64,000 nt of DNA from Bacillota bacterium (lineage in GTDB: Bacteria; Bacillota; DTU025), in assembly GCA_050951805.1 (NCBI GenBank), contig JBMNJT010000002.1, positions 544,001 to 608,000 on the forward strand, read 5' to 3'. This document shows, in pieces, positions 1 to 64,000 of the stretch (the stretch's first letter is position 1; each line of letters begins with the position of its first letter). The position numbers and the translations under genes were made by a program. The notes under the pieces are model-generated. The model was given only the letters and a program-made list of their open reading frames with translations, searched no databases and was not told where the DNA came from.

Positions 1-622
1 TGCGTTGCTTGAAGTTCAGGCCTGAGCCGCCCGGTGAGGATGGGATGCTTCTTTGGAACTGTTCAGGTTGCACGGTACAGATGCAATGGCGGAACGAATA
101 TCGGTCGGAAGCGACCAGCGCGAGCACTTAACTTTAGTATTATTCTTCACTGGATAGGAGGCTTCCTGCCTCGAAAGCTAGAAGCCCAATACTTGCAGAC
201 CATTTCAATGCGGTTCTCGGTTGCGTTGTCCTATCTGCCTGACCGGTGCGTATAACCCTGCGGTAGCTGCTTGATATACGTAGAACAGGGAGACAGGCTT
301 CTTTGACGGTTGGCGCAGCCCCGAAGGTTCTTCATTTGATTGACGATTCCGCAGGTCATTCATCACAGCCATTACCGATGGAGTCGTAGCCGCCTACATA
401 ACCCTTCGAGGTGCTTTCCGGATATCGGGGCACGGAATCTGGCCGCTCACGAATGCTCTGACATATCGTGAATAGCATTATGTCAAGAACCCGCGGCCTT
501 GCGAGGTAGATGCGCTGACGGCTGGGCAGTCTTGATGTAGTAGGTTCTGTGAAGGCTGGAAAGGTCAATATGTATTCGGGCACGCGCAGTGAAGTTGGCT
601 GCAGGGTGCGCGAGTTCGGCTT

Positions 623-642
623 ACTTGCAATATATTGCAAGT
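623..642. promoter_or_regulatory. Perfect 20-bp palindrome, candidate operator upstream of P5C dehydrogenase
   Basis: ACTTGCAATATATTGCAAGT equals its own reverse complement; about 300 bp upstream of the 945 start. Confidence 0.45.
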
Positions 643-944
643 TGAGTGCAAGTTGTAGGATTCCTGCCATTTTTGTCGAATCTGCCATATAGCGCCTCCG
701 AGTCATCTCTTCTTACCCGATGATGCTGGAGCGGACATGACCGGTGGCAACTACGTTGTTGCCTGAGGGTCTGGCTGGAAACGGCCTGGCCTCCCGTGTT
801 TGGAAAGGAGCGCAGGCAGGCTCCGTCACATGCGCGTTCGGTGGCGGACAGGGCATGCCATGCGCTTGCAAGACACGAAACGTCTCTTTGTTCACTGTGT
901 TGTGATGCTGACCCTCGGCAACGTTAGGAAAGGGGTCTATTCCG

Positions 945-2486
945 TTGAAGCAGTTTTCCAATGAACCATTGATGGACTTCTCGATTGTGGAAAATCGAGA
1001 CAGGATGGCTGATGCCCTGGCGACTGTGGAAGAGGAATTCGGACACTATTATCCCCTTATAATCGCAGGTCAACGCGTGGAAACCGAAGAAAGAGTCGCG
1101 TCGGTCAATCCTTGCGCACACGAGCAGGTAGTGGGCTATGTCGCCCAAGCTGACCGGGCCCAGGCCGAAATGGCTATGGAGGAGGCTTGGAAGGCTTTCG
1201 AGACCTGGCGTGAGGTTCCCGCTGAAGGACGCGCTGCTACAGTCCTGAGGCTGTCTGCGCTGATGCGCAAGCGCAAAGCGGAACTCGCTGCCTGGCTCGT
1301 TTTCGAAGTGGGCAAGAATTGGGTGGAGGCGGATGCAGATGTAGCTGAGGCCATCGATTTCTGCGAGTACTACGCTCGGGAGATGATACGGTATGAAGGC
1401 CTCAATCAAGTGTATCCACACCCCAACGAGCAGAATGTGCAGCGTTATATCCCCCTCGGAGTAGGGGTGGTGATCAGCCCGTGGAATTTCCCGTTGGCGA
1501 TCCTCACTGGGATGACGACTGCCGCGGTAGTGGCCGGAAACACTGTGATCATAAAGCCCGCAAATACTGCTGGTGTGATAGCGGCCAAGTTGATGGAGCT
1601 CGTGGATGAGGCAGGTTTTCCTCCAGGCGTCATCAACTACCTGCCCAGCAGCGGCAAAACCATAGGTGACTACCTAGTCCAGCATCCTAAGACAAGGTTT
1701 ATCAACTTTACCGGATCGAAAGATGTGGGCCTTCACATTAACGAAGTGGCCGCCAAACATCAGCCAGGTCAGATATGGATCAAGCGCGTAGTGGCAGAGA
1801 TGGGCGGTAAGGACTTCATCATCGTGGATGAGACGGCTGATTTGGACAAAGCGGCTATGGGGATAGTCAAGTCGGCCTTCGGATACCAAGGGCAAAAGTG
1901 TTCTGCTTGTTCAAGAGCGATAATCGTGGACTCGGTTTACGACGAAGTTCTCGAGAAGACGAGAGAGATGGCTGCCGAATTGAGAGTGGGGGAAGCTGCA
2001 GCAAACTTCGCCGTTAATGCGGTTATCGATGAGAAAGCTTTCAGGAGCATTTCCAACTATATCGATATTGGCCGTGAAGAAGGAAGAATTGTGCTGGGCG
2101 GCGATCGTGATTCCAGTGTCGGGTATTACATAGAGCCCACCATCATAGAGGGTGTGTCTCCCCATGCACGCGTGGCCCAGGAGGAGATTTTCGGGCCTGT
2201 GCTCGCATTTATCCGGGCGGACAGCTATGACCATGCGGTGGAGATCGCCAATTGCACGGAATATGGGCTCACGGGTTCCGTCTACAGCAGGAATAGGGCG
2301 CGATTGGAGTCTGCCAAGGACAAGGTTCATGTGGGAAATCTATATCTTAACAGGCATTGCACCGGGGCATTGGTTGGGCTCCATCCGTTTGGCGGTTTCA
2401 ACCTGAGCGGGACCGACAGCAAGGCGGGGGGCCCCGACTACTTGCTCCTTTTCATGCAGGCTAAAGCGATTTCAGAGGCTATGTAA
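945..2486 (+). CDS. pruA: L-glutamate gamma-semialdehyde (P5C) dehydrogenase
   Basis: ALDH motifs SPWNFP, FTGS, AEMGGKD, GQKCSACSR, EEIFGPV, PFGGFNLSGTDSKAGGPDYL; TTG start with RBS AGGAAAGGGG. Confidence 0.93.
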   Translation: MKQFSNEPLMDFSIVENRDRMADALATVEEEFGHYYPLIIAGQRVETEERVASVNPCAHEQVVGYVAQADRAQAEMAMEEAWKAFETWREVPAEGRAATVLRLSALMRKRKAELAAWLVFEVGKNWVEADADVAEAIDFCEYYAREMIRYEGLNQVYPHPNEQNVQRYIPLGVGVVISPWNFPLAILTGMTTAAVVAGNTVIIKPANTAGVIAAKLMELVDEAGFPPGVINYLPSSGKTIGDYLVQHPKTRFINFTGSKDVGLHINEVAAKHQPGQIWIKRVVAEMGGKDFIIVDETADLDKAAMGIVKSAFGYQGQKCSACSRAIIVDSVYDEVLEKTREMAAELRVGEAAANFAVNAVIDEKAFRSISNYIDIGREEGRIVLGGDRDSSVGYYIEPTIIEGVSPHARVAQEEIFGPVLAFIRADSYDHAVEIANCTEYGLTGSVYSRNRARLESAKDKVHVGNLYLNRHCTGALVGLHPFGGFNLSGTDSKAGGPDYLLLFMQAKAISEAM

Positions 2487-2540
2487 GGTCTAAAGCTCGC
2501 AAAAGATCGGAGTTTATCTCCGCCCTCCGCCATGATACAA

Positions 2541-2585
2541 TGGCCGAGCCTTAAGATGGCAAAGAGCATCTTTGTGGGCTCGGCC
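2541..2585. terminator. Hairpin between convergent genes (likely terminator)
   Basis: GGCCGAGCC...GGCTCGGCC inverted repeat. Confidence 0.55.
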
Positions 2586-2601
2586 TCGTCCTTTTACGCG
2601 T

Positions 2602-3108
2602 TCATGCCGAAAGATAGGCGAGGCCTAACCCCAGCAGTAAGAGGCCGAGAAGCAGACAACTGGCGAGAATGGTGTATGTGACGATGACTTGTAACCCGAT
2701 CAGCTTCGACTGGTGCAGAAGCCATACAAGAAGGGGTATCAGCGGTGGCAGGGCAAGGGGGATCGCGGTCCCTGCAATTGCGAGGGCTGAGGCGATTATC
2801 AACAGCACGCCTGCGAGTCCTACCAAAAGCTTGTGACTAAACCTGGCAGATGTGGACGCAGAACATGAGAAGCCCGACCGAATCCGCGTTTTATCAGCGC
2901 GCGCAAGATCCCTATCGTACTGGGCGCGACGGGTGGGGTCGATAAGTGTGCTGTATGCCCGGGAAATAGCTAAAAAGCGTTCGTGCGCCTCAGGGCTGTG
3001 GCACACGTCGGGATGCCACAGCCTAGCTTTCTCGCGAAAGGCCGCCCTTATCAGTTCTTCACCGGCGTGTTGAGAAACGCCGAGAATAGCGTAATAGTCG
3101 ATCATCAT
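2602..3108 (-). CDS. J-domain (DnaJ-like) protein with C-terminal transmembrane segments
   Basis: DYYAILGV...WHPD...YSTLIDPTRRAQYD J-domain; hydrophobic C-terminal half. Confidence 0.85.
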   Translation of the reverse strand: MMIDYYAILGVSQHAGEELIRAAFREKARLWHPDVCHSPEAHERFLAISRAYSTLIDPTRRAQYDRDLARADKTRIRSGFSCSASTSARFSHKLLVGLAGVLLIIASALAIAGTAIPLALPPLIPLLVWLLHQSKLIGLQVIVTYTILASCLLLGLLLLGLGLAYLSA

Positions 3109-3132
3109 GCACCACCATCATGCGTGTGGGGC

Positions 3133-3651
3133 TCAATCGCGCTTTGCCTTCCATTCTTTGAGCATGATCAGCCCCAGTCTGGCATTGTGCGCATTGAACA
3201 CGATTCTGCCATCTGGCATTAGAATGCCCGCCTCACAGGGCCGCTCCGTCATTGCCCACTCGATGAAGTCGTTCAGAACGCGCCCGATTGCGGCCTTAGT
3301 CTGAGGAACGGGTCTGGCTATGATCGACTTGATCATACCGTCAGCCACCTCGAACTCCGCCTCATACTGGGCTGTCCCGATTCCTGTTTCGAGGAGCCAT
3401 TCACTAGACGCCATTACTCGGGCGCGCAGCCTGTTTTCCTTTACAGAGACAGGATTAATGTGTATGTGAGTATGCAGCTCGATATCGTAATCAGTCTTTC
3501 CTTGAAGGGCGGGTTTGCCCTCTATGGCCATGATGTTTTCGACTTGGAATTTTGCGTCCGGGGCGTATAGAGAGTTTATGGTTTTCGCATCATGATCGTT
3601 GTAGGCGTCCTCAAATGCTCGGACAACGTCGAGAGGTTCACCGGCAATCAC
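3133..3651 (-). CDS. NTF2/SnoaL-like family protein
   Basis: VVRAFEDAYNDHD...LYAPDA...IEGK and terminal VADGMIKSI pattern. Confidence 0.65.
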   Translation of the reverse strand: MIAGEPLDVVRAFEDAYNDHDAKTINSLYAPDAKFQVENIMAIEGKPALQGKTDYDIELHTHIHINPVSVKENRLRARVMASSEWLLETGIGTAQYEAEFEVADGMIKSIIARPVPQTKAAIGRVLNDFIEWAMTERPCEAGILMPDGRIVFNAHNARLGLIMLKEWKAKRD

Positions 3652-4260
3652 ATTCCAACACCTCGCTCATCTTGATCAGATTGTCGAACGTCGCTAGCGC
3701 AGGATTTTCTGAGCGCGCGATGGATCATGGATGATAGCCTAGAGGATTGAAGATGGGCTTGATCCTCCTTCACGTGTATCTCCTGAGGATTTGTCAGACA
3801 GCCGGGTTGCATATTGCCTATTCTAGATTCGCCCACGTACACCTGCAAACTATTCCATCAAGGCGTTTGCCTGCCACTTAGCTGCGTCCATCATAAGCGA
3901 ATACTTCCGGTCTTGCCGCTTCTGTGGTGTTGGAACGTTCAATTTGGGAGATGGCTGCACGGATCTTGAATGGTAGGTGCGTCGAGGCGTACCGCATGTC
4001 GGGGCCGAATATGACTTTAAAGCTCCCAAATATCATCTTACCATGTGCCGTGCTAGAGAAGGTGATGTATAATTGTATGAGGGTGGCTGTTCCCTCATGC
4101 TTCGCGTCGTCAAGGCAGAAGACGGGTTTGAGATGGCAAAAAAGAACGCAGACGGGGCCATGAAGATCTATTCGAATTCTAGATCTTGACGACCTCTGAT
4201 AGGGATATGCCTTTTGGCACTGTGATTTTGAAGGTGGCTGCGAACAGGAGGGATTCTTTG

Positions 4261-5040
4261 ATGATCAATGCACTCGGGCTTACCAAGAGGTTCGGCGACA
4301 CGCTTGCCGTTGACAGCCTTGATCTTCATGTAGGCGCAGGCGAGATATTCGGCTTTCTCGGTCCCAATGGAGCCGGTAAGACCACTTCTATCAATATGAT
4401 GATAGGGATTCTCACTCCTACCGCGGGTCGCGTCGAGCTCGCAGGGATAGATGTGGCAAAGGATCCTCTCAAGGCCAAGGCGATTATTGGTTACGTGCCA
4501 GACCAGCCCAATATCTACGAGAAACTTACAGCCTGGGAGTTCTTGATGTTCGTGGCCAATCTCCACGAAGTTGAGAGAGGACGGGCCGAAAAAAAGGCTA
4601 GGAACCTTTTGAAGATGTTTGATCTTCTGGATCGGGCTGATGAGCAACTGGGTGGATACTCGCATGGGATGAAGCAAAAGGTCGTCATAGCCAGCGCGCT
4701 CTTGCATGAGCCTAAGATACTGTTTATGGACGAACCTACTGTAGGACTTGATCCAGGGAGCGCTAGGCTGGTAAAGGATATCCTCCGCGAGCTTGCTTCG
4801 GAGGGCGTCACGGTTTTCATGAGCACACATGTACTAGAGATCGCAGAGCGGATGTGCGATCGGGTGGGTATTATTCAAAAGGGGAGATTGCTGGCTGTGG
4901 GCAACATGGACGATCTACGTGAGGTCGCGGCGGCCAAAGGCGCCATGAAGCATCCGGAGGCTTCCACGTTGGAAGACCTTTTCATAGAACTAACTGGCGG
5001 TTCCGATTATGCAGAAGTCTCCAGATACTTGGAGGGCTAG
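4261..5040 (+). CDS. ABC transporter ATP-binding protein (exporter type)
   Basis: Walker A GPNGAGKTT, signature YSHGMKQK, Walker B LFMDEPT; start moved to ATG 4261 behind RBS AGGAGGG. Confidence 0.92.
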   Translation: MINALGLTKRFGDTLAVDSLDLHVGAGEIFGFLGPNGAGKTTSINMMIGILTPTAGRVELAGIDVAKDPLKAKAIIGYVPDQPNIYEKLTAWEFLMFVANLHEVERGRAEKKARNLLKMFDLLDRADEQLGGYSHGMKQKVVIASALLHEPKILFMDEPTVGLDPGSARLVKDILRELASEGVTVFMSTHVLEIAERMCDRVGIIQKGRLLAVGNMDDLREVAAAKGAMKHPEASTLEDLFIELTGGSDYAEVSRYLEG

Positions 5041-5045
5041 ACGAC

Positions 5046-6839
5046 ATGGACAAGACGTTTCTCATCCTATCAGTTGAACTTCGACAAGCGTTTCGAGGAA
5101 CCCGGGGTGAGAGTGAAAAATCGAGTCAGGGCAAGCGCATAGCGAGAAATGCCCTGGGCTATTTGGCTCTTATCAGTTTGGCCATTTTCGTAGGTACCAG
5201 TGTGTACAATATCGCTGCGGCCTTGTCCGATACGCTTGCCGCTTATCCAGACATGGTGCGGGCAGTATGGTTGAACCTGATGTCAGGTTTATCACTAGGA
5301 GTTTTCGTCATGCTCTTCATGACAGGTATCTCCGTGGTCTATCAAGCTTTGTATGATTCGGGCGATCTCAAATTCCTGTTGAGCACCCCCACACCTGTGG
5401 GTTCAGTGGTTGGGGCGAAGTTGACGGTGGCCCTTGTGAGGAACCTGGCGGCGCTTGTCCCATTCATGTACCCGATATGGGTTGGATATGGTGCCGGTAG
5501 TCGCGCACCGTTCTCTTTCTACTTCATGTCCATCCTGGCGATCCTCCTCGCTGCACTGCTGTTTACCGCGGTGACGGCCATTTTCGCAATGATAGTAATG
5601 AGGAACGTTCCAACTCAGAAGATGAGGCAAGTCATCATGATCGGCTCGCTTGTTGTGGGATTTATGTTCGTCCTCGCCACGCAAGTTCTCAGCGCCAAGA
5701 TGACCCGTTCCAATGGCCTCGATGCCACAGCCTTGGCGCAGGCGGCCCAGGGCTGGGGACTGGGCAGGACATGGTATTTGCCACATGTCTGGGTGGTTAA
5801 AACGGCCTTTCTCACTACGCCGGGATTTGGATTTTCACTCTGGGAATCGCTTTTTCCTCTGGCTGTTGCTGCGATAGGGGCATTTGTAGGCGCCATAGGC
5901 TTGTCGGCCAATGCTTTTGTGACTGGTTGGTCAGCTGCAGGCGATGTGGAGACTGGCAAGTCAGGCGCCATGCGTCGTCGACGAACGCGTAAAGGGACCG
6001 GAGAGAAAGCAATCTGTTGTGAGCTGGCTGACGACGCCGAATCAGAAATGCCCGATACGATGATTCGAAGACATACCGGGCAGGGTTGGGGGATCTTTGC
6101 CAAGGACTTGACCATCATAAAGAGACAGCCCATTATATGGTATAGCATTCTTGTAGCCATAGTAGCATCTGGATTTTACCTCTATAACATGTCCTACGGG
6201 GCGCGTTCGGGCGATGTGGGAGCCATTCCCGATATAATGAAGGACGTGATTCTTTTTGTCTTAGTCATGATGTCGACGATTTCTTCAGGGCAGATAGCCG
6301 GCATGTGCATCAGTATGGATGGGGAGAGCCTCTGGCTGCTTCGATCCATGCCCATCGACCCTGGGACGTACTTCAACGCTAAAATGGCGCTGGCGGTCAT
6401 GCCCGGGGCCACAGTCTTCACCGTGCTCGCGCTGGCTATGGCTCTTATCCCCGACATTCCTCAATATCCGCTCTACCTGTCGCTTCCTGTGGGATACGCC
6501 GCCATATCCATGCTTGGCGCGCTGGAGGTCATGTCTGATGCAATGAGGCCCAATTTCAGCCTCAGAATGTCGGGGGCATCAGGGACGCAAAACCAGAAAG
6601 ACCCTGGCAAGTCGCTCATATCCTTGGGAATCAGTATGGCAGGGACATTCGTCTTGGGTGCGGCTTTTGCATTCAATAACTACTATTCGCATCTCGGCTT
6701 TTCTGAGGGTATGAGTAGACAAGCGGCAATCCTTGTTGGCACGATCGCTTTTGCAACTATAGTCGTCGCAGGACATGCGATTGCGCGAAGTCTGGCTTTA
6801 GCCAGCATCAAGCGTATATTGAGAGGCGAATCAAACTGA
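5046..6839 (+). CDS. Putative ABC-2 type permease
   Basis: Multi-pass membrane protein directly after the ATPase; DLKFLLSTP...VVGAKL and ESLWLLRSMPI...AKM motifs. Confidence 0.8.
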   Translation: MDKTFLILSVELRQAFRGTRGESEKSSQGKRIARNALGYLALISLAIFVGTSVYNIAAALSDTLAAYPDMVRAVWLNLMSGLSLGVFVMLFMTGISVVYQALYDSGDLKFLLSTPTPVGSVVGAKLTVALVRNLAALVPFMYPIWVGYGAGSRAPFSFYFMSILAILLAALLFTAVTAIFAMIVMRNVPTQKMRQVIMIGSLVVGFMFVLATQVLSAKMTRSNGLDATALAQAAQGWGLGRTWYLPHVWVVKTAFLTTPGFGFSLWESLFPLAVAAIGAFVGAIGLSANAFVTGWSAAGDVETGKSGAMRRRRTRKGTGEKAICCELADDAESEMPDTMIRRHTGQGWGIFAKDLTIIKRQPIIWYSILVAIVASGFYLYNMSYGARSGDVGAIPDIMKDVILFVLVMMSTISSGQIAGMCISMDGESLWLLRSMPIDPGTYFNAKMALAVMPGATVFTVLALAMALIPDIPQYPLYLSLPVGYAAISMLGALEVMSDAMRPNFSLRMSGASGTQNQKDPGKSLISLGISMAGTFVLGAAFAFNNYYSHLGFSEGMSRQAAILVGTIAFATIVVAGHAIARSLALASIKRILRGESN

Positions 6840-6961
6840 GCAAAAACCGCTTTGTGCTGGGCACAGGCGTACGTTGTCCCCATCGGTTTCATGGGATGCT
6901 GTAAGCGATCTAGAAGGTCGTAAAACAGAGGGGGAAGGTGGGGACCGATTGGGGATTTCCT

Positions 6962-7495
6962 ATGGACCTATCCAAATCCTTCGACTGCGTCAATCATGAT
7001 ATCGTCATGGCCAAGGTGGCTAGGGTGGTCGAAGATAGGCTGGTGCTCAAGCTTATCCGGGAGTTTTTCGAGGCTAGAGTCATGGAAGACGACGTGTGTA
7101 AGAACTGAGTAGGGCGAGGCACAAGTCGGTCCGAGGAGTCCTCTGTTCGCCAACATCATGCTGAACGACCTAGGATGAGAACTCGAGAAGAGAGGGCATA
7201 GATTCACTAAAAGTCGGCGCGCCGGAGAACGGGTGATGGCGAGCGTTCGACGTTTTGTGGAGGGGAAATCTGAAGTTCAAGCTCCAATTGTGGAAATCAG
7301 GCCGCAACCACGACCCGGGAGCGGTCTAAAGAGCGGATTTGGAGGCTCATCGGCCTCAGCGAGAGGTCGAGTATCGACAGAGGCCTTTGCGAGCTCAGTC
7401 TCTACCTGTGTGGGTGGACGGGATACTGCCGGATCGCGCGGACACCTAGGGTATACCAGAGGCTAGACTAATGGATGCAGCGATGCACGCGGCTT
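6962..7495 (+). pseudogene. Degraded group II intron reverse transcriptase/maturase (class C-like)
   Basis: Manual translation: MDLSKSFDCVNHDIVMAKVARVVEDRLVLKLIREFFEARVMED / RTE*GEAQVGPRSPLFANIMLNDLG*ELEKRGHRF-TKSRRAGERVMASVRRFVEGK / KERIWRLIG...ELSLYLCGWTGYCRIARTPRVYQRLD*W; stops, frameshifts and deletions. Confidence 0.85.
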
Positions 7496-7631
7496 GGCAA
7501 GGTCATCCAAAGCCGAAGTCTTCTCGGACACCGGTATTTTGCAAGGCAACGCGGGTTTGAATACTGGGGTGTTGCCGCGTTCTTTCCTACTGTGGATAGG
7601 CTTTTAGCGAAGTGGAAGCGCAACTTGGCGC

Positions 7632-8387
7632 TTAGGGCCGTTTGCTCGCAAGCGACCTTGCTGCTTCGGAGTCTGCATAGGCCTCATCCCATTTTGCTCC
7701 GAAATCGTCCCCGCCTGCTATGTTCGAGCTCATCATCACAGGCGGTTCAATACCCATTTCATGCAGCTTGCCAATGACCTTGACAGATATTGCGTTGACA
7801 ATCGCGATCCCAGCTAATGTTGATGTCGGGCCGATCTTTATCGGGGATGCGCACGTATCGAGCATTGCATCTCCTGGAATGCTGCAATTGTCCACCACGA
7901 TGTCTGCTGCCTCAAACAACCTCTTGCCGCTAGGATGGCGGGAAGACTCGGCTTTACTGTGTCTTACTGACGTGATAGCTATTACGGTGACCCCCCGAGA
8001 CTTGGCGCCAAGCGCCATTTCGACCGGAACCGAGTTGATGCCGGAATTGGATATGACAATAAGCGAATCGCCTGGGCGGATGCCCGAGTCGTCCAGTATG
8101 ATGCCGGCATATCCCTCCAGGCGTTCCAGGGCGGTGGCCTTTTTAGGGGAGCTGTGCAACGTCATGGCGTGTTCGACTATGGGTCTGACAGGCACCAAAC
8201 TGCCTGCCCGGTGGAACGGTTCTACGGCGACTGACGCTGAATGTCCGGTGCCAAAAAGATATAGCAGGCCTCCGTGGCTCAGCGAATTTGCAATTGCGGA
8301 AGCCGCCTTCTCGATCGCGCCCATTTGAGTCGTGGCGATTTCGTCGAGCACCTTTTCGGCGCCACGTAAATATGAATAGCCAAGCAC
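7632..8387 (-). CDS. SIS-domain sugar isomerase family protein
   Basis: LYLFGTGHS, VISNSGIN, VIAITS, ADIVVDN, GPTSTL motifs. Confidence 0.85.
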   Translation of the reverse strand: MLGYSYLRGAEKVLDEIATTQMGAIEKAASAIANSLSHGGLLYLFGTGHSASVAVEPFHRAGSLVPVRPIVEHAMTLHSSPKKATALERLEGYAGIILDDSGIRPGDSLIVISNSGINSVPVEMALGAKSRGVTVIAITSVRHSKAESSRHPSGKRLFEAADIVVDNCSIPGDAMLDTCASPIKIGPTSTLAGIAIVNAISVKVIGKLHEMGIEPPVMMSSNIAGGDDFGAKWDEAYADSEAARSLASKRP

Positions 8388-8943
8388 TGCCTAGCCCACC
8401 TCCGGACAATCCGTCCTGCTCGCGAATTTGCTACAGAATCGAGAATTCTGAACTTAATTCGATTTTCCTTCATGGTATTTGTGACAAATCGAGTCTGAAG
8501 GACAAAGATCTGTGCGGCAATGGGAATACTTCAGAAGGTATATGTATATCAATGTAGAATAAATCTACAAATCAGAGTGGTGTGTCCGTATGTCGAACTG
8601 ACGGATAGGTGAGTGCTTCAGGGGGCCAGCACGTGACAGAACTGGAGCGAGGGTGGTCGCCTGAAATTGGCAGGAAGCGAAAGGGACGTGGCATGGCTAT
8701 ATTTCGGCGCCTATCGCTGTAGCCATAAAGGCACCTCGTAGATTCTCGGATTTGGTGTACATATCGGCGCATTGCGGCGTATCTCGCGTTCGCGTTTATT
8801 TGAAAACTCTCCTTCAAAGGGATAGAATGGCATGTGCATACATTCATAGTAATGAACTGTAATCTTGACATCTGAGGATGGAGGCGTATTTGAAGGGTGT
8901 GATGTTATCTTCATCGGAGTGATGCAGGAAAAAAATCCAGTGA

Positions 8944-10392
8944 TTGGAGGGGATTGATGTGATATCTACTTTGGACTTTGCTAAGCCTTTAGTAAACCAG
9001 GCGCTTGGATATCTACAGGCAGACCCCGTAGGCAATCTGCCGAAGGCGCTTGCGATTGCGGAAAAACTGGCGTCCCAGGAGAATCACAAGCAACAGGTCC
9101 GAGAAGTCGGTAAGGCTATTCTTGACCCAGATAGCAACTGGCGTGAGCTTGCTATTCGCCTGCTAACGGAGACCCATCCCAATATAATGAAGGGTATTGG
9201 AGTTAATTTCTTCGTCAACTCTGCGCTCGTTGGAGTGCCGACACAGTATGATCTCGCAGAAGAACTGGGCGTACAGGTTCCTTACGCGATACTCATGGAC
9301 CCCACGGAAAAGTGTAATCTCAGGTGTACAGGGTGCTGGGCTGGCGACTACCAGCGCGTCCGTGAACTCCCGTTTGAGACCATGGATAGGGTATGCACCG
9401 AAGCTGAGGAATTAGGCATTTACCTTATAGTAGTATCCGGCGGGGAACCCATGGTTGCCAAGGATAAACTGATCCGTCTGGCTGAAAAGCATCCGAATCA
9501 GCTGTTTCATCCGTTCACCAATGGCACGCTGTTCGACGAGGAATTCGTCTCCGAAATGATCAGACTGGGCAACATTGCTCCCGCTATTTCCGTGGAAGGT
9601 CTCGAGGAGCAGACAGACGCAAGGCGAGGAAAGGGCGTCTATCAGAAGATAATGAACACCATGGATCTGCTGCGCGAAGCCGGATGTGTATTCGGATTCT
9701 CCGCATGCTATGCCCGCAACAACACAGAGATAATCGCCAGCGATGAGTTCATAGATACCATGATCGATAAGGGTTGCTCGTTTGGATGGTTCTTCACGTA
9801 CGTTCCTGTTGGATCCGACCCTAACCTCGATCTGATGGCAACTCCCGATCAGCGTGCTCTGATGTATGACACAGTACGTCAGTGGCGTTTCACGAAGCCG
9901 ATCTTCATGGTTGACTTCTGGAACGACGGCGAGTTCGCGCTCGGATGCATAGCGGGTGGCAGGCGCTATCTGCATATCAACGCAAATGGCGACGTTGAGC
10001 CGTGTGCATTCATTCACTATGCCGTTGATAACATAAACGAGAAGCCGCTTAAGGAGTGCCTGGCTTCGCCACTGATGAAGGCTTACCAGAAGCGGCAGCC
10101 GTTCAACGACAACATGCTGAGGCCGTGCCCGCTCATCGACAATCCTGAGAAGCTTGTCGAGATCGTGGAAGAGTCGGGTGCGCATTCCACACAGCTTGGA
10201 GAGCATCTTGTGGATCACAGAGAGCTTGCAGAGATGATCCAGGAAGGATACACCAAGCATTGGGCTCCGAAGGCTGATGAAATATGGAATGCGAATCCGC
10301 ATCCGTTTTTCGAGATGCAGAATAAGTACTACGAGGAAGAGCGGACTGAGGATAGGAAGAAGCAAAAAGAAATCCAGAGCAAACAGGGCTAA
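8944..10392 (+). CDS. Radical SAM protein with SPASM/twitch-type C-terminal domain
   Basis: CNLRCTGC, SGGEP, FTNG; CIAGGRRYLHINANGDVEPC...CPLID. Confidence 0.88.
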   Translation: MEGIDVISTLDFAKPLVNQALGYLQADPVGNLPKALAIAEKLASQENHKQQVREVGKAILDPDSNWRELAIRLLTETHPNIMKGIGVNFFVNSALVGVPTQYDLAEELGVQVPYAILMDPTEKCNLRCTGCWAGDYQRVRELPFETMDRVCTEAEELGIYLIVVSGGEPMVAKDKLIRLAEKHPNQLFHPFTNGTLFDEEFVSEMIRLGNIAPAISVEGLEEQTDARRGKGVYQKIMNTMDLLREAGCVFGFSACYARNNTEIIASDEFIDTMIDKGCSFGWFFTYVPVGSDPNLDLMATPDQRALMYDTVRQWRFTKPIFMVDFWNDGEFALGCIAGGRRYLHINANGDVEPCAFIHYAVDNINEKPLKECLASPLMKAYQKRQPFNDNMLRPCPLIDNPEKLVEIVEESGAHSTQLGEHLVDHRELAEMIQEGYTKHWAPKADEIWNANPHPFFEMQNKYYEEERTEDRKKQKEIQSKQG

Positions 10393-10417
10393 ACAGTAAC
10401 CCAACAGAATAGCATTG

Positions 10418-10446
10418 AAAGCCCGCGTCTGAGACGCGGGCTTCTT
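10418..10446 (+). terminator. Intrinsic terminator
   Basis: AAGCCCGCGTCT-G-AGACGCGGGCTT followed by CTT. Confidence 0.7.
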
Positions 10447-10741
10447 GCCGCGTTACGTCTGTCTAATGAGGCCTCTCGCGAAGTCGGCGCCCTGTTTTCT
10501 GCATGGTTTTCCGTAGCGTTACTCCTTTCCGAGCAGAACCGGTTTGGTCAACGTTTGAAGAATACAGTAGCGCGCTCCAGCGTCTAATCCCGTCTTGACC
10601 TCGTAAAACTCTTGTATTTGAGGAGACTTGCTGCGGCTCTGAATAACGACATATGCTTCATGCACAATGAGGGCTATACGGTTCGGCAGCCCGATTCTGC
10701 AAGGGAGAGTCCGAGCAGTCCAGCGGGAATGGGACATGCCC

Positions 10742-11854
10742 TCAGACATCAGCTTTCTGATTGCTTGAAATGATCCCGCCGCCCACAAGCAAATCCCCGT
10801 CATAGAAAACAGCAGATTGTCCAGGAGTAATTGCCCGCTGAGGCTCGTTAAACTCTACGCGCACTCTCCCATTGGCTGCAGGAAATATTACTGCTTTGGC
10901 TGCCGGCGATCTATATCTTATTTTTGCCTGCACGTCCATCTTGTCGCTTAGTGTGTCGAAGGGGATGAAATTAGTGCTCTCAACCTCGAGCCAGCTGCTG
11001 TAGAGGCGTTCGACGGGGCCAACTATTATTGTGTTCGAGTCGGGTCGTATCTCCAATACGTAAAGAGGCCGATCGGCTGCGAGACTCAGTCCCTTCCTTT
11101 GGCCAACGGTATACATGGCTATGCCACGGTGCTCCCCTATAACGTGGCCCTCTGTGTCTACGATGGGACCGGGAGTCTGGAAGGAAGGATCATTTGATGC
11201 CAAGAACTCCCGATACTTGCCCGGGGGAAGAAAGCATATCTCCTGGCTTTCCGGTCGGTCTGCCGCTTCAAGGCCGATGGACTTGGCTATTTTGCGAACC
11301 TGGACCTTTTCGAGATCGCCGAGAGGAAAGACTGAACGCGCCAGCTGTTCCTGCCCGAGTCGATAGAGCATGTATGTCTGGTCTTTGCGAGAATCGGCCG
11401 GGCGGAGAAGCAGGTATCTTCCGGAAACCGCATCCTGTCGAAGCCTTGCGTAGTGTCCGGTAGCAACCATGTCAGCGCCGAGTTCTCTGGCCTTGTGATG
11501 CAATAGGTCGAACTTGATCAGCTGATTGCATATGACGCACGGGTTCGGGGTTGATCCGCCGGCATAGGCGCGGACGAAGTCCGCAACAACAGTCTTCTTG
11601 AATTCCTCGGACAGGTCTACAACGACATGATCGATGCCTAGCGATCGAGCGACCCGAGCTGCGGAATCTGCCGCCTCTTCGCCGAAGCTGTCCCCGCACG
11701 CATCTCCTTCGAAAGGGCCGGGCCAATGCCAGGTTGTCATCGTGATTCCTATCACCCTGTGTCCTTGGGCTACGAGGAGCGCGGCGGCGACTGACGAGTC
11801 TACGCCCCCGCTCATGGCAACTGCTATTGTCTGATTGTTGATATTCGGGCCCAT
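10742..11854 (-). CDS. mnmA: tRNA 2-thiouridine(34) synthase
   Basis: AMSGGVDS, NPCVICN, ATGHYA, KDQTY, ESQEICF, TVGQRKGL, AITPGQ; start moved to the ATG behind RBS GAGGAGGGG. Confidence 0.95.
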   Translation of the reverse strand: MGPNINNQTIAVAMSGGVDSSVAAALLVAQGHRVIGITMTTWHWPGPFEGDACGDSFGEEAADSAARVARSLGIDHVVVDLSEEFKKTVVADFVRAYAGGSTPNPCVICNQLIKFDLLHHKARELGADMVATGHYARLRQDAVSGRYLLLRPADSRKDQTYMLYRLGQEQLARSVFPLGDLEKVQVRKIAKSIGLEAADRPESQEICFLPPGKYREFLASNDPSFQTPGPIVDTEGHVIGEHRGIAMYTVGQRKGLSLAADRPLYVLEIRPDSNTIIVGPVERLYSSWLEVESTNFIPFDTLSDKMDVQAKIRYRSPAAKAVIFPAANGRVRVEFNEPQRAITPGQSAVFYDGDLLVGGGIISSNQKADV

Positions 11855-12171
11855 GGGCGCCCCTCCTCTTACCGCGTGAGTCCGCTGTGCTTCACAATTG
11901 TTCTGTTGTGCTTGCGGTTGCGTCAACCATGATTACTATAGCCCACTTTCGGGTCTGCGTGGAAGATTCGCTGTAGGGAACCTTGTTCCTGATGGTCATA
12001 TCTGATACTATTGGCTAGGGATATACAGGCAATGATATCTTAATATGGTTATACATTATACATAGCTATTGCATAATCCTTCGGCAAAGCACCCCATTAT
12101 TCACGAGGCCATGAAGCAGGCAGAGTCCAGCATGTTCAGAACAAAAGCTTCCGGATAGGAGTGATGCGCCG

Positions 12172-13389
12172 GTGTATACTGCGAGGATTTCGATTTCGGG
12201 CCATCTCATTGATTCGGGTTTGCTGTCGCGGCTTCTTGATGCCGTCTCCGATCTTGGGGGAAAGTTTGAGATCGTCGAGACTCAGTTCGGGCGGATGAAG
12301 GAAGAGGAGAGCTGCGCGACTATCGAGGTGGGTGCTGACACGTGCGAGGAGCTAGACAAAATCCTTGACAAGGCGAAGGAACTGGGGGCCACCGTCTTCG
12401 ACGGCGAACCCGTTCAGCTTGCCGTCGTCGAGCAGGACGGTGTTTGTCCTGATGAGTTCTATACTAGCACAAATATTGAGACTTACGTCAATATCGATGG
12501 GCAATGGGTTCCTGTGGACGATATAGAGATGGACTGCGCGATTGTTGTTGATGCTCAAAAACCGGCAGCTAGATGTTGCCCTCTAGCCGCAGTTTCCCGC
12601 GGTGAGTACGTGGTGGTTGGAAGCAGCGGGATAAGAGTAGCCTCAATGGCCTCGGCCAAAGAGACTGAGGTCTTCTCCTTCATGGGCAGCGATGTATCGA
12701 GCGAGCGGCCTAAGGCTCTGGTTGTGGAACAGATAGCCCGGGAGATGAAAGAGGTGCGGGCCCGTGGCGGAAAGATCCTAGTGGTGGCAGGTCCTGCAGT
12801 GATTCACACAGGCGCCGGTCCACATCTTGCCAGGCTAATTGATGCGGGTTACGTAAATGTCTTCTATGCCGGGAATGCAGTGGCTACGCACGATGTTGAA
12901 TGGGCTTTGCTCGGTACCTCCCTTGGGGTTTATCTCAAGGACGGGACATCCGCCCCTATGGGCCATACGCATCACCTAAGAGCGATCAACACTATTCGAA
13001 AGGCGGGCGGGTTGAGGCCTGCGGTGGAGAAGGGGATACTGACCAAGGGGGTAATGTACTCCCTAGTTACTAATGATGTTCCGTACATTTTGGCAGGTTC
13101 CATCAGAGATGACGGCCCGTTGCCGGACGTGATAACCGATTCTGTCAAAGCTCAGGACGCCATGAGGAAGAACTTGAAGGGTGTCGAAATTGCCCTGATG
13201 CTTTCGACCATGTTGCATGCAATCGCAACAGGGAATCTTCTCCCGGCCCGTGTTAAGACGGTATGTGTTGACATAAATCCTGCTACAGTCACCAAACTTG
13301 CCGACCGGGGTACTTTCCAGGCTATTGGGATAGTCAGTGACGTGGAGTGGTTCCTCAAGGAATTGGCCGGGCATCTTGCAGCGAATTAG
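12172..13389 (+). CDS. TIGR00300/LOR-SDH family protein (ornithine cyclodeaminase-like)
   Basis: GHLIDS, EMDC, FSFMGSDVSSERP, GPAVIHTG, LAGSIRDDGPLPD, TKLADRG motifs. Confidence 0.85.
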   Translation: MYTARISISGHLIDSGLLSRLLDAVSDLGGKFEIVETQFGRMKEEESCATIEVGADTCEELDKILDKAKELGATVFDGEPVQLAVVEQDGVCPDEFYTSTNIETYVNIDGQWVPVDDIEMDCAIVVDAQKPAARCCPLAAVSRGEYVVVGSSGIRVASMASAKETEVFSFMGSDVSSERPKALVVEQIAREMKEVRARGGKILVVAGPAVIHTGAGPHLARLIDAGYVNVFYAGNAVATHDVEWALLGTSLGVYLKDGTSAPMGHTHHLRAINTIRKAGGLRPAVEKGILTKGVMYSLVTNDVPYILAGSIRDDGPLPDVITDSVKAQDAMRKNLKGVEIALMLSTMLHAIATGNLLPARVKTVCVDINPATVTKLADRGTFQAIGIVSDVEWFLKELAGHLAAN

Positions 13390-13523
13390 CCTTTAGCGCA
13401 CTGCTTGTGATGGTGTAACTTGGCTGCGCATGACAGGTCCGAAAACCCATATACATGTCATGCTGTTGCGACAGGATATTTGGCTCTGATGTAGAAAACT
13501 GCACAATGTGGGGGTGCCTTGGT

Positions 13524-14138
13524 ATGGAGGCCTTATTGCTTGTCGATCTGCAAAATGATTTCTTGCCGGGCGGTGCTCTGGGGGTGCTAGAGGGCGATCA
13601 GGTCATTCCTGTCGCCAATAGAGTACAGGAATACTTCGACATTGTTATAGCGACAGCCGATTGGCATCCGCCGGGTCATGGGAGTTTTGCCTCTTCACAT
13701 CCGGGATGCAAGGCAGGCGATGTTATTGAGCTTTCCGGCATGCCACAGGTCTTATGGCCTGACCATTGTGTGCAGCATACTGAAGGAGCTGAATTCTCTC
13801 CTCATCTGAACACTGGCAAGATCGATAAGGTAATCTATAAGGGAATGGATCCAGAAATAGACAGTTACAGTGGGTTCTTCGATAACGGAAGACGAAATGC
13901 TACTGGTCTCGAAACGTATCTTCGGGATCAGAAGGTAGACACGGTGTACGTTATGGGCTTGGCTACTGACTACTGTGTCAAATACACTGCTCTTGACGCC
14001 GTATCCTTGGGCTACAGAACCTGGCTCATTGAGGATGGGTGCAGGGGCGTGGAAGTTGCCGAAGGGGACGTGGAGCGCGCGTTGGCTGAGATGAAGGCAG
14101 CAGGTGTTCGCGTAGTGAAATCAGGAGATCTAGGTTAG
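13524..14138 (+). CDS. pncA: Nicotinamidase/pyrazinamidase
   Basis: VDLQNDFLPGGAL, DWHP..H.SF, WPDHCVQ, YSGF, GLATDYCV. Confidence 0.92.
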   Translation: MEALLLVDLQNDFLPGGALGVLEGDQVIPVANRVQEYFDIVIATADWHPPGHGSFASSHPGCKAGDVIELSGMPQVLWPDHCVQHTEGAEFSPHLNTGKIDKVIYKGMDPEIDSYSGFFDNGRRNATGLETYLRDQKVDTVYVMGLATDYCVKYTALDAVSLGYRTWLIEDGCRGVEVAEGDVERALAEMKAAGVRVVKSGDLG

Positions 14139-14228
14139 CCGCGGGAGTGACCTGGGGATAGCGTCCTGCAAACGCTGGAGCGTTATCTCATGATATACCA
14201 TAAATCATGGAACAGGGAGTGGCTACAG

Positions 14229-15404
14229 ATGAAATTCCAAGGTTTGGTTATCGGAGTCCCCACCGAGATCATGAAGGGGGAGCGGCGAGTAGCCGCGATG
14301 CCCGACACTGTCAAGAAGATGACAGCTGAAGGCGCAAAGGTACTGGTTCAGAAGGGCGCTGGAGAAGGTTCCTATTTCCACGATGAAGAGTACAGTGCAG
14401 CCGGGGCTGAGATCGTCGACAATGTAGAAGACCTCTTTGCTAGGGCCGACATCATTCTCAAGGTGAAAGAGCCGATTTTCAACGATGCCGTAGGCAAGCA
14501 TGAAGTGGATATGATGCACGAAGGCCAATGCATCATCACCTTCCTCCATCCTGCAGCTCCAGCCAATCACCAAATGGTTCAGGACATGGCCGCAAAAGGC
14601 GTTATATCCCTTACCCTTGACGGAATACCCAGGATCTCAAGGGCTCAGACCATGGATGCCCTCACCTCAATGAGCACGGTTGCCGGTTACAAGGCTTGCC
14701 TGATGGCAGCAAACAGGCTTCCCAAGTTCATGCCCATGGTGGGAACGGCAGTTGGCATGATCAAGCCGTCTACGGTGACCGTTATCGGAACGGGCATAGC
14801 GGGTCTGCAAGCGGTTGCCACGGCTAAGAGGTTGGGCGCTGTGGTCAACTCTATCGATATTAGGCCCGATGCCAATGAACAGGCAAAGAGCCTTGGAGCG
14901 AAGGTTGTCGATGTGGGCGTTCCATCTGAGATCGCCATTGCGCCTGGCGGATATGCGGCCAAGCTGCCCGACGAGTGGCTCGAAAAGGAGCGGGAGATAG
15001 TCAAGCCCGTAGTAATTGATTCCGACATAGTCATCACTGCAGCCCTGATCCCGGGCAAGCTCGCACCCGTGATCGTAACTGAAGAAATGGTCAAGGCTAT
15101 GAGGCCTGGCTCGGCGATTGTTGACATTGCGATCGACCAGGGCGGAAACGTGGAGATCACCCAGCCCGGCGAGGTCATAGAGAAATACGGCGTCAGTATC
15201 GATGGAACAAAGAATATTCCGGGAATGATGCCCACGGCCTCCACATGGATGTTCGCAAACAATATCTACAACTACACCGCAAACCTCGTCAAAGACGGCA
15301 AGATTGACCTGAATCTTGACGATGAGATCATCAAGTCTTCCTTGGTCACCCGTGACGGCCAGATTGTCCATGAAGGCGCTCGTGAAGCAATGAACATGAA
15401 ATAG
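14229..15404 (+). CDS. pntAA: NAD(P) transhydrogenase alpha subunit part 1 (domain I)
   Basis: GERRVA, PRISRAQTMDALTSM, GTGIAGLQA, ALIPGK.AP, DIAIDQGGNVE. Confidence 0.92.
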   Translation: MKFQGLVIGVPTEIMKGERRVAAMPDTVKKMTAEGAKVLVQKGAGEGSYFHDEEYSAAGAEIVDNVEDLFARADIILKVKEPIFNDAVGKHEVDMMHEGQCIITFLHPAAPANHQMVQDMAAKGVISLTLDGIPRISRAQTMDALTSMSTVAGYKACLMAANRLPKFMPMVGTAVGMIKPSTVTVIGTGIAGLQAVATAKRLGAVVNSIDIRPDANEQAKSLGAKVVDVGVPSEIAIAPGGYAAKLPDEWLEKEREIVKPVVIDSDIVITAALIPGKLAPVIVTEEMVKAMRPGSAIVDIAIDQGGNVEITQPGEVIEKYGVSIDGTKNIPGMMPTASTWMFANNIYNYTANLVKDGKIDLNLDDEIIKSSLVTRDGQIVHEGAREAMNMK

Positions 15405-15410
15405 GGAGTT

Positions 15411-15704
15411 GTGACGTCCGTGTCTGAACTGTCACTTATAATCCTCTTTGCCATCGCTACATTTGTTGGCTACAAGGTGATAAGCCAAGTTCCAAGCCTG
15501 CTTCACACGCCCCTCATGTCGGGCACAAATGCTCTTTCCGGGGTGACTGTGTTAGGCGCACTCAGCGCAACAGCGGCAGCCAAAGCCCAGGGAGCTTCGG
15601 CTGTAGGTGCAGTGCTCGGATGCGTAGCGATAATTATGGCGATGATCAACGTGGTCGGGGGCTTCTTGGTCACCGACAGGATGCTAAGGATGTTCAAAAA
15701 GTAG
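15411..15704 (+). CDS. pntAB: NAD(P) transhydrogenase alpha subunit part 2 (membrane)
   Basis: LLHTPLMSGTNALSG, INVVGGFLVTDRML. Confidence 0.93.
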   Translation: MTSVSELSLIILFAIATFVGYKVISQVPSLLHTPLMSGTNALSGVTVLGALSATAAAKAQGASAVGAVLGCVAIIMAMINVVGGFLVTDRMLRMFKK

Positions 15705-15739
15705 GGAGGGTTCAGCGGCACTGACCGCTGTATGATCTG

Positions 15740-18280
15740 ATGGATTGGAACGAAGCAATCTTTCTCGGTCTTAGCCTGGCAGACTTGCTAGGGCTGGTCT
15801 TCGTGGCAGGGACTGTCTGGGGCATCAGGCTGATGAGCTCCCCCGCTACCGCCGTTAGAGGCAACCTTATAGGCGCGGTGAGCATGACAGGTGCAATCAT
15901 AGTCACGTTGGTTGCAGAGGATATTGTCAGCGTACAGATTCTCTGGTTAGGGATGGCAGTTGGCGGTGCGCTAGGCTATATCCTTGCAGCAAGGGTGGCC
16001 ATGATCGAAATGCCTCAGATGGTCGCCCTACTAAATGGGTTTGGCGGAGGCAGCTCTGCCATTGTTTCACTCCTTACGTTGCTGGGCCCGGGGGCAATTG
16101 GGCCATTCGAAAAAGTAACCGCTATCCTCGGGCTTCTTGTCGGCGCGATAACGCTTTCCGGAAGCCTTATAGCCGCGGGGAAACTTGCAGGCAAGATAAA
16201 TCAAAGGCCAGTCATCTTCGAAAATCAGACATTTGTAAATGCTGTCGCCATCATCATCTCGGTGGCGGCGGGAGTTCGGGCTGTTCTGGCTCCAGCAGAT
16301 GCGGCCCTGTGGCCGAGCGTGATCGCACTTGTCGCGTCGCTTGCGTACGGGGTGCTCTTTACGATACGCGTTGGCGGGGCCGATATGCCGATTACTGTGT
16401 CGCTGCTTAACTCGCTTTCAGGTGTGGCGGCATCAGTTTCGGGGCTTGCTATTCGAAATCCCCTTCTTGTGGCAATAGGAGCAGTAGTAGGCGCTTCAGG
16501 CCTCATCCTTACACAGATAATGTGCAGAGCGATGAACAGGAGCCTTGGCCAGGTGCTTACGGGCAAGACCACTGTAGCGCATATCAAGGGGAGTGAGGCA
16601 AAACCGGTTTCAGCCCCTACAAAGGCTGCAGCTGGGGAGACCTCTGCTCAAGCAAGACTGGCGTCGAAGGCAGAAAAGCCCGAAAAGGCTGACTACATCT
16701 CTATTGCAAAGGCGGCTAAGAAGGTAATCGTGGTTCCCGGGTATGGCATGGCGCTAGCTCAAGCGCAGGGCGACGTGAAGGCCCTCATGGATAAACTGGA
16801 GGCCGGCGGGGCAGACGTCAAAGTGGCAATCCACCCAGTGGCGGGCCGGATGCCGGGGCACATGAATGTGCTTTTGGCAGAGGTCGATGTTCCATACGAC
16901 AAGCTATACGAGATGGACCAGATCAACGACGAGTTTGCCGAGACGGATCTGGTGATCGTGGTCGGAGCGAACGACGTTATCAACCCGGCGGCAAATACCG
17001 CGGAAGGAACGCCCATCTACGGGATGCCTATTCTCAACGTATACCAGGCAAAGCACACTGTAATATTCAATTACGACACCAAGCCCGGATACGCAGGGGT
17101 CGATAACCCGCTGTATGAGGCGGACAATGTGACGCTGGTCCTTGGGGATGCGGCGAGCACGGTAAAGGAGTTCATGGCGGAGCTCGATGCAAGCGGGGCT
17201 GCTGCTGAGTCGCAACTGTCGCCGGGCAGAGTTGATTGTCTTGACATGGCCAGGGCCGCAAAGAAGGTCATCGTAGTGCCCGGGTATGGCATGGCGATAG
17301 CTCAGGCGCAGCGCGACGTGAAGGCCCTCATGGATAAATTGGAGGCCGGCGGCGCAGATGTCAAGGTGGCGATCCACCCAGTGGCGGGCCGGATGCCGGG
17401 GCACATGAATGTGCTTTTGGCGGAAGCTGACGTCTCATACGACAAGCTATACGAGATGGACCAGATCAACGACGAGTTTGCCGAGACGGATCTGGTGATT
17501 GTGGTCGGAGCGAACGACGTTATCAACCCGGCGGCAAATACCGCGGAAGGAACGCCCATCTACGGGATGCCCATTCTCAACGTATACCAGGCAAAGCACA
17601 CTGTAATATTCAATTACGACACCAAGCCCGGATACGCAGGGGTCGATAACCCGCTGTATGAGGCGGACAATGTGACGCTGGTCCTTGGGGATGCGGCGAG
17701 CACGGTAAAGGAGTTCATGGCGGAGCTCGATGCAAGCGGGGCTGCTGCTGAGTCGCAACTGTCGCCGGGCAAAGTTGATTGTCTTGACATAGCCAGGGCC
17801 GCAAAGAAGGTCATCGTAGTGCCCGGGTATGGCATGGCGATAGCTCAGGCGCAGCGCGACGTGAAGGCCCTCATGGATAAATTGGAGGCCGACGGCGCAG
17901 ATGTCAAGGTGGCGATCCACCCAGTGGCGGGCCGGATGCCGGGGCACATGAATGTGCTTTTAGCGGAAGCTGACGTCTCATACGACAAGCTATACGAGAT
18001 GGACCAGATCAACGACGAGTTTGCCGAGACGGATCTGGTGATCGTGGTCGGAGCGAACGACGTTATCAACCCGGCGGCAAATACCGCGGAAGGAACGCCC
18101 ATCTACGGGATGCCCATTCTCAACGTATACCAGGCAAAGCACACTGTAATATTCAACTACGATACCAAGCCCGGATACGCAGGGGTCGATAACCCGCTGT
18201 ATGAGGCGGACAATGTGACGCTGGTCCTTGGGGATGCGGCGAGCACAGTAAAGGAGTTCATGGCGAAGCTCGGACTTTAG
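15740..18280 (+). CDS. pntB: NAD(P) transhydrogenase beta subunit with three tandem domain III copies
   Basis: Membrane domain (EMPQMVALLNGFGG, GGADMP..SLLNS, MCRAMNR) followed by three copies of VPGYGMA..HPVAGRMPGHMNVLLAE..GANDVINP..KPGYAGVDNPLY. Confidence 0.93.
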   Translation: MDWNEAIFLGLSLADLLGLVFVAGTVWGIRLMSSPATAVRGNLIGAVSMTGAIIVTLVAEDIVSVQILWLGMAVGGALGYILAARVAMIEMPQMVALLNGFGGGSSAIVSLLTLLGPGAIGPFEKVTAILGLLVGAITLSGSLIAAGKLAGKINQRPVIFENQTFVNAVAIIISVAAGVRAVLAPADAALWPSVIALVASLAYGVLFTIRVGGADMPITVSLLNSLSGVAASVSGLAIRNPLLVAIGAVVGASGLILTQIMCRAMNRSLGQVLTGKTTVAHIKGSEAKPVSAPTKAAAGETSAQARLASKAEKPEKADYISIAKAAKKVIVVPGYGMALAQAQGDVKALMDKLEAGGADVKVAIHPVAGRMPGHMNVLLAEVDVPYDKLYEMDQINDEFAETDLVIVVGANDVINPAANTAEGTPIYGMPILNVYQAKHTVIFNYDTKPGYAGVDNPLYEADNVTLVLGDAASTVKEFMAELDASGAAAESQLSPGRVDCLDMARAAKKVIVVPGYGMAIAQAQRDVKALMDKLEAGGADVKVAIHPVAGRMPGHMNVLLAEADVSYDKLYEMDQINDEFAETDLVIVVGANDVINPAANTAEGTPIYGMPILNVYQAKHTVIFNYDTKPGYAGVDNPLYEADNVTLVLGDAASTVKEFMAELDASGAAAESQLSPGKVDCLDIARAAKKVIVVPGYGMAIAQAQRDVKALMDKLEADGADVKVAIHPVAGRMPGHMNVLLAEADVSYDKLYEMDQINDEFAETDLVIVVGANDVINPAANTAEGTPIYGMPILNVYQAKHTVIFNYDTKPGYAGVDNPLYEADNVTLVLGDAASTVKEFMAKLGL
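16691..18271 (+). repeat. Intragenic tandem repeat, 543-bp period, about 3 copies
   Basis: Same anchors recur at 16911/17454/17997 and 16691/17234/17777. Confidence 0.95.
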
Positions 18281-18323
18281 CCGAACTCCATGGCGGGATA
18301 GTGTTTCCACATTAGATAGCTGC

Positions 18324-18366
18324 AAACCCTTCGCCCGGCGGAAGCCGGAGCGGAGGGTTTCATTTC
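18324..18366 (+). terminator. Terminator hairpin after the pnt operon
   Basis: AAACCCTTCGC...GCGGAGGGTTT followed by CATTT. Confidence 0.55.
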
Positions 18367-18721
18367 TCGCTGCTATGACATTATTGTTCCCGCAGGGGAA
18401 CCGATCGGCTTAGGTAAAGGAATGTGTTAGGATCCCAACCCCCGCCTTATGAAGCAGGCAGTCAAGCCCTAATGCTAGTTTCGTCAGTGGCGCCGAAGAC
18501 CTAGGGTTGGCAGACTCATGTCCGTATTCCCTACGCCCTCATCTAGGAAATTGACCAGCATGATTCCGATCCGTATTTTCGGACGCTTGGCGGGCCAGGA
18601 CAGACTCAAATGGCTGAAATGGTCGTCAGTTTGAACAGTAGAGCTGGAGCGAAGGCTATTGGTGATGACAATTGGGCGTGCAATAACACGCTATGTGAGA
18701 AACACGGCCTGGCTGGGCAAG

Positions 18722-20554
18722 CTATGGATAGAATGGGGTTTCTGACCTGGTGGAGGGGTCAAATGGCCCTGATTTAAGTGAGGTCAGAACATTTTCAGAT
18801 ATTGCGTTTGCGCTGAAGATCGATACGCCTCTGGCGCCCGCCGCGCGAGCTGCTTCTACGAGGGCAGGCACGCCCTCGCCCGCTTGGGACTGGGCCATTG
18901 AATCTGCATCAATCCCCGCGATCATTTGCGTCTTGTTCCCGGCGAAGGATTGGGCCGCCCGTATCATCGTGTCGAACAGATCGAGGTCTTGCGTGTAGGT
19001 GAAGACGACTACAAAATCGAGGCACCCTTTCTCACACCAAGCTTTCCAGTCCTGCATCCTTGTGAGGATTGCTTCCGGATAGGGATAGACGGCGGCGGAG
19101 ACCAGAGTTCCCGGAGCAGCAGACCTAATTGCATCGGAGAGCTTTATCATGAAACTGGTAAGATTGTTGCACCGCCAGTCGAACCAGGCGTTCCATTTCG
19201 CTATGTCGAGCCTTACGTCACGGGGTTGAAAGCCCAGGTCTTCCGTAGCCAGTTTCGTGATGGTGGGTGCATAGTCGTACGGAATGGTTCGGCCGTACGG
19301 ATAGCGAAGGTAGTCAAAGTGAACACCGTCGACGGCGTGTTCTGTGACCAATTCCCACGCAAGGTCGAGTATGAACTCCTGAACTTGGGGATGAGCTGGG
19401 GACAGAAAGCACCTGTCTGATTCGGCTGCTGAAGGAATGCGGCCATCAAGCCCGACGGCCGCCCAATCCGGGTTTTCCTGAAGGATCTGCGGCGGCGTTT
19501 CCTTCTCTGACGCGAATCCGACACAGAAGGTCTCAAGCCAGGCGTGGATCTGAATACCCTGTTTGTGGCCTTCGTCTATGGCTATTGCAAGGGGGTCAAA
19601 TTCCGAATAAATGGGGTTTTGCACGCCGACATCGCTTGGGTAGATTGTGTAGCCATCATAGAAAGAGTCCACAAAGACGAGGTTGAAATTGGCGTTGGCG
19701 AGCCGCTTCACATCCGCCCGTATCTGTTCTTCTCTGGCCGCAGGTCGATACCACGTTGCTCTGGTGTCTAGCCGCCCTAGGTTGAACTTGGCCTTGTATT
19801 TCGTGTTGACGAGGTAATCGATGGTATTGGTTATTAATGTGACTACCTCGGGAGATGAAAGGTTCTTGCGAGCAAAAAGATTCTCTGAACAATAAATGCC
19901 ATATTCGGTTTCGACTATCGCAGATCGGCCTGTTGACCACTTGGCCAGGATGATCGCGTTCGGATTCATCTTATTGGTGAGCCCATAAGTGCTTGGCACA
20001 GGTATATCTGATTCAATGCCTCGAAAAATAGGGTGCGATTTGGCAGCGGGGACTATGTGGTTGTTCCCTGAAGTGCCAGTCGATGAATATCGTACGCCCA
20101 TAATTGAGCTGAGTCCGTAGTCAGTACGGGTCCGCCAAAAATCGTCGCGAAGGGATGTGTCGTATGTAGAAAATACTCGGCCTCCCGCCGTCGCAAAAGC
20201 CTCTATTTGGTCGATTGCAAGAGAAGACATGCAGCTGGTTGCAGGCAGGATCAAAGCTTTGTATGACGACAGAGCGCCTATTTCGACATCATGGTCATTG
20301 ATTACGGCTGCCGAAATGCCCGACCGTGCCAATGTACTCATTAGCCATGTAGCGTCAATGAACTCCTCGCTATATGTCCACGCTTTAAGATCCGCGTAAT
20401 GCCTCGTATATCCCGAATCGAGGATCGCGACCTCTGCGCCTTCGAACCCCAACCCGGGAGTTGAAACGTTAGCGGTAGCGCGAAAAGCAGGATTGAAGCC
20501 TGCGATCAATATGAATGCCAAGGATACAATAACCGCGGCAGGGCGATATCTCAA
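18722..20554 (-). CDS. Secreted glycoside hydrolase-like family 10 (YddW/DUF187-type) protein with N-terminal GATase-like/beta-galactosidase trimerisation domain
   Basis: Signal peptide; YKALILP..CMS...F...GG; RATW, FDPL...IDEGHK.GIQIHAW, LSPAHP.V, DGVHFDYLRYP, QDW..W. Confidence 0.8.
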   Translation of the reverse strand: MRYRPAAVIVSLAFILIAGFNPAFRATANVSTPGLGFEGAEVAILDSGYTRHYADLKAWTYSEEFIDATWLMSTLARSGISAAVINDHDVEIGALSSYKALILPATSCMSSLAIDQIEAFATAGGRVFSTYDTSLRDDFWRTRTDYGLSSIMGVRYSSTGTSGNNHIVPAAKSHPIFRGIESDIPVPSTYGLTNKMNPNAIILAKWSTGRSAIVETEYGIYCSENLFARKNLSSPEVVTLITNTIDYLVNTKYKAKFNLGRLDTRATWYRPAAREEQIRADVKRLANANFNLVFVDSFYDGYTIYPSDVGVQNPIYSEFDPLAIAIDEGHKQGIQIHAWLETFCVGFASEKETPPQILQENPDWAAVGLDGRIPSAAESDRCFLSPAHPQVQEFILDLAWELVTEHAVDGVHFDYLRYPYGRTIPYDYAPTITKLATEDLGFQPRDVRLDIAKWNAWFDWRCNNLTSFMIKLSDAIRSAAPGTLVSAAVYPYPEAILTRMQDWKAWCEKGCLDFVVVFTYTQDLDLFDTMIRAAQSFAGNKTQMIAGIDADSMAQSQAGEGVPALVEAARAAGARGVSIFSANAISENVLTSLKSGPFDPSTRSETPFYP

Positions 20555-21806
20555 AGTGAATTCACCTCATTTTGGCCTTGGAAAGTCCCAATTTAAATCA
20601 TAATTCTTCGTAAGGGGCAGGTTTTCCTCCAGCAATACGCATTCGCACATGGCTTCCATATCTTAATGGGGTTTACTGAGATTGGCTGAAACTACCACGG
20701 TTGTGCCAAAGCGCGGACTTTGCCTTTAAGCCCACTAACTCAATTGGAGAAATTCGGGACATTGGGTGTAAACTTGGGTTTGGGGTGATTAGCGGTGGCA
20801 GCTGGCTGCCGAAGCGGCGCGAAGTGCCGAACACATGGAGGAGACTGACGCGATTGTGTCGAATGGTTGATTGCTGTCCGGGAGCAAATCTAGGGAAACG
20901 CTCGTCTTCGCTCAGCTGTAGAGCGTTTGCGCCTCAGAGATTGGGTTGATGCACATCGAAGTATTTGTCGGGGGTGCAATCTCAGCAATTCTGATTCCAG
21001 TGTTCCGGTATTAGGGATATCCAATTCGCCCCGAGCCATGCATATGTAGGGGTGTTGCTTCCATCACATGAGATCTGGTTAGTCAATGATATTGACCCGA
21101 TGCCACGATGCCGTTTTATGGGTGTTGACAGCTGGGCGTGCTTTCGGATATTACCGGAGACAGCATCTATCTGGATGTCGCGCGCGGGGTGGTCAATTCA
21201 TGGATTGACAAGGTGCTCATTCGGAGGCAAGATGGTGTTATGGACTGGAACTGGGATTATGGTGGCAAGGTCGGTAAACTGAACTGGACCGCCGAGGAGT
21301 TTGACAAGACACAAGGGGCATTTGTCTCCGGATTTTGGGCGACAAGAGATGGGCACGAATGGGTTTGCAGTGTGCGGAGGCTCCGCTCTGCGCCGGCGTT
21401 GCCAAGCCTCTTAACGCTCTTTTAGAATTTGTGAGGCTGCCGAGGGTTGTGGTGCAGACATTGATTGCATCCTCTGGGGATCTCGTCGACAGTCTGCTAT
21501 CGCTCAAACAGGCATCCAGGTATATTTCACCAAACCCGCTGCCTATGGCACGCATCGGGTCGTAGCCGCCACGGCAGACGCTTACAAGGTAACCGGGCGG
21601 TACAAGTGCTTGGTGTATGCTATTGCCAGGGCCAATTGGCTAATAGGCCAGACGGAAACCGAGTTTCAAGGATACGGAAGCAATGTATGATCTGTGATAT
21701 GGACTCTTGAAGTTATGGAAGCAGTCATCAGTGCTGACGAGGCTATGAGCGCGGACAAGTAGCGCTCAAATCAAACAGTTGCAAATCTCAGGAGGGAATT
21801 CTAGGG

Positions 21807-22850
21807 ATGAACAGAATCCGAAAGTCGTCAATGCTCCTAAGTATCGTTTTGCTCTTGGCATTAATGATGGGAATAGGCATCCCCATGGAGGCTGCGGCCA
21901 AGCCTCGTGTGGCTATTGTTTTTGCTACAGGCGGATTGGGTGACAAGTCGTTTAATGACTCTGCTTACGACGGCATGAAGCGAGCAGAAAAAGACTTGGG
22001 AATCGAATTCGATAAAGTTGAACCTCAAGCTGTAGCTGAGTATGAGACATTGTTGACGCGTTTTGCGCAGACTCGCAAGTATGATCTGATCATATCGATC
22101 GGCTTCGATCAGGCTGATGCTCTGAAAGTTGTATCAGCGAGGTTCCCAAATCAGAAATTCGCCATTATCGACACAGCAGTGGACGCTCCCAATGTAGCGT
22201 CGTATGTATACAAGGAGGCCGAGCGGGGATTTGTGGTTGGCGCCATAGCAGGTCTGATGACCACGAAAAAAGGCGACCCGCGCATTGTTTCTGACAAACA
22301 GGTGGTCGGAGTCATCGGTGGCATGGACATCCCGCTTATCCGGGCCAACGTCGCGGGCTACATTGCCGGTGCCAAGTATGTGAACCCCAAGGTTCAGGTG
22401 AAGTACGCATACGTAGGCGATTGGGCCGATCCGGCCAAGTGCAAAGAGATGGCAAACGCCATGTTTGACGAGGGCGTCGATGTTCTGTGGCTTGCAGCCG
22501 GGCGTTCTGGCCTTGGTGGCATCAAAGCGGCAGAGGAGCGGAATCGCTACGCAATAGGCGCTGACTCGGATCAGGGCTATCTTGCTCCCCGCAATATACT
22601 GACCAATGGAATGAAACTCGTGGACCGAACAGTGTATATAGCCATCAATGACGTTCTGCGTGGCAAGTTCAAGCCTGGAGTCAATATGCTCGGACTCAAA
22701 GAAGGGGCACTTGGTTACTCCAAGAGCCTGGTTCCTGCAGATGTCATGTCCCAGGTTGACAAGCTTGCGGCCAAAGTTGTATCCGGCGATATCAATGTGC
22801 CTGATGAGATCGACAAGGTTGAGCCCTGGCTCAAGGCCCAAGGCAAGTAG
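21807..22850 (+). CDS. BMP-family ABC substrate-binding protein (nucleoside-type)
   Basis: GGLGDKSFND, AIGADSDQ; signal peptide ending MEAAA with no lipobox Cys. Confidence 0.9.
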   Translation: MNRIRKSSMLLSIVLLLALMMGIGIPMEAAAKPRVAIVFATGGLGDKSFNDSAYDGMKRAEKDLGIEFDKVEPQAVAEYETLLTRFAQTRKYDLIISIGFDQADALKVVSARFPNQKFAIIDTAVDAPNVASYVYKEAERGFVVGAIAGLMTTKKGDPRIVSDKQVVGVIGGMDIPLIRANVAGYIAGAKYVNPKVQVKYAYVGDWADPAKCKEMANAMFDEGVDVLWLAAGRSGLGGIKAAEERNRYAIGADSDQGYLAPRNILTNGMKLVDRTVYIAINDVLRGKFKPGVNMLGLKEGALGYSKSLVPADVMSQVDKLAAKVVSGDINVPDEIDKVEPWLKAQGK

Positions 22851-22951
22851 CAAGCTGTCAGCGGGTTGAATTAATATGTAAGCGCAATGGGCGGGGGGAT
22901 AATCTCCCCCTGCCTTGCCAGGTTTAACTCGGAAAAGGGGTTCACCTTACG

Positions 22952-24466
22952 ATGTATGCTGTTCGAATGGAGAACATAACGAAACGCTTTGGAAGCGTTA
23001 CCGCCAATGAAGCAGTTGATTTTGCTGCGTTTCCCGGCGAGATCCATTGCCTTCTGGGCGAGAACGGGGCCGGGAAAAGCACGCTCATGAGGATTTTGTT
23101 TGGGCTTTGCCGCGCGGATTCAGGCCTCATCTGCATAGACGACGAGCCGGTAGACATATCCGGTCCTCGTGATGCAATTTCGTTGGGGATAGGCATGGTG
23201 CATCAGCATTTCATGCTCGCTGAACGTCTTACTGTAGAGGAAAACATAATTGCCGGATGTGAACCGAGCAAAAATGGTTTGGTTGATTATGATGGGGCAC
23301 GCGAACGCATCCTGGAGGTTTCGCAGCGTTATGGCCTCACAGTTGATCCAACCGCTGTGGTCGAGGATATCTCCGTCGGCCAACAGCAGCGGGTGGAGAT
23401 AATCAAGGCTCTGATGAGAGGAGCAAAGGTCCTTATCCTGGACGAACCGACTGCGGTCCTCACTCCGCCTGAGGTGGAGGAGTTGTTCGTTGTGATGCGG
23501 GCTTTGAGGGATGCGGGGACGACGATAATATTCATCACGCACAAGCTCAAGGAGACTATGGAGATTTCCGACAGAGTGACAGTGCTCCGCGATGGCAGGA
23601 CAGTTGGTGTAGTGAATACGGCTGATGCTACACCAGACAGCCTTGTAGAGATGATGGTGGGGCGCAGCCTTCCGATACATGACAGCCATCGCGTGCCGGC
23701 TAAAGACGGGATTTTCCTCCAACTGAAGGATGTGTCGGTAGCCGGAAAAAAGGGCAGCCGGGCAAAGCTCGACAGTGTGAACATCGCTGTGAGAGGCGGC
23801 GAGATACTGGGCATAGCGGGCGTCGACGGCAATGGCCAGCTGGAACTGGAGGAAGTAGCAACTGGGTTGCAGCGGCCGAGCAAGGGTCAGATCATCGTCA
23901 ATGGTCAGGATGTGACTGGCTCCGATACTAGGAGCATCAGGGATAGCGGTGTTGCCTACATCCCATCTGACCGATTGAAGCGGGGCATGGTGGACTCCTT
24001 CAGCATTGCGAGGAATTCCGTGCTCGGAATGCATCATAGTGCCCATTTCAGTCATCGCGGGGTAATAAAAGAGGACGTTGTGCGACGGCATGCGGAGAAT
24101 CTTGTTGATGTTTATGACGTGCGATCTGAATCGATCGATCAGCCCATCGATTCGCTGTCAGGGGGGAACCAGCAGAAATTGGTGGTTGGAAGGGAGCTGC
24201 TTCGGCCTCACAGTGTCGTGGTTGCCGCCCAACCTACTCGCGGATTGGATGTTGGAGCAACCCACTATATAAGGGAGCAGATACTTGCCAGCCGCAACAA
24301 GGGCAAAGCAGTTCTCCTCATTTCCGCGGAGCTTGACGAGATTCTTGAGCTGTCTGACAGGATAGCGGTCATATACGAAGGCCGAATAGTGGACGTACGT
24401 CCTACAAGCCAGTATACCGAGAAAGAGCTAGGCCTTCTCATGACAGGGCAGAGGAACGGGGTGTGA
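22952..24466 (+). CDS. ABC transporter ATP-binding protein (tandem ATPase, nucleoside/sugar type)
   Basis: GENGAGKST, ILDEPT, LSGGNQQK, QPTRGLDVGA. Confidence 0.92.
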   Translation: MYAVRMENITKRFGSVTANEAVDFAAFPGEIHCLLGENGAGKSTLMRILFGLCRADSGLICIDDEPVDISGPRDAISLGIGMVHQHFMLAERLTVEENIIAGCEPSKNGLVDYDGARERILEVSQRYGLTVDPTAVVEDISVGQQQRVEIIKALMRGAKVLILDEPTAVLTPPEVEELFVVMRALRDAGTTIIFITHKLKETMEISDRVTVLRDGRTVGVVNTADATPDSLVEMMVGRSLPIHDSHRVPAKDGIFLQLKDVSVAGKKGSRAKLDSVNIAVRGGEILGIAGVDGNGQLELEEVATGLQRPSKGQIIVNGQDVTGSDTRSIRDSGVAYIPSDRLKRGMVDSFSIARNSVLGMHHSAHFSHRGVIKEDVVRRHAENLVDVYDVRSESIDQPIDSLSGGNQQKLVVGRELLRPHSVVVAAQPTRGLDVGATHYIREQILASRNKGKAVLLISAELDEILELSDRIAVIYEGRIVDVRPTSQYTEKELGLLMTGQRNGV

Positions 24467-24469
24467 CCG

Positions 24470-25576
24470 ATGGACATTTCAGGTGATGCGTCAAACAAGT
24501 TGTCAAAAAAGAACGCAGAATGGTTTGCCCGTCCCGGGTTTGCCAGATTCGTGTATTCAGCAGCTGCAGTCGTGCTTGCGCTGCTAATAGGGGCTGTCTT
24601 GATAGGTGTCTCAGGCTATAGTGTGAAAGAGGCATATTACAACCTCTTCATGGGAGCGTTTGGAGGCGTATACAGCCTCGCAACTACCATAGTAATGGCG
24701 ACTCCGCTCCTGTTCACCGGACTTGCAGTAGCATTTGCATTTCAGTGCGGCTTGTTCAACGTGGGCGCTGAAGGCCAACTCTATGTGGGCGCTCTGGCAT
24801 CTGCCGTAGTCCCTCTGGCTCTTGAGGGGTTGCCGCCTGTGCTGAGGGTGATCATAGCTCTCCTGGCGGGGGCAGGCGCAGGGGCAGCGTTTGGCTTTCT
24901 GCCCGGATATCTCAAAGCAAAGATAGGGGCCCATGAAGTCATCACCACAATCATGCTTAATTACATTGCCACATTACTCACCACTTTTCTGGTGAAAACG
25001 TACTTCAGAGACCCGGGCCCGGTTGATCAGACAGTCCTGTTGCCCCTTGGTTCTAGATTGCCTGAGATCATACCTGGAACCAGAGTCTCGCTGGGCATAG
25101 TAATAGGAATTCTTGCTGTTGCGCTTCTCAATTACGTAATACGCAGGACTGTGCTTGGATATGAGATACAAGCTGTTGGGCAGAATCCTCACGCTGCCGA
25201 GTACGGCGGGGTGAATGTCAGAGCAAGAATGGTTCAAGCTATGATGATCAGCGGGGCTGTAGCAGGCCTTGCCGGCTCAGTGGAGGCCATGGGGACTCTG
25301 TATCGGTTCATACCATACTTTTCACCCGGATACGGCTTTACTGGGATGGCGATAGCGGTGATTGCCGGCGAGAGCCTCTGGGCTGTGATTCCCGCGGCGA
25401 TCCTTTTCGGAGCGCTTCAATCAGGCGGCCAGTCGATGCAGCTTTTTGCGGGGATACCCATGGAGTTGATGACGATGGTGCAAGGACTGGTGATACTGTT
25501 TGTAGCTGCGCCAGGCATGGCGGAAATGATATTTCGGCGGAAGAGTTGTGGCAAGGAAGGCGGTGGCCGGGCATGA
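24470..25576 (+). CDS. ABC permease
   Basis: GLFNVGAEGQ, HEVITTIMLN, GQNPHAAEYGG. Confidence 0.9.
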   Translation: MDISGDASNKLSKKNAEWFARPGFARFVYSAAAVVLALLIGAVLIGVSGYSVKEAYYNLFMGAFGGVYSLATTIVMATPLLFTGLAVAFAFQCGLFNVGAEGQLYVGALASAVVPLALEGLPPVLRVIIALLAGAGAGAAFGFLPGYLKAKIGAHEVITTIMLNYIATLLTTFLVKTYFRDPGPVDQTVLLPLGSRLPEIIPGTRVSLGIVIGILAVALLNYVIRRTVLGYEIQAVGQNPHAAEYGGVNVRARMVQAMMISGAVAGLAGSVEAMGTLYRFIPYFSPGYGFTGMAIAVIAGESLWAVIPAAILFGALQSGGQSMQLFAGIPMELMTMVQGLVILFVAAPGMAEMIFRRKSCGKEGGGRA

Positions 25577-26520
25577 GCGGATTTGTCGACATAGTGTTCA
25601 ATGTGAACAACCTGGCGGCTACCATAAGGATGGCAACGCCAATAGCCTTGGCTGCGATGGGGGGCGCCTTCTCTGAGAGATCCGGAGTGGTGAATATCGG
25701 GATTGAAGGCATGATGCTCACAGGCGCGTTCTGTGGTGTGCTCGGGTCCCACCTTACGGGAAACGCATGGCTGGGAGTGTTGTTTGCGATTGTCGGCGGC
25801 GGACTTGTCGGCGCCCTCCTTGCGGTATTTGCCATCCGGCTCAAGGCGGATCACGTTGTAACCGGGGTGGGAATAAACATCTTGGCCTCGGGCGCCACAA
25901 CATGGCTGATGCAGGTGATATGGAAGCGCAAAGGCGCATCCGATCTCGTTGCTGGTCTCGGAACCTGGTCAGTGCCTGGGCTGTGCGATGTCCCGGTTCT
26001 CGGGACGATTCTCGGTACTCATTCGCCTCTGGTGTACATCAGTTTTGTGCTGATTTTTCTAGGTTGGGTTTTGATGTTCAAGACGCCTTTGGGGCTTCGC
26101 ATCAGGATGACAGGCGAGCACCCGGAGGCAGCCGATACAGTGGGCATCAACGTCCATGCAATACAGTATTTTTGCGTGATTCTCAGTGGATGCTTGGCAG
26201 GGCTGGGAGGAGCATATCTCTCCCTTGCTCAGCTCAATTGGTTTAGCAAAGACATGTCGGCTGGGCGCGGTTACATGGCCCTGGCGGCATGCATATTCGG
26301 CGGTTGGAATCCCCTCGGGGGCTTGGGCGCCAGCTTCCTGTTTTCATTTACAGACGCCATACAGATGCGAATGCAGACAGCTCAGATATCGCTGGCTGTC
26401 GAGATAATCCAGATGATCCCTTACATCTTGACTATTCTGATTCTTGCCAGTGCAGTAGTTCGCTCTAGGCCTCCGGCGGCTCTTGGCAAGCACTACGAGT
26501 CTGGGCATGCAAACAAGTGA
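25573..26520 (+). CDS. ABC permease
   Basis: SERSGVVNIGIEG, GEHPEAADTVG; ATGA overlap with the previous stop. Confidence 0.9.
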   Translation: MSGFVDIVFNVNNLAATIRMATPIALAAMGGAFSERSGVVNIGIEGMMLTGAFCGVLGSHLTGNAWLGVLFAIVGGGLVGALLAVFAIRLKADHVVTGVGINILASGATTWLMQVIWKRKGASDLVAGLGTWSVPGLCDVPVLGTILGTHSPLVYISFVLIFLGWVLMFKTPLGLRIRMTGEHPEAADTVGINVHAIQYFCVILSGCLAGLGGAYLSLAQLNWFSKDMSAGRGYMALAACIFGGWNPLGGLGASFLFSFTDAIQMRMQTAQISLAVEIIQMIPYILTILILASAVVRSRPPAALGKHYESGHANK

Positions 26521-26738
26521 CTTTGAAGTCATGAGTTAGCTGTGTCATGGTGCTTTGTTGCGCCTGTTGCGGGCTGACTGCGGCTTTATTGCCGGGTCAG
26601 CCCGTCGCTATTTACCACCATCTTTTTGGAAATGGGCGCCGGGGCGCCGAAGGAATGGATGATTTGAGCGAGAAGAATAGGAAAGAAGACAGGCAAGACG
26701 TGAATGGAGCGAACCCTGATTGGGGAGGAGGATTCGGT

Positions 26739-27599
26739 TTGAGTTGCGCAGACGTCAGACATATCGATGCATCTGAAATTGCGGAGGCAGTATACAAGCT
26801 GTGCATGAAGGTTACATGCGTGCTCCCTCCGGAGAATATCGCTGCTTTGGAGAGGGCTATGGAGGAAGAAAAATCGCCTCAAGGCAGGCAGGCGCTTGCC
26901 AGAATACTCGAAAACCACAGACTGGCCGGCGAGCTAATGCAACCTGCTTGTCAGGACACTGGCATTGCCGTAGTCTTCATCGAGCTTGGGCAGGATGTGC
27001 ACGTGTGTGGGGGCGACCTAAACCAGGCGATCGACGAAGGAGTCAGACGCGGATATTCGGAGGCATATCTCAGAAAATCGGTGGTGCACGACCCCCTGTT
27101 TGGCAGAGTCAATACTAAGGACAATACCCCTGCCATAGTCCATCTTCAGATGGTCCCGGGATGCTCCCTCAAGATTACCGTAGTTGCCAAGGGTGGCGGG
27201 GCTGAGAACATGAGCGGACTTGCCATGCTTACTCCGGCATCTGGCGTAGAAGGTGTCCGCAATTTCGTTGTGGACCAGGTTCGGAAAGCCGGCCCTAATG
27301 CATGTCCTCCTGTGATTGTAGGAGTTGGTGTAGGCGGCAACTTTGAGACAGTGGCATTTCTGGCCAAGAAGGCTTTGATTCGGCCCGTAGGGGAACGGAA
27401 TCCGAATCCAAAGTATGCAGCATTGGAAGAGGAATTGTTGCGCGAGATAAACGGGCTGGGGATTGGGCCGCAAGGATTTGGAGGATCCGTTACCGCCCTT
27501 GCAGTCCATATAGAGGCGTACCCTTGCCACATAGCAAGCCTTCCTGTAGCGGTCAATCTCAACTGTCACGTGGCGCCGCACTCCACAGTAATACTGTAA
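26739..27599 (+). CDS. Fe-S fumarate hydratase/tartrate dehydratase alpha subunit
   Basis: CQDTG, KGGGAEN, ACPP..VGVG, HIASLPVAVNLNCH; TTG start behind GGAGGAGG. Confidence 0.9.
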   Translation: MSCADVRHIDASEIAEAVYKLCMKVTCVLPPENIAALERAMEEEKSPQGRQALARILENHRLAGELMQPACQDTGIAVVFIELGQDVHVCGGDLNQAIDEGVRRGYSEAYLRKSVVHDPLFGRVNTKDNTPAIVHLQMVPGCSLKITVVAKGGGAENMSGLAMLTPASGVEGVRNFVVDQVRKAGPNACPPVIVGVGVGGNFETVAFLAKKALIRPVGERNPNPKYAALEEELLREINGLGIGPQGFGGSVTALAVHIEAYPCHIASLPVAVNLNCHVAPHSTVIL

Positions 27600-27620
27600 T
27601 TTGCCGGAGGGATTAATTAG

Positions 27621-28172
27621 ATGACCATTAAAATTGAGACTCCGCTTTCGGATAGTGTCGTCTCCTCTCTCAGGGCAGGGGACGAGGTTAGCGTAAGCGG
27701 AGTTATGTACATTGCTCGCGATGCAGCGCACAAACGTTTGGTTTCGCTCATCGAGTCAGGCGAGGCTCTCCCATTTGATCCTAGAGGCCAGATAATTTAC
27801 TATGCAGGCCCTACGCCGCCCAAACCTGGGCAGGTGATAGGTTCTGTGGGGCCTACTACGAGCGGACGTATGGACCCATACACCATTCCCTTGCTGGAGC
27901 TGGGCCTAAAAGGCATGATAGGGAAGGGATACCGCTCCGCTGCTGTTCGCAAGGGCCTAATAGAGCATCGTGCAGTCTATTTTGCTGCAATAGGAGGAGC
28001 AGGGGTACTTGCAGGGCAGTGCATGAAGTCTGCCAAACCCATAGCCTACGAGGAACTTGGCCCTGAGGCTCTGTGGCGCGTGGAGGCGGAGGACTTTCCT
28101 GCATTCGTTGTCTACGACGCATATGGCGGGGACCTCTATGAAGAAGGGACTAGCAAATACCGGGTGTGCTAG
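27621..28172 (+). CDS. Fe-S fumarate hydratase/tartrate dehydratase beta subunit
   Basis: ARDAAHKRL, GPTTSGRMD, GMIGKG, ELGPEA. Confidence 0.92.
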   Translation: MTIKIETPLSDSVVSSLRAGDEVSVSGVMYIARDAAHKRLVSLIESGEALPFDPRGQIIYYAGPTPPKPGQVIGSVGPTTSGRMDPYTIPLLELGLKGMIGKGYRSAAVRKGLIEHRAVYFAAIGGAGVLAGQCMKSAKPIAYEELGPEALWRVEAEDFPAFVVYDAYGGDLYEEGTSKYRVC

Positions 28173-28199
28173 CGGTGCCTCGATGAAGGGGGATACAGG

Positions 28200-29843
28200 A
28201 TGGCTGATTTCGGCTATAATTCGATTTATCCGTCTCGGCGGAGCCCTGTAATGGGACGTCGCGGAGCGGTGGCCACGAGCCATCCATTGGCTGCTCAGGC
28301 AGGCATCGGAATGCTTGCCGCAGGGGGCAACGCTATGGATGCGGCTTTGGCGACGGCAGCGGCTTTGACAGTTCTTGAGCCTACATCGTGCGGACTGGGC
28401 GGGGATGCATTTGCTATAGTCTGGGATGAAGGGAAGATGTACGGGCTGAACGCGTCCGGCAAGGCCCCGATGTCTCTTTCAGCAGACCGGCTTCGAGCGG
28501 CTGGAATGAGAGAGGTGCCCAAGGAGGGTTGGGCATCTGTCACTACGCCTGGCGTGGTTTCAGCGTGGAGTGCGCTGTATGATCGCTTTGCTTCCATGCC
28601 ATTTTGCGAAATCATGGCGCCGGCCATTGAATACGCCGCTGAAGGCGCGCCTGTCCCACCTGTCGTGGCAGGTTACTGGGCAGATTCCGAAAAGCGATTT
28701 GGCGGGCGCAAAGGACTTTACGCCGAGTTCGAAAGAGTTTTTCTGCCGGGCGGGCGAGCGCCCCGTGCGGGGGAGATCTTCAGAAACCCCGATCTGGCAG
28801 AGACATTAAGATCGATTGCAGGTTCATACGGGCGATCCTTTTACAGGGGCAGCTTGGCGCGGGCGATTGCCGATTACTCGCAGGATACTGGAGGCTACAT
28901 ATCTGAAGAGGATTTGCGTGAACATGCTCCACAATGGGTTGATCCCGTGTCCGCAAACTACCGGGGATTCGATGTATGGGAGATTCCTCCCAATGGCCAA
29001 GGCATTGTGGCACTGATGGCTCTCAACATCATTGAAGGTTATGAATTGGAATCTATGGACCTGATGTCTCCTGAAGTGCTTCATGTTGTCATTGAAGCCC
29101 TGAAGCTGGCTTTTGCTGATGCCCATGGCTATATAGGTGATCCGCTTTGCGTGGATATTCCCACAGATGAACTGCTATCAAAAGGATATGCTGACCGCAG
29201 ACGGAGACTGATCCGTCATGATAGGGCGCTTGAATGTCCAGCCCCTGGCAATCCCGGAAGAGCTCATGGACGATGGGAGGGTTCAGATGGGGATACAGTC
29301 TATCTTTGCACAGCGGATTGTTACGGGATGATGGTCTCTTACATACAATCAAATTACATGGGGTTTGGCTCCGGCATTGTAATTCCGGGAACTGGAATCT
29401 CTATGCAGAATCGCGGAGCTGGTTTCTCATTGGAAGAAGGGCATTCCAATGAGCTTGCTCCTGGCAGGAGGCCATTTCACACCATAATCCCGTCCTTTAT
29501 AACTCGAGATGGTATTCCTATTGCTGCTTTTGGAGTGATGGGGGGAGACATGCAGCCTCAAGGACATGTCCAGCTAGTTTCTGCTATCATCGATGGCAAG
29601 CTTGACCCGCAGACGGCCATAGACCGCCCCCGCGTGCGCGTTCTGGGCAGTCAAGGTGTAGCCGCAGAGCCGAGCATCGGTGAGAATGTTGCGGATGCGT
29701 TACGTCGCTTGGGGCATGAGGTTAGGCTTGAGAGTGAGCCTGCTGGATTCGGCGGTGGCCAGATGATCTGGCGTGACCCCGAAACAGGGGTATTGATCGC
29801 AGGGAGCGAACCGCGAAAGGATGGATGCGCGATTGCGCTATGA
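28200..29843 (+). CDS. Gamma-glutamyltransferase-family Ntn hydrolase (YwrD-like), cytoplasmic
   Basis: GGNAMDAA, GLGGD, PPNGQG, nucleophile GDTVY, RPFHTIIP, GVMGGDMQPQGH; no signal peptide. Confidence 0.9.
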   Translation: MADFGYNSIYPSRRSPVMGRRGAVATSHPLAAQAGIGMLAAGGNAMDAALATAAALTVLEPTSCGLGGDAFAIVWDEGKMYGLNASGKAPMSLSADRLRAAGMREVPKEGWASVTTPGVVSAWSALYDRFASMPFCEIMAPAIEYAAEGAPVPPVVAGYWADSEKRFGGRKGLYAEFERVFLPGGRAPRAGEIFRNPDLAETLRSIAGSYGRSFYRGSLARAIADYSQDTGGYISEEDLREHAPQWVDPVSANYRGFDVWEIPPNGQGIVALMALNIIEGYELESMDLMSPEVLHVVIEALKLAFADAHGYIGDPLCVDIPTDELLSKGYADRRRRLIRHDRALECPAPGNPGRAHGRWEGSDGDTVYLCTADCYGMMVSYIQSNYMGFGSGIVIPGTGISMQNRGAGFSLEEGHSNELAPGRRPFHTIIPSFITRDGIPIAAFGVMGGDMQPQGHVQLVSAIIDGKLDPQTAIDRPRVRVLGSQGVAAEPSIGENVADALRRLGHEVRLESEPAGFGGGQMIWRDPETGVLIAGSEPRKDGCAIAL

Positions 29844-29849
29844 TCGGGA

Positions 29850-30872
29850 ATGGGGGGGCGTGAAATGAGAAGATCTGATTCATGGACGCTTATTCTCGGA
29901 GTCGTGCTCATGGTTATTGGATCTGTGCTCTTGCTCAATAACTTGGGCGTTACCAGTGTTGATCTTAGCTACATTATCAGCAATTTCTGGCCTTTGCTCA
30001 TTGTTGGCCTGGGACTATACTGGGTGTTGAAGCCTGATGGAAGCGAATCTGGCGAGGTTGGCGAGGCAGAGAGGCAGGCAACATCGGAGATGCCTACCTC
30101 GTCGGTAGAACCTGAGCCTGTGGACGGAGAGGGATGTGATGAATGCGTTGAAGATGCTGGCGAGGCTGATGCTGACTCCCCGCGCCTGACAGAGGTGCAT
30201 ACTGAGGAGAGTGGACTTCAAGAAGATGTGCAGAGCGAAGCTACGTATGACTGGGGCGCAGATACGGTCGACGTTGCTGATTGCCAGCGAGAAGGTGGGC
30301 CTGCAAATGGAGGCGAGGATGAGGCTGAGCTGATGAGGCGTCGTTCCGCCATGGGATGGATCATAGCCATACTCGGCTTGCTCATCTTAGGCAGCAAAAT
30401 GGGACGTTCTCCCTGGAGCACGGGGTATGCCGGCGGAGTGTTCTGGGCGATTGTTGCCATATTCATCGGCCTGGCAATGGTGAGATCATCGGGTGAACCT
30501 GCTCCTGAAGGCAAGACAAACTGGGCGGTGTTGAGCAGAATCGATCATGGGCAACCAGGTTTGGAGCTGCGGAGCAGTTCGTACATGGCGATCCTTGGCA
30601 GTGTTGTGCTGGATTTGTCGGCTTCACGGATTCCTGACGAAGAAACACGCCTCGACATCACAGCAGTTCTCGGCTGCGTACATGTGGTGCTCCCGCCTGA
30701 GCTGTCTGTCAAATGTGAAGGAACGGCTGTTTTGGGCAATGTGGAGGCATTTGGACATTCTGCCTGCGGTGGATTGGTCAACCGTGATTTCGTGCGCAGT
30801 GTTCCGGGCGGTTCGAGCAAATCGCTTCATATCAAGTGCCGTTCAATACTGGGTTCTATAGATATCCGATAA
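29850..30872 (+). CDS. LiaF/LiaI-like cell-envelope stress membrane protein
   Basis: GVVLMVIGSVLLLNNLG..FWPLLIVGLG, acidic linker, C-terminal GSVVLDLS..LG.V.V..P beta-repeat. Confidence 0.7.
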   Translation: MGGREMRRSDSWTLILGVVLMVIGSVLLLNNLGVTSVDLSYIISNFWPLLIVGLGLYWVLKPDGSESGEVGEAERQATSEMPTSSVEPEPVDGEGCDECVEDAGEADADSPRLTEVHTEESGLQEDVQSEATYDWGADTVDVADCQREGGPANGGEDEAELMRRRSAMGWIIAILGLLILGSKMGRSPWSTGYAGGVFWAIVAIFIGLAMVRSSGEPAPEGKTNWAVLSRIDHGQPGLELRSSSYMAILGSVVLDLSASRIPDEETRLDITAVLGCVHVVLPPELSVKCEGTAVLGNVEAFGHSACGGLVNRDFVRSVPGGSSKSLHIKCRSILGSIDIR

Positions 30873-31147
30873 CGCCCTATTGTAGGGCTCTTGTGCTGAC
30901 AGCCGGAGAACGATGGGGGCCTGGAATTGTTGTGACGAGGTCCGGGGTTTGAGATATCGACGCCGCCGCTAAATTGCGATGGACTGTTGCATGTTTTCTC
31001 ATCCTCTCGGGAGGAGTCACGAGAGAATTAGCGAAATTGTTCGAGATGGGGTATATGCATGCGTAAAGACGCGGCGAACCCAATGATCCAGGCTTTGTCG
31101 ACCTGCGCGCATATGGCGCAAGCTAGCCAGTATAGGGGGGATTACAA

Positions 31148-31393
31148 TTGCGTTCTACAGGCATTGTAAGAAAGGTTGATGGGTTGGGGCGAATCGTGAT
31201 ACCTATGGAAGTCCGAAAGTCGCTGGAGATTCACGAAGATGACCCTGTGTCCATCAGTGTTGATGGGGAGACCATAGTGCTCAAGAGGTACAGGCCCTTC
31301 TGCACGTTCTGCGGCAATACTGAGGGAATAAGGACGTTCAAGGGGAAGCATGTGTGTGGCGATTGCCTATCATTGATAAGGAAGATAGGCTAG
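31148..31393 (+). CDS. abrB: AbrB-family transition state regulator
   Basis: MRSTGIVRKVDGLGRIVIP.E.R; C-terminal CTFC...CGDC. Confidence 0.88.
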   Translation: MRSTGIVRKVDGLGRIVIPMEVRKSLEIHEDDPVSISVDGETIVLKRYRPFCTFCGNTEGIRTFKGKHVCGDCLSLIRKIG

Positions 31394-31439
31394 CGGAGTT
31401 TAGCACATGGCGTAGCATGGTCATGAAGGGAGGATCTTT

Positions 31440-32429
31440 ATGCCAGATCGTGATCAGAGCGGATATCGAATTAATCCAGTCTGGTACGGCGCAGTTTTGC
31501 TCATTGCAATCATAATTACCTTAATTGCGCTGTCGGTGTTCGGACGTTCGGACATGCATCCGACGGATCACGATGAGACTGGCGTTTCTGAATCTGCGTT
31601 CTGTTGGCAAGCGGATCTTCCCGAAGGTTGGCGGATGGTCCCGAACGTGGATGGAGGAGTAAGGTTTGTAGCGGAAGGATTCACAGTGGGTGGAATAGAG
31701 AGGCTCCCAGAGCTGCCTCAGGGAGAACGGGACCTTACGAGCTTGCTCTCTGAAAACTGGGTGATACTCTCCTCCATGCAGGTGGCTGTTGCGGCCGGAT
31801 GGGGAGCTGTTTTCGATATATCAGTGCCGGTGCACTCAGATGAATCAGCTTCTGAGCGCGGCTTTGAAACTGGGGAATCTCAATCGTACATAGCCGCGCC
31901 TACCAGGCCTGAAACCCACTGCCTTGTTCCGCTCGATGGTGTAACGCTAGATGTATGGACCAGGGAGAACACCGGCTTTCCTCCTAAAGAGGCCAGAGAT
32001 GCCGCCTTTTCCATTCTGCAAAGCTTAGGACTAAGTGGAGAATATGGCGAGATGCAGAATCGCCTCCCCGGAGAAGTGATGATGATCGCCGCCATATCGG
32101 ATGAAGCGTACCCAGATGGACGGATCTGGGGAGCCTTTGATGTAGAGGCAACAGTTCGCAATGTATCTGATGAAGATGCAAGCGATTTTAAGGTGTTGAT
32201 AACAAAGGCAGTCTCGAATCCTGCTTATCTCGAGTCAGACACGGAGGTTGACACTAGCCTGGACAGGATCTCTTCTCTTGACCCGAAAGCAGATTACATC
32301 CTGAGAATTCCGGGTCTGGAGATGAGTCTTCCGGAGAAGGATTACGAGGTGACTGTCGATATCATCGGCGGAGGGCGCCCACTCAAGCTCGGGGTGCGTA
32401 TGGCTTTTCCGCCGGGTTCAGAAGACTGA
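31440..32429 (+). CDS. Hypothetical membrane-anchored protein
   Basis: RBS GGGAGG, one N-terminal TM helix, 329 aa open frame. Confidence 0.65.
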   Translation: MPDRDQSGYRINPVWYGAVLLIAIIITLIALSVFGRSDMHPTDHDETGVSESAFCWQADLPEGWRMVPNVDGGVRFVAEGFTVGGIERLPELPQGERDLTSLLSENWVILSSMQVAVAAGWGAVFDISVPVHSDESASERGFETGESQSYIAAPTRPETHCLVPLDGVTLDVWTRENTGFPPKEARDAAFSILQSLGLSGEYGEMQNRLPGEVMMIAAISDEAYPDGRIWGAFDVEATVRNVSDEDASDFKVLITKAVSNPAYLESDTEVDTSLDRISSLDPKADYILRIPGLEMSLPEKDYEVTVDIIGGGRPLKLGVRMAFPPGSED

Positions 32430-33110
32430 ATAGCCTTCGATCAGCACTCCAGTTTCAAACTAGCAAGATCCAGCTTTGCGGTAACGCGAGTTTCAATATG
32501 GTGCAGGCGATAGACAGGGGGCACCTGGAAAGGCGGACGCATTTTCCGACGTGATCTGCGCCACTACTTCAGACTGAAAAAGGTCGCCCGCTCAAGTAAG
32601 GTGAGGCAGCAATCTTGTTCGAGCGGGCGCGTTCTACTGCGTGGACCTTCCAATCCAGAGCTCATCACATCAATGACGGCCACGTGTTAAGATGGCTGCG
32701 GCTACCTATGCTGATGCAATCTGCGCCAGACTGTTTTACGGTCCACATGCAGAAAGACGAAGCTGCTAGGCTGGGCCACAACATGACCATCCTGGGGTAT
32801 CTGCCTCAGACTTCGGGTGCGCCACCTCTTATTGACCACGAGACATCCATTGTTGCCTTGGAATCTGGTGTAGGCATGGCGATCAGTTCGGTTGAGCGCG
32901 ACACCAATTAGGAAAATTCATTTGTGGCCCGACAATGGCATTGTTGCTTAGAAGAAGCTCTGTGAAGGCCTATGGCGCAGGGCATTTCATTGAAGGGCTT
33001 TTGCAGGGTGCGTGTTTTTCTATCCATGAAGGCAGAAGTGAATCGATGCAGAGGCAAGAAGCGTTGCGATTGTAGGGACGTGTGGTTACGCCGTCGAATA
33101 GTCAATGAGA

Positions 33111-33224
33111 TTGCTTGTCCGAGCCCACAGGCCTTGGGCTCAGGCCTGAAACGGAGCTGCGGCATGTGGGCCGATAGGGCGTATCTGGAAACGGGTGTGC
33201 TTCCCGATTTGGAAAGGAGAGCAA
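33111..33224 (+). ncRNA. Moco RNA motif riboswitch candidate (P3-less, tungsten-cofactor-associated type)
   Basis: TCCGAGC..GCCTTGGG..CTGCGGC..TAGGGCGTATCTG-GAAA-CGGGTGTGCTTCCCGATTTGGAAAGGAG matches the Moco RNA layout (cf. E. coli moaA leader ...CAGGG..GAAA..GCCTCCCGTATCTGGAAAGG). Confidence 0.85.
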
Positions 33225-33237
33225 ACACCGGATTCTC

Positions 33238-33274
33238 GGGCCGGGGTCTGCCACCTTTCTGTGGCGCCCGGCCC
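33238..33274 (+). promoter_or_regulatory. Hairpin downstream of the aptamer (putative expression platform)
   Basis: GGGCCGGG..GCCAC-CTTTCT-GTGGC..CCCGGCCC; CCTTTC is complementary to aptamer GAAAGG. Confidence 0.5.
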
Positions 33275-33373
33275 ATTCTGTCATAAACTATCGACATTTG
33301 CCTGCTGCAGTTCCAGGAGACTTTTGGGGCATTGCAAGGCCGCTACAGAACGGCTGTAAGCGGAGGTGGGAAG

Positions 33374-34681
33374 GTGGAGGAATACAAAGGACGGCAAGGT
33401 GAGCGCAGAGAATATGGGAGCCGTAGGGAGAGACAGATCGCACTCATCGTATTCGCCGCCATCTGCATTATAGCTATGGCATTCATTTTCTTGTGGCCTC
33501 GGTTTGGTAGCCGAAGCTATGTCTTTGCCGTCGTCGGTGACAACCAGGGGCGGAACGAAGTCTGGAATGTCGTGATGGACGGGGTAAACTCCGACCGTCC
33601 TGATTTTGTGCTTCATTGTGGCGACATGGTTGCATCGGGCACAAGGGCTCAATACGGTGATTTCTTGCTCGGTGCGGAGAAGCTCAAAATGCCTTTTTAC
33701 GTTGTGCCTGGAAATCACGATGTTCGCGGAGAAGGACGAGAGTGCTTTGCTCAGCTCGTCAACGATCCGCCGTACTACTCGTTCGAACATGAAGGGTACA
33801 GGTTCATAGGCTTAGATGCCTCCGAGGGGAGCATCGACATGGAGCAGACGGAGTGGCTCAGGAACGAGCTGTCCAAGGATGGCCACAAATTCGTCTTCAT
33901 GCATGTGCCGCTGTATGACCCTCGTCCTGGAGGAGATCACTGCTTCCTCGATTCCGAGCAGGCGTTCGAGCTGGAGAAGCTGTTCAGAGAGAGCGGTGTT
34001 TTGGCCGTGTTCAGTGGGCATGTCCACATGTTCAGCCATGAAGAGCGCGATGGGGTCCAGTATGTGACAACAGGCGGCGCGGGAGCTCTCTTATACGCCC
34101 CGGAAGAAGAGGGCGGATTCTACCACTATGTCTTGGTCAAGGTTGACGGTGACCAGGTGGACATAGAAGCCAAGAAAGTGGAAGTGGAGTTTGAAGAGCC
34201 TTCTTTGACGTTGGTAGGCCCCGCTGGGGAGATCGAGTTGAGCCTCGGCGAGCTGGCGCTGATGGAAACCTTGGAGGTTGAGGCCGCTTTCGAGAACAAA
34301 TTCGAGAACCTTGGTGGGAAGGGCCTTTACGTGGGGGTTCCTGTAAGCCGTCTCGTCGAAATGGTCGGGGGGATGGTTCCAGGACAGACCCTCGTGGTGA
34401 CATGTGCTGATGGATATGCTCAGGATTATGCATACGAGAATCTCTACCCTTCTGAGCTGTGGGCAGAGATACAGGGCCCGATGATTTTGGCTTACGAAAA
34501 GGACGGCGCCACTTCGCCAAAGTGGCCGGAGTCTCCGAGGCTTGTTATGGCGTCTCCGGACGGGGTATATAGCAATGAGGACTGTGCAGACACATCCATG
34601 CCCGGGCAGGGGTGGAATGTGTATGAGTCTGCCGGCGCCAGATGGGCGCGGAGTGTAAGACGTGTTGAGGTCAAGGATTAG
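33374..34681 (+). CDS. Membrane-anchored calcineurin-like metallophosphoesterase fused to a molybdopterin-binding (sulfite-oxidase-fold)-like domain
   Basis: TM helix; GDNQG, HCGD, PGNHD, MHVP, SGHVH; C-terminal YVGVPV..LV..VGG..CADGY..MILAYEKDG..PRLV..WARSVRRVEV. Confidence 0.85.
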   Translation: MEEYKGRQGERREYGSRRERQIALIVFAAICIIAMAFIFLWPRFGSRSYVFAVVGDNQGRNEVWNVVMDGVNSDRPDFVLHCGDMVASGTRAQYGDFLLGAEKLKMPFYVVPGNHDVRGEGRECFAQLVNDPPYYSFEHEGYRFIGLDASEGSIDMEQTEWLRNELSKDGHKFVFMHVPLYDPRPGGDHCFLDSEQAFELEKLFRESGVLAVFSGHVHMFSHEERDGVQYVTTGGAGALLYAPEEEGGFYHYVLVKVDGDQVDIEAKKVEVEFEEPSLTLVGPAGEIELSLGELALMETLEVEAAFENKFENLGGKGLYVGVPVSRLVEMVGGMVPGQTLVVTCADGYAQDYAYENLYPSELWAEIQGPMILAYEKDGATSPKWPESPRLVMASPDGVYSNEDCADTSMPGQGWNVYESAGARWARSVRRVEVKD

Positions 34682-34727
34682 CCTTCGTTTGCGTGTGTTG
34701 GTAACCGAAAATGGAGGAGGTTATTGT

Positions 34728-35723
34728 ATGAGGAAGAACCGTCTAGCGTTGGTCGTGTTTCTCGCTTTTGTGGTCGGGTTTATGGCGATGCCCGTGTTCT
34801 GGATGCCTGCACAGGCCCAGAACAACTGGAAGGTCGAAGTAGTATCGGGACAGAGAAGCGTCACTTTGACAGAGACCGATTTTGGCAGGATGAAACCTGT
34901 GTCGGCTAAAGCTGCTTTCCTTAGAACTACAGGGCGAATAGAGGGGCCTGCGCTTTACAAAGGCGTACCGATGGAAGAAATACTCAAGAAGGTTGGAGGC
35001 ATCGATCAAGGCCAAGCCATTCGCGTCACATCTCGTGACGGGTACGCGATGACTTACAGCTATGCTCAGGTTTGCGGAGGAATTCTCACATATGACAATC
35101 AGCAGAGGGCTTTGCGCATCGGCGGAGTTGCCATGTATTTGGCCTATGAGTCGGATCGGGACTCCGCTGACAAACTCCCGAGAATAGTCTTTATGGACAA
35201 GGAGAAAACCGCGATCACTGACGGACATTTCTGGGCGAAATCGGTGGCCAAGATAGAAGTCGTTCCCGGGGTGGACGATTGGATGATTAAGCTTAATGGA
35301 ATAGAGAAGACGTATTTTGACCGAGCCACTTTCGAGAGCACCGTCAATTGTCCTAGCACTCCTCATCCGGGCGTCAAGTGGGAAACAACTGAAAAAGACG
35401 GTAGCAATTCGACGTACGAGGGACTTCCGCTCTGGATCTGGGTGGCCATGATGGACGGAGGGGACTTGCCTGCCGGGCATTACCGCTTCAATGATTCTCT
35501 TGCACGCAAGGGTTACAGAGTTGTAGTGGTTTCAGCGGACGGTTTCTCTGCAGAACTCGATTCGGGCCTGATGGCGAGAAACGATCGAATAATACTCGCC
35601 TACAAGAAAAACGGTCAGTATCTGTCGAAGAACGATGGCCCGCTGCGGCTTGTCGGAGAAGATCTGCCTTCGAAGAAACACCAAGTGAAGCAGGTAGTTG
35701 AAATCAGGTTAGAGGGCATATAG
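34728..35723 (+). CDS. Secreted protein with two tandem molybdopterin-binding-like domains
   Basis: Signal peptide ending AQA; YKGVPM..SRDGY..LAYE..WAKSVAKIEV and YEGLPL..SADGF..IILAYKKNGQYL..DGPLRLV..VKQVVEIRL. Confidence 0.8.
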   Translation: MRKNRLALVVFLAFVVGFMAMPVFWMPAQAQNNWKVEVVSGQRSVTLTETDFGRMKPVSAKAAFLRTTGRIEGPALYKGVPMEEILKKVGGIDQGQAIRVTSRDGYAMTYSYAQVCGGILTYDNQQRALRIGGVAMYLAYESDRDSADKLPRIVFMDKEKTAITDGHFWAKSVAKIEVVPGVDDWMIKLNGIEKTYFDRATFESTVNCPSTPHPGVKWETTEKDGSNSTYEGLPLWIWVAMMDGGDLPAGHYRFNDSLARKGYRVVVVSADGFSAELDSGLMARNDRIILAYKKNGQYLSKNDGPLRLVGEDLPSKKHQVKQVVEIRLEGI

Positions 35724-35796
35724 CGCAGAGTACTTTGTTGATCTGCAATATTGGTAACCGTTCGGCAGGGCAGTATTGTGTGGAGGGCTGGCATGG

Positions 35797-36852
35797 ATGA
35801 ATCCAGGACGAATGCGGAAAGCCTACTATTTCAGTACGCGAGATCTCGTCCTTATTGCGGCTATTAGCGCCGCTGGGGGCGTCCTCAGCACTTACGTTGG
35901 TTATCTGGGAAACCTCATGAACAAGGCTTTTGGCGTGCCCTTTGGTGCCGGTCAATGGATGGCAGGACTCCATGTATTCTGGTTCGTGTTTGCCAGGGCG
36001 ATTGTGGGGCGAACGGGAGCGGCATCCCTTACTGGGATCCTTAAAGGGATAGTCGAGATGTTTGCCGGCAGCACCCACGGATTTCCAATTGTAATTGTGT
36101 CAGCTGTTGAGGGAATTCTTGTCGATGTCGTGTTGTTGCCTTCGGGAAGTAACCCTTCCCTTGGGGCAATGTGCCTCGCTGGCGGGATTTCGTCTGCTTC
36201 CAACGTGCTCATATTCCAGGCCCTGTACTTTTCGGGGGTATCAATGGGCTATATGGGGCTGATAACCGCTTTTGCCTTCGCATCGGGGGCAGCGTTCGGG
36301 GGATATTTCACTGCAGGCGTGCTTGATGCTGTATCATCCGCCCACATACTTAAGGTCGATGAAGAGCGAAGGAGCGTCCATCGACCGCCAGTTGTCCGCA
36401 TGGGCGTTGCCATTGCGCTAGTGCTGGTTTTGGCCGGCGGAGCAGTGTACTACTATGCATGCGTCTTCGAACCTTTCTGGAATGGGCCTACATGCCGTGT
36501 CGAGGGCACGGTGGCTCAAGCTTACAATTACAGACCTATTGATTTTGAAGATGACAATGTCACGGTCGTCGCTGAGCTCAAGGGTGCAGTCACCCACGTA
36601 CCTCCCACGGATTACACAGGAGTTCCCTTGGCTGCGATTCTTGAACGCGCAGGCGTGGGCGAGTCGGCCACAGAGATTCAGGTTGTTGCTTCTGATGGGT
36701 ATTACGCCGTGTTCGACCTCGATGATGTTATGCGCCGTCAAGATGTTATTTTGGCGCAGGATGACGAAACGCTCAGGTTGATTGCCACAGGGTACGAGGG
36801 GGCCTATTGGGTCAGGATGGTATCCAGGATCGTGGTGTGCGAGGATGATTGA
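35797..36852 (+). CDS. ECF transporter S component fused to a C-terminal molybdopterin-binding-like domain
   Basis: FSTRDLVLIAAISAAGGV S-component start with about 6 TMs, an extra TM, then YTGVPLAAILERAG..VASDGY..VILA..LRLIA..YWVRMVSRIVV. Confidence 0.82.
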   Translation: MNPGRMRKAYYFSTRDLVLIAAISAAGGVLSTYVGYLGNLMNKAFGVPFGAGQWMAGLHVFWFVFARAIVGRTGAASLTGILKGIVEMFAGSTHGFPIVIVSAVEGILVDVVLLPSGSNPSLGAMCLAGGISSASNVLIFQALYFSGVSMGYMGLITAFAFASGAAFGGYFTAGVLDAVSSAHILKVDEERRSVHRPPVVRMGVAIALVLVLAGGAVYYYACVFEPFWNGPTCRVEGTVAQAYNYRPIDFEDDNVTVVAELKGAVTHVPPTDYTGVPLAAILERAGVGESATEIQVVASDGYYAVFDLDDVMRRQDVILAQDDETLRLIATGYEGAYWVRMVSRIVVCEDD

Positions 36853-38320
36853 CATTTCCGGCCTTAGAGTGCGGTATTATGGCTCCTCCGAACTCGCTCT
36901 AAGAGATATTGACCTCATAGTTGAACCTGGCGAGAGCGTCATTGTGACTGGCCCTAGCGGCTGTGGCAAGTCTACATTGGCGCTCTGCTTGGCAGGATTT
37001 GTTCCTCATGCCATTGGAGCTGAAGTAGCAGGCAGCATAAGGGTTTGCGGCATTAATCAGCGAGAAGCCAGCGTTTACCGGATTGCACAGCATGTGGGCC
37101 TTGTGCAGCAAGACCCTGAAGGGCAGTTCTGCACCATGTGCGTGGAGGATGAGGTTGCATTTGGGCCTGAGAATCTCCGTTGCTCGCCTTATGAGGTCGA
37201 AAGCCGCCTTGACAGGGCGTTGGCAACGACAGGAGTATCTCATCTTCGGGGGCGCAAGTTGACTGAGCTTTCTGGAGGAGAGAAGCAGAAAGTTGCCCTC
37301 GCTGCAGTGCTGGCCATGGAACCTGATCTCGTGATTTTGGATGAACCTACAGCCTATCTTGATCCGCGTGCCACCCGTGAGCTTATCGAGCTTGTGTCGA
37401 GGATGCGGGATGCGGATAGTAGGTTGACACTCTTGATACTGGAACATAAACCATGGCGTTTTGGCCATGCACTGGAACGGGTGATCCATCTTGACAGGGG
37501 TTCTCTCATGTACGATGGGCCTATCGGCGGTGCCGCTTTCGAAGAGGAGATCCTGGATCAGCTTCCACACAGCCACAGATCGCTTCACGGCTTTGGCGAG
37601 CCTTTGCTCAGAGTGCAGAACCTCTGGCAAGCCTATGGCGAGAGAACTGTGCTTCGCGATGTAGATTTGGAGGTTTGCAGAGGTGAGATTGTGGGACTGA
37701 TGGGCGACAATGGAAGCGGCAAGACGACTTTGCTCCATACAATTATGGGATTCTTACGGCCCTCGTCAGGCAGAGTACTGCTTGAAGGGGATGATATCAC
37801 CAACAAGCCGGTATCAGCCCGGGCCAGAAAAATCGGAATGATATTTCAGAATCCAAACCACCAGCTGTTTACGGACCGTGTGTGGAGGGAGGTGGTCATA
37901 GGTCCCTTATGTCAAGGTGACACTGAAGAAGAGTGCCGTCCTCGCGCAGATGCGCTCCTTGACTCATTCGGACTCTCTAGTTACCGCGATTCCCATCCGC
38001 TACTACTGAGCTACGGCCAGAAGCGCCGACTCAACCTCGCGTCAACCATGGCATCCAACCCAAGTCTCCTGTTGCTCGATGAACCCTTTGCCGGGCAGGA
38101 TGTATCGCGAGCCCGCGATCTCATGTGCATTCTGGATGAGCTTGCTTCAGAGGGTGTTGGAGTTTTGATCATAGGCCATGATCCCGATATCATGACCAGG
38201 TGTTGCGACAGGATCCTTTTCATGCGTGATGGAGAGATTCAGATAGACGCTCCTTCTTACGAGGCTGTAGCTGAGCTTGAAAGGAGGGGCGAACATGATT
38301 ACCTTCCCGGCAGATTCTGA
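36845..38320 (+). CDS. ECF transporter ATPase, fused A-A'
   Basis: Two NBDs: GPSGCGKST/QDPEGQ/LSGGEKQK and GDNGSGKTT/FQNPNHQ/LSYGQKRR. Confidence 0.92.
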   Translation: MIDISGLRVRYYGSSELALRDIDLIVEPGESVIVTGPSGCGKSTLALCLAGFVPHAIGAEVAGSIRVCGINQREASVYRIAQHVGLVQQDPEGQFCTMCVEDEVAFGPENLRCSPYEVESRLDRALATTGVSHLRGRKLTELSGGEKQKVALAAVLAMEPDLVILDEPTAYLDPRATRELIELVSRMRDADSRLTLLILEHKPWRFGHALERVIHLDRGSLMYDGPIGGAAFEEEILDQLPHSHRSLHGFGEPLLRVQNLWQAYGERTVLRDVDLEVCRGEIVGLMGDNGSGKTTLLHTIMGFLRPSSGRVLLEGDDITNKPVSARARKIGMIFQNPNHQLFTDRVWREVVIGPLCQGDTEEECRPRADALLDSFGLSSYRDSHPLLLSYGQKRRLNLASTMASNPSLLLLDEPFAGQDVSRARDLMCILDELASEGVGVLIIGHDPDIMTRCCDRILFMRDGEIQIDAPSYEAVAELERRGEHDYLPGRF

Positions 38321-39026
38321 CGGCTCAACTGCTGTCAGCAAACTGAACCCCATCACTAAACTGATCGTATTAGTATCGGCTTGTACAGTAGCTTTGCGGC
38401 TTAAGGAGCCTTTGCATGCCCTGATTTGTTTTGGCCTTATTCTCATTGGGCATCTTCTCACTAAGGTGAGACCGGCCATCTTGTGGCAGCGGACGAGAGG
38501 CATATTCATGTTTGGCATCATCCTTTTCGCTAGCCAGATCGCTTTGGTATGTGATGTGCCTTGGCAAACTCGGATTGCCAACGGAGCTTTGATGTCTTTG
38601 CGCTTTCTCAATGTGGTCCTGGCAAGCCATCTCTTTGTAAGTGTCACTAGCTCGGAGGATTTTGCCTACGCTCTCATGCAGGCCGGTCTCCCATACAGAT
38701 ACGGATTCGCCCTCCTTGCCACAATGCGTTTCGTTCCATACTTCAAAACGCAGGCAAATACGGTACTTCAGGCGCAGATGGCGCGGGGGATGGAAGTGGA
38801 TCGCCCCACGCCGAAAGGGATATTCCTCATGGCCAAGCACACCTTCGTTCCAGTCATTGTGACTGCCCTGAGCAAGGTTGATTCCCTCGCCATATCTATG
38901 GAAGGCAGATGTTTTGGCCTTTACTCTGACCGAACTTACCGTCGGAGAATCCCTTTTCACTGGTTGGATGGGGTTGTTATATGTGCAAGCATTGCAGGCA
39001 TAGTTGCGTCTTTCTATCTTATCTGA
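38295..39026 (+). CDS. ECF transporter T component
   Basis: LNPITKL, RFVP, AQMARG, AISMEGRCF (the two X-R-X coupling motifs). Confidence 0.92.
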   Translation: MITFPADSDGSTAVSKLNPITKLIVLVSACTVALRLKEPLHALICFGLILIGHLLTKVRPAILWQRTRGIFMFGIILFASQIALVCDVPWQTRIANGALMSLRFLNVVLASHLFVSVTSSEDFAYALMQAGLPYRYGFALLATMRFVPYFKTQANTVLQAQMARGMEVDRPTPKGIFLMAKHTFVPVIVTALSKVDSLAISMEGRCFGLYSDRTYRRRIPFHWLDGVVICASIAGIVASFYLI

Positions 39027-39131
39027 GCGGAGCGAAGATCTCTTTGCGCATTGAACCTCCGTGGCATGAATGCTAACATTATGGTGCTGAACGAACGAGC
39101 CAGTTCACGGGCTGCGGAGGGCATATGAGCG

Positions 39132-39818
39132 ATGAAATATGAATTGATTCTGTTTGATGCTGATGGAACGCTATTCGATTACGACAAGGCGGAACGGTAT
39201 GCACTTGAGCAAACTTGTCGCCAACATGGACTAGGATACGATCAACCTTTGCTGGAACGATACAGGGCTATCAATTCGTCGCTCTGGAGGCAGCTTGAGG
39301 AGGGCATGATCACTTCCTCAAAGATCAGGGTGGAGAGGTTCAGGAGGCTTCTTTCTGAAATCGGATCAGATGCAGAGTGTGACTGGGAGCAATTCGCCCA
39401 GCATTACCTCTTGCATCTCGCCGGGGGTGCCTGGCTCATAGACGGGGCAGAGGAGATCTGCCGCTACCTTGCTCCCTATTACAAGCTGGCTATATTGACC
39501 AATGGAATCAAGGAAGTCCAGATATCGAGGTTTCAGGCTTCTTCGCTCACACCATACATCGACAAGCTCATCATCTCGGAGGAGGTGGGGTACAGCAAAC
39601 CCCGTCCCGAGATCTTTGAATATGCAATGAAGACCCTGGGACAGGAGTGTCGAAGCACAACGATGATAGTCGGCGATTCGCTCACTTCGGACATGCGTGG
39701 GGGCAAGGACTTTGGCATCGCAACATGCTGGTACAATCCACATGGCATTGAAAATGGCACGGGCTTAGAGGTTGACTACGAGATACGCCGGCTGGATCAA
39801 TTGAAGGACATCTTGTGA
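39132..39818 (+). CDS. YjjG-family HAD nucleotidase
   Basis: FDADGTLFD, LTNG, ISEEVGYSKP, VGDSLTSD. Confidence 0.88.
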   Translation: MKYELILFDADGTLFDYDKAERYALEQTCRQHGLGYDQPLLERYRAINSSLWRQLEEGMITSSKIRVERFRRLLSEIGSDAECDWEQFAQHYLLHLAGGAWLIDGAEEICRYLAPYYKLAILTNGIKEVQISRFQASSLTPYIDKLIISEEVGYSKPRPEIFEYAMKTLGQECRSTTMIVGDSLTSDMRGGKDFGIATCWYNPHGIENGTGLEVDYEIRRLDQLKDIL

Positions 39819-39888
39819 TTGGATGCCCGAGTTAGCTCGGCTCCATGGAGGCCCTTCTCTTTTGCTATATCGATGGCTTTGCGGAGTT

Positions 39889-40881
39889 CTAGCTTCGCAG
39901 GGCCTGAATGGCATTTTGAGCCCAACTGGGATTGGCCAGAAGGGCCCTTCCCACGCCGACAAGGTCTGCTTTGCCTTGACGGACTAACGAGTCGGCGGCT
40001 TCTGGAGTTGTTATGCCACCCGTTACCATCACCGGAACGTCCACTGCGCCTTTTATTGCCTCAGAGAGCGGCGCAAAGTAGCCCTCGCCTGTGTATCCCG
40101 GCAAGCTGGCGCCACCGAGGCCACCTGAGACGTCGATAGCGTCGACTCCCGCTGCTACCAGTTTTTGTGCGGCCCAACATGTGTCATCGATTGTGAGCCC
40201 GCCAGGAACGCCATCGTCAGCCCCCAGCCTGTAGAATATGGCTGCGTCAGGTCCGACTGCCGAACAGACCGCCGTCACGACTTCGAGAGGAAAACGGAGA
40301 CGGCCCTCTCGACTCCCCCCATACTCATCCGATCGAATGTTGGTGATGGGAGAAAGAAACTGGTTTAGTAGGTAGCCATGTGCCCCATGGAGTTCGACCA
40401 TGTCGAATCCGGCGGCAACTGCGCGTTTGGCGCCTTGCACAAATGCTTTCACAAGATGCGGTATGAAGCTGCGCTTGATTTCACATGGAACCTCGTGTTC
40501 GGGCGAAAGCGGGACGACCGAAGGACCCAAAGGCCTTTGCCCTATTGTGCTGCTGCGGGTGGCGGCGCCGGCATGGGTGATCTGAATGCCAATTGCGGCG
40601 CCGCAGGCGTGAACGCGCCGAGTTAGCTCGCTGAGGGGGCCTACATGGTCATCACAGTCTATCCCGAGCTGCCTTTCTCGGTATTTGCCCGACTTGAGCA
40701 CGTACGTATGCTCTACGATGATCAGTCCTACCCCGCGATCCGCGCGCTCTTCATAGTATCTGAACGTAGCTTCAGTTGCCATGCCTTCAAGAGTTGCAGT
40801 GTTGCTTGCCATTGGCGGCATGACTATGCGGTTTTTCAAGCTCATATTCTTTACACAAAGCGGCGACAGAAGATCTGACAA
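39889..40881 (-). CDS. NADH:flavin oxidoreductase (old yellow enzyme family)
   Basis: KNRIVMPPM, ELHGAHGYLLNQFLSP, GKADLVGVGR; TTG start behind GGGAGG. Confidence 0.9.
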   Translation of the reverse strand: MSDLLSPLCVKNMSLKNRIVMPPMASNTATLEGMATEATFRYYEERADRGVGLIIVEHTYVLKSGKYRERQLGIDCDDHVGPLSELTRRVHACGAAIGIQITHAGAATRSSTIGQRPLGPSVVPLSPEHEVPCEIKRSFIPHLVKAFVQGAKRAVAAGFDMVELHGAHGYLLNQFLSPITNIRSDEYGGSREGRLRFPLEVVTAVCSAVGPDAAIFYRLGADDGVPGGLTIDDTCWAAQKLVAAGVDAIDVSGGLGGASLPGYTGEGYFAPLSEAIKGAVDVPVMVTGGITTPEAADSLVRQGKADLVGVGRALLANPSWAQNAIQALRS

Positions 40882-40978
40882 TGTTAGTGGAGCCTCCCGT
40901 ATTGATATTGTTGATGCTGCCTTCACGCGACGAATTCGATTGTCTTAACGTACACGAGCTGGGCAAGCCTTCGCCCCG

Positions 40979-41013
40979 AAATCCGAAGCTAAGCCGAGGC
41001 TTGCTTCGGATTT
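40979..41013. terminator. Strong hairpin in the intergenic region
   Basis: AAATCCGAAGC..AAGCC-GA-GGCTT-GCTTCGGATTT. Confidence 0.5.
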
Positions 41014-41251
41014 GCGTCATTGTTAGCCCGGTCATCCGTGCGTCAGTCGAAAAGAACCTCACCAGGAATTACTCTGCTGCCAATTAGCCATCGGATTCGA
41101 TCCGAAATCTAACGGTAGGAGAGTAGAACATGAGTCGGCCCAACCAAGCTTTGAATGTTGTCCACAAGCCAGCATCCAGCCGCAGAGGCTCTTAAGGCGT
41201 ACAGACGGGCTCAGCTGAGCCGAGGTCATAGCATAGTCTAAGGACGCGTTG

Positions 41252-42100
41252 TCAGTCGCGTCGCTTAGGCTGTTCACCGCGGACACCGTAGGGAAGCGGT
41301 ATATACCCCACTGATGGCCTTTTCCGGGAAGCAGCTTGCGGGTAAAGCTCCATGAGATCGTATATCTCCCTAGGCATGTCTGTGCGTACCGAAAGGCCCA
41401 TCTGTTTGAGCTCTTCACATGTAATTGGATAGTCATGAGTCCAGCGCCCAGTAGAAAGCTGATCCGTAATTTCTGCAGCCTTTTCGGGCGGCATCTTGTC
41501 CGCCAAGATCTTCATAATGAGGCCATGGACTTGCTTCAATGCTTTCTCGGATACATCCGCGAGTATTAGGGTTTGGTCATCTAACTCGGCAACCGGCTTT
41601 CTGGCCACAGCGGAAAGTATCGATGCTGCGGGATATGAGCCTATTTGAGGGTCAACCGGGCCAAGCACGGCATTGGGATCCATAACTATTTCGTCGGCAG
41701 CCAGGGCGATAAGTGTGCCGCCTGACATGGCGTAGTGAGGGACGAATACTGTAACTTTGGCCGGATGATTCTTTATGGCATGGGCAATCTGCTCCGTGGC
41801 CAGGACGAGTCCTCCCGGAGTATGGAGGACAATATCGATGGGAACGTTCGGGTCAGTCAGCCTTATCGCCCGCAGAACCTGTTCCGAGTCCTCAATATCG
41901 ATATGGCGGCCGAAGGTCATCCCGAATAGGTTTGTCGATTCTTGCCTATGTATCAGCGTGATGACTCGGGATCGTCTTCCCTTCTCGAAATTCCGTATGA
42001 CACGATATCTATGAGAATCTCGTGTCTGTCGAGAAAGCAATGGCACGAAACTCCACACGATGATAAGAAGCCAGAAGATGTCCAGAATAGTGATGCGCAT
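41252..42100 (-). CDS. SDH-family ClpP-fold serine protease
   Basis: LHTPGG, HYAMSGGTLIALAADEI, LGPVDPQ, WTHDYPI. Confidence 0.88.
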   Translation of the reverse strand: MRITILDIFWLLIIVWSFVPLLSRQTRDSHRYRVIRNFEKGRRSRVITLIHRQESTNLFGMTFGRHIDIEDSEQVLRAIRLTDPNVPIDIVLHTPGGLVLATEQIAHAIKNHPAKVTVFVPHYAMSGGTLIALAADEIVMDPNAVLGPVDPQIGSYPAASILSAVARKPVAELDDQTLILADVSEKALKQVHGLIMKILADKMPPEKAAEITDQLSTGRWTHDYPITCEELKQMGLSVRTDMPREIYDLMELYPQAASRKRPSVGYIPLPYGVRGEQPKRRD

Positions 42101-42532
42101 GTGCTCCCCTCCCGATCATTTGTTATTCTATGTTTCCGCATATCGATTATAGCCTTATTATCCTTCCAATTCCATAAGGCTAGTAGTAATCTGCTGATGA
42201 TGGTTGTGCGCATGGGCGTTTTCCCAGGGCTAGGCGGAAGAGCGGAGGGATGCTCATGATGGCACTTCGCCAGAGATGACACATGGCGTTAGCTAGAGTG
42301 AAGATTTGGCAATGGCCGTGGCGAAACAGGGAAGGCCTCGAACTGCTAGTTTTCGGGCGAACCAAAGGCTGTACTGGCCACTTGCATGTTGCGTAGCCAA
42401 GGCCCTGCGCAGTGCGGCAGGACATCGAGCTTGTCCATGTTCTTCACTCAGTTGTTGCTCCGTCGGCAAGTTGAGGGCGCGATCGGATTGCGTCGCGTTC
42501 TCCATGAAAATCGGGACCGGCATGGGCTATCG

Positions 42533-43609
42533 CTAACTCCACATGCCGGCCTGTGCTACGAGGCTGAGAGAATCATAGGGGATGGCACCCAGACGCCATA
42601 TCGCTATTTTGTTAATGCCTAGTCTGGAAAGGGTATCCAATTTGACAGCCAAAGACATGAGATCTTCATACCAAACCCGATGCAACCTGCCTGAAGCGTC
42701 GTGGTAGACAAATCCCAAAGTCCCATCATGCTGGTCGCGCTCGATCAAGGCGCCGGTCTCTCTTGATATCCGCTCCGCTGCTTCTACTCTCAGATAAGCT
42801 GCGCCCTCGTCATCGGTCCAATCGAGTCCGTAGATGCCAAGCGCGACAGTGAGTTTGCCGGTCCCGATCTTGTCTATAGCGGCCTTCACATTCTCTTCCA
42901 GCCATGACACGGGAGTCGGTGGGCCTTCGACGGAGTCCGCCCCTTTCTCGTAGCCTTCCATTATCATTAAGTCGGCATATTGAGCCATGCAGGCTAAGTC
43001 AAGCCCATGGTCGCGCCAATCGTGCGGGAATACTATTGCAATGGTGTAGTAGGGGCTGAGTCTAGTGAACCTGGAACGCATTTCGCATGCTAGCTTGGGC
43101 AGCATGGCCCAATGATCTGCATCGATTTGCTGGAAGTCGATGCAAACCCCGTCGAGGCAACAGGTGGTGACAGCTTCCACAATCGATGCTGCAAGATGTG
43201 AACGGCTATCGTCTGCCAGCAGGGTTGCGGTAACCGCCTCCCTAGAATAGGTGGCATCCGACTGGTTGGTGACTCCGGCCAACACGCGTGTGCGCCTTGC
43301 CCGAAGGATTTGGAGTGCGCGATCCAGGGCGGCCGCCCTCACTGTCCCATCTGGTTGTATGCGGATGAAAGTGTATATGATTTCATTGAAAGGTTCCGGA
43401 GACGCGAGAGCGTCTGCGATCCCTTCCGCAACCGCGTAATCGGGCACAAACCCGATCAGCCTGTGCTTTCGGGGGATGTGAAGCACTTGCCCGGGACGCA
43501 CGTCGTACGGCTCTTCTATGGAGTTAGCTTGTGCTATCGCTCGATAGTCATGGCGGAATCTCTGCGCTATGAGCCATAGAGTATCTCCGCTTTGGACTGT
43601 ATAATGCAT
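42533..43609 (-). CDS. LysM + GH18-family protein (YaaH/YdhD-like spore-type)
   Basis: YTVQSGDTLWLIA..PGQVLHIP LysM; DGVCIDFQ, GIYGLDW, VWYED, IAIWRLG. Confidence 0.85.
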   Translation of the reverse strand: MHYTVQSGDTLWLIAQRFRHDYRAIAQANSIEEPYDVRPGQVLHIPRKHRLIGFVPDYAVAEGIADALASPEPFNEIIYTFIRIQPDGTVRAAALDRALQILRARRTRVLAGVTNQSDATYSREAVTATLLADDSRSHLAASIVEAVTTCCLDGVCIDFQQIDADHWAMLPKLACEMRSRFTRLSPYYTIAIVFPHDWRDHGLDLACMAQYADLMIMEGYEKGADSVEGPPTPVSWLEENVKAAIDKIGTGKLTVALGIYGLDWTDDEGAAYLRVEAAERISRETGALIERDQHDGTLGFVYHDASGRLHRVWYEDLMSLAVKLDTLSRLGINKIAIWRLGAIPYDSLSLVAQAGMWS

Positions 43610-43715
43610 TCATGCCGCCTCCTGCGAGCGGTGATGACCTGAACACTACAAGCTATGCAAAAGGTCATAAAAAAGTTCCCGCTCATGGAGACGGCATGCT
43701 TAGTATATTTGCGCG

Positions 43716-44267
43716 CTATGAGAATTTGGTTGTTTTCTTTGTCGTCCCGTATCTATCCGTGACGGCTCCAGTTCTGAGCAGCGCCTCAGATACAAGCAAT
43801 GCGAGGGCGCCTCCTGCCAGCGCCGTGAAGAGCTGCGGGGAGCCCATGGCTTTCGCGGCTGCTTCAGGCAATGACAGAAGGTGTTTGGCGCTTAATGAGA
43901 TGAAGAGAAACTTGATCACAGAAGCGACCGCGATACCTAGAATGCGGATGGACAGACTCTTGCCTTTGCCTGTTTCGTCTATGAGGCCGAAGATGATGCA
44001 CAAAGATGCATTTCCCAGCTGGATAACGGGGACCAGGGGCCCTGCCGCCATTATCCCTACCATCCATGCGACAAGTGGCGTTGCAAGGCCTATAACGGCT
44101 CCGCTCCACATGCCAACGAGGATGACTGAGAGGAATAGAAACATATTGACTACGGGTCCGGTAAATGCTTGAGGCAACTTGAAGACTACTTGAAACGCGA
44201 GGGTCATAGCCAACAGAATTGCTGTTCGAGTTATCCAGTTGACTGGCTTGCCTGACATCAGCACCAC
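43716..44267 (-). CDS. Solitary ECF transporter S component
   Basis: ITRTAILLAMTLAFQ..Q.FTGPVVN; about 6 TMs; QLFTALAGG. Confidence 0.78.
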   Translation of the reverse strand: MVLMSGKPVNWITRTAILLAMTLAFQVVFKLPQAFTGPVVNMFLFLSVILVGMWSGAVIGLATPLVAWMVGIMAAGPLVPVIQLGNASLCIIFGLIDETGKGKSLSIRILGIAVASVIKFLFISLSAKHLLSLPEAAAKAMGSPQLFTALAGGALALLVSEALLRTGAVTDRYGTTKKTTKFS

Positions 44268-44279
44268 GCTCCTATGCCT

Positions 44280-45020
44280 TTAGTATCCGTAAATGAGCAG
44301 CATGCCTGCGAGTATTCCGATCACTATTCCGAAGGTTCCAGAGTGTCCATCAGCGAATTCCTGAGCGTCAGGTATGAGCTCGTCAGCGGTGATGAACACC
44401 ATGGCGCCTCCAGCAAAAGCCAGAGAGACGGCGAGCATGCCATTGGAGATGTTTCCGATAGCAGCGCCTACAAATGCCCCTAACGCCATTGGCAGACCTG
44501 CGAGGGCGCCATATAGTGTGCTTTGCTTTCTGCCAACGCCTCCTGCACACATGGGTGCAGCCATGGCCATGCCTTCCGGGATGTTGTGAATGGCAATGGT
44601 GAGAGCCACTGAAAGGCCAAGCGAGTTGCCATGAGCGTAACCCGCTCCAATAGCCAACCCCTCCGGCAGATTGTGCATGGCAATTCCGATCCCCGTGAGA
44701 AGCCCTGCTTTGAGAAACCGATTCTGCTTACAGTCTTCTGAGACGAAGTGGAAATGGGGTATCAGAAGATCCATGATTCCTGTGGCCCCGACGCCGAGCA
44801 AAAAACCGCCTACTGTCTGCGCAACCCCGCCTATTTCTATGGCTTCGGGCATAAGGTCGAGGAAGACTATTGACAGCATTACTCCGGCGGCTATCCCCAT
44901 GAGCGTCGAGAGAGTGCGCCGCTTGGGAGTCCCCGATGCTGCTGTCAGAAAAGCGCCGAACCCTGTGCCGAGGACGCCCGCTGCAAGCCCTAGAAGTGTT
45001 GCATTCCAGATGTGCTGCAA
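44280..45020 (-). CDS. ZIP-family divalent metal transporter
   Basis: AAGVML, MHNLPEGLAIG, IHNIPEGMA, DELIPDA. Confidence 0.92.
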   Translation of the reverse strand: MQHIWNATLLGLAAGVLGTGFGAFLTAASGTPKRRTLSTLMGIAAGVMLSIVFLDLMPEAIEIGGVAQTVGGFLLGVGATGIMDLLIPHFHFVSEDCKQNRFLKAGLLTGIGIAMHNLPEGLAIGAGYAHGNSLGLSVALTIAIHNIPEGMAMAAPMCAGGVGRKQSTLYGALAGLPMALGAFVGAAIGNISNGMLAVSLAFAGGAMVFITADELIPDAQEFADGHSGTFGIVIGILAGMLLIYGY

Positions 45021-45150
45021 TTTAGCACCTCCTGCTCTTAGCATATTCTACGTCCATGCACCTCCCATGTCAAAACCGAATGTACAGGAGATTAGGGCAC
45101 ATGATGGACGAGATCGCTGTATGGTATAATTGCGCGGAGAGGGTGGTCGG

Positions 45151-45918
45151 ATGATTCTCGCAATTGATGTGGGCAATACCAATACTGTGCTAGGTGTATT
45201 CGATGGCGAAGAACTCCTTGCAGACTACAGAGTATCCACAGACAGGCAAAGGACTGCTGATGAATGGGGCATGCTTTTGCTGGAATTGCTTGACCATGCG
45301 AAAATCGATGGGGCTGCGATTTCCGGAGTGATTATCTCGTCAGTCGTTCCTCCGATAATCACGGAACTTGCGAAGATGTCGCGCAGGTACTTTCGGTGCG
45401 ATCCCGAAGTTGTAGGGCCGGGGATGAAGACGGGAATTTCCATAAGATACGAAAATCCGAAAGAAGTGGGGGCCGACAGGATCGTAAATGCCGTTGCCGG
45501 GTACGAGCTGTACGGCGGTCCTCTAATTATTGTAGATTTCGGCACCGCCACCACTTTTTGTGCTATTGGTCAAACAGGCGATTACCTTGGCGGCGCTATC
45601 GCCCCCGGGATTATGATATCAGCTGAAGCTTTGTATATGAGGGCGGCCCGTCTTCCTAGGGTGGAATTGACGAAGCCGCAGTCTGTTATAGGCAAGAACA
45701 CGGTTTCAAGCATGCAGGCCGGAATCCTATACGGCTTCGTGGGCCAGGTTGATGAGATCGTCCGAAGAATAAAGCAGGAGCTTGGGGGCGATCCGAAAGT
45801 GATTGCCACTGGAGGGCTTGCGGAAGTGATATCTCTTGAGTCAGATCATATCGATGAGGTCAATCAAAACTTGACGCTAATAGGGCTGCGCATTTTATGG
45901 GAGAGGAATCATTCTTAG
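45151..45918 (+). CDS. coaX: Type III pantothenate kinase
   Basis: [29 protein letters not shown]; extended -10 TGGTATAAT at 45122. Confidence 0.95.
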
Positions 45919-45933
45919 GCTCAGCGGGGTGAT

Positions 45934-47259
45934 ATGTTGAATACCAGTTTCAGCCTTGAGGGTGCAAACAACAGCTCGTTGCATTCCGGATCAGGCGACA
46001 ATATGGAAAGGGCGGTGTTGGTGGGCTTGGAGACCGCCGCTCCTTCTGCGTGGAACATAGACGACTCCATAGGAGAGCTGGCACATTTGACTGAAACTGC
46101 TGGGGCAGCCGTGGTCGCCACAGTCATCCAGAAGAAGGGCAAACCTGATCCCGCTTATTACGTGGGAGAGGGCAAAGCTCGGGAGATCGAGATGGTTCGG
46201 TCGGCGACAGAGGCCAACCTCGTCATCTTCGACGACGAACTGACTCCTGCGCAACAGCGAAATCTGGAGGAGATCATAGAAGGGCGAATAATCGACAGGA
46301 CTGAGCTGATCCTCGATATTTTCGCTCAGCGTGCTGCGACATCTGAAGGTAAACTCCAGGTTGAGTTGGCGCAACTCAATTACATGCTTCCAAGGTTGGC
46401 TGGCCGAGGGACAGAGATGTCGCGGCTTGGGGGCGGTATCGGTACCCGGGGGCCTGGAGAGACCAAACTTGAGGCGGACCGCAGGACGATCAGAAACCGT
46501 ATATCCAGCATCACCCGCGAGCTTGAGACGGTCAGGCAGCGCCGCACGGTGCAGCGGCAAAAGAGGCGTGATGCCGATCTCCCGCTTGTTGCGTTGGTGG
46601 GCTACACCAATGCAGGCAAGTCAAGTTTGCTCAACACCCTTACCGGGGCTGAAGTCCTTGTAGAGGACAAGCTCTTTGCCACCCTCGATCCAACGACTCG
46701 TCGATACACGCTCCCTGACGGGCAGGCGCTCTTGCTCACGGATACCGTTGGTTTTATACAGAAACTGCCTCATCATTTGATAATGGCGTTCCGGGCCACG
46801 ATGGAAGAGGTCGTGGATGCTGATATGCTGTTGCACGTGGTCGACGCTTCTCACCCGCAGGCAGTGGAGCATTGCGAAGCCGTCTTTGATGTATTGCGCG
46901 AGATCGATGCCGCGGACCATCCGGTCATCACTGTGCTCAACAAATCAGATTTGCCCGAATCGGGCCCGATGATAGAGAGGCTGCATCATGCCTACCCGAA
47001 AAGTGTTGCCGTTTCCGCAGTAACAGGCGACGGGCTCGATGATCTTGCTGAGATGATATCGGAGGAGTTATCCAGCTGGAGGGTGAGGATCGAGGAGCTC
47101 GTGCCCTACGGTGATCCCGTGCTAGGACTGATCAGAGCAAGGGGCAGGGTAATCTCTGAAGTGTATCGCGAGGACGGCGTTGCCATCGTGGCAGAAGTAG
47201 ATCGCATGGTCGCAGGACAGGTAAGAAAGGCGAGATCCAATGGCTCTAAGCGCCAGTGA
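45934..47259 (+). CDS. hflX: GTPase HflX
   Basis: [33 protein letters not shown]. Confidence 0.95.
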
Positions 47260-48277
47260 CTCCTCTTTTCGGCGGGAGCCCGATTCCGTTCTTGCCGATG
47301 GTTTTGCCATCGGCGGCGTGCGCGTGATGAATCCGCTTGTGCTTGCGCCAATGGCTGGCGTGAGCGATGCCCCCTTCCGGCGGATATGCAAAGAGATGGG
47401 CTGTGCCCTTGTCTATACGGAGATGATCAGCGGCATGGCCCTGGTATATCGAAATCGGCGCACCCTGGACATGCTGCATGTCTCGGAAGACGAGCACCCC
47501 ATTGCCATACAGCTCTTCGGGTCGGATCCGCGTGTAATGGCCAGCGCAGCTCGGATTGTGATGGATGCCGGAGCAGACGTGATCGACATCAACATGGGAT
47601 GTCCTGTGCCTAAGATCGTGAACAACGGTGAGGGTTCGGCGTTGATGCGGGATCCTGAGAGAGCGTGGGCTATTGTTGCAGCTGTGCGGCAGGCGGTTGA
47701 CGTTCCTGTTACAGTCAAGATCCGCAAGGGATGGGATGACTCCAGCGTGAACGCTGTCGAGTTTGCCAAGGGTTGCGTGGATGCTGGGGCGGACGGGGTC
47801 GCCGTTCATGGCCGGACGCGTGAACAGGGCTACAGTGGCGATGCTGACTGGAACATAATCGCTCAAGTCGCTCATGCGGTGGATGTGCCAGTGATCGGCA
47901 ATGGGGACGTAATCAGCGCCGAGAATTCTTTCGAAATGCTGGAGAGCACGGGGTGCGCCGGGGTTATGATCGGCCGTGGGGCACTGGGTAACCCTTGGAT
48001 CTTCCGAGATTGTCTGCATTATCTGGCTACAGGCATGCATCTTCCTCAGCCTCAGCCCCGCGATAGGATTTCTATGGCATTACGCCATCTCGATGACGCT
48101 GTCGATCTCAATGGGGAAAAGGTAGCCGTGCGCGAGATGCGAAAACACATGGCTTGGTATATTAAGGGGCTTCGGGGTGCAGCCCGTATCCGCGAGGCAA
48201 TAAATGCTTCGGAGGACGCTGAAGCATTGCGTAGTATTATGCGTGCTTACTTGAGACAACTTGAGGACGGCGTTTGA
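47240..48277 (+). CDS. dusB: tRNA-dihydrouridine synthase B
   Basis: LAPMAG, DINMGCP, HGRT, GNGD, MIGRG. Confidence 0.93.
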
Positions 48278-48420
48278 AGCAGTCTCGTGGGCAATTGACT
48301 GTTGCGGAGGGAATGTCGCCTTTGACCGCCTCATGCCTGGGCGGTGTTTTGTTTTGCGTCTGTGCAAGGAAACACCCGAAAAACACTTGTTTGCAGGTGC
48401 GTCCTCTGGTAAAATCGGTG

Positions 48421-48440
48421 TGTGCACACAGATGTGAACA
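48421..48440. promoter_or_regulatory. Inverted repeat, candidate operator of the downstream HTH regulator
   Basis: TGTGCACA-CAGA-TGTGAACA, one mismatch, about 30 bp upstream of the start. Confidence 0.45.
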
Positions 48441-48471
48441 TTCCTACGTCTGTCTTCTGCGGGGGGTGGGC

Positions 48472-49014
48472 TTGACGAATCTCATACGCATTGGCGACAA
48501 GGTTGTTGACAGGGACAGGATTGACAGGGCCCTCGATAAGCTGTTTGATATGCGACAGAACGGAGCGTCCCAGGCTGAAGTGGCTGCAGCCTTAGGAACA
48601 GATAGATCATTCGTGTCGCGCCTTGAGAATCTCGGCGAGATTCGAAAGGGCGAACGAGTTGCGGTCATCGGCTTTCCAATCGGGAACAAAGAAGAGATAG
48701 AACAACTGGCGAAGAAAGCCGGGGTTGACTACGTTTGGCTCATGAATGACGAGGAACGTTGGGCTTACGTAGAAGACAGGTCCGGAATAGAGCTGCTCAA
48801 TGATGTGATTCGCGAGATATCAGATTTTAACCAGTATGATCAGGTGATTTTTCTTGGCTCAGATTTCCGGGTCCGTCTCATCGAGGCGATTCTAGGTGAG
48901 AAGGTAACATCAGTAGTGATCGGAAAGTCCCCAATCAAGGAGGATGTCAACATAGATGTGGCGGAAATGATCTCCATCATTAAGGCTGTGCGGGGAGGCG
49001 CTGAAAAGGCATGA
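48472..49014 (+). CDS. HTH transcriptional regulator (uncharacterised)
   Basis: RQNGASQAEVAAALGTDRSFVSRLE HTH; TTG start behind GGGGGTGG. Confidence 0.78.
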   Translation: MTNLIRIGDKVVDRDRIDRALDKLFDMRQNGASQAEVAAALGTDRSFVSRLENLGEIRKGERVAVIGFPIGNKEEIEQLAKKAGVDYVWLMNDEERWAYVEDRSGIELLNDVIREISDFNQYDQVIFLGSDFRVRLIEAILGEKVTSVVIGKSPIKEDVNIDVAEMISIIKAVRGGAEKA

Positions 49015-49931
49015 AGCACGTTGTCAGTGTTAGCATAGGCTCATCCGATCGTAACCATTCAGCCACTGTTAACTTGCTCGGAGAGGATATCCTTGTGGAG
49101 CGAATCGGGACCGACGGAGATATGAATAGAGCGGTCGAGCTCATCAGCGAACTCGACGGAAAAGTTGATGCTTTCGGAATGGGCGGCATCGATCTTTACA
49201 TGGCGGGGGTCGGCAAGAGATACGTCTTTCGGGATGCAAAAAGGATTTCCCAGGCAGCAAAGAAGACGCCGCTTGTGGACGGCACAATCCTCAAGAGCAG
49301 TTTGGAGTATAACGCAGTGAAGTATGCTGCCGAGGTTGAAAAGCTACCCATGGCCGGCAAGAATGTATTCGTGGTGTGTGTTATCGATCGGATAGGCATG
49401 GGTCGGGCCTTTGAAGAGCTCGGGTGCAACATGGTGTACGGAGACTTGATGTTCAGCACCGGCATGCATATTCCGCTCTATTCACTTAATTCCATATATA
49501 AGTTGGCGCCTATATTCATGCCAATAATGACTCAACTCCCGTTTAGTTGGCTCTATCCAACGGGCAAGGAACAGAATGCCAGTTGCAAGCGGCCAAAGGA
49601 CAAGAAACCAAAGTTTCAGAAATACTACAATGACGCTCATGTCATTGCAGGCGACTTCCATTACATATACAAGTATCTGCCTGAGGATATCAGCGGAAAG
49701 ATAGTCGTTACGAATACGGTGACTTCGAAGGACGTTGATGAGCTAGGGCGGCGAGGAGCTAGCGCTCTGGTGACCACGACTCCAGAGATCAATGGGCGCT
49801 CATTCGGGGTCAACGTTATCGAGGCAATACTCGTTGCGTTGATCGGTAAACCTGTCGAGGATATTAGTGACGAGGATTTTACGGCGATGTTACAATGTCT
49901 CGAGATAAAGCCTCGTATTGTGAGGTATTGA
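49011..49931 (+). CDS. Conserved uncharacterised protein (often auto-annotated 'quinate 5-dehydrogenase')
   Basis: MKHVVSVSIGSS.R, ERIGTDGD, GRSFGVNVIEA; ATGA overlap with the regulator. Confidence 0.75.
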   Translation: MKHVVSVSIGSSDRNHSATVNLLGEDILVERIGTDGDMNRAVELISELDGKVDAFGMGGIDLYMAGVGKRYVFRDAKRISQAAKKTPLVDGTILKSSLEYNAVKYAAEVEKLPMAGKNVFVVCVIDRIGMGRAFEELGCNMVYGDLMFSTGMHIPLYSLNSIYKLAPIFMPIMTQLPFSWLYPTGKEQNASCKRPKDKKPKFQKYYNDAHVIAGDFHYIYKYLPEDISGKIVVTNTVTSKDVDELGRRGASALVTTTPEINGRSFGVNVIEAILVALIGKPVEDISDEDFTAMLQCLEIKPRIVRY

Positions 49932-49998
49932 TGAGGGCGAGATGGCAGTTTTGCCATTAGATGTGCGAACCTATACATGTGTGGCAGACCCTGGCTTC

Positions 49999-50027
49999 TT
50001 GACAACCTGGGGTCTGCTTGCCATAAT
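49999..50027 (+). promoter_or_regulatory. Sigma-A promoter for greA-lysS
   Basis: TTGACA-17 nt-CATAAT with TG extension. Confidence 0.65.
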
Positions 50028-50178
50028 ATTGGCGTGACTTTTGGCGGGAGCGCCATCTTTTTTTACTGCAGCGATTTATGGATCTTTCGGGTTTGAATCT
50101 GTCCGACGGGGCGCGAATACAATGGTTATCATCCTAGATGGTGGCTAGGAATTGACGTTTGAGGGGAGCTTGGTATAG

Positions 50179-50655
50179 ATGTCTGACAAGGAAGTGATCC
50201 TCACTCCCGAAGGCCTCCATAACCTCGAAAAAGAGCTCGAGTATCTCAGGACGACAAAGCGTAGGGATATAGCGGCCCGGATCAAGCAGGCCATAGAGTT
50301 CGGAGATATCAGCGACAACTCTGAGTACGAAGATGCCAAAAACGAGCAGGCTTTTGTGGAGGGGCGCATTGCTCAGCTGGAAAAGATGCTGAGGAATGCC
50401 AAGATAATCGAAGGACCTGATGGAGATGGCGACGCGGTTTCTGTGGGTTCCACCGTAGTCTTGAAGGATTTGAACCATGGTGATGTAGAACAGTATACGA
50501 TAGTCGGTTCAGCCGAGGCAAATCCTAGCAGAAATCGTATTTCCAACGAGTCGCCTGTTGGTCGTGCAGTGCTAGGAAAGACTGTAGGCAGTATTGTGGA
50601 GGTAAATGTCCCGGTGGGAACAATCAGATACGAAGTAGTTCAGATTGCAAGGTGA
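50179..50655 (+). CDS. greA: Transcription elongation factor GreA
   Basis: GDISDNSEYEDAK, ISNESPVG. Confidence 0.96.
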   Translation: MSDKEVILTPEGLHNLEKELEYLRTTKRRDIAARIKQAIEFGDISDNSEYEDAKNEQAFVEGRIAQLEKMLRNAKIIEGPDGDGDAVSVGSTVVLKDLNHGDVEQYTIVGSAEANPSRNRISNESPVGRAVLGKTVGSIVEVNVPVGTIRYEVVQIAR

Positions 50656-52149
50656 GTGAAGATAATGGACGAACTTGGAGGACAATTTGAAGGCGCTGAA
50701 CTAGGGAATGAACTTGCCCATAGGAAAGCGAAGGTTGAGGAGTGGCGCTCACGCGGGATTGACCCGTATGGCTCCAAGTTTGTCAGGACGCATTGCGCTG
50801 CTGAGATTGTCGAGGACTTTTCAGAGCTGGAGGGCGAAGAGGTATCGATCGCTGGGCGGATTATGGCCTTGAGGGGCCATGGAAAGGCTTCATTCCTTGA
50901 TATTGTCGATGCATCCGGTCGCATACAGCTTTATGCCAAGCACGATGCTTTAGGGGATGAGCTGTACGAGTTGCTTGGAATGATGGACATCGGCGACATC
51001 ATTGGAGTTACAGGGACTGTGTTCCGTACCAGACGCGGGGAGATCAGTGTAGCCATATCTTCGTTCCGCATACTTTCTAAGGCGCTACGGCCGTTGCCTG
51101 AAAAATGGCATGGGCTTCGCGATGTGGATACCCGTTATCGCCAGCGTTATCTTGACCTCATGGTCAATCCGGAAGTGCAGAGGACTTTTGTTTTGCGGAC
51201 TAAGATAATATCGGCGATCCGCGAATACCTCGATTCCAGAGGCTTCCTAGAGGTTGAGACACCGTGCATGCATGCGATCGCCGGCGGTGCAGCAGCTCGA
51301 CCGTTCATTACGCATCATAACGCGCTTGATATGGAATTATACTTACGTATTGCTACGGAGCTGCATCTGAAGCGTTTGATAGTAGGCGGGTTTGAAAAGG
51401 TGTACGAGCTTGGCCGGATATTCCGGAATGAGGGCATCTCCACAAAGCATAATCCGGAATTCACGTCGATCGAAGTATATGAAGCTTATGCAGATTACTA
51501 CGATATGATGGATCTTACAGAGGGTCTTGTGGCGTATGTGGCCGAGACAGTGTTGGGCACTACGGAAGTGGAGTATCAAGGAGATAAGATCGATTTTGCG
51601 CCCCCTTGGACACGGATTACCATGGCTGAGGCAGTCCTAAAGGAGACAGGCGTCGATTTCCTCAACATCGAACAGACGGAGGCGGTAGCGGCCTCCAGGA
51701 AGTTAGGGCTGAAAGTGTCTGATGATGCTACTTGCGGCTTCTGCATGAGTGAAGCGTATGAGGAGTTCGTAGAGAGCCGTCTGGTGCAACCCACTATAGT
51801 CATGGATTATCCGATAGAAGTGTCGCCGCTTGCCAAAAGACGGGCTGACAACCCCAATCTCACCTACAGATTTGAAGTGGTATGTGCCGGACGCGAATTG
51901 GCTAATGCCTTCACAGAACTGAACGATCCAGAGGATCAGCTGCAGCGGTTCAGCGCTCAAGTTGCCCAGCGCGAGAAGGGCGATGATGAAGCGCACATGA
52001 TGGATGAGGATTTCGTGACGGCACTCGAGTATGGGATGCCTCCTACGGGGGGGATGGGGCTTGGGGTTGACAGGCTTGTAATGCTCCTCACCGATTCGCC
52101 ATCCATACGAGATGTGATACTCTTCCCGTTGATGCGTCCGAAAGAATAA
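50656..52149 (+). CDS. lysS: Lysine--tRNA ligase (class II)
   Basis: [34 protein letters not shown]. Confidence 0.97.
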
Positions 52150-52166
52150 GGTGGAGGCGAAGCGTC

Positions 52167-52898
52167 TTGCAGGTGCTTGTATATTCTGATTATGATGAGA
52201 TGAGCGCGGCGGCCGCGAGAATGATAGCGTCTAAGATCGGCGAGCTCCCCAAGCCGGTGCTGGGGCTTGCAACTGGGTCCACGCCAATCGGCATGTATGC
52301 TGAGCTGGTGCGGCTTCATAATGAGGAAGGTCTGGACTTTTCCAACGTCACCACGTTCAACCTTGACGAATATTGCGGAGTCGACGCTGAGGATCCCAGA
52401 AGCTATCATTGGTTCATGAAAGAGCATCTTTTCTCCCATGTGAACTTGGATCCTGAAAAAGCGCATGTGCCCGCGGGAAACAGTGCAGATCCTGACGGCG
52501 AATGCGCAAGGTATGAAAGGCTGATCAAAGAGGCCGGAGGCATTGACTTGCAGGTTTTGGGGATCGGAATGAATGGGCATATCGGGTTCAACGAACCTGG
52601 CTCGGATCCGAACTCGAGGACCCGCGTGGTGCGGCTGGCTGAGCAGACAATAGAGGTTAACAGAGCCAAGGGCGGACTGAATGCCTTGCCAGGTTATGCG
52701 ATATCCATGGGTATCGGAACAATAATGGAAGCGCGCCAGATATTGCTTCTGGCAAATGGCGCAGGCAAGGCGGAGATTATTCGGCGTGCGCTTACCGGGC
52801 CGGTTACGCCCGATGTGCCGGCTTCCCTGCTCCAGACGCATCCTAACGTTGTGTGTATGCTTGACAAGCCGGCAGCGTCATTGCTAGATCTTTCTTGA
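52167..52898 (+). CDS. nagB: Glucosamine-6-phosphate deaminase
   Basis: GLATGSTP, FNLDEY, GIGMNGHIGFNEP. Confidence 0.95.
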   Translation: MQVLVYSDYDEMSAAAARMIASKIGELPKPVLGLATGSTPIGMYAELVRLHNEEGLDFSNVTTFNLDEYCGVDAEDPRSYHWFMKEHLFSHVNLDPEKAHVPAGNSADPDGECARYERLIKEAGGIDLQVLGIGMNGHIGFNEPGSDPNSRTRVVRLAEQTIEVNRAKGGLNALPGYAISMGIGTIMEARQILLLANGAGKAEIIRRALTGPVTPDVPASLLQTHPNVVCMLDKPAASLLDLS

Positions 52899-52945
52899 CG
52901 CAGGTATGTGTGTATGGTAGGATTATAAGCGCAGCAAGTTTGGAT

Positions 52946-53021
52946 GGGCCCGTAGCTCAGCTGGGAGAGCGCTAGAATCGCACTCTAGAGGTCGCGCGTT
53001 CGATCCGCGTCGGGTCCACCA
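52946..53021 (+). tRNA. tRNA-Ala(CGC)
   Basis: 76-nt cloverleaf, G3:U70, anticodon arm CTAGA-AT CGC AC-TCTAG, encoded CCA. Confidence 0.95.
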
Positions 53022-53046
53022 GTTTAATATGTGGGTTTCCACTTAT

Positions 53047-53079
53047 CCGGTCGTGGCATTCACGACCGGGCTTTTTTTA
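53047..53079 (+). terminator. Intrinsic terminator
   Basis: CCGGTCGTG-GCATT-CACGACCGG followed by a T run. Confidence 0.85.
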
Positions 53080-53302
53080 TGCTCGCATCTGACCGTTATT
53101 CGGTGGCGTGCATCCTGACGAAACCATGTATTTTCAAGGTTGGACAAGACTTGGTGCTGCTATAGCCGTTGGTTTTGCCGGTGTCGTCCTTTGACCCGGC
53201 AAGCGTCGAGTGTACGAAGTAGCCACGGAAGTATGGGTTGTGTACTGATGTGACATCGTATAAAATGGAACAGGTATAATCCTTTGGAAGGAGGGCTCAC
53301 GG

Positions 53303-53470
53303 TTGGCGTACGAGATCAACGATAACTGCATTGCTTGCGGTGCATGCAAAGAGGAATGTCCTACGGAGGCCATCAGCGAGGGCGATATTTACGCAATAGA
53401 CCCAGAGAAGTGCATTGACTGCGGTACATGCAACGAGGTGTGCCCTGTAGGAGCGCCGAATCCAGCTTGA
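53303..53470 (+). CDS. 2[4Fe-4S] ferredoxin (55 aa; absent from the ORF track)
   Basis: MAYEINDNCIACGACKEECPTEAISEGDIYAIDPEKCIDCGTCNEVCPVGAPNPA; TTG start, RBS AAGGAGGG. Confidence 0.95.
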   Translation: MAYEINDNCIACGACKEECPTEAISEGDIYAIDPEKCIDCGTCNEVCPVGAPNPA

Positions 53471-53743
53471 GGAAAAGGCTATATTGAATTGGCAATCCGG
53501 TTGTGGACTTCTCGATGTACCATGTACGTTGGGGGGTCCATGATTCATATTATGACAATCCACGGGCAGAAACAGATGAAAACCCGACCAGGCTGCTTCC
53601 TCAGTGGTATTCTCTGAAGTCTGCGGATGTGGGTTTGCCGTCATCAGCCGCGCCCTCAAACCCCGCGGGGGCGGCGCGTGTTGTGCGCGCATTAGCAGTG
53701 TAGTAGAATAAATGATGGATTTCGGTGGTTGGAGGGGTGTAGT

Positions 53744-54640
53744 ATGGCAATCGGGGAGCTTGTGAATTCTGTCGATAGATCTAAGTTGGAGTTTGTTGAG
53801 AAGCTCCGGGGCGGAGTGATCATGGATGTCACCACGCCAGAGCAGGCTAAGATTGCTGAAGACGCCGGGGCCGTTGCAGTCATGGCTCTTGAGAGGGTGC
53901 CTGCGGATATTCGCGCTCAGGGCGGCGTAGCGAGAATGGCCGATCCGGCCCTGATAGAGCAGATCATGGATTCAGTTTCCATCCCTGTAATGGCGAAGGT
54001 GCGGATAGGGCATTTTGTGGAGGCTCAGATACTAGAAGCGATAGGCGTACATTGCATAGATGAGAGCGAAGTCCTGACTCCGGCTGATGAGAGATATCAT
54101 GTTGACAAGCACGCTTTCACGACACCTTTCGTGTGCGGTTGCCGCAATCTCGGCGAGGCGCTCCGCAGGATAGGTGAAGGCGCTTCAATGATGCGGACAA
54201 AAGGCGAGGCAGGAACAGGAGACATAGTAGAGGCGGTCCGCCACATAAGGGCGGTTAATGAGGATATTCGGCGGCTCAAGAATATGCCTTGCGAAGAGAT
54301 AATGGCCATGGCCAAAGAGATTGGAGCCCCATACGAGCTGCTTTGCCAAGTGGCCCGGGATGGCAAGCTCCCAGTCGTGAATTTCGCCGCCGGTGGCGTG
54401 GCAACTCCTGCAGATGCCGCTCTAATGATGCAATTGGGAGCCGACGGCGTTTTTGTGGGTTCAGGCATCTTCAAGTCGGATGATCCGGCTGCCAGGGCCA
54501 GGGCAATCGTTGGCGCAGTTGCAAACTATAGGGATGCCAAAGCGCTTGCCGAGGTTTCGAAAGGCCTTGGAGAAGCCATGAAGGGGATAGATGTCTCGTC
54601 CATGGCCGATGAGGAAAAGCTGCAGGGTAGAGGCTGGTAG
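53744..54640 (+). CDS. pdxS: Pyridoxal 5'-phosphate synthase lyase subunit
   Basis: [39 protein letters not shown]. Confidence 0.96.
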
Positions 54641-54733
54641 CGCTGTCTATAGCATGTAGATTCGTCTGGCTTTGGACCTGGCCCGGGCTTTCGTAAGCCG
54701 AAGGCCAGATTTTGCGAAGGCGGGGATAAATGC

Positions 54734-55993
54734 ATGTACGATAATATAAGGCGCGAGGATCCCGAAGTAGCAGATGCGATAAGCAACGAAATTCGAAGGC
54801 AGAATGAGAAGATAGAGCTGATCGCATCCGAGAACTTTGTCAGTGAAGCGGTTCTCGAGGCGTTGGGTTCGCCGCTTACCAACAAGTACGCAGAGGGTTA
54901 CCCGGGTCGAAGATATTACGGCGGGTGTGAGCACGTAGATGTTGTCGAGTCTCTTGCTATTGAGCGCGCGAAGCGGCTCTTTGGAGCGGAACATGCGAAT
55001 GTTCAGCCACACTCCGGTGCGCAGGCAAATATGGCCGTCTATTTTGCGGCTCTAGAACCCGGCGATACTGTCCTTGGGATGAACTTGACCCATGGCGGTC
55101 ATTTAACCCATGGAATGCACCTGAATATTTCCGGAAAGTATTTCCAGTTCATTCCTTATGGCGTCAGGGAAGACACGCAAATTATCGACTATGACGCCAT
55201 GGAAAACCTTGCCATAGAGCATCGCCCCAAGATGATTGTGGCAGGCGCCAGCGCATACCCGAGGATTATCGACTTTGAGCGCATAAGCGAGATTGCCCAC
55301 AGTGTAGATGCACTTCTAATGGTTGATATGGCACATATTGCCGGATTGGTTGCGGCTGGTCTTCATCCCAATCCGGTTGAATACGCGGATTTTGTGACCA
55401 CCACGACCCATAAGACTCTTCGCGGGCCTCGCGGGGGAATGATATTGTGCAAGTCGGAATGGGCTAGGAAGATCGATTCTGCAGTTTTCCCAGGTACGCA
55501 GGGCGGTCCGCTCATGCACGTCATAGCGGCGAAAGCCGTGGCTTTCGCGGAAGCTTTGCAGCCCGAGTTTGCTCAGTATCAACGTGGTATAATTATGAAT
55601 GCGCAGGCTCTCGCGGACGCGCTGATGGAACGTGGATGGCGCCTGGTTTCAGGCGGAACTGACAACCATCTAATCCTGATGGACCTCCGCGGGACGGGAA
55701 TTACAGGAAGAGTCGCCGAGGAAGCCCTCGATGAGGTGGGCATTACGGTTAACAAGAATACAGTTCCGTTCGACCCTGAAAAACCCATGGTGACCAGCGG
55801 TGTTCGAATCGGAACCCCTGCTGTTACGACTCGGGGCATGAAGGAGCCTGAGATGCGGGAGATCGCCTCACTGATCGATAAGACGCTGAGAAATCTTGGC
55901 TCAGAGGGAGCTATGGACGAAGTCAGGCAAGGTGTGAATGACATCATATCTAGGTTCCCACTGTATTCCCAAATCAGAGCCGAGTTGAGCTGA
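54734..55993 (+). CDS. glyA: Serine hydroxymethyltransferase
   Basis: [35 protein letters not shown]. Confidence 0.97.
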
Positions 55994-56146
55994 TATACAG
56001 GTTTTTTGTTGTTGAATTTGCTCGCGAATCACTTGTGCCGCGGGTACCCGCGGCATGATTCATACGAACTATACAAGCTGTGTACGAGTTACCCCGGCCA
56101 GCTATGTATGGATGAACGATAAACACAGGATAGGGGGAGGAAGGTT

Positions 56147-56722
56147 ATGGCTAAGCTCCTAGAGATTCGCTGGCATGGACGTGCTGGTCAGGGGGCGAAG
56201 ACGGCTGCACTTGTACTGGCTGAGGCAGCTATCTCCACAGGCAAATACGCCCAGGCGTTCCCTGAATATGGCCCAGAGAGAATGGGCGCGCCCATGAAAG
56301 CTTATAACAGAATCAGCGATGAACCAATCACAGTCCACCACCATGTGGAAGAGCCAGATATCGTCATAGTTCTGGATCCGACTTTGCTCACAGTTGGCAA
56401 TGTCAAGGCCGGAGTCCCTGACGATGGAATCTACCTCGTCAACACACCGCTGTCGCCCAGCGAGATGCGCGCAAGACTGGGGCTTGAAGGCAGCAAGGCG
56501 AAGGTATACACCCTCGACGCGACCCAGGTGTCTATGGACACCATTGGCCGCAATATCCCGAACACTCCAATGATCGGTGCCCTTATTGCGGCAACGGGGC
56601 TTTTGGAGCTCGATGAGCTGCTTGAGGATACTCGGAGAAAACTCTCCAAGAAGTTGCGCCCCGAGGTGGTTGACAAGAATATGGAGGCTATTAAGCGGGC
56701 CTATCGGGAGGTGGCTTCTTAA
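56147..56722 (+). CDS. porC: Pyruvate/2-oxoacid:ferredoxin oxidoreductase gamma subunit
   Basis: EIRWHGRAGQGAKT, YGPERMGAP, PNTPMIGA. Confidence 0.92.
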   Translation: MAKLLEIRWHGRAGQGAKTAALVLAEAAISTGKYAQAFPEYGPERMGAPMKAYNRISDEPITVHHHVEEPDIVIVLDPTLLTVGNVKAGVPDDGIYLVNTPLSPSEMRARLGLEGSKAKVYTLDATQVSMDTIGRNIPNTPMIGALIAATGLLELDELLEDTRRKLSKKLRPEVVDKNMEAIKRAYREVAS

Positions 56723-57027
56723 TGTCAGTTCCTAAGGATGCCGGCTGGAAGGACGTGCCGAAGGCCGGAAGGATTCTAGAACCGGGATGTGCCGATAAGT
56801 ATGAAACAGGCGGATGGAGAACTTACCGCCCTGTTCATATAGAAGAAAACTGCATCAATTGCTTGTTCTGTTGGATTTACTGCCCTGATCAGGCCATCCT
56901 TGTAGAGGACGGGAAGTTCAAGGGCATAGACTACGCTTACTGCAAAGGCTGCGGCATATGCGCAAAGGAATGCCCAGGTAAGCGTGGCAACAAGGCACTC
57001 AAGATGGTCTTGGATGAAGAGGCCTAG
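56722..57027 (+). CDS. porD: Pyruvate/2-oxoacid:ferredoxin oxidoreductase delta subunit
   Basis: TGGWRT.RP, CINCLFCWIYCP, CKGCGICAKECP. Confidence 0.92.
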   Translation: MSVPKDAGWKDVPKAGRILEPGCADKYETGGWRTYRPVHIEENCINCLFCWIYCPDQAILVEDGKFKGIDYAYCKGCGICAKECPGKRGNKALKMVLDEEA

Positions 57028-57053
57028 ACGAAGTAAGGAAGGAGGAGCAATTC

Positions 57054-58235
57054 ATGAGCATAAGGGTTGGAAAAACCGGAAATGAGGCAGTCGCAGAGGC
57101 GATGCGCCAGATCAACCCGGACGTAGTCGCAGCGTACCCGATTACGCCGCAGACAGAGATAGTACAGATCTTCTCCAGCTTCGTCGCTAATGGCAAGGTG
57201 GATACCGAGTTCGTGACGGTAGAGAGTGAGCACTCCGCGATGAGCGCTACTGTTGGAGCCTCTGCAGCCGGCGCGCGAGCAATGACTGCTACATCGGCAA
57301 ATGGTCTTGCGTTCATGTGGGAGGTTGTATATATCGCGGCCGCTATGAGGCTGCCGATAGTAATGCCGGTCGTGAATAGGGCGCTTTCGGGGCCGCTGAA
57401 TATCCACTGCGACCATAGCGACACGATGGGGGCCAGGGATTCTGGATGGATCCAGATTTTCTCCGAAAATGCGCAGGAAGCGTATGATAACGCCATTCAG
57501 GCGCTTAGGATCGCGGAGAATTCCAATGTGCTGCTGCCGGTCATGGTGACGATGGATGGTTTCATTATCAGCCATGCCATGGAAGTAATGGAGATCCTCG
57601 AAGATGAGAAGGTTCGGGAGTTCATTGGAGAATACGTTCCCGAGAACCCTCTCCTCGACGTGGACAACCCAGTGACTATTGGACCCATAGATCTGCAGGA
57701 TTGGAATTTCGAGCATAAGAGACAGCAGGCTGAGGCTATGCGCAACGCGAAACCCGTGATTTTAGAGGTTGCTAAGGATTACGCGAAGCTGACTGGTCGC
57801 GAGTATGGCCTGTTTGAAGAATACAGGATGGAAGATGCCGAGGTAGCTGTGGTGGTTCTTGGATCTACTGCGGGTACTGCCAAGGCTGTCGTGGATGAGC
57901 TGAGGGCCGACGGGGTTCGTGCCGGCTTGCTCAAGATAAGGGTATTCCGGCCATTCCCGGCAGAAGAGATAGCTGAAGCGTTGAAAGACGTGAAGGCCGT
58001 GGCTGTGATGGACAGATCGGATTCGTTCAATGCCGTGGGCGGCCCGGTCTTTGGCGATGTGCGCTCTGCTCTGTATGACGTCGAGAACGGTCCGAGGATC
58101 GTTGACTATATCTACGGGATCGGCGGCCGCGATGTGACTCCTGATCACATCCGAACGGTCTATGCCGACCTAGCAAAGATCGCCGACACCGGGCAGGTTG
58201 AGAATCTCCTCACCTACCTTGGGGTCAGAGAGTAG
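57054..58235 (+). CDS. porA: Pyruvate/2-oxoacid:ferredoxin oxidoreductase alpha subunit
   Basis: AYPITPQT, ESEHSA, NRALS. Confidence 0.93.
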   Translation: MSIRVGKTGNEAVAEAMRQINPDVVAAYPITPQTEIVQIFSSFVANGKVDTEFVTVESEHSAMSATVGASAAGARAMTATSANGLAFMWEVVYIAAAMRLPIVMPVVNRALSGPLNIHCDHSDTMGARDSGWIQIFSENAQEAYDNAIQALRIAENSNVLLPVMVTMDGFIISHAMEVMEILEDEKVREFIGEYVPENPLLDVDNPVTIGPIDLQDWNFEHKRQQAEAMRNAKPVILEVAKDYAKLTGREYGLFEEYRMEDAEVAVVVLGSTAGTAKAVVDELRADGVRAGLLKIRVFRPFPAEEIAEALKDVKAVAVMDRSDSFNAVGGPVFGDVRSALYDVENGPRIVDYIYGIGGRDVTPDHIRTVYADLAKIADTGQVENLLTYLGVRE

Positions 58236-58246
58236 GGGGTGCGCAC

Positions 58247-59173
58247 ATGGCGACTTTGAAGGAACTGTCTAAGAAGGAGGTCCTGATCTCATCAGGCCAC
58301 CGTGCCTGTGCGGGTTGCGGATTTCCGGTCATTATAAAACAGGCGCTCCTGGCGGCGGAGAATCCGGTGGTTGTGTCGTGCGCAACAGGATGCATGGAAG
58401 TATGCACAACCATCTACCCATACACGGCGTGGAAGGTTCCATTCATCCACAACGCGTTTGAGAATTCTGCTTCGACCCTTAGCGGCGTAGAGGCAGCATA
58501 TAGGTCACTGTCTCGCCAGGGAAAGATCGACAAGAAGATCGACTTCATAGCCTTTGGCGGCGACGGAGGAACGTACGACATCGGTTTCCAGGCGCTTTCC
58601 GGAGCTATGGAACGTGGGCACAACATGCTATACATCTGCTACGACAATCAGGCATACATGAATACAGGGATTCAGCGGTCGAGCGCGACTCCGAGGGGTG
58701 CTAACACCACTACTAGCCCTGCGGGAACCGAGTCGTACGGGAAGAAGCAGTATCGCAAGGATCTCAGTGCAATTATGGTTGCTCATGAGATTCCCTACGT
58801 CGCGCAGGCTTCCCCAAGCAATTGGAATGACTTGGTCAGCAAGGTAAAGAAGGCCCTGGCCGTCGAGGGCCCTGCCTTCATGAACATCATCCAGCCATGT
58901 GTTCTCGGATGGAAGTATCCTTCCGATCAGAGCATGGAACTGGCCAGGTTGGCTGTGGATACCTGTTTCTGGCCGTTGTATGAGGTGGAAGACGGAGAAT
59001 ACAGGCTCACCTACAAGCCAAAAGAAAAGAAGCCTGTGGAAGATTGGCTTAAGAGGCAGGATAGATTCAGACACCTCTTCAAGCCGGAAAACGCCGAGAT
59101 CGTCAAGGAGATCCAGGAGGATGTGGACGAACGTTGGGCCAAGCTCCTGGCCAAGTGCGGCGAGGAGGCGTAA
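58247..59173 (+). CDS. porB: Pyruvate/2-oxoacid:ferredoxin oxidoreductase beta subunit
   Basis: ACAGC, GGDGGTYDIG, YDNQAYMNTG. Confidence 0.93.
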   Translation: MATLKELSKKEVLISSGHRACAGCGFPVIIKQALLAAENPVVVSCATGCMEVCTTIYPYTAWKVPFIHNAFENSASTLSGVEAAYRSLSRQGKIDKKIDFIAFGGDGGTYDIGFQALSGAMERGHNMLYICYDNQAYMNTGIQRSSATPRGANTTTSPAGTESYGKKQYRKDLSAIMVAHEIPYVAQASPSNWNDLVSKVKKALAVEGPAFMNIIQPCVLGWKYPSDQSMELARLAVDTCFWPLYEVEDGEYRLTYKPKEKKPVEDWLKRQDRFRHLFKPENAEIVKEIQEDVDERWAKLLAKCGEEA

Positions 59174-59226
59174 CAGCCTGACAGTCCATACAGCTTAATA
59201 GGCTGTTGTTTTCACTAACGAGCGTG

Positions 59227-59269
59227 AAGCCAGCTGGTCGTCTCAATGTCGGGGCGCCTGGCTGGCTTT
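59227..59269 (+). terminator. Probable terminator after the por operon
   Basis: AAGCCAGC...GCTGGCTTT-like hairpin. Confidence 0.5.
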
Positions 59270-59957
59270 ATGAATGTGCTGAGAGTCTGCGCCGTGCCGC
59301 AGGCATTGGCGCAGTTAAGGGGAGCACCGCCTTAGACGTGCAAATATCGTTGCAATGCAGCGTTTCGTAGGCTCGCGATTGAGGCATGCCCTGGGCGAAC
59401 CTTGTGATAGCGAGTTTACATGTTAAGCAACAGCTCAAAGCGGCTATCTTGTTCTCAGCCCAAAACCCTTGTTTCGTCAGGAATTGAGCACACCTCATTT
59501 TACGAAGCATGCTGGAGTATTGCGTCATGGTGGGTGGGAATGATTGCCAGTACACTGCGATTGCGACTTATCAGGAGAGCAGTATGAGGGGGCAATTCTC
59601 TGTTTAGGTGCGGAAAGGATCTCCGCACCCGAGGTTGAAGGTATTCGAATTTGATACGCTAAGTGAAGGCGAAGGTGCGGCATGTAATCAGGGTATGCGA
59701 GCTTTTCGATGTGGTCAACGGAGACAAGATCCTAATCGGCATGGTTGGGCTTGCGTCGGGCATTGTCATGCCATAGGGCCTGGATTCCGTACGAAGACCC
59801 TCTTCCGTAATTCTTCCGTCAAGGTGATGTCCCCCTTGTTCAGGGGTGACATTATCTCAGACGCGTACACATTTTCGTTGGCCTCCCTTGACTTTGCAGG
59901 ATTGTGGATATATCATATAAGGAAGTTGCAGGATACCGTTTCTCCTGCATATACAGC

Positions 59958-60304
59958 AAACGCGATGAGAGGGAATAGTATCCCGCAGTCTTCTTTGCAG
60001 AGAGCCGGGGGCGCCTTCAGACCATTTGAGCGGAAGCTACGCTCAGATGTTTCCGAGTCTGTGGGGGCTGGTGGGAACCGGTAAGAGGCAGTGGGGGAAT
60101 CCACCCTGGAGCGGCCGGCCGAACAAGAGTAAGCCGTGACGGGATCGCCCGTTATAGCGGACACGAGAGGGTTTGCCTGAGATCAAGCGCCCAGCGCCTA
60201 AGGGCGTGTTTGCCGTGCTTGTCCAGGCGACCAATCGGGGTGGCAACGCGGGAAGTTTGTCCCGCCCCCGGCGGCGAAAGCTGCGAGGGGGCGGGATTTT
60301 TTGT
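59958..60304 (+). ncRNA. T-box riboswitch, serine-specific
   Basis: GCGATGA..AGTA, AGAGA, GGTG, specifier GAA-TCC-A (Ser, 60100-60102), T-box AATCGGGGTGGCAACGCG (UGGC pairs with tRNA-Ser GCCA), terminator 60260-60304. Confidence 0.92.
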
Positions 60305-60341
60305 AGGCGGGATGGGCAATAGATGAAGGGGGAGTCTTAGT

Positions 60342-61619
60342 ATGCTGGACCTGAAATTCGTAAGGTCAAACCCGGAGTTAGTAAGGGATTCGCTGCGGAA
60401 GCGGGGAGAGAGCACTGAAATACTCGATACTCTCTTGGCTTGCGATGAGCGGCGTCGGGCTATACTGGTTGAAGCTGAGGAACTAAAGCGCCAAAGAAAC
60501 GAAGCATCTGCTGAGGTCGGGCGCATGAAGCAGACGGGTGAGGATGCATCCAGCATAGTAAGTGAGATGAGAATGGTCTCTGAGCGCATCCGAGGTTTGG
60601 ATCAGGAATTATCTGAAGTGGAGATGCGCCTAGCCGAGATGCTGCTTGGAATCCCGAACATTCCCCATGAATCTGTTCCGGTAGGCCGTGATGAGAGCGA
60701 AAACGTGGTCGTGCGGAAATGGGGAGAGCCGACGGCCTTCGATTTCGAGGCCAAAGCCCATTGGGATATCGGTACTGACCTGGATATTCTCGATTTCGAA
60801 CGGGCATCGAAGATTACCGGGTCGAGGTTCGTCATATACAAGGGTGCCGGCTCCAAGCTGGTAAGGGCTCTAATCAACTTCATGCTGGACTTGCATACAC
60901 AAGAACATGGCTATACTGAAGTCTTTCCACCGTTCCTCATTAACCGGGATTCAGCGGTTGGGACTGGCCAGTTGCCCAAGTTTGCAGAGGACATGTTCAA
61001 ATGTGAAGGCCTTGACTACTACCTAGCGCCCACGGCGGAGGTTCCTGTGACGAACATGTACCGCGGAGAGATCTTGCCCGGCGATTTGTTGCCGATAAAG
61101 CATTGCGCTTACACTGCGTGTTTCCGTTCAGAAGCAGGCTCTGCGGGCCGCGACACGAGGGGACTCATACGCCAGCATCAGTTCGACAAGGTGGAACTGG
61201 TCAAATTCGTTCATCCTGATACCTCTTATGACGAGCTCGAGAGGCTTGTAAATGACGCTGAAAGCATTCTGCAGTTGTTGAATTTGCCATATCAGGTCAC
61301 AATGATGTGCACCGGAGATGTGGGTTTTTCTGCAGCCAAGAAGTACGATCTCGAAGTATGGATGCCAAGCTATGATAGGTATGTTGAGATCTCGTCATGT
61401 AGCAATTTCGAGGCATTCCAGGCTCGCAGGGCAGATATCAGGTTCAGGCCTGCGCCTGGCGAACGCGCCGAATTCGTCCATACATTGAACGGCTCTGGCC
61501 TCGCAGTAGGAAGGACGATCGCCGCTATGTTGGAAAACTGGCAGCAACCGGATGGCTCTGTGACGATTCCGCCTCGGCTCAGAGGGTACATGGGCAAAAT
61601 GGAGGCAATCACAGGGTAA
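60342..61619 (+). CDS. serS: Serine--tRNA ligase
   Basis: [44 protein letters not shown]. Confidence 0.97.
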
Positions 61620-61639
61620 ACGGCTTGGTTGCACTGGGG

Positions 61640-62677
61640 TTACTGGAGGCGTTCGACTATACTTATGTCGTTTGAATCGCGCTGGATTGAGATAGTCTTG
61701 CCTTTGCTTTGGCCTGAGACTATCTGAACGTCGTAGATCTCCTTGGTGACCCCCACAACGGTGGCCAATGAACCGTCGCTTAGCCTTACTACAGTGCCAA
61801 GCGGGTAGGCGGCCACCACTTCGACGAAGCACTTGATTACCGTCGGGTTATAGCTTTTGCCTGCATCGCGCGTCAATTCTGCCAGGGCTTGGTGTGGCAT
61901 CATCGCTTCCCTGTAGGGCCTGTCAGAGGTCATGGCTTCGTACGAATCGGCGACGGCGACGACTTTTGCAAGGTCCAGGGTGTCAGCGTCTAGAAGTCCG
62001 CGGGGATAGCCCGAGCCATCGTACCTTTCATGATGTTGGAAAGCCACATGAGCGGGGATGAGTGGCATGTGCTTGCGCAACACTTGGAATCCGTCCCAAG
62101 GGTGCCTATGGATGACCTCCATTTCGTCAGCGTTAAGTGGCTCAGGTTTTGCCAGTATCTCTTTGGGTGTAAACAGCTTTCCCACATCGTGGAGCATTGC
62201 GCCGGATCCAAGGTCCACCAATTCGTATCTGTTCATGCCCATGTGGGCGCCGCAAAGGATCGACAGGACGCAGACATCGACTGAGTGTCCATATGTGTAA
62301 TCGTCGAAGGCCTTGATATCGGCCATGCTGTAGACTACGTTTGGATTGCTAAGCACTTGGTCGACGATGTCTTCGACGGTTTCACGCACGATGGCAAAGT
62401 CGATACGGTTTGAAGCGATGACAGATTCGGTGACAGCTTTCAGCGTCTCTCTGGCGTGCACGAGGGTCTCCTGCTTTACGGGACCTACAAGATTCTCGAT
62501 GGGTTCGTCAGGATAGCTCTTTACATAGAGAGCTGAAAAACGGAATTCCTTCAGTCTTTTTATGTAAGTCTCTTTCAGTGTAGTGTTGGCAGTGAGCAGA
62601 AGCTGGCCATGCGGGCCCCATATGTGCCTGGCTAGGATCATTCCGGGCTTGGCTTCATCTATGGAAATGTAGCGCAT
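61640..62677 (-). CDS. HD-GYP domain protein (putative cyclic dinucleotide phosphodiesterase)
   Basis: YTYGHS, LHDVGK, HHERYDGSGYP, VADSYEAMTSDRPYR. Confidence 0.92.
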   Translation of the reverse strand: MRYISIDEAKPGMILARHIWGPHGQLLLTANTTLKETYIKRLKEFRFSALYVKSYPDEPIENLVGPVKQETLVHARETLKAVTESVIASNRIDFAIVRETVEDIVDQVLSNPNVVYSMADIKAFDDYTYGHSVDVCVLSILCGAHMGMNRYELVDLGSGAMLHDVGKLFTPKEILAKPEPLNADEMEVIHRHPWDGFQVLRKHMPLIPAHVAFQHHERYDGSGYPRGLLDADTLDLAKVVAVADSYEAMTSDRPYREAMMPHQALAELTRDAGKSYNPTVIKCFVEVVAAYPLGTVVRLSDGSLATVVGVTKEIYDVQIVSGQSKGKTISIQRDSNDISIVERLQ

Positions 62678-62917
62678 TGCTATCCCCCGTTGTCAATTGC
62701 ATTTTATCGATTTCGGCTGCTATGCTATTGCTCGTCGTGATCTATCAATACTTTCCACAAAGAGCTGCAACATCCTGCTGCAGCAATTGGGCTTAGCGTC
62801 TGGAGAACGCGTGGCTTCTTGCTGGTGCTTCGGCCTCCCATTCTTGGGCAAACCCGGAGGCGGACAGTGTCTTGACTGGGCGTCGACATGGGTGATATAC
62901 TATGGAGGCACTTGATG

Positions 62918-63006
62918 GGAGGGGTGTCCGAGCGGTTTATGGAGCCGGTCTTGAAAACCGGTGTCTCAGAAATGGGCCGTGGGTTCGAATCCCACCCCCT
63001 CCGCCA
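62918..63006 (+). tRNA. tRNA-Ser(UGA)
   Basis: Type II tRNA, CCGGT-CT TGA AA-ACCGG, ends GCCA. Confidence 0.95.
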
Positions 63007-63059
63007 TAATTCGCAAATCGCGATGGATAGTTGTTTTTGACTCATGTATCAGCCTGTGC

Positions 63060-63150
63060 GGAGAGATACCCAAGTGGCTGAAGGGGATGGTTTGCTAAAC
63101 CATTAGTAGGGGAAACCCTAGCGGGGGTTCGAATCCCCCTCTCTCCGCCA
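63060..63150 (+). tRNA. tRNA-Ser(GCU)
   Basis: Type II tRNA, ATGGT-TT GCT AA-ACCAT, ends GCCA. Confidence 0.95.
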
Positions 63151-63163
63151 GTTTTATTCTTAT

Positions 63164-63208
63164 GGAGGCATGACCGGCTCGGAATAGGAGGTCATGCCCC
63201 TTTTCTTT
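63164..63208 (+). terminator. Intrinsic terminator after the tRNAs
   Basis: GGCATGACC...GGTCATGCC followed by TTTTCTTT. Confidence 0.75.
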
Positions 63209-63228
63209 GGACGCTGGGGGGGCGAGAC

Positions 63229-63987
63229 ATGGGCAAAAAGAATCATCTTCCAAAGCAATACCACACAAAGATCTGGCGGGCCATCTACGAATTCGGACTG
63301 ATTGAGCCGGATGATCGAATCCTTGTGGGCCTTTCAGGCGGCAAGGATAGCTTGTTCCTTACATATGCTTTGAAGATAATTCAGTCTTACTCCGCCATTC
63401 CCTTCACATTTGAGGCCGCCACGGTAGATATAGGTTTCTCCGACTTGTTTGACACCGCACGCATTGAGGAACAATGCGCATCGTTGGGTGTGGGCTGCCA
63501 TATCATCGGTACCCATATTGCCGACATAATAGAGGAACGCCGGGAGGACGAGAATCCATGTGCAGTATGTTCTTATTTTCGCAGGGCCGCTCTCAATCGC
63601 TACGCGTCGGAACATGGCTTCAATAAGGTGGCATTGGCTCATCATCAAGACGATGCGATGGAGACGTTTCTGATGAACATCCTCTACTCTGGGCGCGTGT
63701 ATGCCCTTCCATGGAAAACATACCTGTCCCGCACAGGGATAACCGTCATACGGCCTATGATGTATCTTTCCGAAAAGGATGTAGTCAAAGGGTTTAAGCG
63801 TACCGGACTCGAAGTTGTCGAGGCTTTCTGTCCGTATTCCGGGAACACGACACGTGCCAAGGTAAAACAGCTCATCCTCGATCTTGCGAAGGAAAATCGA
63901 AAAGTCCGTCCGAATTTGGCGGCAGCTATGCGCGATGGCGATGATGTGGAACTTTGGCCGCCAATTGTGCGTCATAACAGGAGCTAG
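63229..63987 (+). CDS. TtcA-family tRNA thiolation protein
   Basis: PP-loop SGGKDS, CAVC, AHHQDD, IRPM, CP. Confidence 0.88.
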   Translation: MGKKNHLPKQYHTKIWRAIYEFGLIEPDDRILVGLSGGKDSLFLTYALKIIQSYSAIPFTFEAATVDIGFSDLFDTARIEEQCASLGVGCHIIGTHIADIIEERREDENPCAVCSYFRRAALNRYASEHGFNKVALAHHQDDAMETFLMNILYSGRVYALPWKTYLSRTGITVIRPMMYLSEKDVVKGFKRTGLEVVEAFCPYSGNTTRAKVKQLILDLAKENRKVRPNLAAAMRDGDDVELWPPIVRHNRS

Positions 63988-64000
63988 CTTTGTTGACACG

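Follow-up and report, generated by a model that had tools for sequence, protein, structure and literature searches.

What does an ECF transporter bring into the cell when its genes lie behind a Moco RNA and are accompanied by predicted extracytoplasmic copies of a small sulfite-oxidase-like (SUOX-fold) domain? The question is raised by a locus of Bacillota bacterium (DTU025; GCA_050951805.1, contig JBMNJT010000002.1, positions 544,001-608,000, forward strand); this whole stretch of 64,000 nucleotides is called the window, and coordinates below refer to it. The source organism is an uncultured anaerobe with a tungsten enzyme, in which family search detected none of the genes for pterin cofactor synthesis. 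The locus comprises the following features.

33104..33235, + strand: Moco/Tuco riboswitch aptamer, P3-less variant (RF01055 55.4 bits against a gathering score of 36, E 1.5e-10, cmscan)
33238..33274, + strand: GC-rich hairpin directly 3' of the aptamer (RNAfold -29.9 kcal/mol, z -3.65 against 200 shuffles)
33332..34681, + strand: membrane-anchored metallophosphoesterase, calcineurin-like or purple-acid-type, with a predicted C-terminal PruR-like domain (PF00149 65.4 bits, residues 65-233)
34728..35723, + strand: secreted protein (A2) with two predicted PruR-like (truncated SUOX-fold) domains (PF00174 32 bits, domain 2)
35776..36852, + strand: YkoE-like ECF S component with a 7th TM helix and a predicted PruR-like domain (PF09819 59.8 bits; PF00174 33.6 bits)
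36782..38320, + strand: fused EcfA-EcfA' ATPase (TIGR04520 325.5 bits; TIGR04521 320.3 bits; two ABC_tran domains)
38277..39026, + strand: EcfT transmembrane coupling component (PF02361 CbiQ 58.8 bits)
39132..39818, + strand: HAD-family hydrolase (PF13419 73.4 bits), 106 nt 3' of the EcfT gene

A P3-less Moco RNA precedes a complete ECF transporter operon

The alignment of the leader spans RF01055 model positions 1-135 with the P3 positions deleted. Moco RNAs with P3 are classified as Moco type, and those without it as the proposed Tuco type, tied to tungsten metabolism (Regulski 2008, PMC2408646); following this classification, the leader belongs to the Tuco-type subclass. The hairpin 3' of the aptamer has a weak U tract (AUUCUGUC) and is a possible terminator or expression platform. 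Since a simple terminator scan of the leader detected no terminator, this label is only inferred, as is regulation itself, for which there are no binding data. P3 was missing in 15/15 uptake-type RNAs whose alignment was examined. Within single genomes, P3-less RNAs were located ahead of uptake operons only, and P3-containing RNAs ahead of tupAB-moeA-moaAC or P5C dehydrogenase. In one genome, G210, a P3-less RNA lies directly upstream of a gene for aldehyde:ferredoxin oxidoreductase (AOR).

Five co-oriented genes follow the RNA in the order phosphoesterase, two-domain protein, S component, fused EcfAA' and EcfT. The phosphoesterase gene likely starts at GTG 33374, with GGAGG ahead of the start. 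Its product has a single N-terminal TM anchor (residues 36-54), all five metal-ligand motif blocks (GDNQG69, GDMVA97, GNHD127, VFMH188 and GHVH229) and, at its C terminus, a domain hit by the profile of the two-domain family (A2) with an hhalign probability of 98.7% (E 3e-16). Phosphoesterase counterparts in type B operons additionally bear PF16656. The secreted protein, for which 173 homologues were found and whose AlphaFold model has a pLDDT of 89, carries an N terminus resembling a signal peptide, and no twin-arginine motif is present in its sequence; its domain 1 is homologous to the remaining domain copies.

The S-component gene likely starts at ATG 35797. The profile of this fusion (A1) matched YkoE 5EDL (E 6.2e-15) and SoxC (E 1.1e-5), and Foldseek searches with its model (pLDDT 87.1) returned 5EDL (TMt 0.80) as well as SorA and PruR (TMt 0.58-0.60). 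An additional TM helix (206-224) precedes the C-terminal domain, which was matched by the two-domain profile with a probability of 95.9% (E 5e-9). The likely start of the ATPase gene, ATG 36845, overlaps the stop codon of the S gene, and EcfT also matches TIGR02454 (36.3 bits, under the family cut-off). A complete ECF set (S, two ATPase domains and T) is thus encoded by consecutive genes with overlapping ORFs. Among the loci examined, the HAD hydrolase gene downstream of EcfT is conserved only in the close relatives L008 and L009; it may be co-transcribed with the operon, and it is doubtful that it belongs to the uptake system.

The extracytoplasmic domains resemble the pterin-binding protein PruR

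The small sulfite-oxidase-like domain occurs in four copies in three proteins, once each in the phosphoesterase and the S component and twice in the secreted protein. Owing to the TM anchor, the signal-peptide-like N terminus and the extra TM helix of the S component, all four copies should face outward. Among solved structures they are closest to the pterin-binding proteins PruR (TM 0.58-0.73) and not to enzymes. For the secreted protein the top Foldseek matches were PruR 7KOU, 7KOS, 7KOM and 7RKB (E 4.5e-6 to 2.5e-5, TMt 0.67-0.73), with an rmsd of 2.6-4.0 A over about 160 columns. One of the nearest PruR structures was solved with neopterin. PruR holds the pterin ring between a conserved Tyr and a conserved Trp, with a hydrogen bond from Asn (PMC11194511). 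The 'NDY' of PruR 7KOM, where the pterin-stacking Tyr is located (Y104; PMC11194511), aligns with the invariant 'DGY' of the domains, the Asn being replaced by Asp. Three copies also have a conserved Trp close to their C-terminal end (W345 in A1, W170 in A2), a possible counterpart of PruR W160.

At the position of the SUOX metal ligand, three of the four copies lack a conserved Cys: in the S fusion 'AELKG' with a nearly invariant Leu268 is aligned there, and neither domain 1 of the secreted protein nor the phosphoesterase domain has a conserved Cys. An invariant Cys209 (A2 numbering) does occur in domain 2 of the secreted protein, within the motif 'FES..C[PH]', and this domain also has a conserved His-containing loop; according to the secondary structure of the model, the Cys is situated in a loop before the hairpin, not at the hairpin tip. 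Matches to PF00174 are confined to model positions 33-160 and 67-163 of 169, and the domains measure about 120-160 aa; they fall short of a complete Mo domain with its deep cofactor cleft, and a dimerisation or redox domain is absent as well. The models predict SUOX-fold, non-enzymatic, PruR-like domains; that these bind pterin is inferred, without binding data.

An earlier note, made from the sequence alone, had proposed a Moco-RNA-like leader with five co-oriented genes and a fold occurring four times in three extracytoplasmic proteins. Both claims held, the former by the RF01055 score and profile matches, the latter by profiles, Foldseek and topology. The claimed loss of the Mo-ligating Cys held only for three of the four copies, since domain 2 keeps an invariant Cys. 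The idea of a non-enzymatic SUOX fold as cofactor binder is supported by PruR being the nearest structure, and by the same token a precedent for a SUOX scaffold repurposed as pterin binder had already been published (PMC11194511).

The host lacks cofactor biosynthesis and retains a tungsten enzyme

The host genome is 97% complete. Family search found no MoaC, MoaA C-terminal domain, MoeA_N or MoaE and no enzymes of the DMSO-reductase or xanthine-dehydrogenase type, and tblastn with TupA, TupB, two MoeA, MoaC and MOSC-MoaB of a relative gave zero matches. MoaB/MogA is absent as well, the sole PF00994 protein being CinA. The genome encodes one full-length AOR, two Moco RNAs and a MobB (91 bits) whose gene adjoins an APH-like kinase gene, the latter scoring 22.5 bits, under the Pfam cut-off of 23.2. 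MoaA, MoaC and MoeA are absent from 3/3 genomes of the host genus, each with one to three AOR matches. Another member of the host's family, G005 (84% complete), has AOR and no biosynthesis genes, and neither a Moco RNA nor the uptake system.

The uptake genes co-occur with AOR and Moco RNAs

In a sample of 401 genomes of the phylum, the two-domain family was present in 35/244 genomes with AOR compared to 1/157 without it, so that 35 of its 36 carriers have AOR. Among the AOR genomes it was found in 11/39 without MoaC versus 24/205 with MoaC. The corresponding Fisher values (p 3e-7 and 0.012) are too optimistic, since related genomes are not independent. Genomes without MoaC make up the same share of the carriers (11/36) as of the whole sample (123/401), and MoaC is present in 18/24 genomes with the fused S component. 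Since these can make the cofactor, auxotrophs are not the only carriers of the system.

The 28 AOR-positive, MoaC-negative genomes missed by the strict search were re-examined for the S component at low threshold, a search without control group because it was run on MoaC-negative genomes only. A Moco RNA was detected in 20/28 and a YkoE-like S component in 14/28; in 11 of these 14 the Moco RNA lies within 2.3 kb upstream of the S component on the same strand. Four such unfused loci were examined, three extending past EcfT and one being cut short. All four encode PruR-like proteins and a separate S component. In the three long loci EcfA, EcfA' and EcfT follow, with a MobB gene directly after EcfT in 3/3, and one of them additionally carries an APH-like kinase and a type I nucleotide pyrophosphatase. 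MobB genes were also found beside two fused loci.

Within the host's class, RF01055 is located 2.3-3.5 kb upstream of the S fusion, on the same strand and contig, in 10/11 carriers. In the rest of the phylum sample it was found 0.2-4.7 kb upstream in 9/18; for two of the nine without it, less than 2.1 kb of sequence is available upstream. No TPP or cobalamin riboswitch was detected on the operon strand at any locus scanned (window and 20 related loci). Locus L067 has a TPP riboswitch on the strand opposite to the operon. Relatives with the ECF operon also possess tupABC under a separate P3-containing RNA, and in two genomes (G002 and G013) Moco RNAs precede molybdate/tungstate importers.

None of the seven genomes of a sister family, each with two to eight AOR matches, yielded MoaA, MoaC or MoeA. 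In this family a P3-less Moco RNA is followed by the gene for a protein clearly homologous to the two-domain protein (E 1.6e-68) and then by genes for a one-domain copy, a C-N hydrolase and an importer of the NMT1/SsuA-type ABC class. The riboswitch and the PruR-like proteins are thus the same and the importer is swapped for a different ABC type. PruR-like domains also occur in tandem arrays in ORFs of up to about 2,400 aa, in Bacillota and archaea. Their partners are transporter genes; no GGDEF, EAL or kinase sensor partner was present in any locus examined.

Altogether, the parts, their folds and topology, the riboswitch linkage and the gene-content patterns are shown. All computational tests that the earlier note had named came out in its favour: homologous operons lie behind Moco RNAs and none behind TPP or B12 riboswitches on the operon strand, and the host and several further lineages have W enzymes and lack moaA, moaC and moeA. 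The interpretation proposed in that note, cofactor import with cross-feeding as its implication, is supported computationally, with the reservations that the system is not restricted to auxotrophs and that the transported molecule is only inferred.

The operon may serve salvage of a molybdopterin-type cofactor

In our favoured reading, to which we assign a probability of roughly 0.6, the operon takes up for salvage the molybdopterin-type cofactor that Mo/W enzymes use, or a dephosphorylated form of it; the ligand is inferred without binding or transport data. The cargo here would most likely be the tungsten cofactor of AOR. Outside the cell, the four PruR-like domains would bind the pterin, and the surface metallophosphoesterase would remove phosphate or nucleotide from it. 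The YkoE-like S component together with EcfAA'T would bring the pterin into the cell, where MobB and the APH-like kinase, whose genes adjoin the transporter in other lineages and are paired elsewhere in the host genome, may re-phosphorylate it and hand the cofactor to the apo-enzyme. The P3-less Moco RNA would turn the operon off when cofactor is abundant. Like the ligand, several details of this scheme are inferred: in which direction the pterin is handed over, what the phosphoesterase acts on, what the kinase does, and whether metal and pterin travel together.

Several points speak against salvage. No measurement of ligand, transport or binding exists. Most carriers of the fused form (18/24) have MoaC. 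The authors of the PruR studies consider that its truncated pocket probably cannot hold Moco (PMC11194511, PMC13259868), and the domains here are similarly short. Finally, the riboswitch is absent from the examined sequence of half of the carriers outside the class.

Alternative explanations

The strongest rival, which we nevertheless regard as unlikely, is import of a smaller pterin (neopterin, monapterin, or a folate-derived or breakdown product), with the P3-less RNA sensing that molecule or a derivative. In its favour, the known PruR ligands are small pterins and the PruR pocket is described as too short for Moco (PMC11194511). The split between P3-less and P3-containing RNAs within genomes would suit two ligands, and no measurement of the ligand of the P3-less form was found in the relevant sections of PMC2408646. 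The C-N hydrolase of the sister family would fit as well, by analogy with pathways that salvage degraded pyrimidine or pterin bases. Against it stand the presence of AOR in 35/36 carriers, the placement of MobB, a Moco-pathway protein, after EcfT in all three long unfused loci and beside two fused ones, the P3-less RNA directly 5' of the AOR gene in G210, and the retention of RNA and system in lineages that lost the whole Moco pathway.

Less probable still is import of tungstate or molybdate, with the SUOX-like domains as oxyanion receptors and a metal route like modABC/tupABC. Importers of these oxyanions are commonly located behind Moco RNAs (Regulski 2008, PMC2408646; also G002 and G013), and the 18/24 fused-form carriers that also make the cofactor would need metal. 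However, oxyanion alone is useless to the host, its genus and the sister family because MoeA, MoaA and MoaC are missing, and relatives with the ECF operon already own tupABC under its separate RNA. The fold and the conserved Tyr are those of pterin binders, YkoE-type S components bind organic heterocycles, and the recurrent phosphoesterase, kinase and MobB would be left without a role.

Import of an early precursor such as cyclic pyranopterin monophosphate (cPMP), to be finished in the cell, is likewise very unlikely. cPMP is the most stable intermediate, and the phosphoesterase shows weak similarity to cyclic-nucleotide phosphodiesterases, although far under cut-offs; lacking MoaE, MoeA and MoaB/MogA, the host could not turn cPMP into active cofactor.

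That the locus is no importer, and instead a pterin-sensing or extracytoplasmic redox module or a set of cofactor-bearing enzymes, could draw on the signalling of PruR with DcpA (PMC11194511) and on the invariant Cys and His-containing loop of domain 2, and is very improbable given a complete ECF importer (S, A, A' and T) translationally coupled to the domains, the lack of GGDEF, EAL or kinase sensor partners at all loci examined, a secreted protein that, without a twin-arginine motif, is not exported folded and cofactor-loaded, and domains without a deep cleft, three of four without the Cys ligand.

A bolder form of the salvage reading, which we hold only tentatively and would not bet on, is that intact, metal-loaded tungsten cofactor is exchanged among anaerobes. 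Surface arrays of PruR-like domains would capture it, by analogy with the capture of haem by NEAT domains, the surface phosphoesterase would strip phosphate or nucleotide, and the ECF or, in the sister family, the NMT1-type ABC importer would import it; the APH-like kinase would then restore the phosphate and MobB load the cofactor into AOR. If this were true, whole lineages including the host genus would be natural cofactor auxotrophs and the P3-less riboswitch a sensor tuned to the salvage branch.

Comparison with known systems

PruR of Agrobacterium, Vibrio and Klebsiella (7KOS, 7KOU, 7KOM, 7KP2, 7RKB; PMC11194511) is, like the domains here, a small, exported, non-enzymatic truncated SUOX fold that has lost the canonical Mo-ligand Cys and aligns in the Tyr of 'NDY'/'DGY', although sequence similarity is marginal (E 0.017). 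PruR, found in Proteobacteria, pairs with a GGDEF-EAL regulator and signals, its operons having a partner of the DcpA type or of the TorS/BaeS type, whereas the domains here go with a transporter and a phosphoesterase, form tandem arrays, have a Moco RNA ahead of them and are found in Bacillota and archaea; the Cys position is Pro-Trp in PruR and Leu in the S fusion. The SUOX molybdoenzymes (SorA 2BLF, SoxC 2XTS, YedY/MsrP 1XDQ and sulfite oxidase) share the fold core, the PF00174 match (32-34 bits) and the motifs 'xGVP', 'DGY' and 'RLV'. They differ in length (about 250 aa versus 120-160 aa), and the domains here have no Tat signal, no ligand Cys in three of four copies and no dimerisation or redox partner domain.

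The thiamine/HMP importer YkoEDC(F) of Bacillus subtilis likewise combines a PF09819 S component with a dedicated EcfA/A'/T in the operon under riboswitch control. Here, in contrast, the riboswitch is Moco/Tuco and not TPP, a thiamine-pathway context is missing, an additional TM helix and an outward binding domain are attached to the S component, and surface phosphoesterase, MobB and kinase are added as companions. Group I (dedicated) ECF importers normally have no extracytoplasmic binding protein, whereas this one has a 7th TM helix with a domain and two exported proteins with three more copies. Known Moco riboswitch regulons (moaABCDE, modABC, tupABC and Mo/W enzymes; PMC2408646) involve the same RNA family, but the genes controlled here encode neither biosynthesis, an oxyanion importer nor an enzyme, and the relevant sections of PMC2408646 contain no cofactor importer among the targets.

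The logic is comparable to that of the Isd/NEAT haem relay of Gram-positive bacteria, in which a membrane importer is supplied by repeated cofactor-binding domains on the cell surface; fold, cofactor and transporter class are unrelated, and that the domains here pass cofactor to one another is only an inference. C. elegans takes up ready-made, protein-bound Moco from its diet by an unknown route (PMC7849362); the source in other organisms is the common feature, the consumer is an animal, and the abstract of PMC7849362 has no bacterial counterpart. No description of a bacterial uptake system of this kind was found in the literature searched, and we infer that the operon probably constitutes a previously undescribed bacterial route for uptake of the ready-made cofactor.

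Operon architecture and leader RNA

Five co-oriented genes, with overlapping ORFs among the last three, follow a Moco RNA in the window:

33104-33235 (+): Moco RNA (RF01055), cmscan score 55.4 bits, gathering score 36
33238-33274: hairpin 3' of the aptamer (-29.9 kcal/mol, z -3.65) with a weak U tract
33332-34681: metallophosphoesterase with one N-terminal transmembrane anchor, five of five metal-ligand motifs and an extra C-terminal domain
34728-35723: two-domain protein, consisting of a signal peptide and two copies of the phosphoesterase's extra domain
35776-36852: S fusion, consisting of a PF09819 S component, a seventh transmembrane helix and one more copy of the domain
36782-38320: fused EcfA-EcfA'
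38277-39026: EcfT

The P3 stem is missing from the alignment of the leader RNA, and this P3-less form of the Moco RNA has been tied to tungsten-cofactor metabolism by Regulski et al. (PMC2408646). A simple terminator scan called no terminator after the aptamer. Given this and the poor U tract, the adjacent hairpin is at most a putative control element of the operon.

The earlier note had described these genes as carrying one shared fold in three predicted extracytoplasmic proteins. Profile comparisons by hhalign related both the C-terminal domain of the phosphoesterase (probability 98.7%, E 3e-16) and the outer domain of the S component (probability 95.9%, E 5e-9) to the two-domain family. This ties the domain copies to one family, and therefore the proposed gene and domain anatomy held. 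A HAD hydrolase gene following EcfT was rejected as a member of the system, as it is kept only in two close relatives.

The S-fusion profile is related to YkoE, the HMP/thiamine S component (E 6.2e-15). At least 436 proteins from Bacillota, Methanomassiliicoccales and other archaea have the fused S architecture, and all bear generic source names only ('ECF transporter S component', 'thiamin/HMP permease', 'sulfite oxidase'). For the two-domain protein, 173 relatives were found, some of them with three domains. Judged by source names, homologues also occur in cultured organisms: Gelria sp. Kuro-4 has one of the two-domain protein, and Thermovorax subterraneus one of the S fusion. Gene order is conserved: type A loci comprise RNA, phosphoesterase fusion, two-domain protein, S fusion, EcfAA' and EcfT, and type B loci have a multi-repeat protein of 1,100-1,200 residues and a purple-acid-type phosphatase (PF00149 + PF16656). 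Within the sequence examined, the RNA is mostly absent from type B loci.

The repeated domain resembles PruR

Pfam called PF00174 in two of the domain copies at 32-34 bits, covering only part of the model. AlphaFold models built from family alignments were confident (pLDDT: S fusion, 87.1; two-domain protein, 89.0). When the two-domain protein was compared to the PDB with Foldseek, the top matches were PruR structures (7KOU, 7KOS, 7KOM, 7RKB and 7KP2; E 4.5e-6 to 1.1e-4, TMt 0.67-0.73), with sulfite dehydrogenases and YedY ranked below them. The S fusion matched YkoE (5EDL, TMt 0.80), SorA, SoxC and PruR (TMt 0.58-0.60). As phmmer found no match of the two-domain protein among PDB sequences, family profiles and fold search were needed to detect the relation.

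PruR has a truncated SUOX fold in which the Mo-ligand Cys is replaced, and sandwiches the pterin ring between Tyr and Trp (PMC11194511). Sequence alignment to 7KOM matched the invariant 'DGY' of the domains to 'NDY' of PruR. Further invariants of the S-fusion outer domain, in an alignment of 36 sequences, are G244, V246, E267, G270, Y280, G282, G342 and W345-V346, the 'DGY' corresponding to D307-G308-Y309. None of these 36 sequences shares an invariant Cys in this domain, and the SUOX Cys position is Leu268. The 'Cys-less' label of the earlier note has one exception: in domain 2 of the secreted protein, a Cys within 'FES..C[PH]' is invariant. According to the secondary structure of two models, without coordinate superposition, this Cys lies in the loop before a hairpin and not at its tip. 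Judged from fold and sequence, the repeated domains are structural kin of PruR placed in a different functional setting, not SUOX enzymes. Complex prediction for the S-fusion domain and the two-domain protein scored 0.02 against a mark of 0.32, which speaks neither for nor against binding.

Two side observations concern the same fold. Four or more tandem domain-2-like modules occur in ORFs ranging from 1,000 up to about 2,400 residues on contigs G161:C9, G405:C37, G099:C1 and others; judged from sequence alone, they resemble surface arrays of the pterin-binding fold. In the host, contig G000:C5 (locus L005, 164-1929, -) encodes a 171-aa PruR-like protein (PF00174 at 21.2 bits, below cut-off; hhalign probability 93.8%) adjoining a type I phosphodiesterase/nucleotide pyrophosphatase (PF01663, 104.7 bits), a second pairing of fold and phosphoesterase in this genome.

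Linkage to Moco RNAs and the P3 stem

The S fusion is present in 11 of the 21 genomes of the host's class; in 10 of these 11, RF01055 precedes it by 2.3-3.5 kb on the same contig and strand. Even sampling of the phylum gave a set of 401 genomes, 24 of which carried the S fusion. Outside the class, the RNA was upstream on the operon strand in 9 of 18 carriers and absent in the other 9, two of which had less than 2.1 kb of upstream sequence. Control by TPP, an alternative raised by the YkoE-like S component, was rejected, as neither a TPP nor a cobalamin riboswitch was detected on the operon strand in any locus scanned. Two loci contain additional riboswitches: an FMN riboswitch about 1 kb upstream of the operon's Moco RNA on the same strand (L065, 4681-4837, +), and a second P3-less Moco RNA of 75.1 bits just downstream of EcfT (L063, 1279-1398, -).

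P3 was missing in all 15 uptake-type RNAs aligned (the window's own, six ECF-linked and eight more) and present in each of the 10 further Moco RNAs aligned from the class, a division that occurs within single genomes (loci L021-L048, L055-L067 and L078-L084). Seven of the P3-containing RNAs precede tupA/tupB and moeA-moaA-moaC genes; behind the other three lies a homologue of the dehydrogenase gene that follows the second Moco RNA of the window:

683-826 (+): P3-containing Moco RNA, 62.3 bits
945-2486 (+): L-glutamate gamma-semialdehyde (P5C) dehydrogenase (TIGR01237, 748 bits)

The label 'ldcC-like' for the 683-826 leader was rejected because it scores as RF01055. Loci L021, L027 and L029 show the same pairing with a P5C dehydrogenase gene, as does L028, where the gene is fragmentary. 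It is no more than a guess that the NAD-dependent P5C dehydrogenase might replace the ferredoxin-dependent aldehyde:ferredoxin oxidoreductase (AOR) when cofactor is scarce.

The presence of a 'Moco-type' aptamer before the tungstate/biosynthesis operon does not fit a simple rule in which P3-less means tungsten, and we offer no explanation for the split; different ligands or different set points are both conceivable. Elsewhere, a P3-less Moco RNA is situated directly upstream of an AOR gene (L083; RNA at G210:C6:3785-3906, -; AFOR_N at C6:3129-3728). In L089 (G273:C115), a Peripla_BP_2/FecCD/ATPase importer and a DUF364-DUF4213 'heavy-metal chelation' protein are encoded behind a P3-less Moco RNA that scores weakly (38.2 bits); this genome has AOR and lacks MoaC, and the importer could conceivably be yet another uptake route.

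The host retains a cofactor user without the biosynthetic pathway

In the host assembly (2.75 Mb, 8 contigs, 97% complete), family searches detected no MoaC, MoaA C-terminal domain, MoeA_N or MoaE, and no enzyme of the DMSO-reductase or xanthine-dehydrogenase type. Tblastn with the Moco operon proteins of the relative G002 gave no match for TupA, TupB, two MoeA, MoaC and MOSC-MoaB, and only a weak radical-SAM match for MoaA. Candidates for MoeA/MogA and ModA were rejected: CinA accounts for the only PF00994 protein, and matches to PF13531 are PhnS/PotD-like.

The genome encodes one full-length AOR, adjoining an iron alcohol dehydrogenase, and exactly two Moco RNAs. Besides MobB, no other Moco-pathway gene was found. 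MobB and its neighbour form one pair:

G000:C3:122380-123711 (locus L091, 4689-6395): MobB (PF03205, 91 bits) directly followed by an APH/RIO-like kinase-fold gene

At 22.5 bits the APH-like gene narrowly misses the cut-off; it shares 25% identity with its operon-linked counterpart in genome G198. Homologous MobB/kinase pairs adjoin the ECF operon in other lineages; in the host the pair is isolated, being flanked by chemotaxis-receptor and CheX/flagellar genes. From this gene content it follows that a cofactor user, sensors and a handling protein are present, and that pterin synthesis, metal insertion and tungstate import by TupAB are not. The window offers a useful test case: the host has lost both pathway and tungstate importer, yet one AOR, MobB and a pair of cofactor riboswitches remain.

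A sister family uses a different importer

AOR was detected in all 21 class genomes (1-13 matches each). Searches for MoaA, MoaC and MoeA gave nothing in the host's genus (three genomes) or in a sister family (seven genomes). Another genus of the host's family possesses both the biosynthesis pathway and the ECF operon. Apparent absence of MoaC from two genomes, G007 and G008, was discounted as an assembly gap, as MoeA is present in both and MoaA in G007.

The S fusion is absent from the sister-family genomes. In all seven, the gene behind a P3-less Moco RNA encodes a clear homologue of the two-domain protein, Cys loop included (hhalign E 1.6e-68). The three long loci all continue with a single-domain copy (E 4e-26), a C-N hydrolase gene and then an NMT1/SsuA-type binding protein with permease and ATPase. 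The hydrolase (L049, L050 and L051), a 587-aa protein encoded between the PruR-like genes and the ABC importer, recalls pyrimidine-salvage amidohydrolases. One set of riboswitch and binding proteins thus serves two unrelated importer classes, both of which have relatives carrying pyrimidine-type vitamin precursors. This sharing is the strongest sign that what defines the system is its RNA together with the binding proteins, and that its function is uptake.

Distribution across the phylum

At a threshold of E <= 1e-15, the two-domain family was found in 35 of 244 sampled genomes with AOR and in 1 of the 157 that have none. Within the AOR set, 11 of 39 genomes lacking MoaC carried the family, compared to 24 of 205 possessing MoaC, one of these 11 carriers (G007) being a false MoaC absence. 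Fisher values overstate the association, since related genomes are not independent. The idea that carriers are auxotrophs is opposed by the presence of MoaC in 18 of 24 carriers of the fused form. Over all sampled genomes there was no enrichment for auxotrophy (11 of 36 carriers without MoaC, compared to 123 of 401 overall); enrichment for MoaC absence was seen only within AOR genomes.

The strict search missed 28 AOR-positive, MoaC-negative genomes, which formed a follow-up set. RF01055 was present in 20 of them and a YkoE-like S component (E <= 1e-8) in 14; in 11 of these 14 the RNA precedes the S-component gene on its strand by no more than 2.3 kb. This low-threshold S-component search covered MoaC-negative genomes only and had no MoaC-positive control. 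The four loci read (G210, G124, G198 and G028) all contain an unfused system, with PruR-like proteins of 150-364 aa and a separate S component of 185-217 aa. EcfA, EcfA' and EcfT come next in the three long loci, each with a MobB gene after EcfT; the sequence of the G124 locus stops behind the S gene. Genes for an APH-like kinase and a type I nucleotide pyrophosphatase are also present in the G198 locus. Among fused operons, MobB flanks two and APH-like genes flank six.

A model for cofactor salvage

Parts, topology and co-occurrence are established by these data. The ligand, its metal state, hand-over between domains and the substrate of the kinase are inferred. In the proposed mechanism, the PruR-like domains would bind a pterin outside the cell, and an extracellular phosphoesterase would remove phosphate or nucleotide; phosphoesterases of three non-homologous types (calcineurin-like, purple-acid-type and type I pyrophosphatase) are recurrent. 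The YkoE-like S component with EcfAA'T would import the trimmed product, the kinase-like protein might put the phosphate back inside the cell, MobB may assist loading of AOR, and the P3-less RNA would close the feedback loop. Removing phosphate outside and restoring it inside is the mode of thiamine, riboflavin and nicotinamide riboside salvage.

The observation made in the earlier note is confirmed. Its interpretation as cofactor scavenging and import is supported. We lean towards salvage uptake of a molybdopterin-type cofactor, at a probability of about 0.6, with the ligand inferred.

Moco and its tungsten form are commonly held to be too labile for exchange, and every prokaryote with a Mo or W enzyme is assumed to make its own cofactor. 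If the salvage reading is true, a Moco-type cofactor would join the cross-fed vitamins, genomes with AOR and without moa or moe genes would be accounted for, and 'missing pathway' genomes would be read differently in metabolic reconstructions of anaerobic communities. The widespread annotations 'molybdopterin-dependent oxidoreductase' and 'thiamine/HMP permease' would gain an assayable function.

Comparison with known systems

The literature searched, which did not cover supplements, described no bacterial importer for Moco, Tuco or molybdopterin. A 2013 survey of riboswitch regulons listed no Moco transporter among its coenzyme-uptake categories (PMC3766115), and according to a 2026 pterin review it is unknown how pterins cross membranes (PMC13259868). 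The present domains do not belong among the SUOX enzymes, and PruR, their structural relative, acts in another functional setting. The system resembles YkoEDC in that both are riboswitch-controlled, dedicated ECF importers of the vitamin type. It differs from YkoEDC by the addition of extracytoplasmic binding domains, which ECF systems normally lack, a Moco RNA and processing enzymes.
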